NCBI GenBank assembly: GCA_038087875.1
Contig: JAXLNO010003642.1
Span: 186,001-250,000 of the forward strand
DNA from: Malacoraja senta
Taxonomy: Eukaryota
Direction of reading: 5' to 3'
Length of the DNA stretch: 64,000 nt
The notes under the pieces were generated by a model that saw only the letters and a list, made by a program, of their open reading frames with translations, was not told the DNA's origin and searched no databases. The translations under genes were made by a program, and so were the position numbers. Below are positions 1-64,000 of this stretch, one piece after another (positions within the stretch are counted from its first letter, which is position 1; the number at the start of each line of letters is the position of its first letter).

Positions 1-1084
1 CTTCTGTCTGGACATGTTGCAGCCTTTCAAACTCAATTCCACATTCAACGAGTTGCATTCCCTGTCGATAAAAGAACTGGTCATTTCAACTGTTAAGTTG
101 AAGTCAAAAAGAACAGATGCAAGAAGTATGAAGCAGGATCCCAAGCTGAAAGATTACATAACCTTGTCTTCCAGATGCTGCCTGAGCCACTGAGTTACAC
201 CTGCACGTTTTTGTGTGTTTTTAAATTACAGTAAAGTTATCCACCTGCAAAATCAGGACAGCCTGACCTACTTGAGTAGTGCAGTATGTGCTGCATTTTA
301 TATAACTCTGTTTAGTTTCATGCATGCAGAGATGCAGTGAAATGGTTTGGATGGAACAGCAGATGCTGGACACCCCGTCCCTTCTCTCCAGAGATGCTGC
401 CTGTCCCGCTGAATTACTCCAGCTTTTTGTGTCTATCTGCAGTGAAATGGTTGTTCTGCATTCTCCCCAGTCAAGTCATACTGTACATAAGTACAATTCG
501 TCCTCTTCTGGAACAGCACGCAGAGATCCACCACATTCCAGTACTATCTTGCAGCTTTCAAGTCTCTGAGAAGTCTGATTTTGCCCTAAGGAAATACCCA
601 ATTTCTAATTTTCTCATGTTAAGGCCCAGTTTCATAACAGCACTGGATTGATGAAGTTGAGGCGCCTGCCTCAGTTTAGGTTTTTCTGTTTCAAGATTGT
701 GACCGAACCCTCGTCACTGGAACTGTGCCGCAGTGCCACCCATTACGTATCAGTCCCAATTATCTTTCAACATGCTGGAATCACTTTTTTAAAATCCTTT
801 TTAGACTTTTTTCATGAATTGTTCAGCATAAACAGTTATGCTACAACAAAGTTAAGCGCAGCTACCACTTAGTTCCAGAGACGTAACAACACAAGAGATA
901 GTGTTGGAAGAATGATCAAACTCACACATAGTGGTTATTAGTAACTTTGCAGAGGAAACACAAGGTGCTTTCTTCTCAGCATGCTTACTACCAGTCTACC
1001 AGAGAGAGAGCTGTCTACTAAGCCTGTGGGCGGAGCCACAGTATGAGTGACACTAATCTACAGATAGGCACAGGGATAAGTTTC

Positions 1085-1375
1085 GGATTATTATTGTCAC
1101 GTTTAGTTTCGAGGTACAGCATTGAAATAGGCCTTTTGGCCCACTGAACCTGTGCTGACTAATGACCACCCAAATATTAGTTCTATCCTACACACTAGAC
1201 ACAATTTACAGAAGCCAAAAAACTTACAAACCTGCACGTCTTTGAATGTGACGGAACTGTAGCACCCGGAGATAACTCACATGGTCACAGGGAGAATATA
1301 TGAACTCTATATAGACAGCACCCATTGTCAGGATTGAACTTTGGTCTGTGGTACTGTAAGGCAGCAACTTTCTAG
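1085..1375 (-). mobile_element. tRNA-head SINE, degenerate (shark/ray HE1-like type)
   Basis: Matches the reverse complement of the SINE found many times in the window (ggcagcaac...gtcaggattgaac...gggagaat...caaacctgcacgtcttt...gtttagttt tail). Boundaries approximate. Confidence 0.6.
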
Positions 1376-2638
1376 GTAGTTGCATGCTATCCAATTGGAT
1401 GAGATAATAACATACATATATATGATCAAGTCAACTCAAGTACTGAAGGTAGAGCAAAGGGGAAGGTACAGAGTGTGGCATATAGTTCTCAGCAATGTAG
1501 CACACCAGTTCCATTAGATAAGGGTTTCGACACAAAACGTGACACATTCCTTCTCTCCAGAGATGCTGCCTGACCCGTTGAGTTACTCTAGCATTTTGTG
1601 TCTATCTGCGGTTTAAACCAGCATCTACAGTTCCTTCCTACATAGTTCCATAAACAAAGTCCACTGTCTGTAATGGGGTAATGGTCAATTGGACAGTACC
1701 CTAGCTTATGGAACGATCATTCAGAAGCCTGATTTTCTCCTCAGTTATCAAGTAAGCCATTTGGTCCTCTAACCTGCCCACCATTCAATATTACCATGGC
1801 TGACGTTCCTCAGGCATCACTCCTGTTCGGTGCCAGTTCCTCATTGCACTCAATTCTCCAATCTTTCAAAAGTTTAACTACCGCCATCTTAAATGCTTCC
1901 AATGATTTTGTCTTCACAAATCTCTGGAGCCAGAGAATGACCATACTCTGCAAAAAGAGATTTTGTAAACAAATGACTGGTCTCTTTTATCTCTTATTGA
2001 AGAGGAGTGAAAATACTGCCAATTTTAAGCTTGTCCCCGCCCCAATTGGCCCTCATTTCGTAAATTGTCAATTATTTATTATTGTCAATAATGTGCCCTA
2101 GTGAAAAGATTTGCTGTTGGTATTAGTTTATTATTGTCACGTGAACTGAGATATAGTCAAAAGTTTGCCTGTGTGTTATCCAATCAGATCATTCTTCACA
2201 TGTGCAATCAAGCCATTCACAAGTAGATCAGTGCAAAGAGTAAAATATTCAGAGTGCATAATATCGGTTTACAATATCATAGCATTACAGTTACAGAGAA
2301 AGTGCAGATCAAAAAGAGTAGCAAGGATCACAATGAGATTGGTTGGAAGATCAGGGCAACATCTTATCTTACATGAGAATCATTCAGTAGTCCAATAACA
2401 GCGGGGAAGAAGCTGTTCCTGAATTTAATGGTACGTACTTCCAAACTTTCTTGTGTACTGTCTTAACAGGGAGGGTACGATCCCTTTTAAACCACGTGTT
2501 TGGTTGATGGTGACGAAAGAGGCAAAATGGGCCAGATGCGGACAGTAACTTGGTGGTTGTAGTAGACTGAAGAATATTTTGTGATGGGTGACTGCCCGTT
2601 TTACTGAAGGTGAAAATAACCATCTTACTGTCTTGTAG

Positions 2639-2905
2639 TTTCCCCTGAGGTCACTCTCGCTGCCCGCCCTGATGATCATTCAGTCCTGTACTGCACTGTG
2701 TTTGGATTTTACCCACCGGCCATCAAAGTCAGCTGGTTGCAGAATGGTCAACATGTCTCTGAGACCAAATCTTCTGGGGTCATACCCAACAACGATGGAA
2801 CATATCATCTAAGGTCTGTCCTTGAGTATGATCCGTATGATGGGAAACAGTATTCCTGTCATGTCGATCACAGCAGCCTGCCCGGTGGGAAGACCATCAT
2901 CTGGG
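2639..2905 (+). CDS. MHC class I-like heavy chain gene A, alpha3 (Ig-C1) exon
   Basis: Acceptor tcttgtag ends 2638 and donor GTAAG starts 2906. The 267-bp phase 1-1 exon reads (V)SPEVTLAARPDDHSVLYCTVFGFYPPAIKVSWLQNGQHVSETKSSGVIPNNDGTYHLRSVLEYDPYDGKQYSCHVDHSSLPGGKTIIW. It has the C...GFYP...W...PNxDGTY...YxCxVxHxSL signature of class I alpha3. Confidence 0.88.
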
Positions 2906-2980
2906 GTAAGAACGTTAAATATTCTTTCATAGATAATCATTATCTTCTGTTGTTTCCATTTTAATCATTGTGACTACATC

Positions 2981-4024
2981 TAGGTATGTTACAAAACTTA
3001 CCTTCAGCGGCGCTGCAGTTCTGTCACTGCCCGTGTGCGCGACTTTGGCGCCTTTGAGAGGGGGGCGGGTTTAAAATGCGATATTTCGGCAGCCTGTTCT
3101 AAATGATCTTGAACAGGCTAAATAGTTGATGAAGAAAAATCGCTTCGACTGCCGTTTTATTAAGTTTATTAATATTAGCGCTTTATAATTTAATTGTTGG
3201 AGTAAAATTAAAATCATCTTCAAATGCCGTAAACGCCGACAACGGGGACGGATTCCACGCACGGGACAAGGCAAGGTACACCATTTATTTTTTCATATAA
3301 ACTTGCTTCTTAGGATGCCTTTAATAAAAAATTTAAGTTGCGAAAATGTGATTGTTTAAACATACCAACCGGCTGTATTTTTTCTGCCGATATTGGGGTT
3401 TAATTCAGTGCAACCGCAACGTTCCAAACCAGCGCGTTCCACAAAAACCCACTTGCAAGATGATTTAAATGGCCATTAATTTACAGGAATTAAACACTAA
3501 ATTCCTTCCATTTGGCCTATAAATTAATGACAATGAGATTTAAAAATAATGTTTTATTGTGAATTCTTGTGTGAATGTTATTTGGACACTTAGGCTTTTT
3601 AAAAATGTTAACTTTTTCTTAAGAAATGGATAGATATTTAGATCTAGTAATTGAATTTTGTAATTAGCTACAAATGGGTAACTAACTAATTATATGCTTT
3701 AATTTCAGGTCATCCAAGTAAGATTGTTTCATATTTGTTTCAGAATGCTTCAATCTATAATAACTGAAAATTTCATTAAGTTCTCTTAATTTTTAAGAAA
3801 GTTATGGGCTTTTGACTGTCCTTGATCACAGCTTTTGTGTTAAGTCAATGGAAAAGCAATAGGGAACAAGATGCTAATTTCCGAGTATGAAAATTGCCAA
3901 ACTTTTTTAATACAGAAGATATGAAAGTGAATTAGGTGTCAAATTAAACTTCTTTTTATGCTTTATCTGATGGGATAAATTGCAGACTTGATTTTTAAAA
4001 TCTCAAAATTTTGTGACATTGCTA
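2981..4024. mobile_element. Non-autonomous DNA transposon, Academ-like termini
   Basis: Imperfect TIRs (TAGGTATGTTACAAAA versus reverse complement TAGCAATGTCACAAAA) and a 4-bp TSD CATC at 2977-2980 and 4025-4028. No ORF. TAG...CTA ends with a 3-4-bp TSD fit Academ. Confidence 0.55.
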
Positions 4025-4334
4025 CATCCCATGTAGTACATCCCATATTCCAAGATGCTTAAACTTTCTTTGTTTAGTGGTGTTGCTCTAAGTAATCACG
4101 TAATCAGCACCCACTCTCCACATGAGCAGAAGACTTTGTCAACAGAAAATTTATTAAAATTAAGTAAATAAATAACTAATATACAAGGAAGGAGTATTTG
4201 GGATTCTCAGTGGTGGAACTGATATCCATGAAAGGTATGTTTAAATAAAAAATGAATCTTTCCTCATGATGTGATGAACAGCAAGGCACTGGGGGAGTAC
4301 ATGCCCCAATCTGAATCAATAGTCTGAAGTGGAA

Positions 4335-4760
4335 ATGATTGAGAGCTTCGTGTTCCTTGGCATGAATTTATCCAATATTCTGTCATGGACTGGCCACATA
4401 GCCAAGGAGGCACACCAACACCTCTACTTCCTCAGGAGACTGAGAATATTCATCATGTCTCTGGTGACTCCAGCAAACATCTATAGATGCTGCTAGAGAA
4501 AGCATGTTGTTGGGTTGCATCACATCTTGATTTGGGAACTGCACTGCCCAAGACTGCAAGAATATACAAAGAGTTAAAGATCATCACACAGCCCAGACTT
4601 CCCACTATTGACCCAATCTACACCAGGTTGCCTTGGAAAACGAGACTTATCACACCTTTCTCACATTCCTCCTTCCTGCTCCCATCAGGCAATAGGTACT
4701 GAAAGTTGAAAATAAGCACTGCCAGACTCAGGAACACCCCCTTTCCACCTGTTAACAGGC
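4335..4760 (+). mobile_element. Rex1/Babar-type LINE 3' fragment, degenerate
   Basis: Encodes a decayed AHQHLYFLRRLR motif, matching the ARQRLYHLRQLRKF segment of the Rex1-like element at 62.4-63.9 kb. Confidence 0.5.
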
Positions 4761-5480
4761 TTCAGAAGGGTCCTTCCATAATGTAGGTTTAATGCCCGAT
4801 TCACCTCAACCTCATTTAACATTGAACATTGTCGATGGAACTGATGTGTTACAATGCTGAGAACTATATTCTGTACTCTGTATCCTCCTCTTTGCTCTAT
4901 CTATTGTTTTTGAGTTTTTTATTTATCTATAGTATTATCTAATTTGTTTGGATAGCATACAAAACAAGCCTTTGCACTGTATCTTGAAACATCTGACATT
5001 AATAAAACTAAACCTAATGAAGTAAGTTCCCTGAAGCAAGTCACAGCTTCTGCAACGAAAAACAACTGCCTGACAAACAGCGATCGTAGTTTGATTCGAG
5101 GTATGCTGCACTAACCTATACAAATGCTCACTTTTGAAGATTCCCTCGAACAATGCACAACTAAGGAATCTGATATTTCACTCTGAAGACTGTTGACATA
5201 CTCCAGAACATAATTTTCAACCTATCTATGTATCATCAGCAATCTAGGCTACAGCGCCACCAGTCCCTTCATCTGCTCTTAATACTAACGATAAGTAGTT
5301 CACTTTCTTGCATTGATTCCCATCCTGCAGTTGCAGTTTCCCAACCTGAACACTCCTTTAAGACAACTCTCTGCTTGCTCTTAATTGTTTTTCCATTCAT
5401 GCTAATTATTACCCCCAATGTCATAAGCCATGTGCCTTTGCATCACTTGATCAGATATCTTATGAAAATCCAGATATTGT

Positions 5481-5498
5481 GGCGACATCTGGTGGTCA
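5481..5498 (-). promoter_or_regulatory. Candidate CTCF-binding motif in gene A intron
   Basis: Reverse complement TGACCACCAGATGTCGCC is close to the CTCF core CCACCAGRKGGCGC, with one G>T. It lies in non-repeat DNA. Confidence 0.35.
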
Positions 5499-6695
5499 GG
5501 CCACTTATTGCTAGAACCCTCGTCAGGGGAGCTGGGACTATCACATGACAGTGTTTTGGTGGGAGTTGGTGATGAATCAGTCGCCAGTCAACTGGTGTGC
5601 CCGATTACAACGGCAGGAACTTTGCTCAAGTCCTTACTAAACACGAGTGTGCCAAAACTGTATTTCTTTAAAAAAACATTGATTTGTTCACGAAGCTTGG
5701 ATCTCTACAATATATTGTATTTCTTTTGTTTCTCATTCCAATTTTGTTACCTATTCTGCTTTTCCATCATTTTTTTTTTGAATTTTAGGCTGTGCACACC
5801 TGCAAACTACTGCTGCTCAAATATACATTGTCTACGGGTTCCTGTTGCATTTTCAAAGAATTCTAATCAATTTCTCAAACAAAGTTTGAAGAAGGGTCCG
5901 TAAACGAAATGTCACCTGTCCATGTGTAGGGAGAAACTGCAAATGCTGGTTTACACTGAAGATGGACACAAATTGCTGGAATAACTCAGCTGGTCAGGCA
6001 GCATCTCTGGAGAAAAAGAATAGATGATGTTTCGGGTCACGATCCTTCTGAATGAGTCCATGTTCGCCAGATATGTTGCCTATTCCGTTGAGTTACTCCA
6101 GCATTTTGTGTCTATCATGTATATTCTTTCCACTGACTGGTTAGCACGTAACACATGCTTTTCACTGTACCTCAGTACTCGTGACCATAAACTAAACTAA
6201 AGCTTTTGTGTAAATCAGTATCTGCATCTCTTTCTTTCTACAATGTTCCTGTTAATGCCCTGTTAATGCACTTTATTGTTTTGTTATTACTCAAATGTTC
6301 TGCCATTATTGAAAGGAATCCAGCATTTTCTCCTAAACAGATGTTAGTTTATATAGGGTTAAAGCTTTCTGCTTTCAATTCGCCTTCTTTCATGAATTAA
6401 GTTGTGGCTGTGATGGTGCCACAGATCATAGAGTTGTACAGAACAGATATTGTCCCTTTGCCATGCTGCAGATCTCCGTGATTCAAAACAACATATTTAT
6501 ATATGTTGAAAAGTGCCAAAGATAGACACAAAATGCTGGAGTAACTCAGCAGTCAGGTAGCATCTCTTGAGAAAAGAAATAGGAGGCATTTCGGGTCGAG
6601 ACCCTTCTTCACCCTGAAGTCTTCAGACAGTGCCAATCTATTTAGCTGCAAAGCTTAACAAATGATATGTAAAATTATGCATTCTTATTTTTCAG

Positions 6696-6802
6696 AAGGA
6701 AATAGGAAGAAAGACAGGCACATAGGCCTCATTGCCGTGTGTGTGCTGATATTGCTGGCTATTGTCTTGGCAGTAATTGTTTGGTGGAGAAAAAGAGGAG
6801 AG
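6696..6802 (+). CDS. MHC class I-like gene A, connecting peptide/transmembrane exon
   Basis: Acceptor attttttcag ends 6695. Phase 1 joins the alpha3 exon (W-E). It reads EGNRKKDRHIGLIAVCVLILLAIVLAVIVWWRKRGE, a 22-aa hydrophobic stretch followed by basic residues. Donor GTAAG starts 6803 (phase 0). Confidence 0.8.
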
Positions 6803-7059
6803 GTAAGATGGAAAAATTGTGATGTAATTGTTGCTAGTAAAGGTATTGGGCTTGAAGAAATGATCGATCTCAAGTAGGATAAGGCAGCAGCTACACTTCA
6901 AATGCTTCGACAGTCACCACTGTCAACTAGCCTTTGTGCTGTTGTTAAATGTTTCTGATGATCAGATATTTGAAAATTGTGAATTCAGTGTAAGAAAAAA
7001 AGTTAAACATTATGGATTCACTGCACCAAATCCTAGAGATATCATTGAGTCATTAAAAA

Positions 7060-7345
7060 GTACAGCATGGAAGCAGTCCTTTTGGCCCACCGAGTCCATG
7101 CCAACCACCAACCACCTGTTCTCATGAATTCTATCTCATTGCACCTTCTCATCCAGTCACCCACCCACTAGGGGCAATTTACAGTGGCCAATTAAACTAT
7201 AAACTGACACATCTTAGGATGTGTGAGGAAACCGGAGCCCCTGGAGGGATCCAATGCGGTTACACGGAGAACGTGCAAACTCCACATAGATGGCACTCAA
7301 GGTCAAAATTGAACCCGGGTCTGGTCGCAGTGAGGCAGCAGCTCT
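7060..7345 (-). mobile_element. tRNA-head SINE
   Basis: Same SINE family (gaacgtgcaaactccacatagatggcac...aacccgggtc). Boundaries approximate. Confidence 0.65.
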
Positions 7346-7439
7346 ACGAGTTGTGACACTGTGCTGCTCTGTTGGGGGCTCGCACTGTTCATGATCCAAG
7401 TCAGTTACGAGGCAGATTGGTTGCAGTTTAACATTTACT

Positions 7440-7735
7440 AGTTTTGTTTAGTTTAATTTAGAGATACAGTGACGAAACAGGCCCTTCGGCCCATCGAGTC
7501 TGCGCTGACCAGTGATCCACGCACATTAACACTATCCTATACACACACACACACCATGCCAATTAACATACATACCTGTACGTCTTTGGAGTGTGGGAGG
7601 AAACCTTAGATCTCGGAGAAAACACACGCGGTCATGGGGAGAACGTACAAACTCTGTACAGACAGCATCAGTAGTCGGGATCGAATCCGGGTCTCCGGTG
7701 CTGCAAGCGCTGTAAGGCAGCAACTCTACTGCTGC
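7440..7735 (-). mobile_element. tRNA-head SINE, near full length
   Basis: (gttta)n tail, aacaggcccttcggccc, and a head with A/B-box-like ggttcgatccc and agtagagttgctgcc on the minus strand. Confidence 0.75.
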
Positions 7736-8267
7736 ACACAGTAGCCGCCTGCGTGGCAACTGTTGCTGGAAGACTCTATGTTTCTATGACTCAAAATTAA
7801 GTGGGAATGTGAGTAGTGGGAGAAATGGTTCAATGTGGAAAGTCGAATGAATGAGCAACAACATGACAGGTGGACTACAATGTGAAACAGGGCAGCACTG
7901 AGTCAGAGACCTTAATTAAATACCGACATCTGTGGAGTTTGCATGTTGTTCCTGTGACCATGTGCGTTTCCCCAGGTGCTCTGGTTTCCTCCCACATCCC
8001 CAAAACATGTTTTGGAGGTTAGTTGTCCCCTGGATTGTGCATGATACAATGTGGGGAGAGCTGATGAGAATGTAGGACAAATGTACATGAATGGTTGGTG
8101 CAGGTCAGTGGGACAAAGGCCATGTTTATCTATTTCCATGACTCTTTATGATGTAGATGCTGACTATTTTTGAATTATAAGATTGGAAAAGACTGTGAGG
8201 GATGGTGCTAGAGTAACTCAGCAGGTCAGGCAACATATAGGTGACATTCTGGTTCGAGACTCTTCAG

Positions 8268-8297
8268 GCAAATTACAATGGGTATTCCTCCGCTTAA
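8268..8297 (+). CDS. Candidate cytoplasmic/terminal exon of class I-like gene A (ANYNGYSSA*)
   Basis: Acceptor ctcttcag ends 8267, and phase 0 matches the TM-exon donor. GYSSA resembles the class I cytoplasmic GYxxA motif. ATTAAA lies at ~8365. The acceptor derives from a repeat, so this could be chance. Confidence 0.35.
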   Translation, partial: ANYNGYSSA

Positions 8298-8619
8298 GTC
8301 TGATAGTAGTGCACAGATGCACCTCAACCACTGACGTGCTCAACAAGTGCCCCAATGAGTTGAATTAAAGTATGTTTGGAGTAACATGCAGCAGTCCTTA
8401 AAATCTACAATTTCCTAAATCCCAAGAGAGCTGGATGATCAGGGTTTTAGTGTAAATTCAGTCATCTATATCACTGGTTTCTTGCCTGTGATCACACTGT
8501 TGTAAGATATATTCTGGTGATGAATTGCAGTTCACTTTCCTCTTGTGTAAAGGAGTTATTGTGTTGAATATAACAAGTGGAAGGGAAAGTCAGTGTAGGA
8601 TTTAGAGTTTGTATGTAAT

Positions 8620-8910
8620 GCAGCATGGTAGTGCAGCTGGTAGAACTGCCTCACAACGCCAGAGACCCAGGTTCAATCTGGACCTCGGGTACTGCCTACG
8701 TGGAGTTTGCACGTTCTCCTTGTGACTATGTGGGCTTCCTCAGGGAGCTCCGGTTTCCTCCCATATCCTAAAGATGAGCAGGTGTGCAGGTAATCATCCT
8801 CGGTAAGTCACCCTGGTAGTGTAGGGGGTGGATGGGAAATCTATTATGAATGGGCGATTGCTGGTTAGTATGGATTTAGCGGCACAAATGGCCTGTTTAC
8901 ACACTGTATC
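8620..8910 (+). mobile_element. tRNA-head SINE
   Basis: gcagcatggtagtgcagctggtaga...ccagagacccaggttcaat...ggagtttgcacgttctcc...tggcctgttt. Confidence 0.7.
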
Positions 8911-9639
8911 ACTGTTTTCAAGAGAGAGTTAGATTTAGCTATTAGGGCTAAACGAATCAAGGGATATGGGGGAAAAGCCAGATCGGAGTACTAATTTTAG
9001 ATGATCAGCCATGATTGTATTGAATGGCGGTGCTGGCTCAAAGGGCCGAATAGCCTATTCCTGCACCTATTTTTTTATGTTTCTATCTTTCTATTAAATA
9101 AACTATATCGGAAGACAGAAGGTATTGACTGATGCATCTTCACGCCAGCTGTAAATGTCATAAACTGAGAATTGATTGCAAATGTTATACAATATTATAA
9201 ACTAAACTGGGTGATCAAAATGTCAAGATGGATGAAGAGCAGAGTTTTCATTGAAATAACAGACGTGCTGCTTGCTCGAGCACTTGGCCTTGGTTGTGTA
9301 ATATTTCCTCTTCAAAATACAATGTTCCCTGGCATTGCTGGTCTGAGACACCATTCAGCAAGTATATTTCCTGAAACGGAGGTTCTGCTTTCATGGTATC
9401 AAGATGTCTAACAGCTCCAGCACCCAGATCAGAACCAAACCATTTCTCACCTTGCCAAAACTAAGAATGCAGCAACAATTTAGTCATTGAACATCAACGA
9501 CATGCATATTTGAACTGAGGCAATGGTTAGCTTATTATCACTGGAAACCAGTCATGGTCATGGGTCTGCCATTGTGGTCACTATTAGTGAGGGTGATTAA
9601 CTATCATTTAGCAGGGAAACGGAAAAGAATTGGCTTTTC

Positions 9640-10188
9640 AAGCCCACGGAGCCATAGAGTCATACGGCATGGAAATGGGCCCTTTGCCTCAACTTGGCCA
9701 TGTCAACCAAGATGCCATGTTTGAACTACTACTTTCCTGCAATTGACCCATATCTCACTGAACCTTTCCTATCTACAGTATGTACCTGTCCAAGTGTGTT
9801 CTAAAATGTTTTTTAATACCTGCCTCAACTCCTTCCCCTGGAATGTTCTTCCATATTTCCACTTCCTCTGGTTCCGAGTAACTCGTTTCCTTCTCACCTT
9901 AAACCTAAGTCCTCTGGTTCTTGATTACATAAGGCTGGTTAAAAGATTCTGTGCATTCAATCTATCTATGCTCCTTGATTTTATAAACTTCTATAAGATC
10001 ACCCCTCAGCCTCTTGCGTGCCAAGGACTAAAGTCCAAGCATTCTCATCCTCTCCCTGAATCACAGGCCCTGTTAATGACATCCTTCCGATAGTGGAGTG
10101 ACCAAAACTTAACACAATACTCCAAATGTGATCTCACCAACATCTTGTACAACTGTAGCAGAACATCCCAACTTTTTTATTCAGTACC
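9640..10188 (-). mobile_element. CR1 LINE 3' fragment, degenerate
   Basis: Contains tactccaaatgtgatctcaccaacatcttgtacaactg, the antisense of the CR1 LYxxLVRxHLEY segment seen in better copies. It is interrupted by the L1. Confidence 0.55.
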
Positions 10189-13100
10189 TTTCTTTTAAAA
10201 TCTTTTTATTGTTTTTTTTCCAAAAAGCAAAAACAAAAATAAAACATAAAAAACAGAGCAAAAAGAATAATGATAAACATAACAATGGTATTGATACATA
10301 GGGATCAGGATTACATTAATAACAGGTATAAACTAATATGAGACCAGTGTCAAAATACCCAATGAATATAGACCTCTCCGTCTCTATGTAAATATAGTTA
10401 AATCTTTAAAAGGAAACATAAATGTTAAAAAAAAGCAAAGATAAAAAGACAAAAAGAAAAACAAAAAACAAAACAGAGCTAACTTATCTTTTGACATATG
10501 AGCTCTGTGAACCACCTTGAATTGTATCAAAGTGTGTCTTGCACACATTGAAGAGGTATTAACTAATTGAAGGATCCTCTCCCATTTCTCTATAGATAAA
10601 GAAATTTGGAGTTCTCTTTCCCAGTCATTCTTAATTTAATCAAATGTATCTATTTGTAATTTTCAAATCAACTCATGAATAGTCGTTATTAATCCTTTCT
10701 GATAAGGGTTCAACTGTAAAAAAAAATCCAAGATTTCGGATTGATGTGGTAGCGGAAAAAGGGGTAGTTCCTTTTGTCTAATTTGTAAATATCTAAAAAA
10801 GTGTGAATTAGGTAAGTTATATTTATTGGAGAGTTGTTCGAAAGACATAAAACAACACTCCAAAACAAATCACGAAAAGCTACTAATCCCTTCCTCTTCC
10901 ATAACAAAAAAACTTGATCAGTACTAGATGGTTGGAAGAGAAATTTGGATAAAATCAGATAGTCCAAAAAACTTATGAAATTGAAACCGTATTCGGAACA
11001 TATGTCTTATTATTGGGTTCATCATATATCTATTCAATCTCGTAATTGTAAAAGGTAACGAGGTCCCTAGAATAGAAGGCAATTATAGCCCTTGTAAGGA
11101 ATCACGTTCTAGGTTTATCCATCCAGGGCATTGGGTATCTTCTAAATCTTTTGTCCAAAATGTTAAATAACGAACATTGACTGCCCAATAGTATAGTCTA
11201 AGGTTCGGCAATGCCAAACCACCAACTTTTTTTGATTTCTGTAGGTATTTTTTACGTAGTCTGGCATTTTTATTCTGCCATATGTATGAAGAAATTTTAG
11301 TCTATAATATCAAAGAAAGGTTTGGCAATAAAAATTGGTATCGTCTGAAATAAATACAGCAATTTAGGTAAAATGAACATTTTAATAGCATTGATTCGGC
11401 CAATTAAGGATAAGGACATTGGTGACCATTTAGTGAACTGATGTTTAATATGGTCAATTAAAGGAATAAAATTAGCTTTAAATAAATCCTTGTGTTTCTT
11501 GGTGATCTTAATACCTAAATAAGTAAAACTTTCGGTAGTCAATCTAAATGGAAACTGTCCATAACTCGAAACAAAATTATATAATGGGAAAGCTCACTCT
11601 TACTAAGATTTAGTTTATAACCAGAAAAACTACTGAATTGATTAAGTAATGCTACTATTGCCGGAATAAATTTCTCAGGGTTAGAAATAAATAATAACAG
11701 ATCATCTGCATAAAGAGATAGCTTGTGTGTCTTATTCCCGCGGACAATACCAAAAATATTAGGGGATTCCCTAATAGCAGTGGCTAAAGTTTCCAAAGCA
11801 ATATCAAATAGTAAAGGACTTAAGGGACAGCCCTGTCTAGTACCTTGAAAGAGCCTGAAAAAAGGGGATCTCTGATTATTAGTAAATACAGAAGCCTGAG
11901 GTATAAGATATATCAGTTTGATCCAAGAGATAAATTTTGGACCAATCTTAACTTTTTCAAGTATATTGAATAAGTATTCCATTCTACTCTATCAATAGCC
12001 TTCTCGGCATCAAGTGAGATGACACTTTCTGGGGTTTTATTAGACGCTGTATATACAATATTTATTAATCTCGTAACATTAAAGAATGAGTAACGATTTT
12101 TAATAAAACCTGTCTGATCTTCAGAGATAATTTGCGGTAAAATCTTTTCCAATCTCATAGCTAATATTTTGGAAAGAATTTTAAAATCTACTTTTAACAG
12201 TGATATGATGTCACTTCAGTAGGGGCTTTATCTTTTTTTTTAATTAAAGAAATAGATGCTTCATAAAAAGATTGTGGTAATCTATTCCTTAAAAAGGCTT
12301 CTTTAAATACCTTGCATAGCCATGGAGACAATAAATTTGAGAAATGCTTTAAAAATTCTACTGTAAACCCATCTGAACCGGGAGCTTTACCAGAATTCAT
12401 TGAAAAAATTGCTTTCTGTATTTCTTCCGTGATGGGTTCATCTAACAACAGAGACTCATTGTATGGTAAATTTGGTAAGTTCAGTTTCTTTAAAAACTCA
12501 TGCATTATATTGGAATCAGTAGGAAAATCTGATTGGTATAGGGAGGTATAAAACTCCTGAAAGGATTTATTAAGTTCGTCATGGTCTACAGTTACTGTAC
12601 CATCCCGTTTACACACTTTTGTAATCTGACGCTTGGCCAACACTGCTTCAATTGATTAGCAAGTAATTTACCAGATTTTTCGCCATTTATATAAAATTGA
12701 GTTTTGGTTTTAAGTAACTGGTTCTCAATCGGTGATACTAATAACAAATCATATCTCAATTGAAGTTCAACTCTATTCTTATAGAGCTCTAAACTAGGAG
12801 CTTTTGAATATTTTGTATCAATTTCTTTAATCTCGTCAGCCAATGTGCGTATTTCTTTTTGTGTTTGTTTTTTTAATCCCGCGGAGTATGAAATAATTTG
12901 TCCACGAATATATGCCTTAAAAGCATCCCAAACTATACCATTGGATATCTCTTCATTAGAATTTGTCAAGAAGGCTCCAATACCAACTATAAATATGTGG
13001 ATTTCAAATATGTTTGAAACATTACACCTAGAAGAGATAAGACTCCTCCTAGCAGGTAAACCAGATCACTTCCACCTGACGTGGTCTGCATTTATAGAAT

Positions 13101-16035
13101 TATTACAAACATAGGGTGCAAAAGTACTTTAAAAAAAATAAAAAAATTGAGGTCAGGTAAGGGGGGATGATAGTTGAAGAGTTGGTATGTCCTATTTACG
13201 TAATGCTCAAAAAATATATTTTTTTTCTTTTTTTTTTTTTTTCCTCTCTCTCTTTCTCTTTTTTTTCCTAGGGCCTATTTCTTAACTCTTTTTCTTTTGT
13301 TTTTAATTTCGCTCTTATAGGGTCTTCGTCCTTTTTTGTTGTTACATTTTCTACACTTTTCTACACTTTCACTTTTTCCTTCACTTTCTTCTTTCTTTCA
13401 ATCTTTTCCTTTTCTAGTGTAAAAAAATAAATAAAGGGAGTACATTAATTGTAAGAAGATATAAATGACGAGTATTAATGTATGTGGTTGTAATGTAATG
13501 TACTTCTAATAAATAAAAATTAAAAAAAAAAAATTTAAAAAAAAGAAAAAAAAGAAAAAAGAAAAAAAAAAAAAAAGAATTTGTCAAGAAGTAAAAAGCA
13601 ATCTGATCTTTCATAAACTTAATAAAGTTTAAGTCTTGAAGCAAAGTAGCATTAAATCGCCATTGTTTAGCACTAAACTTGGAATCAGGTAGTTTGATCA
13701 ATAGTTTCACTGGTGCATGATCAGAAATAGCAATTGCATCATACTCACATGCAATGACCGATGGAACTAGCCGAGAATCTAGTATAAAATAGTCGATCCT
13801 AGAATAACTATGATATACATGAGAGAAAAATGAAAATTCTTTGTCATTTGCGTGTAAGAATCTCCAAATTTCTAACATTCCCGAGTCAAGTAAAAAAGAA
13901 TTAATAAAATTAGCTGATTTATTTGGAAGCACATGATCAGATGTAGACCTATCAATCGAGGGATTCAAACAGCAATTGAAGTTTCCACCCATTATTAAAA
14001 AGTGTTCATTTAAATTGGGAAAGGATGCAATTAACTGTTTAAAAATCTCAGGGTGATCAATATTTGGTGCATAGACATTCACCATATGACTTTTTGCCTA
14101 TAAAGGACACTGGTAATCACCAAGAATCTGCCATATGGATCAGAAATTGTTTCATGGTGAACAAACGGAATTGAGGAGTCAATAAAAATAGAGACTCCTT
14201 TCACCTTAGCCTGTGAATTTGAATGAAACTGCTGGCCTCTCCAAAACTTGAAAAATCGTGACTTGTCATCTTGCCTTACATGAGTTTCCTGAACAAAGAT
14301 AATCTGAGCATTTAGTCTGTGAAGAACTTTAAAAATAAATTTCCTCTTAATGGGATGGTTCAAGCCATTCACATTTCATGAAAGGAAATTAGTAACTTTA
14401 TCCATATTGCTTGTAAAAAATCATGTGGGATGTAATGGGTTAATTTCTTGAAGCCTAAAAGTTCATAATACTGGAAGAAGAAAAATCTACGGCGGAGCCA
14501 GAAGTGACGATATTTCAGCCAATTTTGTAGTTCAGAAATTGCACAAATGGAGATCACAAAATAGGGAACAAAAGACCCCTCCCCCCTCCCCCCTCCCAGC
14601 CCTGTAGAACCCCAAACTGACCAAAAGACAGTCAGCAAACTACCTAATCCCCTCCCCAATCCCATCTCTCCCAGTAACAGCGCTCAGCATAAAATGAATA
14701 ATATTTAACCACTACGTCATAACACATTTGTTATTATCTCTTTGAGAGAGAGAAGGAAAAAAAATACAGACTGGCATGGAATGCTGCTTATTATTATCCA
14801 AGGTCAAGATATGAAAAACAAGAACTGCGTTCTCTTAGTTTGTCCAACGACAGGGGAACACGAATTAACAAAGAAATTCTTAAAAGAATATATATAAAAG
14901 AAAAACAACACGTCCAGTTAAATTCTTAATCATTATCAAACGAAATGTTGTCAAAATAGGAACAGTAAATCTCCAATTATAACTTAATCAGCTATCAATT
15001 ACTCCCCTTCCTCGTCGTAGCTCTTCAGACGCAGCTGGAGGCGTCTTGAGGACTGTTAAAAAATCGAAAGTTACCATTGAAAAGCCGAATACGCAATCTA
15101 GCTGGTGATAATAAAGCTGGGCGCCGTTTTTCTTATATAAATCAGACATTACATAATAAAACGTCTTTCTTATTTCCAAAAGCTCGTAACTATAATCAGG
15201 GACAAACCGAAACTTACATCCTTCATATTCAACCACACCCAAATTTTTTGCTGCCTGGAGAATATTCTCCTTCATTTGAAAAAAATGAAACCAAATGATC
15301 AAGTGTCTCGGTTTATTACCGGATTTCTTCCCAATCCTGAGTGCGTTATCCATGAACGGAAGGTTTTCATTGTGCTCAATGTTGAATGTTTCCTTTACAT
15401 TTTAGAAGCATATTTTATAACGTTATTTCCTTCTTGGCCTTCCGGCAAACCAACAATTCGTCAATTCAAACGATGGCTTCTGTTTTCTAAGTCCATATTT
15501 TTAGACTTGTATTGCTGAAGTGCTCGAGTGTTTTCATTCATTCTCCGTTCCAATTTTTCAATCTTCAAATCTCTCTCCTGTCCCAGGGTGCACAAGATAT
15601 AAATTTGATCCTTTTGTTCACGAAGTTCATCTTGTAACAAAGACAGTTTTCCTTGGACTTCCTTCAATTTGGTCGAAACTCCTTTCACCATTTCTTCCAA
15701 ACTGCCAAATCTTGATTTCATTTCATTTTTCAGCTCATTTTTCAATTCATCGTTCATTTTCGATATTGCTTCTATGATGCTGGAATCAGAAGCTGCAGCT
15801 GTGGTTGTGGCTTTCCCCGGTTCCTTCTTTGGGGATCCTCCTTTCCTTCTTGTCTCCATCCTTTTCACCATTAAGGCGTGTAAAAGTGTTATCAACACTT
15901 TATGAACAGTTAGACGGTGTCTTGAAGTCAAATAGTCACCAGTAACATTGAACGAGTGGTCAGTGGAAGTTAAAAGTTAAGGGAGCAAACGAGTTTGCAA
16001 CCTTACAGCATGCTGCCACAAGGAGAGTCTAGCTA
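10189..16035 (-). mobile_element. Near full-length L1-clade LINE, frameshifted
   Basis: ORF1 at 15931-14988 (coiled coil, LENRSHR..., HLIIWFH, KFRFVPDY). ORF2 has an APE endonuclease (NxNGLN, FVQETH, VNVYAPN, YSRIDY, SDHAPV; 14372-13590) and RT (KAPGSDG, SLDAEKA, GTRQGCPLSPLLF, LYADD, FTYLGI; ~12960-11300). AATAAA complement at ~10205. Confidence 0.92.
12974..13576 (+). mobile_element. 5'-truncated L1 3' end inserted antisense into the larger L1
   Basis: Encodes an L1 ORF2 C-terminus (APIPTINMW...LHLEEIR...FHLTWSAFIELLQT*), then a pyrimidine-rich 3' UTR, AATAAA and a poly(A) tail. TSD GAATTTGTCAAGAAG at 12959-12973 and 13577-13591. Confidence 0.85.
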
Positions 16036-16559
16036 CTGACATGTTATTGATGTTCATGATTATTCTGTTCTTTGTGCCTGGCCATTTTGACTTTGTCACA
16101 TTTTACTTGGTTTATGATATTGTACAAGATTTGCAATCACACCTCCCAATTGACTAAAATTATCCCAATTAACTAAATGCCTACTATGGCATTTAAATTA
16201 TTGCATTATATTCAGTGCAGGGTAGAAGCTGCAGTTTTTAAAAAGGGCAAGTTTTTATTACATACTATGTGGTGTGTGCCTGGAAAGCACTGCCAGGGAT
16301 GGTGGCGTCTGGGGTGCACCTTCGTGGGTGCATGGAGATGCAGGGGTTTGAGGGACATGAATCATTTGCAGGCAGATGCTGCCGAACTGGTGTCTGTCCG
16401 ACTGATCTGGAGGGATCTGATGGTCAGGCAGGGAATATTTCCAGTGACCCAATGGTGCTGAGTTCGTTGAATTTTACAGTGAATGGGAATGCCCCTGTAA
16501 TAGAGGAACAGGTCCTTTGTCCAACAACGTTTGTGCTGAACATGACGCAACCTGAGGCA

Positions 16560-16790
16560 GAGTGGCGCTGCTGATAGAGCTGCTGCCTCAGTGCGTCATA
16601 CACATCAGTTCAATCCTAACCTCGCTTGTCGGCTGTGTGAAGTTTGCATGTATTCCCTATGACCGCATGGGTTTCCACTGTCCTCCAGTTTTCACACACT
16701 TACTAAAGATACCAGGTTTTATGGGTTAATTGGTCTCTGTAATTTGACCCTAGTGTGGAAGCGAAAGTTAGATAACATAGAACTTGTGTG
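16560..16790 (+). mobile_element. tRNA-head SINE
   Basis: agtggcgctgctgatagagctgctgcc...gaagtttgcatgtattcc...gggttaattgg. Confidence 0.6.
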
Positions 16791-16824
16791 AACGAAACTA
16801 TTTGAAGGAGTATTGAGTTTTTTG

Positions 16825-17065
16825 TTTAGTTTAGAGAGAGAGCATTGAAACAGACACGTCGGCCCCACTGAGTCCGCACCAACCAACGATCACCCACATA
16901 AGCTAGGGACACAAGTCAATTAACCTACAAACCTGCACATCTGTCTTTGGAATGTGGGAGGAAACTGGAGCACCTGGAGAAAACCTATGCAGTCACAGGG
17001 AGAAGGTACAAATTCCGTACAGACATCACCCGTGGTCAGGATCAAACCCAGGTGTCTGGCGCTGT
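16825..17065 (-). mobile_element. tRNA-head SINE
   Basis: (gttta)n tail, caaacctgcacatc, and gggagaaggtacaaattccgtacagac. Confidence 0.6.
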
Positions 17066-17959
17066 GCCTTTATATCTGGAAGGAAGATGTTATGTGGGAT
17101 GAATCAACAGTTAAAGCGAATAAACTAGTTGCATCTTTCTGAGTTCTGTTCTCTGCTATGCCATTTCTTTGTTGTCTAATATTTAATTTCCCTCCTCAGA
17201 TTATCAAAATATTCAACCAAAGCAGAACGTGCACTGCTAACCAATCGCTGAGTAGAAGATTTCATGGATGTGATTAAAACGCAGGAACTGAAATAAATGG
17301 AAAGATTTAAATTAAGTTTATCAAACATGACAGAAATTCTCAATAGACTGCCCTGCATTTATACAAATTAGAGCTATCTAGCAATTTATGTTGATAACAG
17401 CTGATATGACTGAGGCCTCAATTCCTTTACTGTGCTTATTCCACATAAGACACAATTCCCTGTTCTTTTAGAATATATCCACGCATTATCCATCAATTCA
17501 CCACCACATCATGCCTCTTTAATACATTCATAAGGTTAACTCTGTTTCTTGTCATCTCCAAGGGACACAGAACCAGTGATTTCAGCCATTCATGGTTAGG
17601 CAACACTTGCTTATTCCAGAAATCTCTTCTAGCTGATATCCAATATTAATATATCCTTTCTTAAATTTGAGGACCAAGCTGTGCACAGTGCTCCTGATTT
17701 GTCCTTAGCAACATCTTGTACCATAATTACAATAGTAACCTACCTTTGAATGTTAATCACCTTCTGAGTTGTGTGCTGCATCTACCTGCTGGCTTTTTGT
17801 TTTGCACTTTAAGCACTTGAATCTCTTGTACTCCACTCATTTGCAATCTCACTCCATTTAGATAATAGCTTCCTTTGAATTGCTCTTACCAAAGTGTGTG
17901 AGCACATATTTTCCATTATTAAACTCCATTTGCCATGTTTATGTTCATCTAACAAAGAG

Positions 17960-18504
17960 TCATGGAGCCATATAGCATGGAAGTAGGTACTTCAGCTCTA
18001 ATGCTCCAAGCTGAACAAGATGCTACATTTAGGTTAGTCACATTTGCCAGCGTTTGGCCCACGTTCCTCTCAACATGTTCTATCCATGTACCTGTCCAAG
18101 TGTTTTTTCAATGTTGTTATTCTGCCTTCGCTGGCAGCTCATTCCATACACCCAGTAACCTCTTAGTAGAAAAGGTTGCCTCTCAGGTTCCTACTAAATC
18201 TTCCTCCTCACCTTAAACCCAGGGGTGCAGTGCTGCCGGAGCTCACCTGAGCACCGATCCGGCACCTCTGTTAAAGAAAAAATAAACAGCGTGGAATTTT
18301 AACTAGCGGATGTGTGGTCGGGGTAACCTGATTAAAAGAGGGGTAAGGGGAAGATCCATCACTACTGAGGTTCCCTATAGGAGGAGGGGAACACTATGAT
18401 GCAGCAGAGACAGACCATGTGATGTGTGCATCGTTTGTGGTTGTGGGCCTGGAGCTGAGCCTGGAACTCTGGTGGGTGGGTGAGTGAATGGGTGTGAGGG
18501 TGAG

Positions 18505-18538
<34 letters not shown>

Positions 18539-18950
18539 GGCCCAGAGCTGCAGGATAGTCAGGGCGAGTCGGTGTCTTGCCGGCACCTCTGTAAAAATAC
18601 ATGAGAACCGTATTTTTCTTTACTTGCTTCATAATTATATTTCATGATAATCAGTGAGTGCAACCGTGCAATATTTTGTCATAATTAAATTAAGTATTAT
18701 ATGTTTTAATGTACTAGCTATACACTGGGATGTAGTAATAGGCTATAATCTTGTTTGACCCTCTAGGGAGACTAGCTTGCCCCCCCCGCCAGCAAAATCT
18801 GAAATGCCCGTTTGACAGCTCCGACACCTAAAAAATTAGCATTGAACACTGCTTAAACCTGTTTTTGCTGGTTCTTGATTATCCTACCCTGGGTAAAATA
18901 AATCCTGATCAATCGCCCTCATGATTTTAGAAAGCTCTCTAAGCTCCAAT
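17960..18950 (-). mobile_element. CR1 3' fragment, split by the hAT MITE at 18220-18851
   Basis: ggcagctcattccatacaccc...ccttaaacc, resuming after the MITE as cttaaacctg...ctggttcttga. Confidence 0.5.
18220..18851. mobile_element. hAT-type MITE (632 bp)
   Basis: 8-bp TSD CTTAAACC at 18212-18219 and 18852-18859. CAG...CTG termini and repeated subterminal CCGGCACCTCTG motifs. Contains a (GT)n microsatellite. Confidence 0.75.
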
Positions 18951-21798
18951 TAAATGGTTTCAATTATAGATAGAGTAAGACTTTGTGGTTATTTCCAACA
19001 AGAATTTTAGACTAAAGAAAGGCCAGTGGAAGTACTTGGTCAAACAGCATCTGTGGAGGCAACTGACATATACCAACATTTCAAGGCAAGGCACTGCATT
19101 AGAATTGAAGGAGAGGATGGGAAGATTCTAACAGTTTGAAGGAGGAATGGGGCAGAGGCTGGTAAGTGGCAGGTGGAATCAGCAGGGGAGGGGATGATGG
19201 GCAGATGGAGCAAAGTTGGTGTATGGGTGGTTGTGGGAGAACAAATGAACACCAGTGGTGTGGATAAGCTGAAATGTGAAAACTTTATATTCATACCATC
19301 GGCTTGTAAGTTACCCAGGTGGATTATCAGATATTTTACTTAAAACTTTCTGTGCCCAAGGTTAACGACAGATGGGTCAGTGTGAGAGTGGGAAAGGGTA
19401 TTAAATACGATACAACAGATCTCAGGATGATCTTTACTTCAAAGGGATGTGCTCTACAAAATGGTTGACATCTAAGCTAGTTTCTCCACAGTGTGAGCAA
19501 TGATTGCAGTAGAGAAAGTTGAAAGAGGTGCAAGTGAACCTCTGTCTCATTTGAACAGTTTATTCTCCTGTTGTTCACCTCTTCCTCCTCTCCTACCTGT
19601 TTCCATCTATCCATTATCCTCTCCCCACCTGGTTCTACGTTTGATCTACCAGCCTCTGTCCTATACCTCCCTGATTGCTATATATTGGCAATCCATCCTC
19701 TTCCCTAACAGGCCTGGCGCAGGTTCTTGACCCTATTTGTGACATCAACCATTTGTCCCAATAACTTGCTTGAGCCATTGAATGCTTTCAGTCTTCTGTT
19801 TTTAGTTGCAGATTCCATTAGCTACAGTCATTATTGGATAGAATGTATTTTGTTTTAACACTGCATTTAGTCTGAGACACAGCACCAATAAATGTTGTTA
19901 CATAACACTTGGTTATTTGATGATGTCAAAAGTCTTGATTGTTTGTACTTTGTACATTTCTAATCTAATGCAAAGAATTTATCATCCATATGAATATAAA
20001 ATTATCCACGGTGACTGGTGGTAGAGATCAAGTTCATTTTATGTGGCTCATTTGGTACAAGTTCTGCTCTTGAGATTTCACCTAATAATAGTTGCCTGTA
20101 GAATGTGCTTGATGAATGGACCATTGAGTATAAGATTTTTGGAAATAGATTGGCATGAAATCCAAGTAAACACATTGGATTGCACCCTGTTTTATAGTGG
20201 CTTCATGTTGCGAAGTAAAGGCAAGATATATGGAATGTGCAAGATATAATATGAAAGATATAATATGCAAGGCGCAAAATTAAATTGTTGTTAAGAAAAT
20301 GTAAGGCCTCCATTTATTTGCAACAGCATCAATCACAGTTATCTTACGTCAAAGTTGATTTTGTATTTTTTAAAGAATGAATGGGAACAAAATGATCAAA
20401 AATGAATTGGCAGTCAAAGTAATACAAGGTTGTAGAGGAGACAAGTGTGTAGGAACAGGCCACTCTGCCGATCCTGCCAATACTGGCGAATATAGTCCAC
20501 ATGAGCCTCTTCCCACCTTATGCGATCTGCAACATGGTTGGCAAGTCTGTGCTGGATTCTCCAATGTAGAACCGACTGTTCTTTTCTCTTTTGTGTTTGC
20601 CCAGCCTTCCCCTAAATGCAATTCATTGATCTGGATCCTCATTCTCACCAGTATTGGGTGGGAGGGGAGGAGAGGGAGCATTCTCTGTAGAATTCCCTGC
20701 TGGATTTTATGGTGGAAATGTTTTCACCATAGTGATTCATTTAAAAGCTTTATGTATTTTAATATCACCCTTCAGCCACTTCTCAAAGCGGTGGAGGGCA
20801 GGGTGTGAACGACTTACCCAGGGACATTCGATGACCGTGTTTTGTTTATTTTATCCAAACATTTTTTAATATAAATTAATATAGTATTATTTTTTTGTAT
20901 CTTGGGTAAGCACATTGAAATAGCAATGGATGGCGTGTTCAGAAAATTATTTCTGATTTGTCCTCGCTTTGTGAACACCAAACCAATGTATGCATCTGTC
21001 TTATCTGCAAAAAGGCATTGGCACCAGGGTCTAGGTTCCTTTTAAGCATCCCAGTTATCATGTTCTTCGATGCAGAGGAAATGTGGCCACGATAAATACA
21101 AAAATGTTGAAATGCAGAATATAAAAGTAATAGGAATTCAGGCATTTGAGCCTCAACTATTATTCCATGTGATCAATTGTGACCTAAAATGTATACCTTG
21201 ATCCTTTTATTTCTCTGATCCTTTGACCATACAAATAACATATAACTCCTTGTATAAATTCAATGATCTGTGTTCAACTGCTTCCAGTGGTGTAACATTC
21301 CACACCTTCATCATTCTGTGCGAGAAGTAATCGCTCTTCATCTCAACTTGAAGCCTTATCATCAGATTGTGACCACTGGGTCCTGAACTGACCGGATTTC
21401 CCTCTTGAATATATGTATACGTACATATATACACATATATATGTGTGTGTGTGTGTATAAATATATATATGTGCACACTGATTTTGTTTTTCTCTTTCTC
21501 GTTTTTCATATTGTTTACCATGTACTATGTTTACATATTCCATTGTGCTGCAGCGAGTAAGAATTTCATTGTACTATCTGGGACATATGACAATAAAACA
21601 CTCTTGACTCTCTTGAATCTGTACAGACCCATAAGAATGTTGTAGTTGATTTTGAATGGTTCTAATCACAATGTAAAACTAATCGCCCAAATCGCCCTTC
21701 ATACATTAGTCCTCCCATCCCTGAAATCTGATGAACCTTCACAGCACTCCCTCCATAACAAGAACATTCTTCCTAAGATCAGGAGACTAAAACTGCAG

Positions 21799-22604
21799 AT
21801 GCCATGGTCTTGGCAAGCACATTTCTCAGAAAAACATGATGTATCTTTAGAAAGGGATAAGGAGGAATCTCAAGAGTCAGAGGGAGGAACATATTAAGTT
21901 CTTGGAGCTGAACTGAACTGAACTGAACTTTATTTATAGAGCACTTTAAAAACAACCACTGTTGCAACAAAGTGCTGTACATGACTAATCATAAACATAA
22001 AACAAAACAATAAAAACATTAGACAGTAAAAACAATAAAAAACAATAGAAACACTAAAACAGGAGCAAAGTCTCATGCAGGGTCAAAAGCCAAGGAATAG
22101 AAAAAGGTTTTAAGACTAGTTTTGAAAATGGACAGTGAAGGGGCCTGTCTAATGTGCAAAGGTAGAGTGTTCCATAATGTTGGAGCAGCAACAGAGAAGG
22201 TTCTATCCCCTCTGAGCTTCCGCTTAGACCTCGGTACCTCCAGGAGCAGCTGATCAGCTGACCTGAGGCACCGAGCAGGAGCGTAGGGATGAAGCAGCTC
22301 AGAGAGGTAAGGCGGGGCGAGACCATTTAAAGATTTAAAAACAAATAAAAGAATCTTAAAATGAACTCTAAAGTACACAGGCAGCCAGTGGAGGGAGGCC
22401 AGAATAGGCGTTATGTGCTCCCTCTTACGAGCTCTGGAAAATTATCAATCTTTGAATGGAAGAATGGATAGGGAGGCTGCTCAATTTGCTGGAGGGTTTG
22501 AGAGCGGACAAGGAATTCTATGCAACGTGCGTTTGGAATTTCAAGTGTATGGCATGTCGGTGTTGTGTAGTTGGGTTCATTATGCCCTTAATGCACTGGA
22601 AAAG
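21799..22604 (+). pseudogene. Possible decayed MHC class I/CD1-like alpha2 exon of gene B, interrupted by an L2
   Basis: Left part reads STFLRKT*C...GRNILS, compared with HTLQRMxGC...GxDFxS. With the L2 removed it reads FLELENYQ...EAAQF...GQGILCNVRLEFQVYGMSVLCSWVHYALNALEK, followed by GT at 22605. It contains stops and a frameshift. Alignment by eye only. Confidence 0.38.
21908..22437 (-). mobile_element. L2-clade LINE 3' end
   Basis: Reads RARKREHITPILASLHWLPVYFRVHFKILL...GLAPPYLSELL...GDRTFSVAAPTLWNTLP...FKTSLKT, then a 3' UTR with AATAAA and a (TTCAG)n tail. Confidence 0.9.
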
Positions 22605-24129
22605 GTAAACGGGGTTTTCACCTAAGATTAAATTTTCTGCTAACAGCACTTTATGGTAAGCAAGTAGGCTGGCTTTGGGAAACAATTAGATGATTGAGGG
22701 CTCACTTAGAATAACTGGGAAATTATGGAGCAGCCTACAAGGATATTTAGTGTAGCTAAAGGATAAGTTAAACCTTTCTTTTCTCCGAGACATGCAAGAA
22801 TAGCTCGGTGCTTGATTTAATGCAGAACCTTTGAAGGACAGTGGCTGGGCCTGCAAGATCTCTATACCAGCCATCATAAAAAGGAGTCTCCAATGGGCAG
22901 AAGACTGTGAGACTTGATGGTATTTGCTACGGCTTCTATCATTTAACACATTGAGCTGAAAACCATGAGATTCGTTGCTTTTTTAATGCTTTGTCTTGTA
23001 ATTTGATGTAATAAAGATAGTAATTTGTACCCCTGCAATTTTCTTTCTCCGTTCATTGATCCGAATCCTATTTATGTTTCATTACAAAGAGAGAATTGGA
23101 TAAACTAATTGTGAGCAAAAACATGCAAAACTACAGTCGAAGGGCTGGGGTTGAACAAGTGATTTTCTCCAGTAGAGAGGTGGCATTGGCCTGATAGGAT
23201 GAATGGTCCCCATCAGCACAGTAAACATTTAAATGATCCATTGATTTGTATTTATCATTGTATATCAAATAAACTTAGGGTTACGGAAGGAGAAATATTT
23301 TGGCCTGTTTATATGGTGCAAAATAAGCCACCCCAGAACAATAAATAGTTGTGAATTTACACTTAATATTACCTGTCACTGAAGCAGAGTGCAGAGGTTC
23401 TCAAATTCATTTAAGAAATAGTATTAAGGCGACTGTATAGAAAATGGTGGGTATTGCTTGGCAGCAAGATGGGAGTAGTATTGTAGTGGTAGTGATGAGG
23501 TGCTTTGGTGGCAATGATCATAATTTAGCATGATTAATGTAGAAATGTGCACTAGGAACGCAGGTTTGCAGCTGAGGTGAAAACATTTCCAAGACTGCAA
23601 CATAATTTAACAGAAATGTAATACAAAATGTAATAAAATAGGGCAAATGAATGGTAACAGTTAACAGATTTCTGGGGATACTAGAAACTGCAGATGTTGG
23701 ATCGTTGAGCAAAACTGTTGGAGGAACACAGTGGGTCAGGCAACATCTGTGGGATGGAATGAACCAACGACCAATTTCAGGCTGGAACTCTTGGTCAGAC
23801 TGGTGACTTCAAAACGTTGTCAGTCGATTCCCACCACAGATGCTGCCTGACACACTGAATTCTTCATGCACTTTGTTTTTAACACACCAGCTGGAAAGAG
23901 TCCAGAGTAGATTTACATGGAGACTTGATAGTGGCATTTGGAGTCTTTAGAAAGGCATAGATATGCAGGGAAAGGATGGATATGGAACATGTGTTGGTGG
24001 AGGAGATTAGTTCAACTTGGCATCACGTTCAGAACAGAAGGTGTGGGCCCAAGGGTCTGTTCCTATGCTGAACTGTTCTGCAAGTCAGTGAGTGTATGTT
24101 CAGGGAGGGTGAGGTTGAGAAGACTCTGA

Positions 24130-24525
24130 TTTCATTCCTTAGAGTGCAGGAGGATGGGGTGATCTGAAAGAGGTTTACAAAATTATGAGATCAATCAATC
24201 AGGTAAATGCGCATGAGTTTTTTGCCCACAATAGGGGACTCGAGAACCAGAGGGTATAGGTTTACGGTGAGAGGGGGGTGAGTGGGGAGATTTAATAGGA
24301 ACATGGGAGGTAACATTTTTACACAAAGAGTGGTGGGTATATGGAACGAGCTGCCAGAGGAGGAGATTGAGACAGGTACTATCATAACAATAAACAGACA
24401 ATGGACAGGTACATGCATAGGATAGGTTTAGAGGGTTATGAGCCAAGCGTGGGGAGTTGGGACTAATGTAGATGGGGCATGCTGTGCCGAAAAGCCCGTT
24501 TCAACGCAGTGTGATTCGATGACTC
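24130..24525 (+). mobile_element. CR1 3' fragment
   Basis: gatctgaaagaggtttacaaaattatg...ttttacacaaagagtggtgggtatatggaacgagctgccagagg. Confidence 0.6.
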
Positions 24526-24725
24526 AATCCCACTTTGGCACCTTACACATCATACTAGGGGCAATTTACAGGGGGCAATTAACCGATAAACCTGCGCGAG
24601 TTTGGAATGTGGGTGGAGACCAGCGCCCGGAGAAAACCCACGTACGACGTTCACACAGACAGCGTCCGTAGTCGGGATCAAACCCGGGTCTCTGATGCTG
24701 CGAGGCATCCGTTCGACTGCTGCGA
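24525..24725 (-). mobile_element. tRNA-head SINE
   Basis: ggggcaatttacag...cccggagaaaacccacg...gtagtcgggatcaaacccgggtctctg. Confidence 0.6.
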
Positions 24726-25519
24726 ATTTTGTTTGTATTTTCTGATTTAAATCAAGGATTTTACTTCGGAGTCACGTGAGTGACTACGTGAAGAAGACCC
24801 CGTCCAGCCGCGTGCGCGTCATTACGTCAGACGCATGGTGCAGCGCTTCTCCAGCGGTAAGTTTAAAACCTCGGGGTAAGTGCTCAACTTAGTTGGAGGT
24901 TGCTTTTTGGTGGAAACGCTTGTTTTTCAGAGCGAGATCAACATGCAGAAAGCTTCTAAGGTGAAGGCGAGGCGACCCGCTGCTAAAAGCTTGGAAGACC
25001 GCGGGAGTGCGGGTAGCGGGTGCCCATCTAGTTCACCTGTACCATCATTAGCAGGGGGGTTAGCGACTGCAGACACGTTGCCTGTGAGCACCGTCACCGT
25101 GCCGTTGGGGCGTAAGGCTACTTCTAAGTCTGCTAGACCCATTGACGGGCCAGGAGGATTCACCTCCGCAAAGGTCTTAGGTCTTCTGTGCAGTGCACAT
25201 TTTGAAGTGAACTGTTTGAGGAAAAAGTGCCACACGCCCTAATTCACCCTAAATTTGCAGCGCAGTGCAAGCCCAGCAATGTTCAACTGCCAAATCTGCT
25301 GTTTGGGGAGGACCTCGCTAAGCTCGATGATGAGGCTAAGACAGTGGGGTTAATCAAAGCGCTGATGGGCAGCAAAATGGTTCGGAGGCAGTTCCCCTAC
25401 CGACGGGGTGCAATGACTGGGGCTGGTGAAGGAACGAGCCGTTCATTCCCGAATATGCGCAGCTGGCGCCCTGCTACAGGCACACGGGCAAACATGAATT
25501 TTCCCATGAGGAACCGGGG

Positions 25520-27476
25520 GCAACAAGTTCCACCAATAACCATGCAGGTAGGTGGTTTTGCTCCTGATAGAAACATTTCAATTGGGAAATATTTACAAGT
25601 TGGGGGTAGGTTACACTTGTTTCTAAAAGAATGGCAGGAGATAACATCAGATCCGTTTGTGCTGTGCAGTATTGAAGGGTTTCAAATTGAATTCTATCCT
25701 AATTTGTGTCCACCCACTCAGCATGTTCCAAGCCGGACACTCATTTTCTCACACGAAGAGAATATGGAGATAAAGGCAGAACTTGAGGAATTATGCAATA
25801 AAGGGGTGATTGAGAATGAGGTGATTGGGGTTCGTCAACCCCACCAGTTTGTGTCCAATATATTTCCTAGGACTAAAAAGGATGGAGGATGTAGAATCAT
25901 CCTGGACCTGACGAGCCTTAATCCTTTTGTACAGTATAGACATTTCAAAATGGAAACTTTCCCTACTGCTAAACAGCTGATTTCCAAAGGGTTATATGGC
26001 AAGCATAGATCTTAAAGATGCATATTACTCAGTGTCTGTTCATTGCAATAATAGGAGATATTTGAAGTTTAGCTGGATGAGTCAATTATGGCAATTCAAA
26101 GCACTGCCTAATGGATTAACCTCAGCTCCTAGATTGTTTACCAAATTGTTAAAACCAGTTCTGAGGCTACTTCGAGCTCGGGGTCATATCGTAATGGCCT
26201 ATTTGGACGATAATTGTAGGAAAGACTCGGGACGCAGCTGAATCATCCGTTTCCATTGTTATACTCACTTTTGAGAAATTGGGGTTCATCAAATCATCCA
26301 GTTAATCCAAATTAACACCAGTCAACGTTATTCATTACTTGGGCTTCACTATTAACTCAGATCACATGTTGGTGACAGCCCAGGGATAAAAGGCTGCAGT
26401 TAATTGAAGGTGGTATCAAGCTCATTGCTGAACAACGACCTTCAATCAGACAGGTGGCGAGCTTGATTGGTAAATTAGTGGCTGCTTTTCCAGCTGTGCA
26501 GTTTGGACCTCTGCATTATCAACAATTACAATGAGCAAAAGAACAGGCACTGAGGACACATTCAGGTCAATTTGATAGGTCCATGGAATTACCAGCTGAA
26601 GCCATTGCTGAAATACAATGGTGGATCATGAATGTCTCAAGTAGTTCCAGGAAGATTTTGGTTGAACCACCTTCCATAGTTTTACAGACTGATGTTAGTG
26701 CTCTAGGTTGGGATGATACTGATACTTTTTCCAGCTGTGGAGGCAGATGGAATAGGGAAGAGGCATCCCTTCTGCAATTACGAGGGATCAATTATTTAGA
26801 GCTTTTGGGAACGTTTTATGGGCTTAAAGCTTATTGCCCTACCAAGAGTCATTTGCATGTGCAGGTTCAAATTGACAACACTACAGCAGTGGCGTATGTT
26901 AATCATATGGGTCGAGTCAGGTCAGAATCTTGTGATAGATTGGCTAATCAGATCTGGAGCTGGTGTATTCCCAAAGACATTTGGCTTTCAGCAATCTACT
27001 TACCAGGTAGATTCAACATAGTGGCAGACACTAGGTCACACCAATTCAATGACAACACAGAATGGATGTTGAGTCATGACATTGTTAAAGATGTTGCTGC
27101 TCAGTTTGGGATGCCAAATATCGATTTGTTTGCATCCAGACTAAACCACCAGTTGCCTAAATATGTTTCATTGGAACCAGTTCCTGGGGCAGCAGCAGTA
27201 GATGCATTCTCGCTGCATTGGGGTGGAATGTTTTTATATGCATTTCCTCCATTCTGCCTCATGAGTCGGCATCTGCAAAAAATCAAGCAGGTCTCCGCCT
27301 CACGAGTATCGGTGGTACCCGACTCGCCTACTCATCCATGGTTCCCTCTCGTTTTACAGATGACTACACAGCCTCATATGATTGTTCCCAAACATAGAAA
27401 CCTACTGGTGCACCCGGTAACTGACGATCAACATCCTTTACATGATCGTATTGATCTATTAATTTGCAGATTCTAA
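25520..27476 (+). pseudogene. DIRS pol: reverse transcriptase, RNase H and DNA N6-adenine methyltransferase-like domain
   Basis: FVSNIFPRTKKDGGCRIILDL, HFKMET, IDLKDAYY, LPNGLTSAPRLFTK, YLDD; LQTDVS, INYLEL, IDNTTAVAYVN; IDLFASRLN...DAF...YAFPPF. Frameshifts and stops are present. Confidence 0.9.
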
Positions 27477-28430
27477 GAAGGCCATACCTGGGGAGAGGAC
27501 TATCCGATCGCACCGTGGATGTTATCACTGCGGCCTGGAGGGATATTACCCAAAAGCAGTACATCTCTTTGATAAAAATGTGGGAGGTGTTCTGCTTACG
27601 GCAGAATATTTCATATCAAACTGCAGGCATCCCAGACGTGCTGGAATTCTTGTCAATGCTCTATTTCGATCATAAGTTAAGCTATAGTGCGATCAATACA
27701 GCCAGAAGTGCTCTGTCTTCATACTTATCCATGGGATCAGAACTATATTCTGTGGGGACACACCCTCTAGTTTCTAGATTTATGAAAGGAATTTTTAATT
27801 CCAATCCTCCCAGGCCCAGGTTTTCGGTAATCTGGAATGTAAGCAAAGTTCTTATGCTCCTTCGTCAGTAGACTCCTGTCACAGCCCTGTCTTTGGCCAA
27901 AGTCACCATGAAGGTAGTCATGCTTATGGTGTTGGTTTCAGCCCAATGTGTGCAGACATTACAGAAGCTGCGACTAGACAGGATGGAAGTGTCAGCAGAT
28001 ACCGTCATTTTTTACATCTATAATTTGCTCAAGCAGAGTAGACTAGGGGCGACAGGGTGTAAGATTACTTTTTCGGCATACCCTACAGATTCCCGCCTGT
28101 GTGTGGTGTCATGTTTGTTATATTACATCGAGGCTACCAGAACCCTAAGAGGTGCGGAATCAGCATTGTTTATTAGCCACAGAAAATCGCATAGAAAGGT
28201 GTCAGCTCAGACTATTTCAAGGTGGCTAAAGCAGGTTCTGCTTTATGCTGGGATTGACACCGACAATTTTAAATCTCATTCCATCAGGGCGGCATCAACT
28301 TCAGCGGCCAGGGCAATGGACGTCCCTATAGACCATATTCTCACGGCCGCAGGATGGTCCAGTGAATTGATGTTCCAAAAGTTTTATCATAAACCAATTG
28401 CCAAACTGGGGGTATTTGCCCATTCTGTTT
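27464..28430 (+). pseudogene. DIRS tyrosine recombinase
   Basis: YSAINTARSALS, HPLVSRFMKG, RLCVV, TISRWLK, FKSHSIRAAS (HSTR-like), AAGWSS...FQKFY. In-frame stop at 27869-27871. Confidence 0.9.
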
Positions 28431-28620
28431 TGAGTTCAGTTTTATGGTTTCCCCCTGGGATAGAAGGGGTTGCTATTGTTTCTTTACAAAATAAACCATT
28501 AATGCGTTTAAAGCAATGTTATGGTTTGATGCATTATTGATTATTTACTCATTCTGAGTCAATCGATGCAGTGAGACGCCTGGATTTGAATCTGCGGCAT
28601 GAAATCACAGAGCTTTGAAA

Positions 28621-28733
28621 TCTTCACATAATCACTCACGTGACTCCGAAGTAAAATAGTAAGATTAAAAGAGAACTTACCAGTTTGAAGTTTGATCTTT
28701 ATTTTATGAGGAGTTACGATGAGGGATTACGTG
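28621..28733. repeat. DIRS internal complementary region (ICR)
   Basis: 28621-28657 is the reverse complement of the left terminus (2 mismatches). 28658-28733 is the reverse complement of the right terminus (4 mismatches). Confidence 0.9.
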
Positions 28734-29527
28734 CCCTCCACTCCCAACCCTCATAAAGGTCGTCTGGTAGTTCTAGTCTTCTCTAATCTTACTATTATAC
28801 TTCAATTACTATTACCTGTGATTTCACACCGCTGCTTTGAAGATTGACGCGCATGCGGCTGGACGGGGTCTTCTTCACGTAATCCCTCGTCGTAACTCCG
28901 CATAAAATAAAGATCAAACTTCAAACTGCTAAGTTCTCATTTAATCTTACTATTACTCCTTAGGATGGTGACATCCAATTTCCAACAGTTCTCTATTTTA
29001 AGAACTTCTTCCTCCCATTCCCTCTTGGAATATTTGGTGTTATTATTCAGCAGAGATTGATGAACAAGTAGAAGCAATCATGTCTACAGTATCAATCCCA
29101 ATGGTGAGTTATACTCCTCCATTGAGCCCTGCATTCCCCTTTCATCTGCACTGTCAGTTAAAGTCTGGAGCTAAGATAAGGAGCATGTCAGTGATATTAA
29201 AACTAAATGTTTTGTTGTTTTGCCAGAAATGCAAAATGAAAAGAGAAAAGGCTGTAAACTTTGTGCAAGATAGAACTGCAGATGATGGTTTACACCGAAG
29301 ATAGAAGATGTTGGAGTAACTCAGTGGGTCAGGTAGCATCTCTGGGCATTCCTTCTCTCCAGAGATGCTGCCTGACCTGCTGAGTTATTCCAGCATTTTG
29401 GGTCTAGGCTGAAAACTTAGTTCAGCCAGAGAAAAAACTGATTGGGAAAGAGGCGAGTTGCAGTGATCTTACAATTGAAGGCTTTTGTTCATGTCTTCAC
29501 TGATTCTGACGTTTCTTACACTTGCAG

Positions 29528-29800
29528 AAACCTCTGAGATGTTTATTGGGATTAAACGTGATCGGTCGCAATCACTGAGACTCTCCTGCCTTGTCACAGG
29601 CTTCTACCCACGGGCCATCGATGTAACGTGGCTGAGAGATGGTGAGGGGGTCCACGAGTCTGAATCCAGTGATCTGTTGCCCAATTGGGACGGGACTTAC
29701 CAGCTGAAGAATACAATTCAACTGAGTAGAGAAGATGTGGCAAAATTCTCCTGTTACATCGAACATGCAACTCTGCTGCAGGGAGTCAATGTTCCACAGG
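29528..29800 (+). CDS. MHC class I-like gene B, alpha3 (Ig-C1) exon
   Basis: Acceptor cttgcag ends 29527 and donor GTAAG starts 29801. The 273-bp phase 1-1 exon reads (E)TSEMFIGIKRDRSQSLRLSCLVTGFYPRAIDVTWLRDGEGVHESESSDLLPNWDGTYQLKNTIQLSREDVAKFSCYIEHATLLQGVNVPQ. Confidence 0.87.
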
Positions 29801-29889
29801 GTAAGTGGCAAGTCACTGAGTCTGATCACTTGAGACAATAAACCTCCTGGACTGAGATAACAGCCTCAACGCACTCTTAACTAAGCTGT

Positions 29890-30205
29890 GGATTTAGACT
29901 TTAGACTTTAGAGATATGGTGCAGATACAGGCCCCTCAGCTCACTGAGTCCTCGCTGAACAGTGATCATCCTGTACATTTACACTATCCAACACACTGGG
30001 GACAAATTACAATTTTACCTAAGCCAAGTAACCTACAAGCCTGTATGTCTTTGTAGGTGTGGGAGGAAACCGAAGCACCCGGAGAAAACCCACGCAGTCA
30101 CAGGGAGAACGTACAATGTCCTTGCAGACAGCGCCTGTAGTCAGGATCTAACCCAGGTCTCTGGTGCAGTAAGGCAGCAGCTCTACCGCTACGCCACTGT
30201 GCCAC
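29890..30205 (-). mobile_element. tRNA-head SINE, near full length
   Basis: Same family; head gtagcggtagagctgctgccttac on the minus strand. Confidence 0.7.
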
Positions 30206-30264
30206 CCATTATTAATTTGTGGTTATCTAATTGACCAGAATTATTGATAATCAATGGAATGTGG

Positions 30265-30545
30265 TTTTAGTTTAAGTGATACAGCGCAGAAACAGGCCCT
30301 TCAGCCCATCGAGTGCGTCAACCAGCGATCCCTGCACACTTACATTATCTTACTTATTAGGGGACAATTTACAATTATACCAAGCCAATTAACCTACAGA
30401 CCTGTATGTCTTTCGACTGAGGGAAGAAACCGGAGATCCAGGCAAAACCCACGCATGTCCCGGGGTGAAGGTACAAAACTCTGTACAGACGGGACCCGTA
30501 GTCAGAATTGAACCGGGTCTCTGGCGCTGTAAGGCAGCAGTTCCA
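30265..30545 (-). mobile_element. tRNA-head SINE
   Basis: Same family (aacaggcccttcagcccatcgag...gaattgaaccgggtctctggcgctgtaaggcagcag). Confidence 0.7.
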
Positions 30546-31344
30546 CCGAGTGGGCAAAGCAGAGCCAAATGGAATACAGTGTAGCAAGTGTCTGGTTTTA
30601 CATTTTGGCAGTCGGAATAAAGACGTAGACTATTTACTAAATGGGGAGAGAATTCAGAAATCTGAGCTACAAAGTGGGAGTACTATTGCAGGATTCCCAA
30701 ATAGTTAATTTGCAGATTGAGTCAGTGGTAAGTAAGGCAAATGCAATGCCAGCATTCATTTCGGGGGGCCTAGGATATAAAAACAATGATATAATGCTGA
30801 GGATTTATCGGGCACTGGTGAGGACACATTTGGAATATTGTGAGCAGTTTTGGGCTCCATATTAGAAAGGATGTGCTGGCTTTGGAGAGGGTCCAGAGGA
30901 AGTGTGTCCTGGGGATGATTGATTTAACGTATGAGGAGTGTTGGAAGTCTCTGTGCCTGTGCTCGTGGGATTTAGAAGGATGAGGTGGGAATCTCATTGA
31001 AACCTACCAGCAGGGCCGGATTTAGATGAAGAGAGGCCCTAAGCTGTTCCACTTGTAAGGGCCCCCCAATCCCCCACCCCCACGACCAGAGGAAGATGGT
31101 CTACCAGATTGACACCAATTTGCAGCCGGGCGTGGCCAATGAGATAAGGGGCTGGAAAGCTGGGCTTTATTTATTTATTTATTTATTTATTGCCTGTGCT
31201 TGTGTCGAGTTATAGGCTTAAAACACTATTATTCTGAAATGGAAGGCAAGGAAAATTACTGAAGGGTTGTTTAGAGACTACAGTGCATTGTGACAGCATA
31301 TGTAAGAAAGGCCTATGGCAGTGCCAAAAATATTATACACCTTG

Positions 31345-31718
31345 CGGGGCTCTCACTTAATTTCTTTTCTCTGTTGTCAGCCGGGCAACCTTGGCAGCTT
31401 TTTAAGTTGCCAAATGACAGTTTAGGTGGTTATTTAAGACTGCTTGCATGGCGCGTGCGATAATGTGCTTGGCCGAAGTACGTAGTTACCAGTCAGAATT
31501 ATGCTCAATGAAGCATTCACATATTATTTCTGCTTCAAATAAAGCCACAAACTAAACATATTCACCAATCATGACATGATATATACCACAATGACATGCA
31601 GCAAAATTATAATACTGTATCTTAACTCTTTTTACACGTTGCAATGAATGCAATTTCTATTATTTCTTTCCACTTCCAAACAAAAATGTGGTTGGATTAT
31701 TTAGTGTATGATCAACCT
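31345..31718 (+). mobile_element. Left end of a second DNA-transposon family (same as 59217-59590), truncated
   Basis: About 370 bp of clear similarity to 59217-59588 (gccgggcaacc...aagcattcacatattatttctgcttcaaataaag...atgatcaacct). Confidence 0.8.
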
Positions 31719-32325
31719 CGGTGAGACCAAGCGCAGGCTTGGTGATCACTTCGCACAACACCTCAGTTCGCAATAACCAACCTGTTCTCCCGGTGGCTCA
31801 ACACTTCAACTCCCCCTCCCATTCCAAATCCGACCTTTCTGTCCTGGGCCTCCTCCATGGCCAGAGTGAGGCCCACCGCATATTGGAGGGGTAGCACCTC
31901 ATATTTGCTTGGGTAGTTTACACCCCAGCGTTAAGCACATTGGCTTCTCTAATTTCAGGTAGTCCTTGCATTCTCCCTCCTTCCCCTCCCATTCCCAGCT
32001 CTCCCACAGCCTACTGTCTCCGCCTCTTCCTTTCTTTTTCATGTCATCCCCCCCCCCCGATATCAATCTGAAGAAGGGTCTCGACCCGAAACGTCGTCTA
32101 TTCCTTCGCTCCACAGATGCTGCCTCACCCGCTGATTTTCTCCAGCTTTTTTGTCTACCAATGGGATCCCACCACCGGCCACATCTTCCCATCTCCTCCC
32201 CTGTTGGCTTTCCGTAGAGACCGCTCCCTCCGTAACTCCCTGGTCAATTCGTCCCTTCCCACCCAAACCACCCCCTCTCCTGGCACTTTCCCTTGCAACC
32301 GCAGGAAATGCTACACTTGTCGTTT
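31719..32325 (+). mobile_element. Penelope-like element fragments: GIY-YIG end, 3' tail, then a second upstream fragment
   Basis: GETKRRLGDHFAQHL...PVAQHFNSPSHS...LGLLHGQSEAHR at 31719-31960. LAFRRDRSLRNSLVNSSLP...GTFPCNRRKCYTC at 32160-32325. The tandem layout is typical of PLEs. Confidence 0.85.
32068..32095 (+). ncRNA. Minimal type I hammerhead ribozyme motif in a Penelope 3' tail
   Basis: CTGAAGA-A-GGGT(CTCG)ACCC-GAAAC-GTC gives the CUGANGA core, a 4-bp stem II, GAAA and a GUC cleavage triplet. Confidence 0.62.
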
Positions 32326-33529
32326 TAATTAAGTTCAAGACTATGAGGCTGTACATTGGCCATAAAGTTGCTGCCTAAAAGTTCCAGAGACCCGGAATTG
32401 ATCCTGAATATGGGTGTTGTCAGTATGGAGTTTGCTCCTTTTCCCTTTGATCGCATGGGTTTTCTTCGGGTGCTCTTGTTTCCTTCCACATTCCAAAGGT
32501 GTGCAGGAACCTATTTCAGACCCAACCCAAAACGTAATATTTTCCTAATATTGTCCTGCTTTTTGTGTCTATCTTCAGTTTAAACCAGCATCTGCAGTTC
32601 CTTCCTACACACACGATACTATACAATAGAACTTTATTAATCCCAGGAGGGAAATTGTGTGTGTGTGTGTGTGTGTGGGTATATATATTATACACACACA
32701 CACATATATATTTATATAGTTATATATTCATATATAAATATACACCGTTTTGTTTTCTCGTTTATAACATTGTTTACAGAGTACTACGGTTACATATTCT
32801 GTTGTGCCGCTGCAAGTAAGGATTTCATTGTTCTAACTGGGACGTGAGAGAATAAAACACTCTTGACTCTTGACTTACTTCGCTAATGTGTGGGAAAGAA
32901 CTAGTGTACGGGTGATCAATGGTCGGCGTGGACTCGGTGGCCTGAAGGGCCTGTTTCCACGCTGTATCTTTAAATTAAACTAAAGACACTAAAACCAGAG
33001 GGAGTCTAAAGAAGGGTATCTACCCGAAACGTCACCCAATTTCTTCTATCCTGAGTTGCTGGCTGCTCCATGGAGTTCCCCCGCACAATTAAAGCATGGA
33101 ATATTCTTCACCCTACCATAATTACCCAACCAGACGCAAGTAAATTTAAGGTACCTCTTTCTCCCCCAAGAACCCTTTTTTGCTTAAGTCCAAGTCAAGA
33201 ATCAAGAGAGTTTTATTGTCATGTGTCCCAGATAGGACAATGAAATTCTTGCTTGCTGCAGCACAACAGAATATGTGAACATAATACAGAACAGGAGATA
33301 AAAGTTCAGTCTGTTTATATACCATAGACCATATATATACACAATAAATAAACAGATAAAATGCAATAGGCTGTTATTGTTCAGCCCTGTACCACCTCCA
33401 GTTTAAATTCCTTTTAGAATATTTATGGAGGATCAGGAAAACAGAAGCGAGAGTTACTCCAGGGAGTTACTCCTGATCCAGGGTCAGGGAGTGATTCTGC
33501 GTTAGTTTTCAGCGGTTGCGGCGAGGCAG

Positions 33530-33830
33530 CAATGGCGGCCAAATCTCCCGATTCAAAGCGAGGGAGAAAGTGCCCAGCGCCGACCAGTTGCCGTGGCAGT
33601 GCGCATGCGCAGGGCGGCCGATGATGTGCGGGCCGTGGTTGTGCGCATGTGCAGGGGAGGACGTGCTGGCCGTAGAAGTGCGCATGTGCAAGGCGGCCGG
33701 CTGTGCCGGCGGATGAGGAGCGAGCGGAGAACGGAGACCCGGACACGGAGAGTGACAGACAGAGAGAGAGAGAGATAGAAATAGAGATAGAGAGGGGGGC
33801 CGCCCCGCCCAGAGTTGAACGGCAGGTGTC
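33530..33830. promoter_or_regulatory. CpG-rich promoter-like segment with three NRF1-type motifs and a YY1-type motif
   Basis: TGCGCATGCGCA at ~33599 and GTGCGCATGTGCA at ~33641 and ~33679. AATGGCGGC at ~33531. It lies inside the hAT element. Confidence 0.5.
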
Positions 33831-34638
33831 CTGCCTTGGCCGGAGGCCCCCTACATTTCAGGGCCCCAGGCTTCAGCCTATGAAGCCTAGTGGTAAATTC
33901 GGCTCTGCGAGGCCCTCCTAGATCTCCAGGCCATAAGCTGAAGCTTGTCCAGCTTATATGTAAATCCGGCCCTGCCTACCAGATAATGAAATGCCTGGTT
34001 AGTTGATGTGGAATGGAAGTTTTCAGTAATGGGAGAGTCTAGCACAGCCTCACAATAAAAATACCTACCTTCAATATGGAGATGAGGAATTTCTTTAGTC
34101 ACAGGGTGGTGAATCTGTGGAATTCATTGATACAAACAGCTGTGTGCGTCGTCATTGCATATTTTTCAAGCAGAGATTGATAGGTTCTTGATTAGTACGG
34201 GTCACAAAGGTTACAGGGAGAAGGATGGAGAATGGGAGTTAGCAGTAAAAATCGATCTGCCATGACTGAATGGTGGAGTAGACTCAATGGACTTGAAAGG
34301 CATAATTCTGCTCCAATATCTTATGGTCAAAATTATTCTTATGTCACCCTTAACTCACTCATCCAAAATGTAGGAACAATGGAAGCAAGATAGGCTGATC
34401 CTGGACAAGGTCTCTTATCTTCTTCCTTGGGCATTGTAGATGAGATGTGCATGTGCCTTTAACATAGTGACCTCATACCTACTAACCACTCCCCATATCA
34501 CAAGTATAACTACAACCTCCCCACCCACAGATCGTTCTCTAGTTCCTGTGACAGACCACGTACAGCTAGTGCAATGTATAATGATCCAGTATGAATAAAG
34601 ATAGTAAAGTAACGATGCCTGGTTATCAATTCTTTACA

Positions 34639-34670
34639 TGGTGTCAGAAGTGGGATTCGAACCCACGCCT
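34639..34670 (-). other. Extended primer-binding site: 32-nt copy of the 3' end of tRNA-Leu (CAA/CAG type), including CCA
   Basis: TGGTGTCAGAAGTGGGATTCGAACCCACGCCT is the reverse complement of AGGCGTGGGTTCGAATCCCACTTCTGACACCA (T-arm, acceptor stem and CCA). Confidence 0.88.
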
Positions 34671-36667
34671 GGCTTTGGTTACCCAATCATCAGAAGGCAT
34701 TTGACATTCTTAAGTCTAAACTGATCAGCACACCCACGCTCAAGTTCTTTGACCTGCAGCGTCCCATTGTCCTCACCTGCGACGCCTCTCAATTCGGACT
34801 CGGTGCCGCCTGCCTCCAGGTCCATGACGGCCTGCAGCTGCCTGTCTCCTTCGCGTCCCGCACCATGACCGCCACCGAACAGCACTACGCGCAGATTGAG
34901 AAGGAGCTACTGGCCGTGGTGTTTGCCTGCTCCAAATTCCGGGACTACATCGTGGGCAACACTTTCACCGTTGAAACTGACCATCAACCACTTGTTACCA
35001 TGCTCAACAAACCGATCCATGTGGCCTCATCACGTCTGCAGCGCATGCTGCTGCAGCTCCAGCGTTTCACGTTCACGGTGGTTTATCGTAAGGGCAAGGA
35101 CATGTTCGTAGCCGACACGTTGTCTCGCGCCCCGCTGACGTCCACTGCTCGCCACCAATACGAAATGTCTGAGTTACTAGTACTACGATTGAACTTCGTC
35201 CCCTCGCCACAGATGATGTCCCTGGTTGAACACACTACCAACGACCCTGCCCTGCAACAGCTGTCTGCCGTCATCCGGCAGGGCTGGCCTGACCGTCGCT
35301 CGGCTGGAGCCGTGCCCTACTTCCTGATTCGGGACGAGCTCGTACTGCACAACGGCGTGGTGGTGAAGGGTCACAAAGTGGTCGTGCCCGCGGCGCTGCA
35401 CGACCAATATTTTCAAGTCGCACACCGCGGTCACACTGGGGCCGAAGCCACTGTGTCTCTCGCCAAGAGCCAGTTCTATTGGCCGGATATGGCCAAGTAC
35501 ATCCGGGAGAGGGTCTCCTCGTGTTCCACCTGCAACAGCCGCGCCCCCCATCAGCAGCGTCAGCCGCTTCTACAGCAGCCCGCGCCCGGACTGCCCTGGA
35601 TGGCGCTCGCCACAGACATTTTCGAGTGGCGGGGCAAACATTTCCTGGTACTCGTTGACTCCTACTCCAGCTGGTTTGTGGTTGACCGGCTGCCTTCCGT
35701 GACCTCTTCGGCCGTCATCGACAGGTTGTACCCTCACTTTAGCACTTTTGGACCCCCGGCAAGCTTGCAGTCGGACAATGGCAGCCAGTTCACGAGCTCC
35801 GAGTTTAAAGCGTTCGCTTCCAGATGGAACTTTCGCCATTTCACCAGCAGCCCAGAGTACCCGCAAAGCAACGGTTTGGCCGAGCGCACGGTCCGCAGTG
35901 CTAAGCACTTGTTGGAACAGTGTGGTGGCATTAACTCCGACTTCCACCTGGCCCTCCTCAGCCTTCGGAACATTTCCCGCGACTCTGCCATGGGTTCACC
36001 TGCTCAGCGGCTCCTGTCTCGCGCTACCAGGCTCCCGCTCCCTGTGGCCCAGCGCTCCCTCATACCCTCGGTCCTCCCACCTGCGGCGGTTCAGAAACGA
36101 ATTGCCTTCAGGCACGACGTCCAAAAGCGTTCCCATGACAGGTCCTGCCACCCGCTGCCGCCCCTCTTCCCCGGTCAAGTAGTCCGTATGCAGACCACTC
36201 CCGGTCACTCCAAGCTCGCTACTGTCGCCGGCTCTGCGGGGTCGCCCAGGTCCTATTTCGTCGACTACGCTGGGGCCATTTACCGACGGTCCCGCCAGCA
36301 CCTTCGGCTCGTCAACGAGCCGCGTCCTCCTGCCGCCGATCCCTTTGCTCCCCCGCTGCCTGTTTCGCGTCCGGCCATTGCCCTGCCCGTGATTCCTGAC
36401 ATGCCTCGCTCTGCTCCTCCTTCGCCCCTTCCGCTCCATCACACTCCGACTAGTCCTCGCTCGCCCGCCCGCGCTCTTCCCGGTCCCGGCCCCGCATCCC
36501 CTCCGGGTTCGGTGCCGCGGTCTCTTCCGTTTCCTCCCGTTTCTCCCTTTCAGGTTCGTCCTTCCCCGCCGGTGCCTCTTCCTCCTGCAGGAAGGGTGGA
36601 TGGCGAGACGCGGACCCGGGCGGGACGTCTTGTCAAAGCGCCTGACCGCTATGGCGATGTTGCCTAG
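34667..36667 (+). CDS. Gypsy A pol remnant: RT connection, RNase H and integrase with a Pro-rich tail (open frame)
   Basis: AWLWLPNHQKAF...LTCDASQFGLGA...VSFASR...YAQIEKELLAVVF...VETDHQPL; HRGH...C...C zinc finger; ATDIF...QSDNGSQF...SNGLAERTV (DDE). First in-frame ATG at 34865. Confidence 0.9.
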   Translation, partial: AWLWLPNHQKAFDILKSKLISTPTLKFFDLQRPIVLTCDASQFGLGAACLQVHDGLQLPVSFASRTMTATEQHYAQIEKELLAVVFACSKFRDYIVGNTFTVETDHQPLVTMLNKPIHVASSRLQRMLLQLQRFTFTVVYRKGKDMFVADTLSRAPLTSTARHQYEMSELLVLRLNFVPSPQMMSLVEHTTNDPALQQLSAVIRQGWPDRRSAGAVPYFLIRDELVLHNGVVVKGHKVVVPAALHDQYFQVAHRGHTGAEATVSLAKSQFYWPDMAKYIRERVSSCSTCNSRAPHQQRQPLLQQPAPGLPWMALATDIFEWRGKHFLVLVDSYSSWFVVDRLPSVTSSAVIDRLYPHFSTFGPPASLQSDNGSQFTSSEFKAFASRWNFRHFTSSPEYPQSNGLAERTVRSAKHLLEQCGGINSDFHLALLSLRNISRDSAMGSPAQRLLSRATRLPLPVAQRSLIPSVLPPAAVQKRIAFRHDVQKRSHDRSCHPLPPLFPGQVVRMQTTPGHSKLATVAGSAGSPRSYFVDYAGAIYRRSRQHLRLVNEPRPPAADPFAPPLPVSRPAIALPVIPDMPRSAPPSPLPLHHTPTSPRSPARALPGPGPASPPGSVPRSLPFPPVSPFQVRPSPPVPLPPAGRVDGETRTRAGRLVKAPDRYGDVA

Positions 36668-37471
36668 CTATCCTAGCGCATGAGCCGTGGTCGCCATGTC
36701 ACCATTGTATTTGCCTGTCGTTTCGGAGAGGAAGGATGTAGATGAGATGTGCATGTGCCTTTAACATAGTGACCTCATACCTACTAACCACTCCCCATAT
36801 CACAAGTATAACTACAACCTCCTCACCCACAGATCGCTCTCTAGTTCCTGTGACAGACCACGTACAGCTAGTGCAATGTATAATGATCCAGTATGAATAA
36901 AGATAGTAAAGTAACGATGCCTGGTTATCAATTCTTTACAGGCATCTAGTTAATTTTCTGATAGTAGTTAGTTACACAAAAGACCAATAGTGGTGCCATA
37001 TCCGACCCCATTCTCAGTCCGACGTAGCTACACCTGTTGCAAGAGAGCGAGAGCGAGAGAGAGAAAATTAAATTCTCAGTTATCATTGAAATATCAGCAA
37101 AGTTTAAAACCTTTGAAGTTTTATCAACTATAAATGGGTTCACTTATTTGCTATAATAACAATCATCAACATAAGAAAATGGCCTTGTTGACCTCTACAC
37201 TGCAAATAGTCATCTATTTCTGACGTACTTGATTCTTTAAATTCTTAATTAAATGCTGCAGATAAAATCTCAATACCATAATACTAATATGAGCTTAATG
37301 ATTTTTCATTGATCATTTTAAGCACATCCATCCTCTGTATAAATACATAAATCTAAAACTTTATTACTTTTCAATTAGATATGAACAGTGCTAGTTTAAT
37401 TTAGATAATAAAATCATTACAAAGTTGTTATTGATCAATAAATGTTTAAAATGCACTATATATGCCAACAG

Positions 37472-37644
37472 AGAGGGCAGTGAAAGAAGATATAAAGATT
37501 AGGATCGTGACTGGAGCTGTAATCGTTCCTCTCATTCTCCTGGGGATCATCCTTGGAATTGGTTGCTGGAAGAAGAGGAAAAAGATAAAACCTTTCAATG
37601 AACAGTGCCAGCTGACAACAGCAGAGACCAGGAGAGGACCATGA
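37472..37644 (+). CDS. MHC class I-like gene B, transmembrane plus cytoplasmic terminal exon
   Basis: Acceptor ccaacag ends 37471, and phase 1 matches the alpha3 donor. It reads (E)RAVKEDIKIRIVTGAVIVPLILLGIILGIGCWKKRKKIKPFNEQCQLTTAETRRGP*. AATAAA at 38269-38274. Confidence 0.65.
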
Positions 37645-37689
37645 AGTACAATCAGCTTCCTTTGGGATGCAGAGGAGGTCTACCGGAAT

Positions 37690-38150
37690 GATGCTTGGAT
37701 TAGTGGGGTATTAGCCACAGGGAAAAGTTGGACAGACTGGACAGTTGGATTGTTTTCTCTGGAATGTCGGGGATTGAGGGGAGACCTGACAGTAATATAT
37801 CAAACTGGGAGGAGTAGAGATAGGGTAGACCATCCGACTTTTTACCCAGGAAGGTAATATCAAATAAGAGCAGGTACAGCTTTACAATGAGTGGCAAAGT
37901 TTAAAAAAGATGTGCAGGACAAGTGTTTTACGCCAAGGGTGGCGAGTGACTGGAATGTGCTGCCGGGGGTGGTGGTGGAAACAGATATGATAGTGGCATT
38001 TAAGAGACTTTTAGATAGGCACATGTATATGCAGGGTATGGATGGATATGGATTATGTGCAAGCAGATAACAATTGGTCTTGGCATCATGTTCGGCACAA
38101 ACATTGTGGGTCAAAGGGCCTGTTATTGTGCTGTACTGTTCTATGTTCTA
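37690..38150 (+). mobile_element. CR1 3' fragment, in the putative 3' UTR of gene B
   Basis: ttttacgccaagggtggcgagtgactggaatgtgctgcc...catttaagagacttttagataggcacatg, with a (ttcta)n-like tail. Confidence 0.6.
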
Positions 38151-39789
38151 TGCTCTTTATTGTATCAATGCTGACTGATGACTTTACATTCAGCCATTAA
38201 TTTTTCAAGTGCTGTCTTCACTGCAGTTACCCTGTGATTCCAAAGTCATACATTGCGCCACATTTTGGAATAAAAGGTCGCCTATTTGATTGATTGATAC
38301 TTTATTTCCATATGTGTCATGTCACAGTGAAATTCTTTGTTTTGCATGACATACAAAGAGTCACCATATATAGGGTGTCGACGCAGTTACAAAGTAATCA
38401 TTACAGTTCCCAATGGTCCCTCTTTGTTCTGGCAGCCCCTCCATGTTGGGTCCCTCTTTAAAATAGTTACGAAGAAGATTTATTTTCCAGGAGGTGTATG
38501 ATTTGCCTGAACTTTCTATTCCAGCTGTGAAGACAAGGTGAATGAATATTTTCCAGGTTGAGATATAGAGAGTTTTAGATCAGAAATGAATCAAAGATTG
38601 CAGGAATAATGCAGTAAACTGATCGAAATCAGATTGGACATAATGTTATTGAATGATGCAGTCTTTTCAAGGGGGCTTACAGCTGATTACTAATCTTATT
38701 TTATATAAAACATAAAAATGTTCATCTCAGGAAGAGGTCCTTTGGCCCACAATGACTGTGGTGAACATGATGAGATGCGAAACTGATCCCATCCAACTGC
38801 AACATGATCCATATCCCTCTATTTCCTGCAGATCAGATTGTCAATCTAACTCTCAAACATCATATACTTATCTTGCCAGAGATAGACACAAAAAGCTGGA
38901 GAAACTCACCGGATCAGACAGCATCTCTGGATACAAGACATAGGTGACATTTCGGGATGAGACCCTTGTTCAGACTCCAGAAATGCTGTTTGACCCGCTG
39001 AGTTACTCCAGCTTTTTGAGCCTATCTTCGGTTTAAACCTGCATCTGCAGTTTCTTCCTAGTTATTTTGCCACTTCTCTTTGTCACATACTGTAACCTGC
39101 ATTCCGTGTTCACATACCTGATGGTGTAGTGGAGAAGTAATTGCCTTTGCATTTAATGCTTCACTCAGTGCTTCAAGTATTTGATGGGCCAGTCAACAAG
39201 GATCTTTGTTTTCAATACGAACCACGCTCTACACCACAGCTTACATAATATTGCTTAGTTTAGTTGAGTTATAGAGCATGGATGCAGAGCCTTCAGCTCA
39301 TCGAGTTGATACCATCCATCTTGCACACCAGTTCTATGTTATCCCTCTTTCACATCCTCTTTCGATACACTAGGGAAATTTTACAAAGGCCAACTCAGCT
39401 ACAAACCTGCACATCATTGAGATGTGCGAGGAAACCGAAGCACCGGGAGAAATCCCACGTGCTCACAGGGAGAACATGCAAACTCCACATAGACAACATC
39501 CCAGTACCATGTCCTGTGAATATTTATGGAACACGGTAACGTATGGGGGCTGTGTTTTCTTAACCCTACAGAGCACTGGGAACAACACTCATTATCAAAG
39601 CTGTGGTGTAATAGCCGTGGAAGTGTTTTATGTGCAACAGACCGAGAATGTCATTGTATATCCACCAGTGTCATTTCTGAATTATGAGCATTTAATAAAA
39701 TAATTTTGAATGAGTTTTACCAAGACGTTAGCATGCTATATACTTGTTTTGTCATTGTTAATACTACAGACAGCTATTTACTCAATCAT

Positions 39790-40147
39790 AAGTTCATAAG
39801 ATCATAAGTGATAGGAACAGAATTAGGCCATTCGTCCCATCTATCATAGCTGATCTATCCTATCCTCCAAACCCCATTTTCTTGCCTTCTCCCCATAACC
39901 CCTGACACCCGTACTATTGTAGAATCTATCTTTCTCTGCCTTAAAAAAATATCCATTGACAGCCTCCACAGCCTTCAGTGGCAGAATTCCACAGATTCAC
40001 CACCCTCTGAATAAAGAAATTCCTCCTCATCTCCTTTCTAAAGGAGTGTACTTTAATTGTGAGGCTTTGCCCTCTGCTGAGATGCTCCCTCTAGTGGAAA
40101 CATCCTCTCAACATCCACTCTATCCAGGCCTTTCACTATTTGGTAAC
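39790..40147 (-). mobile_element. CR1 3' fragment, truncated by Gypsy B
   Basis: cataagttcataag tail; ggcagaattccacagattcaccaccctctg; ccactctatccaggcctttcactatt. Confidence 0.65.
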
Positions 40148-42898
40148 TGTAGATGGTTTATGCATGCAACCAATAATATAGCTACCTCAGTACTACTAAC
40201 CACGCCTTAGTTATCAAGTATAAGAACTCTCTGTCCCTCTTGCTCCTCCCTGGTTCAAGCATGATGACAGACTGGGTGCAGTCAGTGCTGGAAAGTGTTT
40301 AACCTGTGTTATCATTAAACGTTAAGTAAAGTTACAAGTGAGTCAGACTTAACATCTTTACATGGTGTCAGCAAGTTAAAACGCGCGCCTCCTGTTTATC
40401 GTTTTTTTATTTCTTTGAAAGTGTTGCTTTATCGGAGTTTTGTACCTTTTGCCATGGCATCCTCGTGCCGCAAACCCTTGCCCCTAGTCTTTGATGCTGA
40501 CATAGCTGAACGCTGGGCGACTTTTGAAATGGACTTCACACATTACATTAATATCGTTCATCGCAACGATCCTGACATTGTTAAAGCTTCTCTCCTACTG
40601 AACCTTGCTAGTCCCGATGCCATGAGGAGAGCACGAGCCTTCGCCTATGATCCCGCGGTCCGGGATGAAAACGATCGGGTTCAAGTACCTATGGAGTCTG
40701 CCAACGATCCGGTATGTCTATTGCGAAAGTTTGCAGAAATTTGCGACTTGCCTGTAACCGCATTTTAGAGCGAGCCAAGTTTTTTACGAGAAAGCAACAG
40801 CCTGATGAACCTGTTGAATGCATTATTGCGGATCTGCGCTATCTCGCCCAGAGGTGTCGATTTGAAAACATGACTGACCAGCTTACCAGGGACATTCTAG
40901 TGACAGGTATGCTGGATCAGAAATTGCGATCGGAGCTATTGAGAAGGCCGGATCTTACTCTGACCGACGCAATGCATGCATGCAGGTTGGCTGAAGTCGT
41001 TGACCCGTTGTTCGGACAAAGGGACGCTGTTGGTCGATCGGTCAAGTTAACTGGTCTCAACAGACCGCGTCCTAAAATAGACAACTCTAGACCCGCGCTG
41101 CGGGCAGGCTACGCCCCGGAGGACGGGTTGCCGTCTGTCGGGCCACCCATGCTTGATGATGGCTGCCAGCTGCAGTGCCTGGTCGAGCACACCGCCGCTG
41201 ACCCTGCTTTGCAGCAGCTGGCAGCCATCATCAAGCGTGGGTGGCCCGACAGACGCACCAATTTGCCATCGGGTGCCCAACCGTTCTTCCTTGTCCGCGA
41301 TGAGCTGGTGATCCAGGATGGGGTTATCGTCAAAGGCCACAAGGTCGTGGTCCCAGCCTCTCTGTATGATCTATACTACAACGCAGCCCACAACGGTCAT
41401 CCTGGGGTCGAGGCCACTGTTTCTCATGCCCAGGGACAATTCTACTGGCCTAGCATGGCCAAATACATCAGGAACCGTGTGTCCTCTTGTGCCTCCTGCA
41501 ACAACCTTACCCCACACCAGCAGCGGCAGCCTCTTTTGCAGCAGCTGGCGCCGGCCATGCCCTGGACATCGCTGGCTGCCGACATATTCGAATGGCGGGG
41601 GAAGCAGTTTCTCATCCTGGTGGACTCATACTCCAACTGGTTCGAGGTGGACCTCCTTCCGTCCGTCACCTCCGGGATGGTCATCGCCAAAATGCGGGAG
41701 CATTTCGCCGCCCACGGTGTCCCTGTCCGTTTGCAGACCGACAATGGACGGCAATTCACAAGTGCCGAATTCAATGCTTTCGCTGCGAGGTGGAACTTCC
41801 ATCACTACACCAGCAGCCCTGAGTACCCTCAGAGTAACGGCCTGGCCGAACGGGCCGTGCGGAGTGCTAAGGGCCTGATGGAGCAGTCCCGCCTGTCTAA
41901 CTGCGATTTCTACCTGGGCTTACTAAACCTACGTAACGTCTCACGGGACCCGGCTATGGGTTCCCCTGCCCAGCGTCTGATGTCAAGGGTTACAAGACCA
42001 CCTATGCCAATCGTCCAGCAGTCCCTGCTACCGAAAGTGCTCAATCCTGCCACTGTCCAACAACGGATCGATCAGAAACATGAAGTTCAACGACGGTCCC
42101 ACGACAGGTCCTGTCGCCCTCTACTGCCTCTACTACCCTGGCAGGTCGTTCGGATGCGGACCACCACCGGCTATTCCCGCCTCGCGACTGTGATTGGTGT
42201 GGACGACTCTCCAAGATCATACCTGGTGGATTACGAGGGGACTGCCTATCGACGGAGCCGTCAACACCTGTTGGCTGTGAACGAGCCGAAGCTTCTTCCT
42301 GCGGCTCCTTATGCTCCTCCGTTGCGGTTCCTACCTGCTGCTGCTGATCGCCCTGCTGCTCCATGCATGCCCCAGTCCCCTCGCTTATTGCGGTCTCCTT
42401 CTCCGTTGCCTCCTGGTTTTGGCCGGGCGGTTTCACCTCCTGCACGTCCTCCCCCTCCTGTCTCTCCCGCTCCGACTGCATCTCCCCCTTCCTTAACATT
42501 CTTGCCTGCCTCCGCTACGCCTTCTCTTCTTTCCGATGGGGGGGGGGAGGTGCTGTACGTATGCGTTTGGGTCGCATTGTTAAGCCGCCTGTCCGCTACG
42601 GCGACTTTGTCTAAACTCGCATGTTTATTGTAATGACACTATCCCAATTGCCTCCGTGTGTATTTGATTGTAAGGGGAAGGATGTAGATGGTTTATGCAT
42701 GCAACCAATAATATAGCTACCTCAGTACCACTAACCACGCCTCAGTTATCAAGTATAAGAACTCTATCTCCCGTGTGCTCCTCCCTTGGTTCCAGCATGA
42801 TGATAGACTGGGTGCAGTCAGTGCTGGAAAGTGTTTAACCTGTCTTATTATTAAACGTAAAGTAAAGCTACAAGTGAGTCAGACTTAGCTCCTTTACA
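40148..42898 (+). mobile_element. Gypsy LTR retrotransposon B, gag fused to integrase (PR/RT/RH deleted)
   Basis: LTRs at 40148-40362 and 42683-42898 (16 substitutions plus 1 indel by eye). Short PBS TGGTGTCAG at 40363. PPT AAGGGGAAGGA at 42672-42682. No matching TSD. Confidence 0.92.
40454..42633 (+). CDS. Gypsy B gag-integrase fusion, with one frameshift near 40750
   Basis: MASSCRKPLPL...W..F...LLNLA, then after a 1-nt shift NRILERAKFFTRKQQPDEP...RCRF...RDILVTG, joined in frame to integrase (HNGH...C..C, AADIF, QTDNGRQF, SNGLAERAV) and a Pro-rich tail. Confidence 0.85.
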
Positions 42899-42904
42899 GA
42901 GACC

Positions 42905-43085
42905 CTTTGGTTTAGTTTAGTTTAGAGATGCAGCGCGAAAACAGGTCTTTCGGCCCACGGAGTCCGTGCCGACCAGCGATCACCCCGTACACTAGCACTA
43001 TCCTACGCACATTAGGGACAATTTAACAATTTTGCGGAGGCCGATTAATCTACAGCCCTGAACGTATTTGAACGGTTTCCTCCAC
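42905..43085 (-). mobile_element. tRNA-head SINE 3' part
   Basis: gtttagtttagtttagagatgcagcgcg...ggcccacggagtccgtgccgaccagcgatc. Confidence 0.65.
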
Positions 43086-43286
43086 CATAAACGCACCCAA
43101 TATGTGCACATAATGTCCTGTTTGCCAGCTTGTTGACCCTCTGTGTTCCCCTCCTGCAGGGTTTAGGAACCGTTGCTGTGGACGAAGAGACGGGGACGTG
43201 AGCAGCCATTGAGGGTGGCCAGGATGCCGGTGAGCCCCCCCCCAATCTGCTCGGTGTGCGGCTGAGCTTCGAGGGGCTGCACTTCA

Positions 43287-44374
43287 ATGGAGGACCCCAT
43301 GATGGGGCACAATAAGGAGAAGCGTTATGAGTGCGACGTGTGTGGCAAGGCCTGGCAGTGCCCGAGCAAGCTGGAGATCCACCGGCGGGTTCACACTGGA
43401 GGACGCCCCTTCGACTGCTCGGAGTGCGGCAAGAGCTTCAAGACGGCGGTTGTGCTGAAGACCCACTGGCGGGTGCACACGGGCGAGAAGCCCTATGGCT
43501 GCCCTACCTGCGACATGAGCTTTGTCCGGTTGTCGGGGCTACGGCAGCACCGGCGGGTGCACGGCAGTGAGCGGCCATTCACCTGCTCCGACTGCGGCAA
43601 AGACTTCAAGTCGTTACCAGAGCTGAAGCAGCACAGGCGCCTGCACACCGGGCAGCGGCCCTACACCTGCAACGACTGTGGCAAGGGCTTCACCCGCTCC
43701 GGCAACCTGCTGTCCCACCAGCGCACCGACACCGGCGAGCGACCCTACACCTGCACCCAGTGCGGCAAGGGCTTCACTCAGTCCGGTCACCTGCTGTCCC
43801 ACCAGCGGGTGCACACCGGCGAGCGACCCTACACCGGCGCCCAGTGCGGCAAGGGCTTCACCCACCCCTGCAAGCTGCTGTCCCACGAGCGGGTGAACAC
43901 CGGCGACCGTCCAGTCCCCAGCCCGGTGTGTGAGGAACGCTTTGCCATGGCCTTCCACACCCTGTCTCACTAGCACGTGCACACCAGTAGCCAGCCCTAC
44001 GACTGCCCATACTGCGGTGAGGAGTTTGACAGCTCGCGGGGGTTGCGGCAGCACTGGCGGACCCACGCCGGCAAGCAGCTGCTCCCACTGGGACAAGAGA
44101 GCATGGGGGCTGCGGGAGCACCCGCGGATACACACCGGAGAGAGAACCTTTGTGTGCTGAGTTTGGCAAGGGTTTCACCAGCATGTCCAGCCTGTGGCAG
44201 CACCGGCGTACCCACAGCGGTGAGCGTCCCTTCCCCTGCCCGTTCTGTGGTAAGGGCTTCACCTGCCTTGACCACCTGCTGGAGCACCGGCGAGTCCACA
44301 TCGGGCAGCGCCCCTTCACCTGCCCGCTCTGTGGCAAGGCCTTTGCCCGCTCCTCCAGCCTGTCACGTGGATAG
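43287..44374 (+). pseudogene. Kruppel-type C2H2 zinc-finger gene (about 13 fingers), distal fingers decayed
   Basis: Repeated CxxC...H..xH with TGEKP/TGERP linkers. Fingers 1-4 and 6 are intact; finger 5 has H>D, finger 7 C>G and H>N, finger 8 C>S. Stop at 43971-43973 and a frameshift near 44100. A strong acceptor ttcccctcctgcag ends at 43160. Confidence 0.88.
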
Positions 44375-44897
44375 GCGCTGTTTAGGTAGACACAAAATGC
44401 TGGAAGGAATGGGTAACGTATCGGGTCATTTCTGCAATCACCCATTCTCTCCAGAGATGCTGCCTGTCCCGCTGAGTTACTCCAGCATTTTGTGTCCTTT
44501 TTTGTAAACCAGTATCTGCAGTTCCTTGTTTTTAATCCATTCTGGTTAACCATCTCTGCACCTTACCCAAAGCCTCCACATCAGTCCTGTAATGGAGTGA
44601 CCAGAACTGTATGCAATGCTGCAAATGCTACCTGACCAATGTCCCTTAAAGCTGAACATATACATTCCTCTCTCTCCCCTCTCCCCACACTTTCCCCCCA
44701 CTCGTACACAAATTCTCTCCACTCCACCCTCTCGTGCCCCCTCCTCTCTCACACTCCCTCTCTCGCTCCATCTCTCTCACACTCTCTCTCTCTCTCTCAC
44801 ACACACCCTCTCTCTCTTGCTCTCTCACACACACTTTCTCTCACACACACACTCACTCTCACACACACACACTCACGCGCACGCACACCAAACACCT

Positions 44898-45103
44898 CCG
44901 CTTGGTTCGCAATAATCAAACCTGATCTCCCGGTGGCTCAACACTTCAACTCCCCCTCCCATTCTGAATCCTACCTTTCTGTCATGGGCCTCCTCCATGG
45001 CCAGATTGAGGCCCACCGCAAATTGGAGGAGCAGCACCTCATATTTCACTTGGGCAGTTTGCAACCCAGCGGTATGAACATTGACCTCTCCAAATTCAGG
45101 TAA
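44898..45103 (+). mobile_element. Penelope GIY-YIG C-terminal fragment
   Basis: PDLPVAQHFNSPSHSESYLSVMGLLHGQIEAHRKLEEQHLIFHLGSLQPSGMNIDLSKFR*. Confidence 0.85.
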
Positions 45104-45934
45104 TACCTACCAAAGCTCCTATAGATAGGCCACTCCTGCGAAATGCAATGGGCTGACGTGTAGTATGCAACGGAGCGGAATGTGGGCATTTTGTTCGTCC
45201 ATTTCAGTAACTGGAACCTACCCGGCCCGACCCGACTCGCAGTGTAATCAACGTTGCGGGGGAACAGTTTGTGTGTGTGATATAGGGCTAGATTCATAAT
45301 TCTGTTAGTTCATAATTCTTGTTAAAGAATAAAATGTTTATAAATTTTGACTGGTAATTTTCTTTTTTAATGTTTTTTTAATCATTTCTTTTAAAATGGC
45401 TCATGTGCTGTGTTTGAGTTGATTTTGTATTACACTTGCACTCTGTAATTCATTCATCTAATCACACTGTTCACAACTGCAGTATTTGGCAAAATAATGG
45501 CAATATGAAGATTCCAGTTGCTCTAGCCCTGGAATGTTCCTTAATGTTTTTGTGTCTATGGAGTTGTTTCTCAACAATAAAATGGGTCTGGTCTTCCCAA
45601 TAGCCAGAGAGTGGAATGAGATCTGTCTGTTATGGTGGGGTTATCTAATTTAAATATTTCACAAAATTAAATTAGTTTTGAGCAAGATTTATAAATGATG
45701 TACAACTTAAGGATGGTTTTATTCAGCGAGCATACAACTGATTAGATTGTGCTGGAAAGAACACACATATACGAATGTGATATAGATGTATATAATCATA
45801 TAACACACACATTTACATTTCTTCCAATTTTTATATCCAATGATGAACTTTATTTCAGACTAGACACGGGACAACATTAAATAAAAAAACATTGTAAACC
45901 GCTCCGCAACTTCACTCTGGTGTCTCGGCCGTGC

Positions 45935-46672
45935 TCATAGAAGCATAGAAAATAGGTGCAGGAGTAGGCCATTCGGCCCTTCGAGCCTGCACCGCCATTC
46001 GATATGATCATGGCTGATCATCCAACTCAGTATCCTGTACCTGCTTTTCCTCCATACCCCCTGATCCCTTTAGCCACAAGGGCCACATCTAACTCCCTCT
46101 TAAATATAGCCAATGAACTGGCCTCAACTACCTTCTGTGGCAGAGAATTCCACAGATTCACCACTCTCCGTGTGAAAAATGTTTTCCTCATCTCGGTCCT
46201 AAAAGATTTCCCCCTAATCCTTAAACTGTGACTCCTTGTTCTGGACTTCCCCAACATCGGGAACAATCTTCCTGTCTCTAGCCTGTCCAACCCCTTAAGA
46301 ATTTTGTACATTTCTATAAGATCCCCCCTCAATCTTCTAAATTCTAGCGAGTACAAACCGCGTCTATCCAGTCTTTCTTCATATGAAAGTCCTGACATCC
46401 CAGGAATCAGTCTGGTGAACCTTCTCTGTACTCACTCTATGGCAAGAATGTCTTTCCTCAGATTAGGAGACCAAACTGTATGCAATACTCCAGGTGTGGT
46501 CTCACCAATACCCTGTACAACTGGAGTAGGACCTCCCTGCTCCTATACTCAAATCCTTTTCCTATGAATGCTAACATACCATTCGCCTTCTTCACTGCCT
46601 GCTGCACCTGCATGCCTACTTTTAGTGAATGGTGTACCATGACACCCAGGTCTCATTGCATCTCCCCTTCTC
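45935..46672 (-). mobile_element. CR1 LINE 3' fragment
   Basis: [11 protein letters not shown]...[16 protein letters not shown]; MSGLSYEERLDRRGLYSLEFRRLRGDLIE; (ATGTTTCT)-like tail. Confidence 0.9.
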
Positions 46673-47189
46673 CTGATCCGGGCCAGACTCCCCGCACGCT
46701 GTGGAAGGAACATCTTTTCGCTTTTATTGTGATTTATTTCTCTTTTTAACACTGAATATCTGATAACGACACATTAGCAGCATATGGCACCAATGTTGCA
46801 CCAACCCACTCAATTTTAAATAATTCATAATAGCAATCCATTAACATGGTTAACACTTTATTTCTGACATGCATAGTAAGATTTACAGAACTCACATTAT
46901 TCTGTGTGCGGGGTATACAGGGTTGCAGTGTTCAGTGTATCAGCTAACCAGTGAAAGTGATGTTCAATTCAACGTATGTAACACAATGGTAGCCCCAGGA
47001 GGGGTATGTGGGTGTAGGGGGGGTACGGGGGGATTCCCTACCCGTGTGTTACAGGTGAACTCGGGAACCTCCCCCTCTATATAGCGCAGGGTCTTGTAGT
47101 GGAACGTGGCCTGTGTGGGGGGGGGATGAGCGGTCAGTGGTCACTGCGTCGTCAAATCAGGGCGGTCGGGAGCGGGATGTCCCTCTAAA

Positions 47190-47789
47190 ACATAGACAAT
47201 AGGTGCAGGAGGAGGCCATTCGTCCCTTCGAGCCAGCACCGCCATTCATTATGATCATGGCTGATCGTCCCCAATCAATAACCATTGCCTGCCTTCTCCC
47301 CATATCCCTTGACTCCACTAGCCCCTAGAGCTCTATCTAACTCTCTCTTAAATCCATCCAGTGACTTGGCCTCCACTGCCCTCTGTGGCAGGGAATTCCA
47401 CAAATTCACAACTCTCTGGGTGGAAATGTTTCTCCTCATCTCAGTCCCAAATGGCCACAAATTCACAACTCTCTGGGTGGAAACGTTTTTTCTCACCTCA
47501 GTCTTAAATGGCCTCCCCTTTATTCTAAAACTGTGGCCCCTGGTTCTGGACTCGCCCAACATTGGGAACATTTTTCCTGCATCTAGCTTGTCCAGTCTTT
47601 TTATAATTTTATATGTTTCTATAAAACCCCCCCTCATCCTTCTAAACTCCAGTGAATACAAGCCTAGTCTTTTCAATCTTTCCTCATATGACAGTCCCGC
47701 CATCCCAGGGATCAATCTCGTGAACCTACGCTGCACCGCCTCAATCACAAGGATGTCCTTCCTCCAATTAGGAGACCAAAACTGTACAC
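47190..47789 (-). mobile_element. CR1 LINE 3' fragment with an internal ~58-bp duplication
   Basis: FWSPNWRKDILVIEAVQRRFTRLIPG...RRMRGGFIETYK. The TQRVVNLW segment occurs twice. Confidence 0.9.
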
Positions 47790-48630
47790 TAAAGGGAGGT
47801 TTCACGGCAGTCGGGTCACGACCCGTGACCCATACTGTTGCTACGCTACGCCAAGTGGAGTACACGCGATGAACTGCAGGTAAGCACTGACCATTGTTTC
47901 CAGCGTAGCGGGCCTGATAAAACACGCCGAAATGGTCAATTTTCGCGCTGTAAATAATTATGGAAATCGGGATAAGTGTGAGACATTTATCCTACTTCAG
48001 AATTCCAAAAGTGAGGAGAAATGACGGTAGATAGAAGCGAGAGCTGAAGGGACAACAACAGCTAAAGTGCTTGGTGAACATTGGCCGTTTGCTCACTGCA
48101 TTTCATCAACTAAGGAATTATTTGTGTTTTTTCTTGATTCCTTTGGCATTTAAAAAGTTTCAGAAGGGATAAATCTGGCTGTAAAATTTTAAACTCGCCC
48201 ATGGTTCTCAAGTGGGTTTTTACATACAAAAAGAAAACGCCTCTGAAGCAAAATTTACAACCAGATTTATCACTTCTGAGACTTTTTAGACACCAAAGGA
48301 ATCAAGAAAAAACACAAATAATGCCTTACTGTTGATGAAATGCAGCGAGCAAAAGCGATAATTCCCAATGTTTTCAATCTCGATATCTGCACGGCCAATG
48401 TTCGCCAAGTACTTTAGCTGTTGTTGTCCCTTCAGCTCTCGCTTCTCTTTACCTTCATTTCGCTTCACTTTTGGAATTCTGAAGTTGGCTACATGTCTCT
48501 CACACTTACCCCGGCTTCCACTATTTTTTACAGCGCAAACATTGAACAATTTGGCGTTTTTTAACAGGTAGGAAAGTACGCGTTTCTTGCATTAATAACA
48601 TATACCGGAAGCTGCGATGTCCTCCACATG
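47790..48630. mobile_element. THAP-domain DNA transposon remnant with two inverted THAP-exon copies
   Basis: Minus strand 48549-48300 reads CAVKNSG...FRIPKV...YLANIGRAD...RFCSLHF followed by a GTAAG donor. Plus strand 47931-48120 is a decayed copy starting MVNFRAVNNYGNR. Confidence 0.7.
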
Positions 48631-48634
48631 GATT

Positions 48635-50500
48635 AGAAACATAGAAACCTAGCAAATAGGTGCAGGAGTAGGCCATTCAATATGATCATGGCTGATCATC
48701 CAACTCAGTATCCTGTACCTGCTTTCTCTCCATACCCCCTTTAGCCACAAGGGCCACATCTAACTCCCTCTTAAATATAGCCAATGAAATGGCCTCAACT
48801 ACATTCTGTGGCAGAGAATTCCAGAGATTCACCACTCTCTGTGTAAAAAATGTTTTTCTCTTCTCAGTCCTAAAAGATTTCCCCTTTATCCTTAAACTGT
48901 GACCCCTTGTTCTGGACTTCCCCAACATCGGGAACAATCTTCCTGCATCTAGCCTGTCCAACCACTTAAGAATTTTGTAAGTTTCTATAAGATCCCCCCT
49001 CAATCTTCTAAATTCTAGCGAGTACAAGCCGAGTCTATCCAGTCTTTCTTCATATGAAAGTCCTGACATCCCAGGAATCAGTCTGGTGAACCTTCTCTGT
49101 ACTCCCTCTATGGCAATAATGTCCTCCCACAGATTAGGAGAACAAAACTGTACGCAATACTCCAGGTGTGGTCTCTCCAAGACCCTGTACAACTGAAGTA
49201 GAACCTCCCTGCTCCTATACTCAAATCCTTTTGCTATGAATGCTCGCATACCATTCGCTTTCTTCACTGCCTGCTGCACCTGCATGCCTACTTTCAATGA
49301 CTGGTGTACCATGACACCCAGGTCTCGTTGCATCTCCCCTTTTCCTAATCGGCCACCATTCAGGTAATAGTCTACTTTCCTGTTTTTGCCACCAAAGTGG
49401 ATAACCTCACATTTATCCACATTATACTGCATCTGCCATGCATTTGCCCACTCACCCAGCCTATCCAAGTCATCTTGCAGCCTCCTAGCACCCTCCTCAC
49501 AGCTAACACTGCCCTCCAGCTTCGTGTCATCCGCAAACTTGGAGATGTTGCATTCAATTCCCTCGTCCAAATCATTAATATATATTGTAAATAGCTGGGG
49601 TCCCAGCACTGAGCCTTGCGGTACCCCACTAGTCACTGCCTGCCATTCTGAAAAGGACCCGTTTACTCCTAGTCTTTGCTTCCTGTCTGCCAGCCAGTTC
49701 TCTATCCACATCAATACTGAACCCCCAATACCGTGTGCTTTAAGTTTGCATACTAATCTCTTATGTGGGACCTTGTCGAAAGCCTTCTGAAAGTCCAGAT
49801 ATAACACATCCACTGGTTCTCCCTTATCCACTCTGCTAGTTACATCCTCGAAAAATTCTATAAGATTCGTCAGACATGATTTACCTTTCATAAATCCATG
49901 CTGACTTTGTCCAATGATTTCACCATTTTCCAAATGTGCTGCTATCCCATCTTTAATAACTGACTAGCAGTTTCCCCACTACCGATGTTAGACTAACTGG
50001 TCTGTAATTCCCCATTTTCTCTCCCTCCCTGTTTTAAAAAGTGGGGGTTACATTAGCTACCCTCCAATCCTCAGGAACTACTCCAGAATCTAAAGAGTTT
50101 TGAAAAATTATCACTAATGCATCCACTATTTCTGGGGCTACTTCCTTAAGTACTCTAGGATGCAGCCTATCTATCCCTGGGGATTTATCGGCCTTTAATC
50201 CATTCAATTTACCTAACACCACTTCCCAGCTAACCTGGATTTCACTCAGTTCCTCCATCTCATTTGACCCCCGGTCCCCTGCTATTTCTGGCAGATTAAT
50301 TAAGTCATCCTTAGTGAAGAGAGAACCAAAGTAGTTATTCAATTGGTCTATCTCCTTGTTCCCCATGATCAATTCACCTGTTTCTGACTGCAAGGGACCT
50401 ACATTTGTTTTCTCTTTTTCTCTTCACATATCTATAAAAACTTTTGCAGTCAGTTTTTATGTTCCCTGCCAGTTTTCTTTCATAATCTATTTTCCCTGTA
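48635..50500 (-). mobile_element. CR1 LINE, 5'-truncated, RT domain largely open
   Basis: KSPGIDRLHPRVLKE; [57 protein letters not shown] (415-aa ORF 49933-48686). Confidence 0.95.
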
Positions 50501-50655
50501 AGTACAGGAGCAGGGAGGTTCAACTGCAGGTGTACAGGGTCTTGGTGAGACCACACCTGGAGATTGAGCGGTTCCTTTCATCAAGCCCTTTGACCCGGTG
50601 ACCTTATATGCACACCCCCTATAACTCCAGATGTGGTCTCACCAGAGGCCTGTGG

Positions 50656-51296
50656 CAGGGGCGGAAAACCTGGGGGGGGGGGTGGGGCCAGAGGGGACAT
50701 GTCCCACCCCCCATGTTTTGAGAGGTGGAGGACATCCCCCCCACTTTCCACGAGACAGTGGGGGTGGGACTGATGATCGAGGGCGCGATTATTGGAGGAG
50801 GGAGGAGTGGGGGAAGAGGGTGGGACTGAGGATAGAACGCGGCGATTAGAGGAGGGAGACGTGGCACAGACCTGCTCCTCATCCGCAGGCAGGATCAATC
50901 CCGGCCGGCTCTCCGGCGCTGTCCCGTCCCCCCCCCCCCCCCCCCCACGGGTGGCCAGAGAGGTCGGCAGTCAGACGGGAGCTGTACCCCCAGGCCCACA
51001 GCCAGCGCAGAGAAACAGCCCTAAACCCAGCTCACTCTGCCTGTCCCGCCAGGTGAATCTGCCTGGACTTGCGGAAAATATGGCCAGCGCGGAGAAGCAG
51101 CGCTGGTGTCCCGTCAGTCCAGGCAGGGCTATAGTTAACCCGGTGAGACAGGCAGTGTTGAGCTGCATTTAGCGCTGGATTGAGCTTCCGAAGCCTCGCG
51201 CGCATGTGTGTGTGTGAGTGTGCGCATGCGCGCGCGGCCGTCCAAAAATCGTGTTCCCCGTCCCCTCCATGTTTTGATTAGCGAGTTCTGCTCTTG
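50656..51296. mobile_element. Probable hAT-like element with GC-rich interior, inserted in the first unit of the minisatellite
   Basis: Left end CAGGGGCGGAA and right end TTCTGCTCTTG (three C>T changes from a perfect TIR). Shared subterminal CCATGTTTTGA motif. Flanks GCCTGTGG / CCCTGTAC are a degraded TSD. NRF1-type GCGCATGCGC at ~51222. Confidence 0.5.
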
Positions 51297-54200
51297 CCCT
51301 GTACAACTGCAGAAGAACCAATTTACTGCTATACTGGACACATACTCCAGATGTGGTCTCACCAGAGCCCTCCTGTACAACTGCAGAAGGACCTCTATAC
51401 TCCTATACTGGACACATACTCCGGATGTGGTCTCACCAGAGCCCTGTACAACTGCAGGACCTCTATACTCCTATACTGGACACATACTCCAGATGTGGTC
51501 TCACCAGAGCCATGTACAACTTCAGAAGGACCTCTATACTCCTATACTGGACACATACTCCAGATGTGGTCTCACCAGAGCCCTCCTGTACAACTGCAGA
51601 AGGACCTATGTACACCTATACTGGACACATACTGCAGATGTGGTCTCACCAGAGCCCTCCTGTACAACTGGAGAAGGACCTCCATACTCCTATACTGGAC
51701 ACCTACTCCAGATGTGATCTCACCAGAGCCCTCCTGTACAACTGCAGAAGGACCTCTATACTCTTATACTGGACACATACTCCAGATGTGGTCTCACCAG
51801 AGCCCTCCTGTACAACTGCAGAAGGACCTCTATACTCCTATACTGGACACATACTCCAGATGTGGTCTCACCAGAGCCATGTACAAATGCAGAAGGACCT
51901 CTATACTCCTATACTGGACACATACTCCAGATGTGGTCTCACCAGAGCCCTCCTGTACAAATGCAGAAGGACCTCTATACTCCTATACTGGACACATACT
52001 CCAGATGTGGTCTCACCAGAGCCCTCCTGTACAACTGCAGAAGGACCTCTATACTCCTATACTGGACACCTACTCCAGATGTGATCTCACCAGAGCCCTC
52101 CAGTACAACTGCAGAAGGACCTCTATACTCTTATACTGGACACATACTCCAGATGTGGTCTCACCAGAGCCCTCCTGTACAACTGCAGAAGGACTTCTCT
52201 ACTCCTATACTGGAAACATACTCCAGATGTGGTCTCACCAGAGCCCTCCTGTACAACTGCAGAAGGATCCCTATACTCCTATACTGGACACATACTGCAG
52301 TTGTGGTCTCACCAGAGCCCTGTACAACTGCAGAAGGACCTCTATGCTCCTATACTGGACACATACTCCAGTTGTGGTCTCCCCAGAGCCCTCCTGTACA
52401 ACTGCAGAAGGACCTCTATACTCCTATACTCGACGCATACTGCAGATGTGGTCTCACCAGAGCCCTCCTGTACAACTGCAGAAGGACCTCTGTACTCCTA
52501 TACTCGACACATACTCCAGATGTGGTCTCACCAGAGCCCTCCTGTACAACTGCAGAAGGACCTCTATACTCCTATACTGGACACATACTGCAGTTGTGGT
52601 CTCACCAGAGCCCTGTACAACTGCAGAAGGACCTCTATACTCCTATACTGGACACATACTCCAGTTGTGATCTCCCCAGAGCCCTCCTGTACAACTGCAG
52701 AAGGACCTCTATACTCCTATACTGGACGCATACTGCAGTTGTGGTCTCACCAGAGCCCTATACAACTGCAGAAGTACCTCTATACTGCTATACTGGACAC
52801 ATACTCCAGATGTGGTCTCACCAAAGCCCTCCTGTACAACTGCAGAAGGACCTCTATACTCCTATACTGGACACATACTCCAGATGTGGTCTCACCAGAG
52901 CCCTGTACAACTGCAGGACCTCTATACTCCTATACTGGACACATACTCCAGATGTGGTCTCACCAGAGCCACGTACAACTGCAGAAGGACCTCTATACTC
53001 CTATACTGGACACATACTCCAGATGTGGTCTCACCAGAGCCCTCCTGTACAACTGGAGAAGGACCTCTGTACTCCTATACTGGACACATACTGCAGATGT
53101 GGTCTCACCAGAGCCCTCCTGTACAACTGGAGAAGGACCTCTATACTCCTATACTGGACACCTACTCCAGATGTGATCTCACCAGAGCCCTCCTGTACAA
53201 CTGCAGAAGGACCTCTATACTCTTATACTGGACACATACTCCAGATGTGGTCTTACCAGAGCCATGTACAAATGCAGAAGGACCTCTATACTCCTATACT
53301 GGACACATACTCCAGATGTGGTCTCACCAGAGCCCTCCTGTACAACTGCAGAAGGACCTCTATACTCCTATACTGGACACCTACTCCAGATGTGATCTCA
53401 CCAGAGCCCTCCTGTACAACTGCAGAAGGACCTCTATACTCTTATACTGGACACATACTCCAGATGTGGTCTCAGCAGAGCCCTCCTCTACAACTGCAGA
53501 AGGACCTCTATACTCCTATACTGGACACATACTCCAGATGTGGTCTCACCAGAGCCCTCCTGTACAACTGCAGAAGGACTTCTCTACCCCTATACTGGAC
53601 ACATACTCCAGATGTGGTCTCACCAGAGCCCTCCTGTACAACTGCAGAAATACCTCTATACTCCTATACTGGACACATACTGCAGTTGTGGTCTCACCAG
53701 AGCCTGTACAACTGCAGAAGGACATCTATACTCCTATACTGGACACATACTCCAGTTGTGATCTCCCAGAGCCCTCCTGTACAACTGCAGAAGGACTTCT
53801 CTACCCCTATACTGGACACATACTCCAGATGTGGTCTCACCAGAGCCCTCCTGTACAACTGCAGAAGACCTCTATACTCCTATACTGGACACATACTGCA
53901 GTTGTGGTCTCACCAGAGCCCTGTACAACTGCAGAAGGACCTCTATACTCCTATACTGGACACATACTCCAGTTGTGATCTCCCCAGAGCCCTCCTGTAC
54001 AACTGCAGAAGGACCTCTATACTCCTATACTGGATGCATACTGCAGTTGGCTCTCACCTGAGCCCTGTACAACTGCAGAAGGACCTCTATACTGCTATAC
54101 TGGACACATATTCCAGATGTGGTCTCACCAAAGCCCTCCTGTACAACTGCAGAAGGACCTCTATACTCCTATACTGGACACATACTCCAGATGTGGTCTC

Positions 54201-57200
54201 ACCAGAGCCCTGTACAACTGCAGGACCTCTATACTCCTATACTGGACACATACTCCAGATGTGGTCTCACCAGAGCCATGTACAAATGCAGAAGGACCTC
54301 TATACTCCTATACTGGACACATACTCCAGATGTGGTCTCACCAAAGCCCTCCTGTACAACTGCAGAAGGACCTCTATACTCCTATACTGGACACATACTC
54401 CAGATGTGGTCTCACCAGAGCCCTGTACAACTGCAGGACCTCTATACTCCTATACTGGACACATACTCCAGATGTGGTCTCACCAGAGCCATGTACAACT
54501 GCAGAAGGACCTCTATACTCCTATACTGGACACATACTCCAGATGTGGTCTCACCAGAGCCCTCCTGTACAACTGCAGAAGGACCTCTGTACTCCTATAC
54601 TGGACACATACTGCAGATGTGGTCTCACCAGAGCCCTCTGTACAACTGGAGAAGGACCTCTATACTCCTATACTGACACCTACTCCAGATGTGATCTCAC
54701 CAGAGCCCTCCTGTACAACTGCAGAAGGACCTCTATACTCTTATACTGGACACATACTCCAGATGTGGTCTCACCAGAGCCCTGCTGTACAACTGCAGAA
54801 GGACCTCTATACTCCTATACTGGACACATACTACAGTTGTGGTCTCACCAGAGCCCTGTACAACTGCAGAAGGACCTCTGTACTCCTATACTAGACACAT
54901 ACTGCAGATGTGGTCATACCAGAGCCCTCCTGTACAACTGCAGAAGGACCTCTATACTCCTATACTGGACACATACTCCAGATGTGGTCTCACCAGAGCC
55001 CTCCTGTACAACTGCAGAAGGACCTCTGTACTCCTATACTGGACACATACTGCAGATGTGGTCTCACCAGAGCCCTCCTGTACAACTGGAGAAGGACCTC
55101 TATACTCCTATACTGGACACCTACTCCAGATGTGATCTCACCAGAGCCCTCCTGTACAACTGCAGAAGGACCTCTATACTCTTATACTGGACACATACTC
55201 CAGATGTGGTCTCACCAGAGCCCTGCTGTACAACTGCAGAAGGACCTCTATACTCCTATACTGGACACATACTACAGTTGTGGTCTCACCAGAGCCCTGT
55301 ACAACTGCAGAAGGACCTCTGTACTCCTATACTAGACACATACTGCAGATGTGGTCATACCAGAGCCCTCCTGTACAACTGCAGAAGGACCTCTATACTC
55401 CTATACTGGACACCTACTCCAGATGTGATCTTACCAGAGCCCTCCTGTACAACTGCAGAAGGACCTCTATACTCTTATACTGGACATACTCCAGATGTGG
55501 TCTCACCAGAGCCCTCCTGTACAACTGCAGAAGGACCTCTATACTCCTATACTGGACACATACTCCAGATGTGGTCTCACCAGACCCCTCCTGTACAACT
55601 GCAGAAGGACTTCTCTACTCCTATACTGGACATACTCCAGATGTGGTATCACCAGAGCCCTCCTGTACAACTGCAGAAGGACCTCTATACTCCTATACTG
55701 GACACATACTGCAGTTGTGGTCTCACCAGAGCCCTGTACCACTGCAGAAGGACCTCTATACTCCTATACTGGACACATACTCCAGATGTGGTCTCACCAG
55801 AGCCCTCCTGTACAACTGCAGAAGGACCTCTATACTCCTATACTGGACACATACTCCAGATGTGGTCACACCAGAGCCCTCCTGTACAACTGCAGAAGGA
55901 CCTCTATACTCCTATACTGGACACATACTCCAGATGTGGTCTCACCAGAGCCCTGTACAACTGCAGAGGACCTCTATACTCCTATACTGGACGCATACTC
56001 CAGATGTGGTCTCACCAGAGCCCTCCTGTACAACTGCAGAAGGACCGCTATAGTCCTATATTCGACACATACTCCAGATGTGGTCTCACCAGAGCCCTCC
56101 TGTACAACTGCAGAAGGACCTCTATACTCCTATACTGGACACATACTGCAGTTGTGGTCTCACCAGAGCCCTGTACAACTGCAGAAGGACCTCTATACTC
56201 CTATACTGGACACATACTCCAGATGTGGTCTCACCAGAGCCCTCCTGTACAACTGCAGAAGGACCTCTATACTCCTATACTGGACACATACTCCAGATGT
56301 GGTCTCACCAGAGCCCTGTTCAACTGCAGGACCTCTATACTCCTATACTGGACACATACTCAGATGTGGTCTCACCAGAGCCATGTACAACTGCAGAAGG
56401 ATCTCTATACTCCCATACTGGACACATACTCCAGATGTGGTCTCACCAGAGCCCTCCTGTACAACTGCAGAAGGACCTCTATACTCCTATACTGGACACA
56501 TACTCCAGATGTGGTCTCACCAGAGCCCTCCTGTACAACTGCAGGACTTCTCTACTCCTATACTGGACACATACTCCAGATGTGGTATCACCAGTCTCCT
56601 GTACAACTGCAGAAGGACCTCTATACTCTTATACTGGACACATACTCCAGATGTGGTCTCACCAGAGCCCTCCTGTACAACTGCAGAAGGACCTCTATAC
56701 TCCTATACTGGACACATACTCCAGATGTGGTCTCACCAGAGCCCTCCTGTACAATTGCAGGACTTCTCTACTCCTATACTGGACACATACTCCAGATGTG
56801 GTATCACCAGAGCCCTGCTGTACAACTGCAGAAGGACCTCTATACTCCTATACTGGACACATACTGCAGTTGTGGTCTCACCAGAGCCCTGTACAACTGC
56901 AGAAGGACCTCTATACTCCTATACTGGACACATACTCCAGTTGTGGTCTCCCAGAGCCCTCCTGTACAACTGCAGAAGGACCTCTAACTCCTATACTGGA
57001 CACATACTCCAGATGTGGTCTCACCAGAGCCGTGTACAACTGCAGAAGGACCTCTATACTCCTATACTGGACACATACTCCAGATGTGGTCTCACCAGAG
57101 CCCTCCTGTACAACTGCAGAAGGTCCTCTGTACTCCTATACTGGACACATACTGCAGATGTGGTCATACCAGAGCCCTCCTGTACAACTGCAGAAGGACC

Positions 57201-58035
57201 TCTATACTCCTATACTGGACACCTACTCCAGATGTGATCTTACCAGAGCCCTCTGTACAACTGCAGAAGGACCTCTATACTCTTATACTGGACATACTCC
57301 AGATGTGGTCTCACCAGAGCCCTCCTGTACAACTGCAGAAGGACCTCTATACTCCTATACTGGACACATACTCCAGATGTGGTCTCACCAGACCCCTCCT
57401 GTACAACTGCAGAAGGACTTCTCTACTCCTATACTGGACACATACTCCAGATGTGGTATCACCAGAGCCCTCCTGTACAACTGCAGAAGGACCTCTATAC
57501 TTCTATACTGGACACATACTGCAGTTGTGGTCTCACCAGAGCCCTGTACAACTGCAGAAGGACCTCTATACTCCTATACTGGACACATACTCCAGATGTG
57601 GTCTCAGCAGAGCCCTCCTGTACAACTGCAGAAGGACCGCTACACTCCTATACTGGACACATACTCCAAATGTGGTCTCACCAGAGCCCTCCTGTACAAC
57701 TGCAGAAGGACCTCTATACTCCTATACTGGACACATACTCCAGATGTGGTCTCACCAGAGCCCTGTACAACTGCAGAAGGACCTCTATACTCCTATACTG
57801 ACGCATACTCCAGATGTGGTCTCACCAGAGCCCTCCTGTACAACTGCAGAAGGACTGCTATAGTCCTATATTCGACACATACTCCAGATGTGGTCTCACC
57901 AGAGCCTCCTGTACAACTGCAGAAGGACCTCTATACTCCTATACTGGACACATACTCCAGATGTGGTCTCATTAGAGCCCTCCTGTACAACTGCCGGACC
58001 TCTATACTCCTATGCTGGACACAATACTCCAGATG
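51297..58035. repeat. CR1-derived minisatellite, unit 74/71/68 bp, roughly 90 copies (~6.7 kb)
   Basis: Unit CCAGAGCCCTCCTGTACAACTGCAGAAGGACCTCTATACTCCTATACTGGACACATACTCCAGATGTGGTCTCA. Its reverse complement matches the CR1 ORF2 segment [19 protein letters not shown] seen at 46.5 and 49.2 kb. Confidence 0.95.
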
Positions 58036-58049
58036 TCCCTCTAACCTTC

Positions 58050-58440
58050 AGCCCATTGGCCGCGCCGACTGTCCGTCTCCCACATCCTCCAATCAGTAAC
58101 GAGAGAAGGCGGGACGACTTCCAATCTCCCCCCCATTGGATGATCTGGCCGCCCATCACAAATGTCCATCCATCAGCCACGTCTAGATTCGGTACAACCT
58201 CCTACTCCCCCGCCCATTGGCCGGTCTTCCGTCCGTCAACCCGTCTCTGGCCCATTGGATGATCCGTCCGCCCATCACCCAGTCTCCATCCAATCAGCGC
58301 CTGCGGAGGCGGGATGACCCTGGAACGAGCCGCCCATTGGCCGGGCCGCCGTCCGTCACCGCCTCCTCGTCCAATCAGCGCGGTCGGGGGGCGGGACCTG
58401 GCGGCGTTTGGGGCCCGGAGCCGCCGCCATCTTGATCGCC
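58050..58440 (+). promoter_or_regulatory. CpG-island promoter: 9 CCAAT boxes, a GC box and a YY1 motif
   Basis: CCAAT/ATTGG at 58055, 58089, 58121, 58135, 58216, 58254, 58290, 58336 and 58371. GGGGCGGG at ~58388. GCCGCCATCTT at ~58424. Confidence 0.65.
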
Positions 58441-58695
58441 GGCGCCGTCTCCGTCTCCCCTCACTAAGTCTCACTCTCCCTCTCTCTCTCTCTCTGTCCC
58501 CGAGCGTCCCCGCCCCGCTACCTTGGTGCCGGGGGTGAAGCGCTGCCGCCCGCCCGCCGGGGTCATGGCCGCCGTGGATGATGCGTTTGGCCACCCCGTC
58601 CATGTCCAACAGCGGCGCCTCGATCAACCGCCCGCCCGCTCGGGTGTTTCCGCTCACGCACTCGGGTGTTTCCGGCGGCGGTCATGCACTCGGCT

Positions 58696-58800
58696 CACTC
58701 GGGCTGTGACGTCACTCGGGCTCGGGCGTCTCCTCACTCGGGCTGTGACGTCACTCGGGCGTCTCCTTACTCGGGCTGTGACGTCACTCGGGCGTCACGT
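58696..58800. repeat. Three tandem 33-39-bp units, each with a perfect CRE palindrome
   Basis: TGACGTCA at 58707, 58746 and 58779, within the unit cactcgggctgtgacgtcactcgggcgtctcct. Confidence 0.8.
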
Positions 58801-58892
58801 TGAGTACAGGAGCAGGGAGGTTCTGCAGGTACACAAAAATGCTGGAGCAACTCAGCGGGTGCAGCAGCATCTATGGAGCGAAGGAAACAGGC

Positions 58893-58920
58893 AACGTTTC
58901 GGGCCGAAACCGTTCTTCAG
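58893..58920 (-). ncRNA. Minimal hammerhead motif, Penelope tail copy
   Basis: Reverse complement CTGAAGA-ACGGT(TTCG)GCCC-GAAAC-GTT. The core is intact, stem II is weakened and the triplet is GUU. Confidence 0.4.
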
Positions 58921-59899
58921 ACTCATAGGGGGCAGTTGTACAGGGTCTTGGTGAGACCACACCTGGGGGTCAGTGTTAGCTGTGAGGAGGATGCTAGGAG
59001 GCTGCAAGGTGACTTGGATAGGCTGGGTGAGTGGGCAAAATGCATGGCAGATGCAGTATAATGTGGATAAATGTGAGGTTATCCACTTTGGTGGCAAAAA
59101 CAGGAAAGTAGACTTATCTGAATGGTTTTCGATTAGAAAAAGGGGAGATGCAACGAGACCTCGGTGTCATGGTACACCAGTCATTGAAAGTAGGCATGCA
59201 GGTGCAGCAGGCAGTGCAGGGCTCTCGCTTAACTTTTTTTCCCTGTTGCCAGCCGGGCAACCTAGGCAGCTTTTTAGGTTTCCAAATGACAGTTTAGGTG
59301 GTCATTTAAGATGGCTTGCATGACGCGTGCGATAATGTGCTCGGACGAAGTGCGTAGTTACCAGTCGGAATTACACTCAAGGAAGCATTCACATATTATT
59401 TCTGCTTCAAATAAAGTCACAAACTAAACATATTCACCAATCAAGACATGATATATCCCACAATGACATGCAGCAAAATTATAAGACAGTATCAACTCTT
59501 TTTACACATTGCAATGAATGAAATTTCTATTAGTTCTTTGCACTTCCAAACAAAAATGTGGTTGGATTATTCAGCGTATGATCAACCTGTGTCAATAAAT
59601 CCTGGACCATGGTAACATATATGCGTACGTATAGTTGTGAATGTTGCTCATTAAATAACTACAGTACTGATACTCCATATTTAGAGCATTGATTTGCCGT
59701 TAAAATGAATTCTGTAATAACGTGTCAAAGGCAGCAGTGACAATCGAACACTGCGGTTTTAATGTTTCACGTGTTCACAATTTAATTAATCCATCTTTAT
59801 GGATTAAAACAAATAATAACATTGGGAATTAAAACACATTTGATTGCATTCCATTATCAAACATAGTCAATGTTCGCTCTGAATACATTTCCAGCACAA

Positions 59900-60680
59900 T
59901 AGGGTCAGGGAGGGGGGTGTGTGTGAATCAGTGCGGGGTGGATAGATGGCGGGGGTGGGGGGTTAGAAGGCAGTCGGTGCAGAATGGATGGATTGAGGCA
60001 GGTGAATTAGTACGTGTTGGTTGGAGTAGGTAAAATTGTGAGGGGAGAGCATGGGGGATGTCAGTGGTGTTGAATGGGGGGGGGGGGTTCAGTGCGGGAT
60101 GGATGGGGGTAGACAAAAGTGCTGGAGAAACTCAGCGGGTGAGGCAGCATCTATTGAGCGAAGGAAATAGGCAACGTTTCGGGTTGAGACCCTTCTTCAG
60201 ACTGTTCCCCCCATTCTTCTTGAATGGTAGGATCAGTACAGGATGGATGGGGGGGTGATATCAGCGCAGGATGAATGGGGGGGGGTCAGTACAATGTGGA
60301 TCGGAGGGTGTGTAGGATGAATGGGGGATCACTACAGGATGAAGGGGGGAAGGTGCAGGGTAAATGGAGGGTGGGTCAGTACGGGATGAATGCGTGGATT
60401 AGTACAGGATGGATGGAGGAGAAGTGCAGGATGGATGGGAACGGCGTAAGTACAGGGTGAATTGGGGAACCAGTGTAGGATGGATGGGGGGGGGGTGGCA
60501 GGGGAATCAATGCGAGGTGGATAGGGTGATCAGCGCAGGATGAATAGATGGGGGGGGGGTAGATGTGGAGGGGAGCACAGGGGATGTCAGTGAGGACTGA
60601 ATAGAGGCGGGAATGGGGATCAGTGCGGGATGGAGTGGAGGGGTCCCAGGATAAGGGGGTGGAGAGGGCGAGGTGGGGAG
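59900..60680 (+). repeat. Degenerate G-rich low-complexity repeat (GGATG(G/A)ATGGGGG...TCAGTRCA)
   Basis: Recurrent caggatggatgggggg / tcagtgc(a/g)ggatg units with many G-runs. Confidence 0.6.
60173..60200 (-). ncRNA. Minimal hammerhead motif, Penelope tail copy
   Basis: Reverse complement CTGAAGA-A-GGGT(CTCA)ACCC-GAAAC-GTT. Core and stem II are intact. Confidence 0.5.
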
Positions 60681-60922
60681 GAAGGAAGGTCAGCGCTCCT
60701 CGGACAACATCGCCCCGCTGCCTTGGCCGTTGGGAACTCCTCGCCACCGCCTCCCTCCTCCGCCAGCCAACAGCAAGGTGCGGGGCCGAGTGGTGCAGCT
60801 CAAAGATCCTATAGCTATAAGATCTTTGATGCAACTGCTTCAGACGAGTCGAAGCGAATGACGGGCGTCGCACAGCGGCAGCAGCGGTCGCGACAGCGGC
60901 TCCGTCTCCTCCTCCCACCTCC

Positions 60923-61110
60923 CCGCCCGGCCTGATAAGGGCCTCTGCTTGTAAACCCGCTAACGGCGATAACTGCTTTCAAAACAAGGCCTACCCCTGC
61001 CGAGGCCTACCCCTGCCTCCTCCCGGCCTCGCCGTGCGGGAGGGTTTGTTTTGAAAGCGGTTATCGCCGTTAGCGGGTTTACAAGCAGCGGCCCTTATCA
61101 GGGCGGGCGG
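60923..61110. repeat. 65-bp inverted repeat (3 mismatches) with a 58-nt loop
   Basis: Arms at 60923-60987 and 61046-61110. The loop contains a duplicated AGGCCTACCCCTGCC. Confidence 0.9.
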
Positions 61111-61997
61111 GGGGCGGGAGGAGGCAGCTATGTAGCCGCTGCTGCCACTGTTCGGGGCCCGTCTTTCACTCCGACCCTTCCTCACCCCGCACCTAGTATC
61201 TGCCCCGCAATACAGCCGTCACCGCCGACACAAAACATCGCGTTCCTTTTCTCCAGAGATGCTGCCTGACCCGCGGAGTTACTCCAGTTTTTTGTGTCTA
61301 TCTTCGGTACAAACCAGTATCTGGTTGCCAAGCCGGGCAAAATGACTCGGTGTTTAGGTTGCCCGGTGGCGCTTTGAGTGGTCAGTGGCACCCGGGCAAC
61401 TTCTAATTTCGAGCCCTGCAGTGAAGAAAGCGAATGGTATGTTAGCATTCATAGCAAAAGGACTTGAGTATAGGAGCAGGGAGGTTCTACCGCAGTTGTA
61501 CAGGGTCTTGGTGAGACCACACCTGGAGTATTGCGTATAGTTTTGGTCTCCAAATCTGAGGAAAGACATTCTTCCCATAGAGGGAGTACAGAGAAGGTTC
61601 ACCAGACTGATTCCTGGCAGGACTTTCATATGAAGAAAGATTGGATAGACTCGGCTTGTACTCGCTAGAATTTTGAAGATTGAGGGGGGATCTTATAGAA
61701 ACTTACAAAATTTTTAAGGGGTTGGACAGGCTAGATGCAGGAAGATTGTTCCCGATGTTGGGGAAGTCCAGAACATGGGGTCACAGTTTAAGGATAAAGG
61801 GGAAGTCTTTTAGGACCGAGATGAGAAAAACATTTTTCACAGAGGGAGTTAGATGCGGCCCTTGTGGCTAAAGGGATCAGGGGGTATGGAGAGAAGGCAG
61901 GTACAGGATACTGAGTTGGATGATCAGCCATGATCATATTGAATGGTGGTACAGGCTCGAATGGCCTACTCCTGCACCTATTTTCTATGTTTCTATG

Positions 61998-62388
61998 TTA
62001 AGGGGGGACTTGATAGAGGTCTTTAAAATGGTGAGAGGGATAGCCAGAGTTGACGTGGATAAGCTTTTTCCATTGAGAGTAGTAGGGAAGATTCAAACAA
62101 GAGGACATGATTTGAGAATTAAGGGACAGAAGTTTAGGGGTAACATGAGGGGGGAACTTCTTTACTCAGAGAGTGGTAGCTGTGTGGAATGAGCTCCCAG
62201 TGGAAGTGGTGGGTGCAGGTTCGATTTTATCATTTAAAAAAAAATTGGATAGGTATATGGACGGGAAAGTAATGGAGGGTTATGGTCTGAGTGCAGGTAG
62301 ATGGGACTAGGGTAGAATAAGTGTTCAGCACGGACTAGAAGGGCCGAGATGGCCCGTTTCCGTGCTGTAATTGTTATATGGTTATATG
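61998..62388 (+). mobile_element. CR1 3' fragment, different subfamily
   Basis: LRGDLIEVFKMVRGIARVD...TRGHDLRI; (GTTATATG)n tail. Confidence 0.8.
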
Positions 62389-63905
62389 GAGGCGTTTGCC
62401 TGACCGTAGCAGCTGGAACAGTCCGTTGCAGGGGTGGAAGGGGTCTCCCATGATCTTGTTGGCTCTGGAGTTGAACCTCCTGATGTATAGTTCCTGCAGG
62501 GGGGCGAGTGTAGTTCCCATAGTGCGTTCGGCCGAGCCTTCTTGTCCTGGGCAGAGCAGTTCCCAAACCAAATCGTGATATTTCCTGACAAGATACTTTC
62601 CACAGCCGCTGAGTAGAAGCACTGGAGGATCCTCAGAGACACTCTGAATTTCCTCAATTGCCTGAGGTGGTAAAGGCGCTGCCTTGCCTTACTCACCAGT
62701 GCTGCAGCGTGTGATGTCCATGTCAAATCCTCAGAGATGTGGACTCCCAGGTATTTAAAACAGCTCACCCTATCCACAGTATCCCCATTTATCCTCAATG
62801 GTGTGTATGTCCTCGGATGATGTGTCCTCCTAAAGTTCACGATCAGCTCCTTAGTTTTTTTGATATTCAAGAGGAGGCTGTTGTCCTGACACCAGTGCCA
62901 GATCAGCCACCTCTTCCCGGTAGGCCTTCTCATTATTTTCAGTGATCTGGCCCACCACCACAGTGTCATCAGCAAACTTGATTATCGATTTGGAGCTGAA
63001 CCTAGCCACACAGTCATGGGTGCACAGGGAGTACAGTAGGGGGCTGAGGACCTAACCCTGGGGGGATCCTGTGCTAAGGATGAGGGACTTCGATATATTT
63101 CCTCCCAGCTTGACTACATGGGGCCTGGCGTTGAGAAAATCCAGGACCCAGGCACACAGGGGAGTGTTGAGCCCTAATTCCAGCAGCTTCTCGGCTAGTC
63201 TGGTGGGGACTATCGTGTTGAAGGCTGAACTGAAGTCTCTGAACAGCATCCTCACATAGCCCCCTTCTGGCTGTCAAGGTGAGAGAGAGCGGTGTGCAGA
63301 ACCTGGGAGACCGCATCGTCCGTGGATCTGTTCGGACGGTATGCGAATTGTAACGGGTCCATGTGAGGGAGGAAGGCGCGGATGTGTTTCTTGACTAGCC
63401 TCTCAAAGCATTTCATGACTACCGAGGTGAGTGCCACTGGACGGTAGTCATTCAGACAAGCTGGGGAGGCATTTTTATGTACAGGTACAATGATGGATCT
63501 TTTGAAACAGGCAGGGACCACGGACTTGTCCAGGGAGAGGTTGAATATTGTAGTGAGCACCGGAGCTAGCTGCGTAGCACAGGACTTAAGTACTCGCCCC
63601 GAGATGCCATCTGGGCCTACAGCGTTCCCCGTGTTCACCCGTGTCAGAGCCCACCTCACATCGTGCTCGGACAACAAGAATGTGTGCACATTCCTCCCTT
63701 CAGCTTCGTTAGCCAGCACGCTGGCGGTGTTGTCGACAGTCGGCAAACCTGGGGTGATGTTGCCCGACTCGAAACGAGCGTAGAAGGAGTTCAGGTCATC
63801 AGCTAGGGAGTTGCCGGCACTTCCGGTTGAGGGGGGCGCTGCTCCGGTAGTGGGTTACAGTCCGTAGCCCCTGCCACAGGCGTCTGGTGTCCTGCTGCTC
63901 CCTCT
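62389..63905 (-). mobile_element. Rex1/Babar-clade LINE RT fragment
   Basis: [98 protein letters not shown]. Frameshifted. Confidence 0.9.
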
Positions 63906-64000
63906 GAGGACCATGACTACCCGACAGTGACAGTGTGACACTTTTAGATCCTACTGTATGTTGTCATTAAACAGTTGGTTTTAAAATACATATTGGATTC

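Follow-up and report, generated by a model that had tools for sequence, protein, structure and literature searches.

How does an LTR retrotransposon come to carry a copy of its own primer tRNA joined directly to the interior of its pol gene, and how exceptional is such an element in its genome? The question is raised by one locus in a window of 64,000 nucleotides (the whole stretch of DNA analysed) from the skate Malacoraja senta (assembly GCA_038087875.1, contig JAXLNO010003642.1, positions 186,001 to 250,000 of the forward strand); coordinates below are those of the window. The original prediction was that reverse transcriptase (RT) had read through an unmodified A58 of the tRNA-Leu primer, or had copied a tRNA fragment, and had then switched template with loss of everything from gag to RT.

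Structure of the element

The element spans 34435-36940 and is a Gypsy LTR element whose LTR pair differs at 2 positions; it is a young, dead retrotransposon copy. Its parts, all on the forward strand, are as follows.

34430..34434: left target-site duplication (TSD), GGCAT; the empty site, with a 5-letter overlap, is present in runs X12 and X13
34435..34638: 5′ LTR, 204 nt, TG...CA, with 2 differences from the 3′ LTR
34639..34670: tRNA-Leu copy, 32 nt, flush with the 5′ LTR end
34657..34657: position opposite tRNA A58, T in this copy and non-T in 166/477 genomic cores
34668..34670: CCT, found in the tRNA copy and also in the acceptor at the RT/RNase H boundary
34668..36667: pol remnant without gag and without the RT polymerase domain
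about 34676-34972: RNase H domain (Pfam)
about 35384-35548: integrase zinc domain, within the pol remnant
about 35615-35863: integrase core, within the pol remnant
36725..36736: polypurine tract
36737..36940: 3′ LTR, 204 nt
36941..36945: right TSD, GGCAT

The 5′ LTR is followed, as predicted, by a perfect complement of the tRNA-Leu 3′ end: comparison of 34639-34670 with the 3′-terminal 32 nt of tRNA-Leu+CCA gives 32/32 identical positions and 0 mismatches. Nucleotides 4-32 of the copy, and thus the part beyond the first 18 nt (nt 19-32), are found in host genes for Leu-CAA (L086, intron-containing) and Leu-CAG (L091, L092), 10 matches of the tRNA 5′ half having been inspected; the CCA is absent from the host genes. 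ARAGORN finds 0 tRNA genes in the window and likewise 0 in L011-L040, because the tRNA copies there are partial. The predicted direct jump into pol is also borne out. The sequence enters in frame at the RT/RNase H boundary, residue 726 of the polyprotein of a longer relative, so that residues 1-725 (gag to RT, approximately 2.2 kb) are missing and the remaining domains are, in order, RNase H and integrase (Pfam).

Integration was normal, with GGCAT on both sides. The empty site is seen in contigs of two of the three sequencing runs used (X12 and X13; X14 has no coverage there); runs X1-X11, containing less than one tenth of the sequence words, were left out. None of the listed contig pieces of runs X12-X14 bridges the tRNA-pol junction; the runs therefore back the empty site and the native neighbours, and not the junction itself. 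Two places in the genome carry the junction, and both represent the same insertion, with common flanks that are 99.3% identical over 3.5 kb. We considered that the junction had been amplified as a non-autonomous family; this is ruled out, since the two places are one insertion.

A GCCT shared by the tRNA copy and the Ala-Trp codons of pol had been proposed as microhomology at the switch. The shared bases are present, but the acceptor in the longer relatives supports a shorter match: CCT (3 nt) is found at 6/7 sites, including the four closest relatives (96-97% identical, codons S-W), and GCCT (codons A-W) at 1/7, a 92% copy. The tRNA part ends at nt 29-32, among the group of ends that precede C47d and 3-6 nt short of that base.

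Relatives and the native primer site

A search of the genome for the LTR-end pattern gave 10 matches, of which 2 are the window insertion; in the other 8 a short native primer site is succeeded by a spacer, then a CGCCTCC-type box and then gag. The longer relatives are 4.7 kb in length and 92-97% identical to the window copy; Pfam identifies RVT_1, RNase H and integrase domains in a longer relative, and no protease or gag domain. Ty3 is the best solved relative of the RT (E 3.5e-65), and the hallmarks of Ty3/Gypsy elements are present, namely an LTR pair with TG...CA ends, a TSD, a primer site and a polypurine tract. The 204-nt LTR, the 5-nt TSD, the 4.7-kb relatives and the Leu primer are Mag-like traits; the table for the Mag lineage in PMC3286476 gives a tRNA-Leu or Ser primer, a 5-nt TSD, LTRs near 200 nt and a length of 4.5-5 kb. 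The family is thus like this lineage of Ty3/Gypsy in LTR size, TSD, length and primer, which is a resemblance only. Two loci, L052 and L053, are tandem elements with a common middle LTR.

The original prediction took an 18-nt primer site as the baseline, as would an HIV-1-type parent with a site matching the m1A58 stop. This does not hold for the family. The exact native match to the primer is 7-10 nt in 6/6 native leaders, including that of a second element in the window, and neither an 18-nt nor a 32-nt primer site occurs in the longer relatives, which have instead a short site and a separate tRNA-matching box. It follows that nt 9-32 of the tRNA copy are foreign to the family. The box lies behind a variable spacer of 13-14 nt, matches the tRNA variable arm and ends at the C47d stop. 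The predicted duplex between the box and the tRNA variable arm and T stem has an energy of -20.5 to -25 kcal/mol; compared with shuffles, p is 0.002-0.03 in 5/6 leaders and 0.12 in one, for a region picked post hoc. Across many insertions the native copies retain non-tRNA bases at nt 8-9, which would fit a primer site inherited from the element RNA.

Read-through copies throughout the genome

The read-through copy had been regarded as a rarity, and it proves to be one of several hundred. A 22-nt tRNA-Leu core crossing A58 has 477 exact occurrences in the genome, 311 with T and 166 with another base opposite A58; these counts include at least 3 tRNA genes and contain haplotype and segmental duplicates. 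An LTR-type CA end precedes the core at 30/30 T loci and at 27/29 distinct non-T loci inspected.

A search for an LTR end plus primer site gave 1,693 sites (reversed control, 13). By hand tally, native short sites account for 69 of the first 100 listed, copies of 17-18 nt for 18 and read-throughs for 8, and 5 are unclear; hence 26 of the first 100 LTR-primer junctions listed are tRNA-templated products, 8 of them past A58. This proportion points to faulty plus-strand transfer as a main source of dead, deleted or inverted copies in the clade. A58 was passed by 44 of the first 100 listed among 629 sites with 18 nt of tRNA (hand tally), and this provides an in vivo measure of the leakiness of the A58 stop for a Gypsy RT. 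Eighty of these 100 sites (at least 18 nt of tRNA) were fetched, repeats of one junction and the last sites of the set being omitted, and 79 could be oriented; their landing sites are scattered across residues 1-1388. In 50/79 copies a second LTR lies no more than 6 kb away; of those 50, 33 have a perfect 5-nt TSD and 41 a TSD matching at 4/5 or better. Since both LTR ends are intact, the product integrates, as the LTR pairs and TSDs attest: mature primer tRNA has been copied past the short primer site, joined internally and integrated with intact ends.

Acceptors were located for 65/141 junctions. Microhomology of at least 3 nt is found at 24/65 mapped junctions (null 5.5%) and of at least 5 nt at 12/65 (null 0.4%); there is none at 20/65, and the span at rescued ends is 0-9 nt. 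The read-throughs L033/L135 land on the native box with a 7-nt overlap and keep 4.3 kb of internal sequence, and L011 is another copy with a converted leader.

Copies that end at 18-20 nt are often joined in antisense, 18 of 37 oriented copies compared with 10 of 82 read-throughs (p 4e-5; 4 and 18 copies, respectively, were left unoriented, and the copies are not all independent). A candidate route to the antisense landings is priming on genomic RNA by an 18-nt end that has stalled. Recurrent antisense sites after an 18-nt tRNA copy lie near residues 533 (L097, L103, L140), 563 (L116, L160), 647 (L104, L153, L156) and 764 (L128, L175), and certain of these are common to different LTR subfamilies. 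That 11 copies sharing one antisense junction form a single amplified family is doubtful, because the two members compared have unlike second junctions and the homologous site has also received copies from another LTR subfamily.

When other primer tRNAs were examined for read-through, 34 matches resulted (reversed control, 11), mostly SINE-like or due to chance. Thirty of these loci were inspected: 4 are mutated Leu copies, 2 are possible copies of other tRNAs, and the rest are SINE-like or chance. The two possible copies, L228 and L233, have no adjoining similarity to pol; their tRNAs would be of the Leu-AAG/TAG type and the Pro type.

A scan of metagenomes revealed 34 contigs with the pattern of an LTR end followed by tRNA-Leu read-through, with other LTR sequences and many of them redundant; 3 of the 34 have A opposite A58. 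Many of these contigs (L236-L269) have a variable loop of another sequence, constant among them, that lacks C at 47d.

Errors and stops at tRNA positions

An unmodified A58 or a tRNA fragment had been invoked to explain the read-through. The population makes neither necessary: the base opposite A58 is non-T in 34.8% of cores (166/477), against 1.6% (5/316) at the next position, 59, and in some cases copying reached G37, G26 or the 5′ end of the tRNA. With 35% wrong bases opposite A58, it is likely that many of the primers carried the methyl group and were misread. Among the first 100 of these 166, the erroneous base is A in 62, C in 29 and G in 9 (hand tally). Background error at unselected positions is 0-3% at non-CpG and, in the larger sample, up to 6% at CpG positions.

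Fifty-eight copies were taken without regard to length: 33 of them stop at nt 32-35, preceding C47d (nt 36), 13 stop at nt 46-50, no further than G37 (nt 50), and 1 stops at nt 60, preceding G26 (nt 61). We inspected all 77 matches crossing the variable loop. With one gene and one duplicate taken out, and a few near-duplicates still included, the 75 copies have opposite C47d G in 18, A in 47, T in 7 and C in 3, the neighbouring positions being constant in 75/75 and 74/75. G37 is misread in 5/6 copies that cross it (one scored by eye). The intron of the Leu-CAA gene is missing from 6/6 of these, and the template was therefore mature, spliced tRNA. No link between errors at A58 and 47d was seen, a 47d error occurring in 36/49 T copies and 21/26 non-T copies.

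The modifications m1A58, m3C47d, m1G37 and m2,2G26 are known RT-blocking marks (PMC11417395, PMC8062790, PMC4787781). Judged by position, the stops and errors likely mark these same four modifications on the primer. Since ends fall before C47d, G37 and G26 and misreading occurs at C47d and G37, tRNA modifications are likely preserved in the genome as a fossil map. Zebrafish m3C47d, in the account given in PMC11417395, is described for Leu-CAG and Ser and not for Leu-CAA. Position 47d is C in all three complete Leu-CAA genes found; because these are the only three, an unassembled Leu-CAA gene with U at 47d is conceivable, and it could explain the A calls and would weaken the m3C47d assignment.

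One product, L095 1441-1527 (G000:C4936), is a whole spliced tRNA-Leu(CAA)+CCA of 87 nt that follows an LTR-type end and is fused to integrase. It has no error at 58, 47d, 37 or 26, and ARAGORN calls it as a tRNA gene; no second LTR lies within the stretch fetched. One locus, L016 (= L178), has A opposite the wobble position C34 and errors at 47d and 37 and ends before G26, a single case.

The window copy itself carries no modification signature, because it has T opposite A58 and ends before C47d. Its primer may or may not have been methylated. That this particular primer lacked methylation at A58, or was a fragment from the tRNA 3′ end that stopped within the variable arm, we regard as possible though doubtful. 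The T opposite A58, shared by 65% of cores, would suit an unmodified template; L095, free of error at all four positions, indicates that hypomodified primers exist; and in HIV-1 loss of m1A58 permits extension, according to PMC8599865. However, at least 35% of read-throughs have an A58 error, so methylated templates were passed, and the A58 and 47d errors look independent. Nor would a fragment primer explain why copies end in steps ahead of three more modified positions and carry errors at them.

Mechanism

In our judgement the window copy very probably arose by read-through of the tRNA-Leu primer past A58, followed by a CCT-mediated jump to the start of RNase H. While making the first plus-strand DNA, the RT would have copied about 32 letters of the tRNA-Leu primer, beyond A58; the free plus-strand end would then have paired through CCT with minus-strand DNA at the start of RNase H, whereby 2.2 kb were lost. 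More generally, plus-strand DNA extending 18 nt or more into the tRNA would find no matching landing site, because the native site is 7-10 nt long and full annealing would be impossible. Such a product would normally be a dead end, as in yeast Ty3, and the stalled ends would often be rescued by microhomology of 0-9 nt on a minus strand that was probably incomplete or folded back. A caveat to the jump is that the 3 nt of microhomology in the window copy arise by chance in about 5.5% of simulated joins.

Could the junction have formed in two steps, with a full-length copy gaining a tRNA-converted leader by way of the native box and then losing gag to RT through an ordinary deletion? Converted leaders are known (L011 and L033/L135), but they are few among the 100 read-through copies listed. 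Other deletions begin exactly at the end of the tRNA match and cluster at modified positions, whereas an ordinary deletion could begin anywhere in the leader or gag, and we hold the two-step route to be improbable. We give still less credence to a reverse-transcribed tRNA inserted after integration and causing the deletion, a route proposed for tRNA-Gly in HIV-infected clones in PMC12220202. It predicts other tRNAs and other positions, and the general search described above found mostly SINE-like or chance matches; here hundreds of copies contain the element's own primer tRNA, in the register and orientation of the primer site and directly abutting the LTR end. An assembly artefact, a coincidental match or a long primer site native to the family can practically be dismissed, given the junction on two contigs, a perfect TSD, the empty site in other runs, the 32/32 match and native relatives that differ.

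Read-through of the primer followed by an internal jump is also part of a broader reading, which we favour with some reserve. In effect, the Gypsy clade would write a germ-line tRNA-sequencing library into the genome of its host. About a quarter of insertions would be rescued dead-end strong-stop DNAs, and several hundred would preserve a record of where the RT stopped or misread, at m1A58, m3C47d (including on tRNA-Leu-CAA), m1G37 and m2,2G26; LTR divergence would date them. The conserved box would have two roles, as a variable-arm anchor whose end coincides with the m3C47d stop and as a landing pad, and the same route would yield whole intronless tRNA retrocopies.

Comparison with known systems

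The mechanism is already known from retroviruses. Hardy et al. 2025 (PMC12657518) report 44 defective HIV-1 proviruses in which the deletion junction contains an additional 7-54 nt of tRNA-Lys3, the base at position 58 being altered in 5/44. The deferred second-strand transfer described there resembles the window copy in that tRNA past A58 defines the deletion junction, the LTRs are intact and the product is integrated. The HIV-1 cases, as presented in PMC12657518, have a native 18-nt primer site and are 44 somatic events from one cohort plus GenBank, whereas the skate Gypsy family has a 7-10 nt site, germ-line copies in the hundreds and a ladder of stops and errors at four tRNA positions.

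In Ty1 and Ty3, according to PMC5371799 and PMC7472051, the plus-strand product that extends into the tRNA leads nowhere, and it is the element RNA that supplies the primer site. The skate family likewise has a short primer site, and it would resemble these elements further if its site is bipartite, if the primer-site sequence is not tRNA-derived and if the first plus-strand product is discarded. In yeast, copying ends after 12 nt of tRNAi-Met (PMC5371799, PMC7472051); the Gypsy family studied here, in contrast, stops at 18, approximately 35, approximately 49 or approximately 60 nt and often integrates after a microhomology jump.

Lentiviral primer over-extension, the sequence of which is summarised in PMC13191261, is similar in that the element has, 3′ of its primer site, sequence in agreement with the tRNA as far as a second stop (PMC13191261, PMC8599865); Fukuda et al. 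2021 (PMC8599865) describe a second stop at U54. Likewise, a few over-extended skate copies reach the native box, and their internal region is then retained in full (L033/L135). Unlike the lentiviral arrangement, the box here lies behind its spacer and is not adjacent, it matches the variable arm, and most over-extended copies miss it. Over-extended products are unable to integrate according to PMC8599865 and are a rare HIV defect according to PMC12657518.

The pattern of RT stops and mixed bases at m1A58, m3C47d, m1G37 and m2,2G26 is that of misincorporation tRNA sequencing, as described for mim-tRNAseq (PMC8062790), tRAM-seq (PMC11417395) and the m1A signature (PMC4787781). The difference is that the present library was made in vivo by a retrotransposon RT, is fixed in the genome, has been filtered by integration and spans evolutionary time. 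Germ-line tRNA modification and the use of primer isodecoders may thus be read from assemblies alone, in species without tRNA data and across insertion ages.

The single window locus is ordinary in its genome; it is the population that is of interest. What is new is the scale of the phenomenon in a Gypsy clade with a short primer site, together with a modification ladder fixed in the genome, and for LTR retrotransposons a search of the open-access literature turned up no genome-wide description of such copies in a germ line. An early parallel is reportedly the work of Pulsinelli and Temin in 1991 on spleen necrosis virus vectors, in which deletions resulted from faulty termination of plus-strand strong-stop DNA. 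These are said to start, as here, in the primer-site region after a faulty plus-strand stop and transfer; they reportedly differ in belonging to a single-round vector experiment with a retrovirus.

Fold-backs and the second element of the window

Two read-through copies (L298, L306) stop near nt 49, after which the sequence turns onto the opposite strand of the tRNA copy, a fold-back. The window contains a second Gypsy element, of a sister family, at 40148-42898, with LTRs that are 92% alike, a TSD matching at 3/5 positions, and a native 9-nt primer site plus box at 40363. It has an internal deletion from approximately residue 176 to 907 and, at the join, a 124-nt self-inverted stretch (41132-41255) that looks like the outcome of a fold-back during reverse transcription. 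Adjoining this element, at 43266-44343, is a broken C2H2 zinc-finger array with 84-nt repeats.
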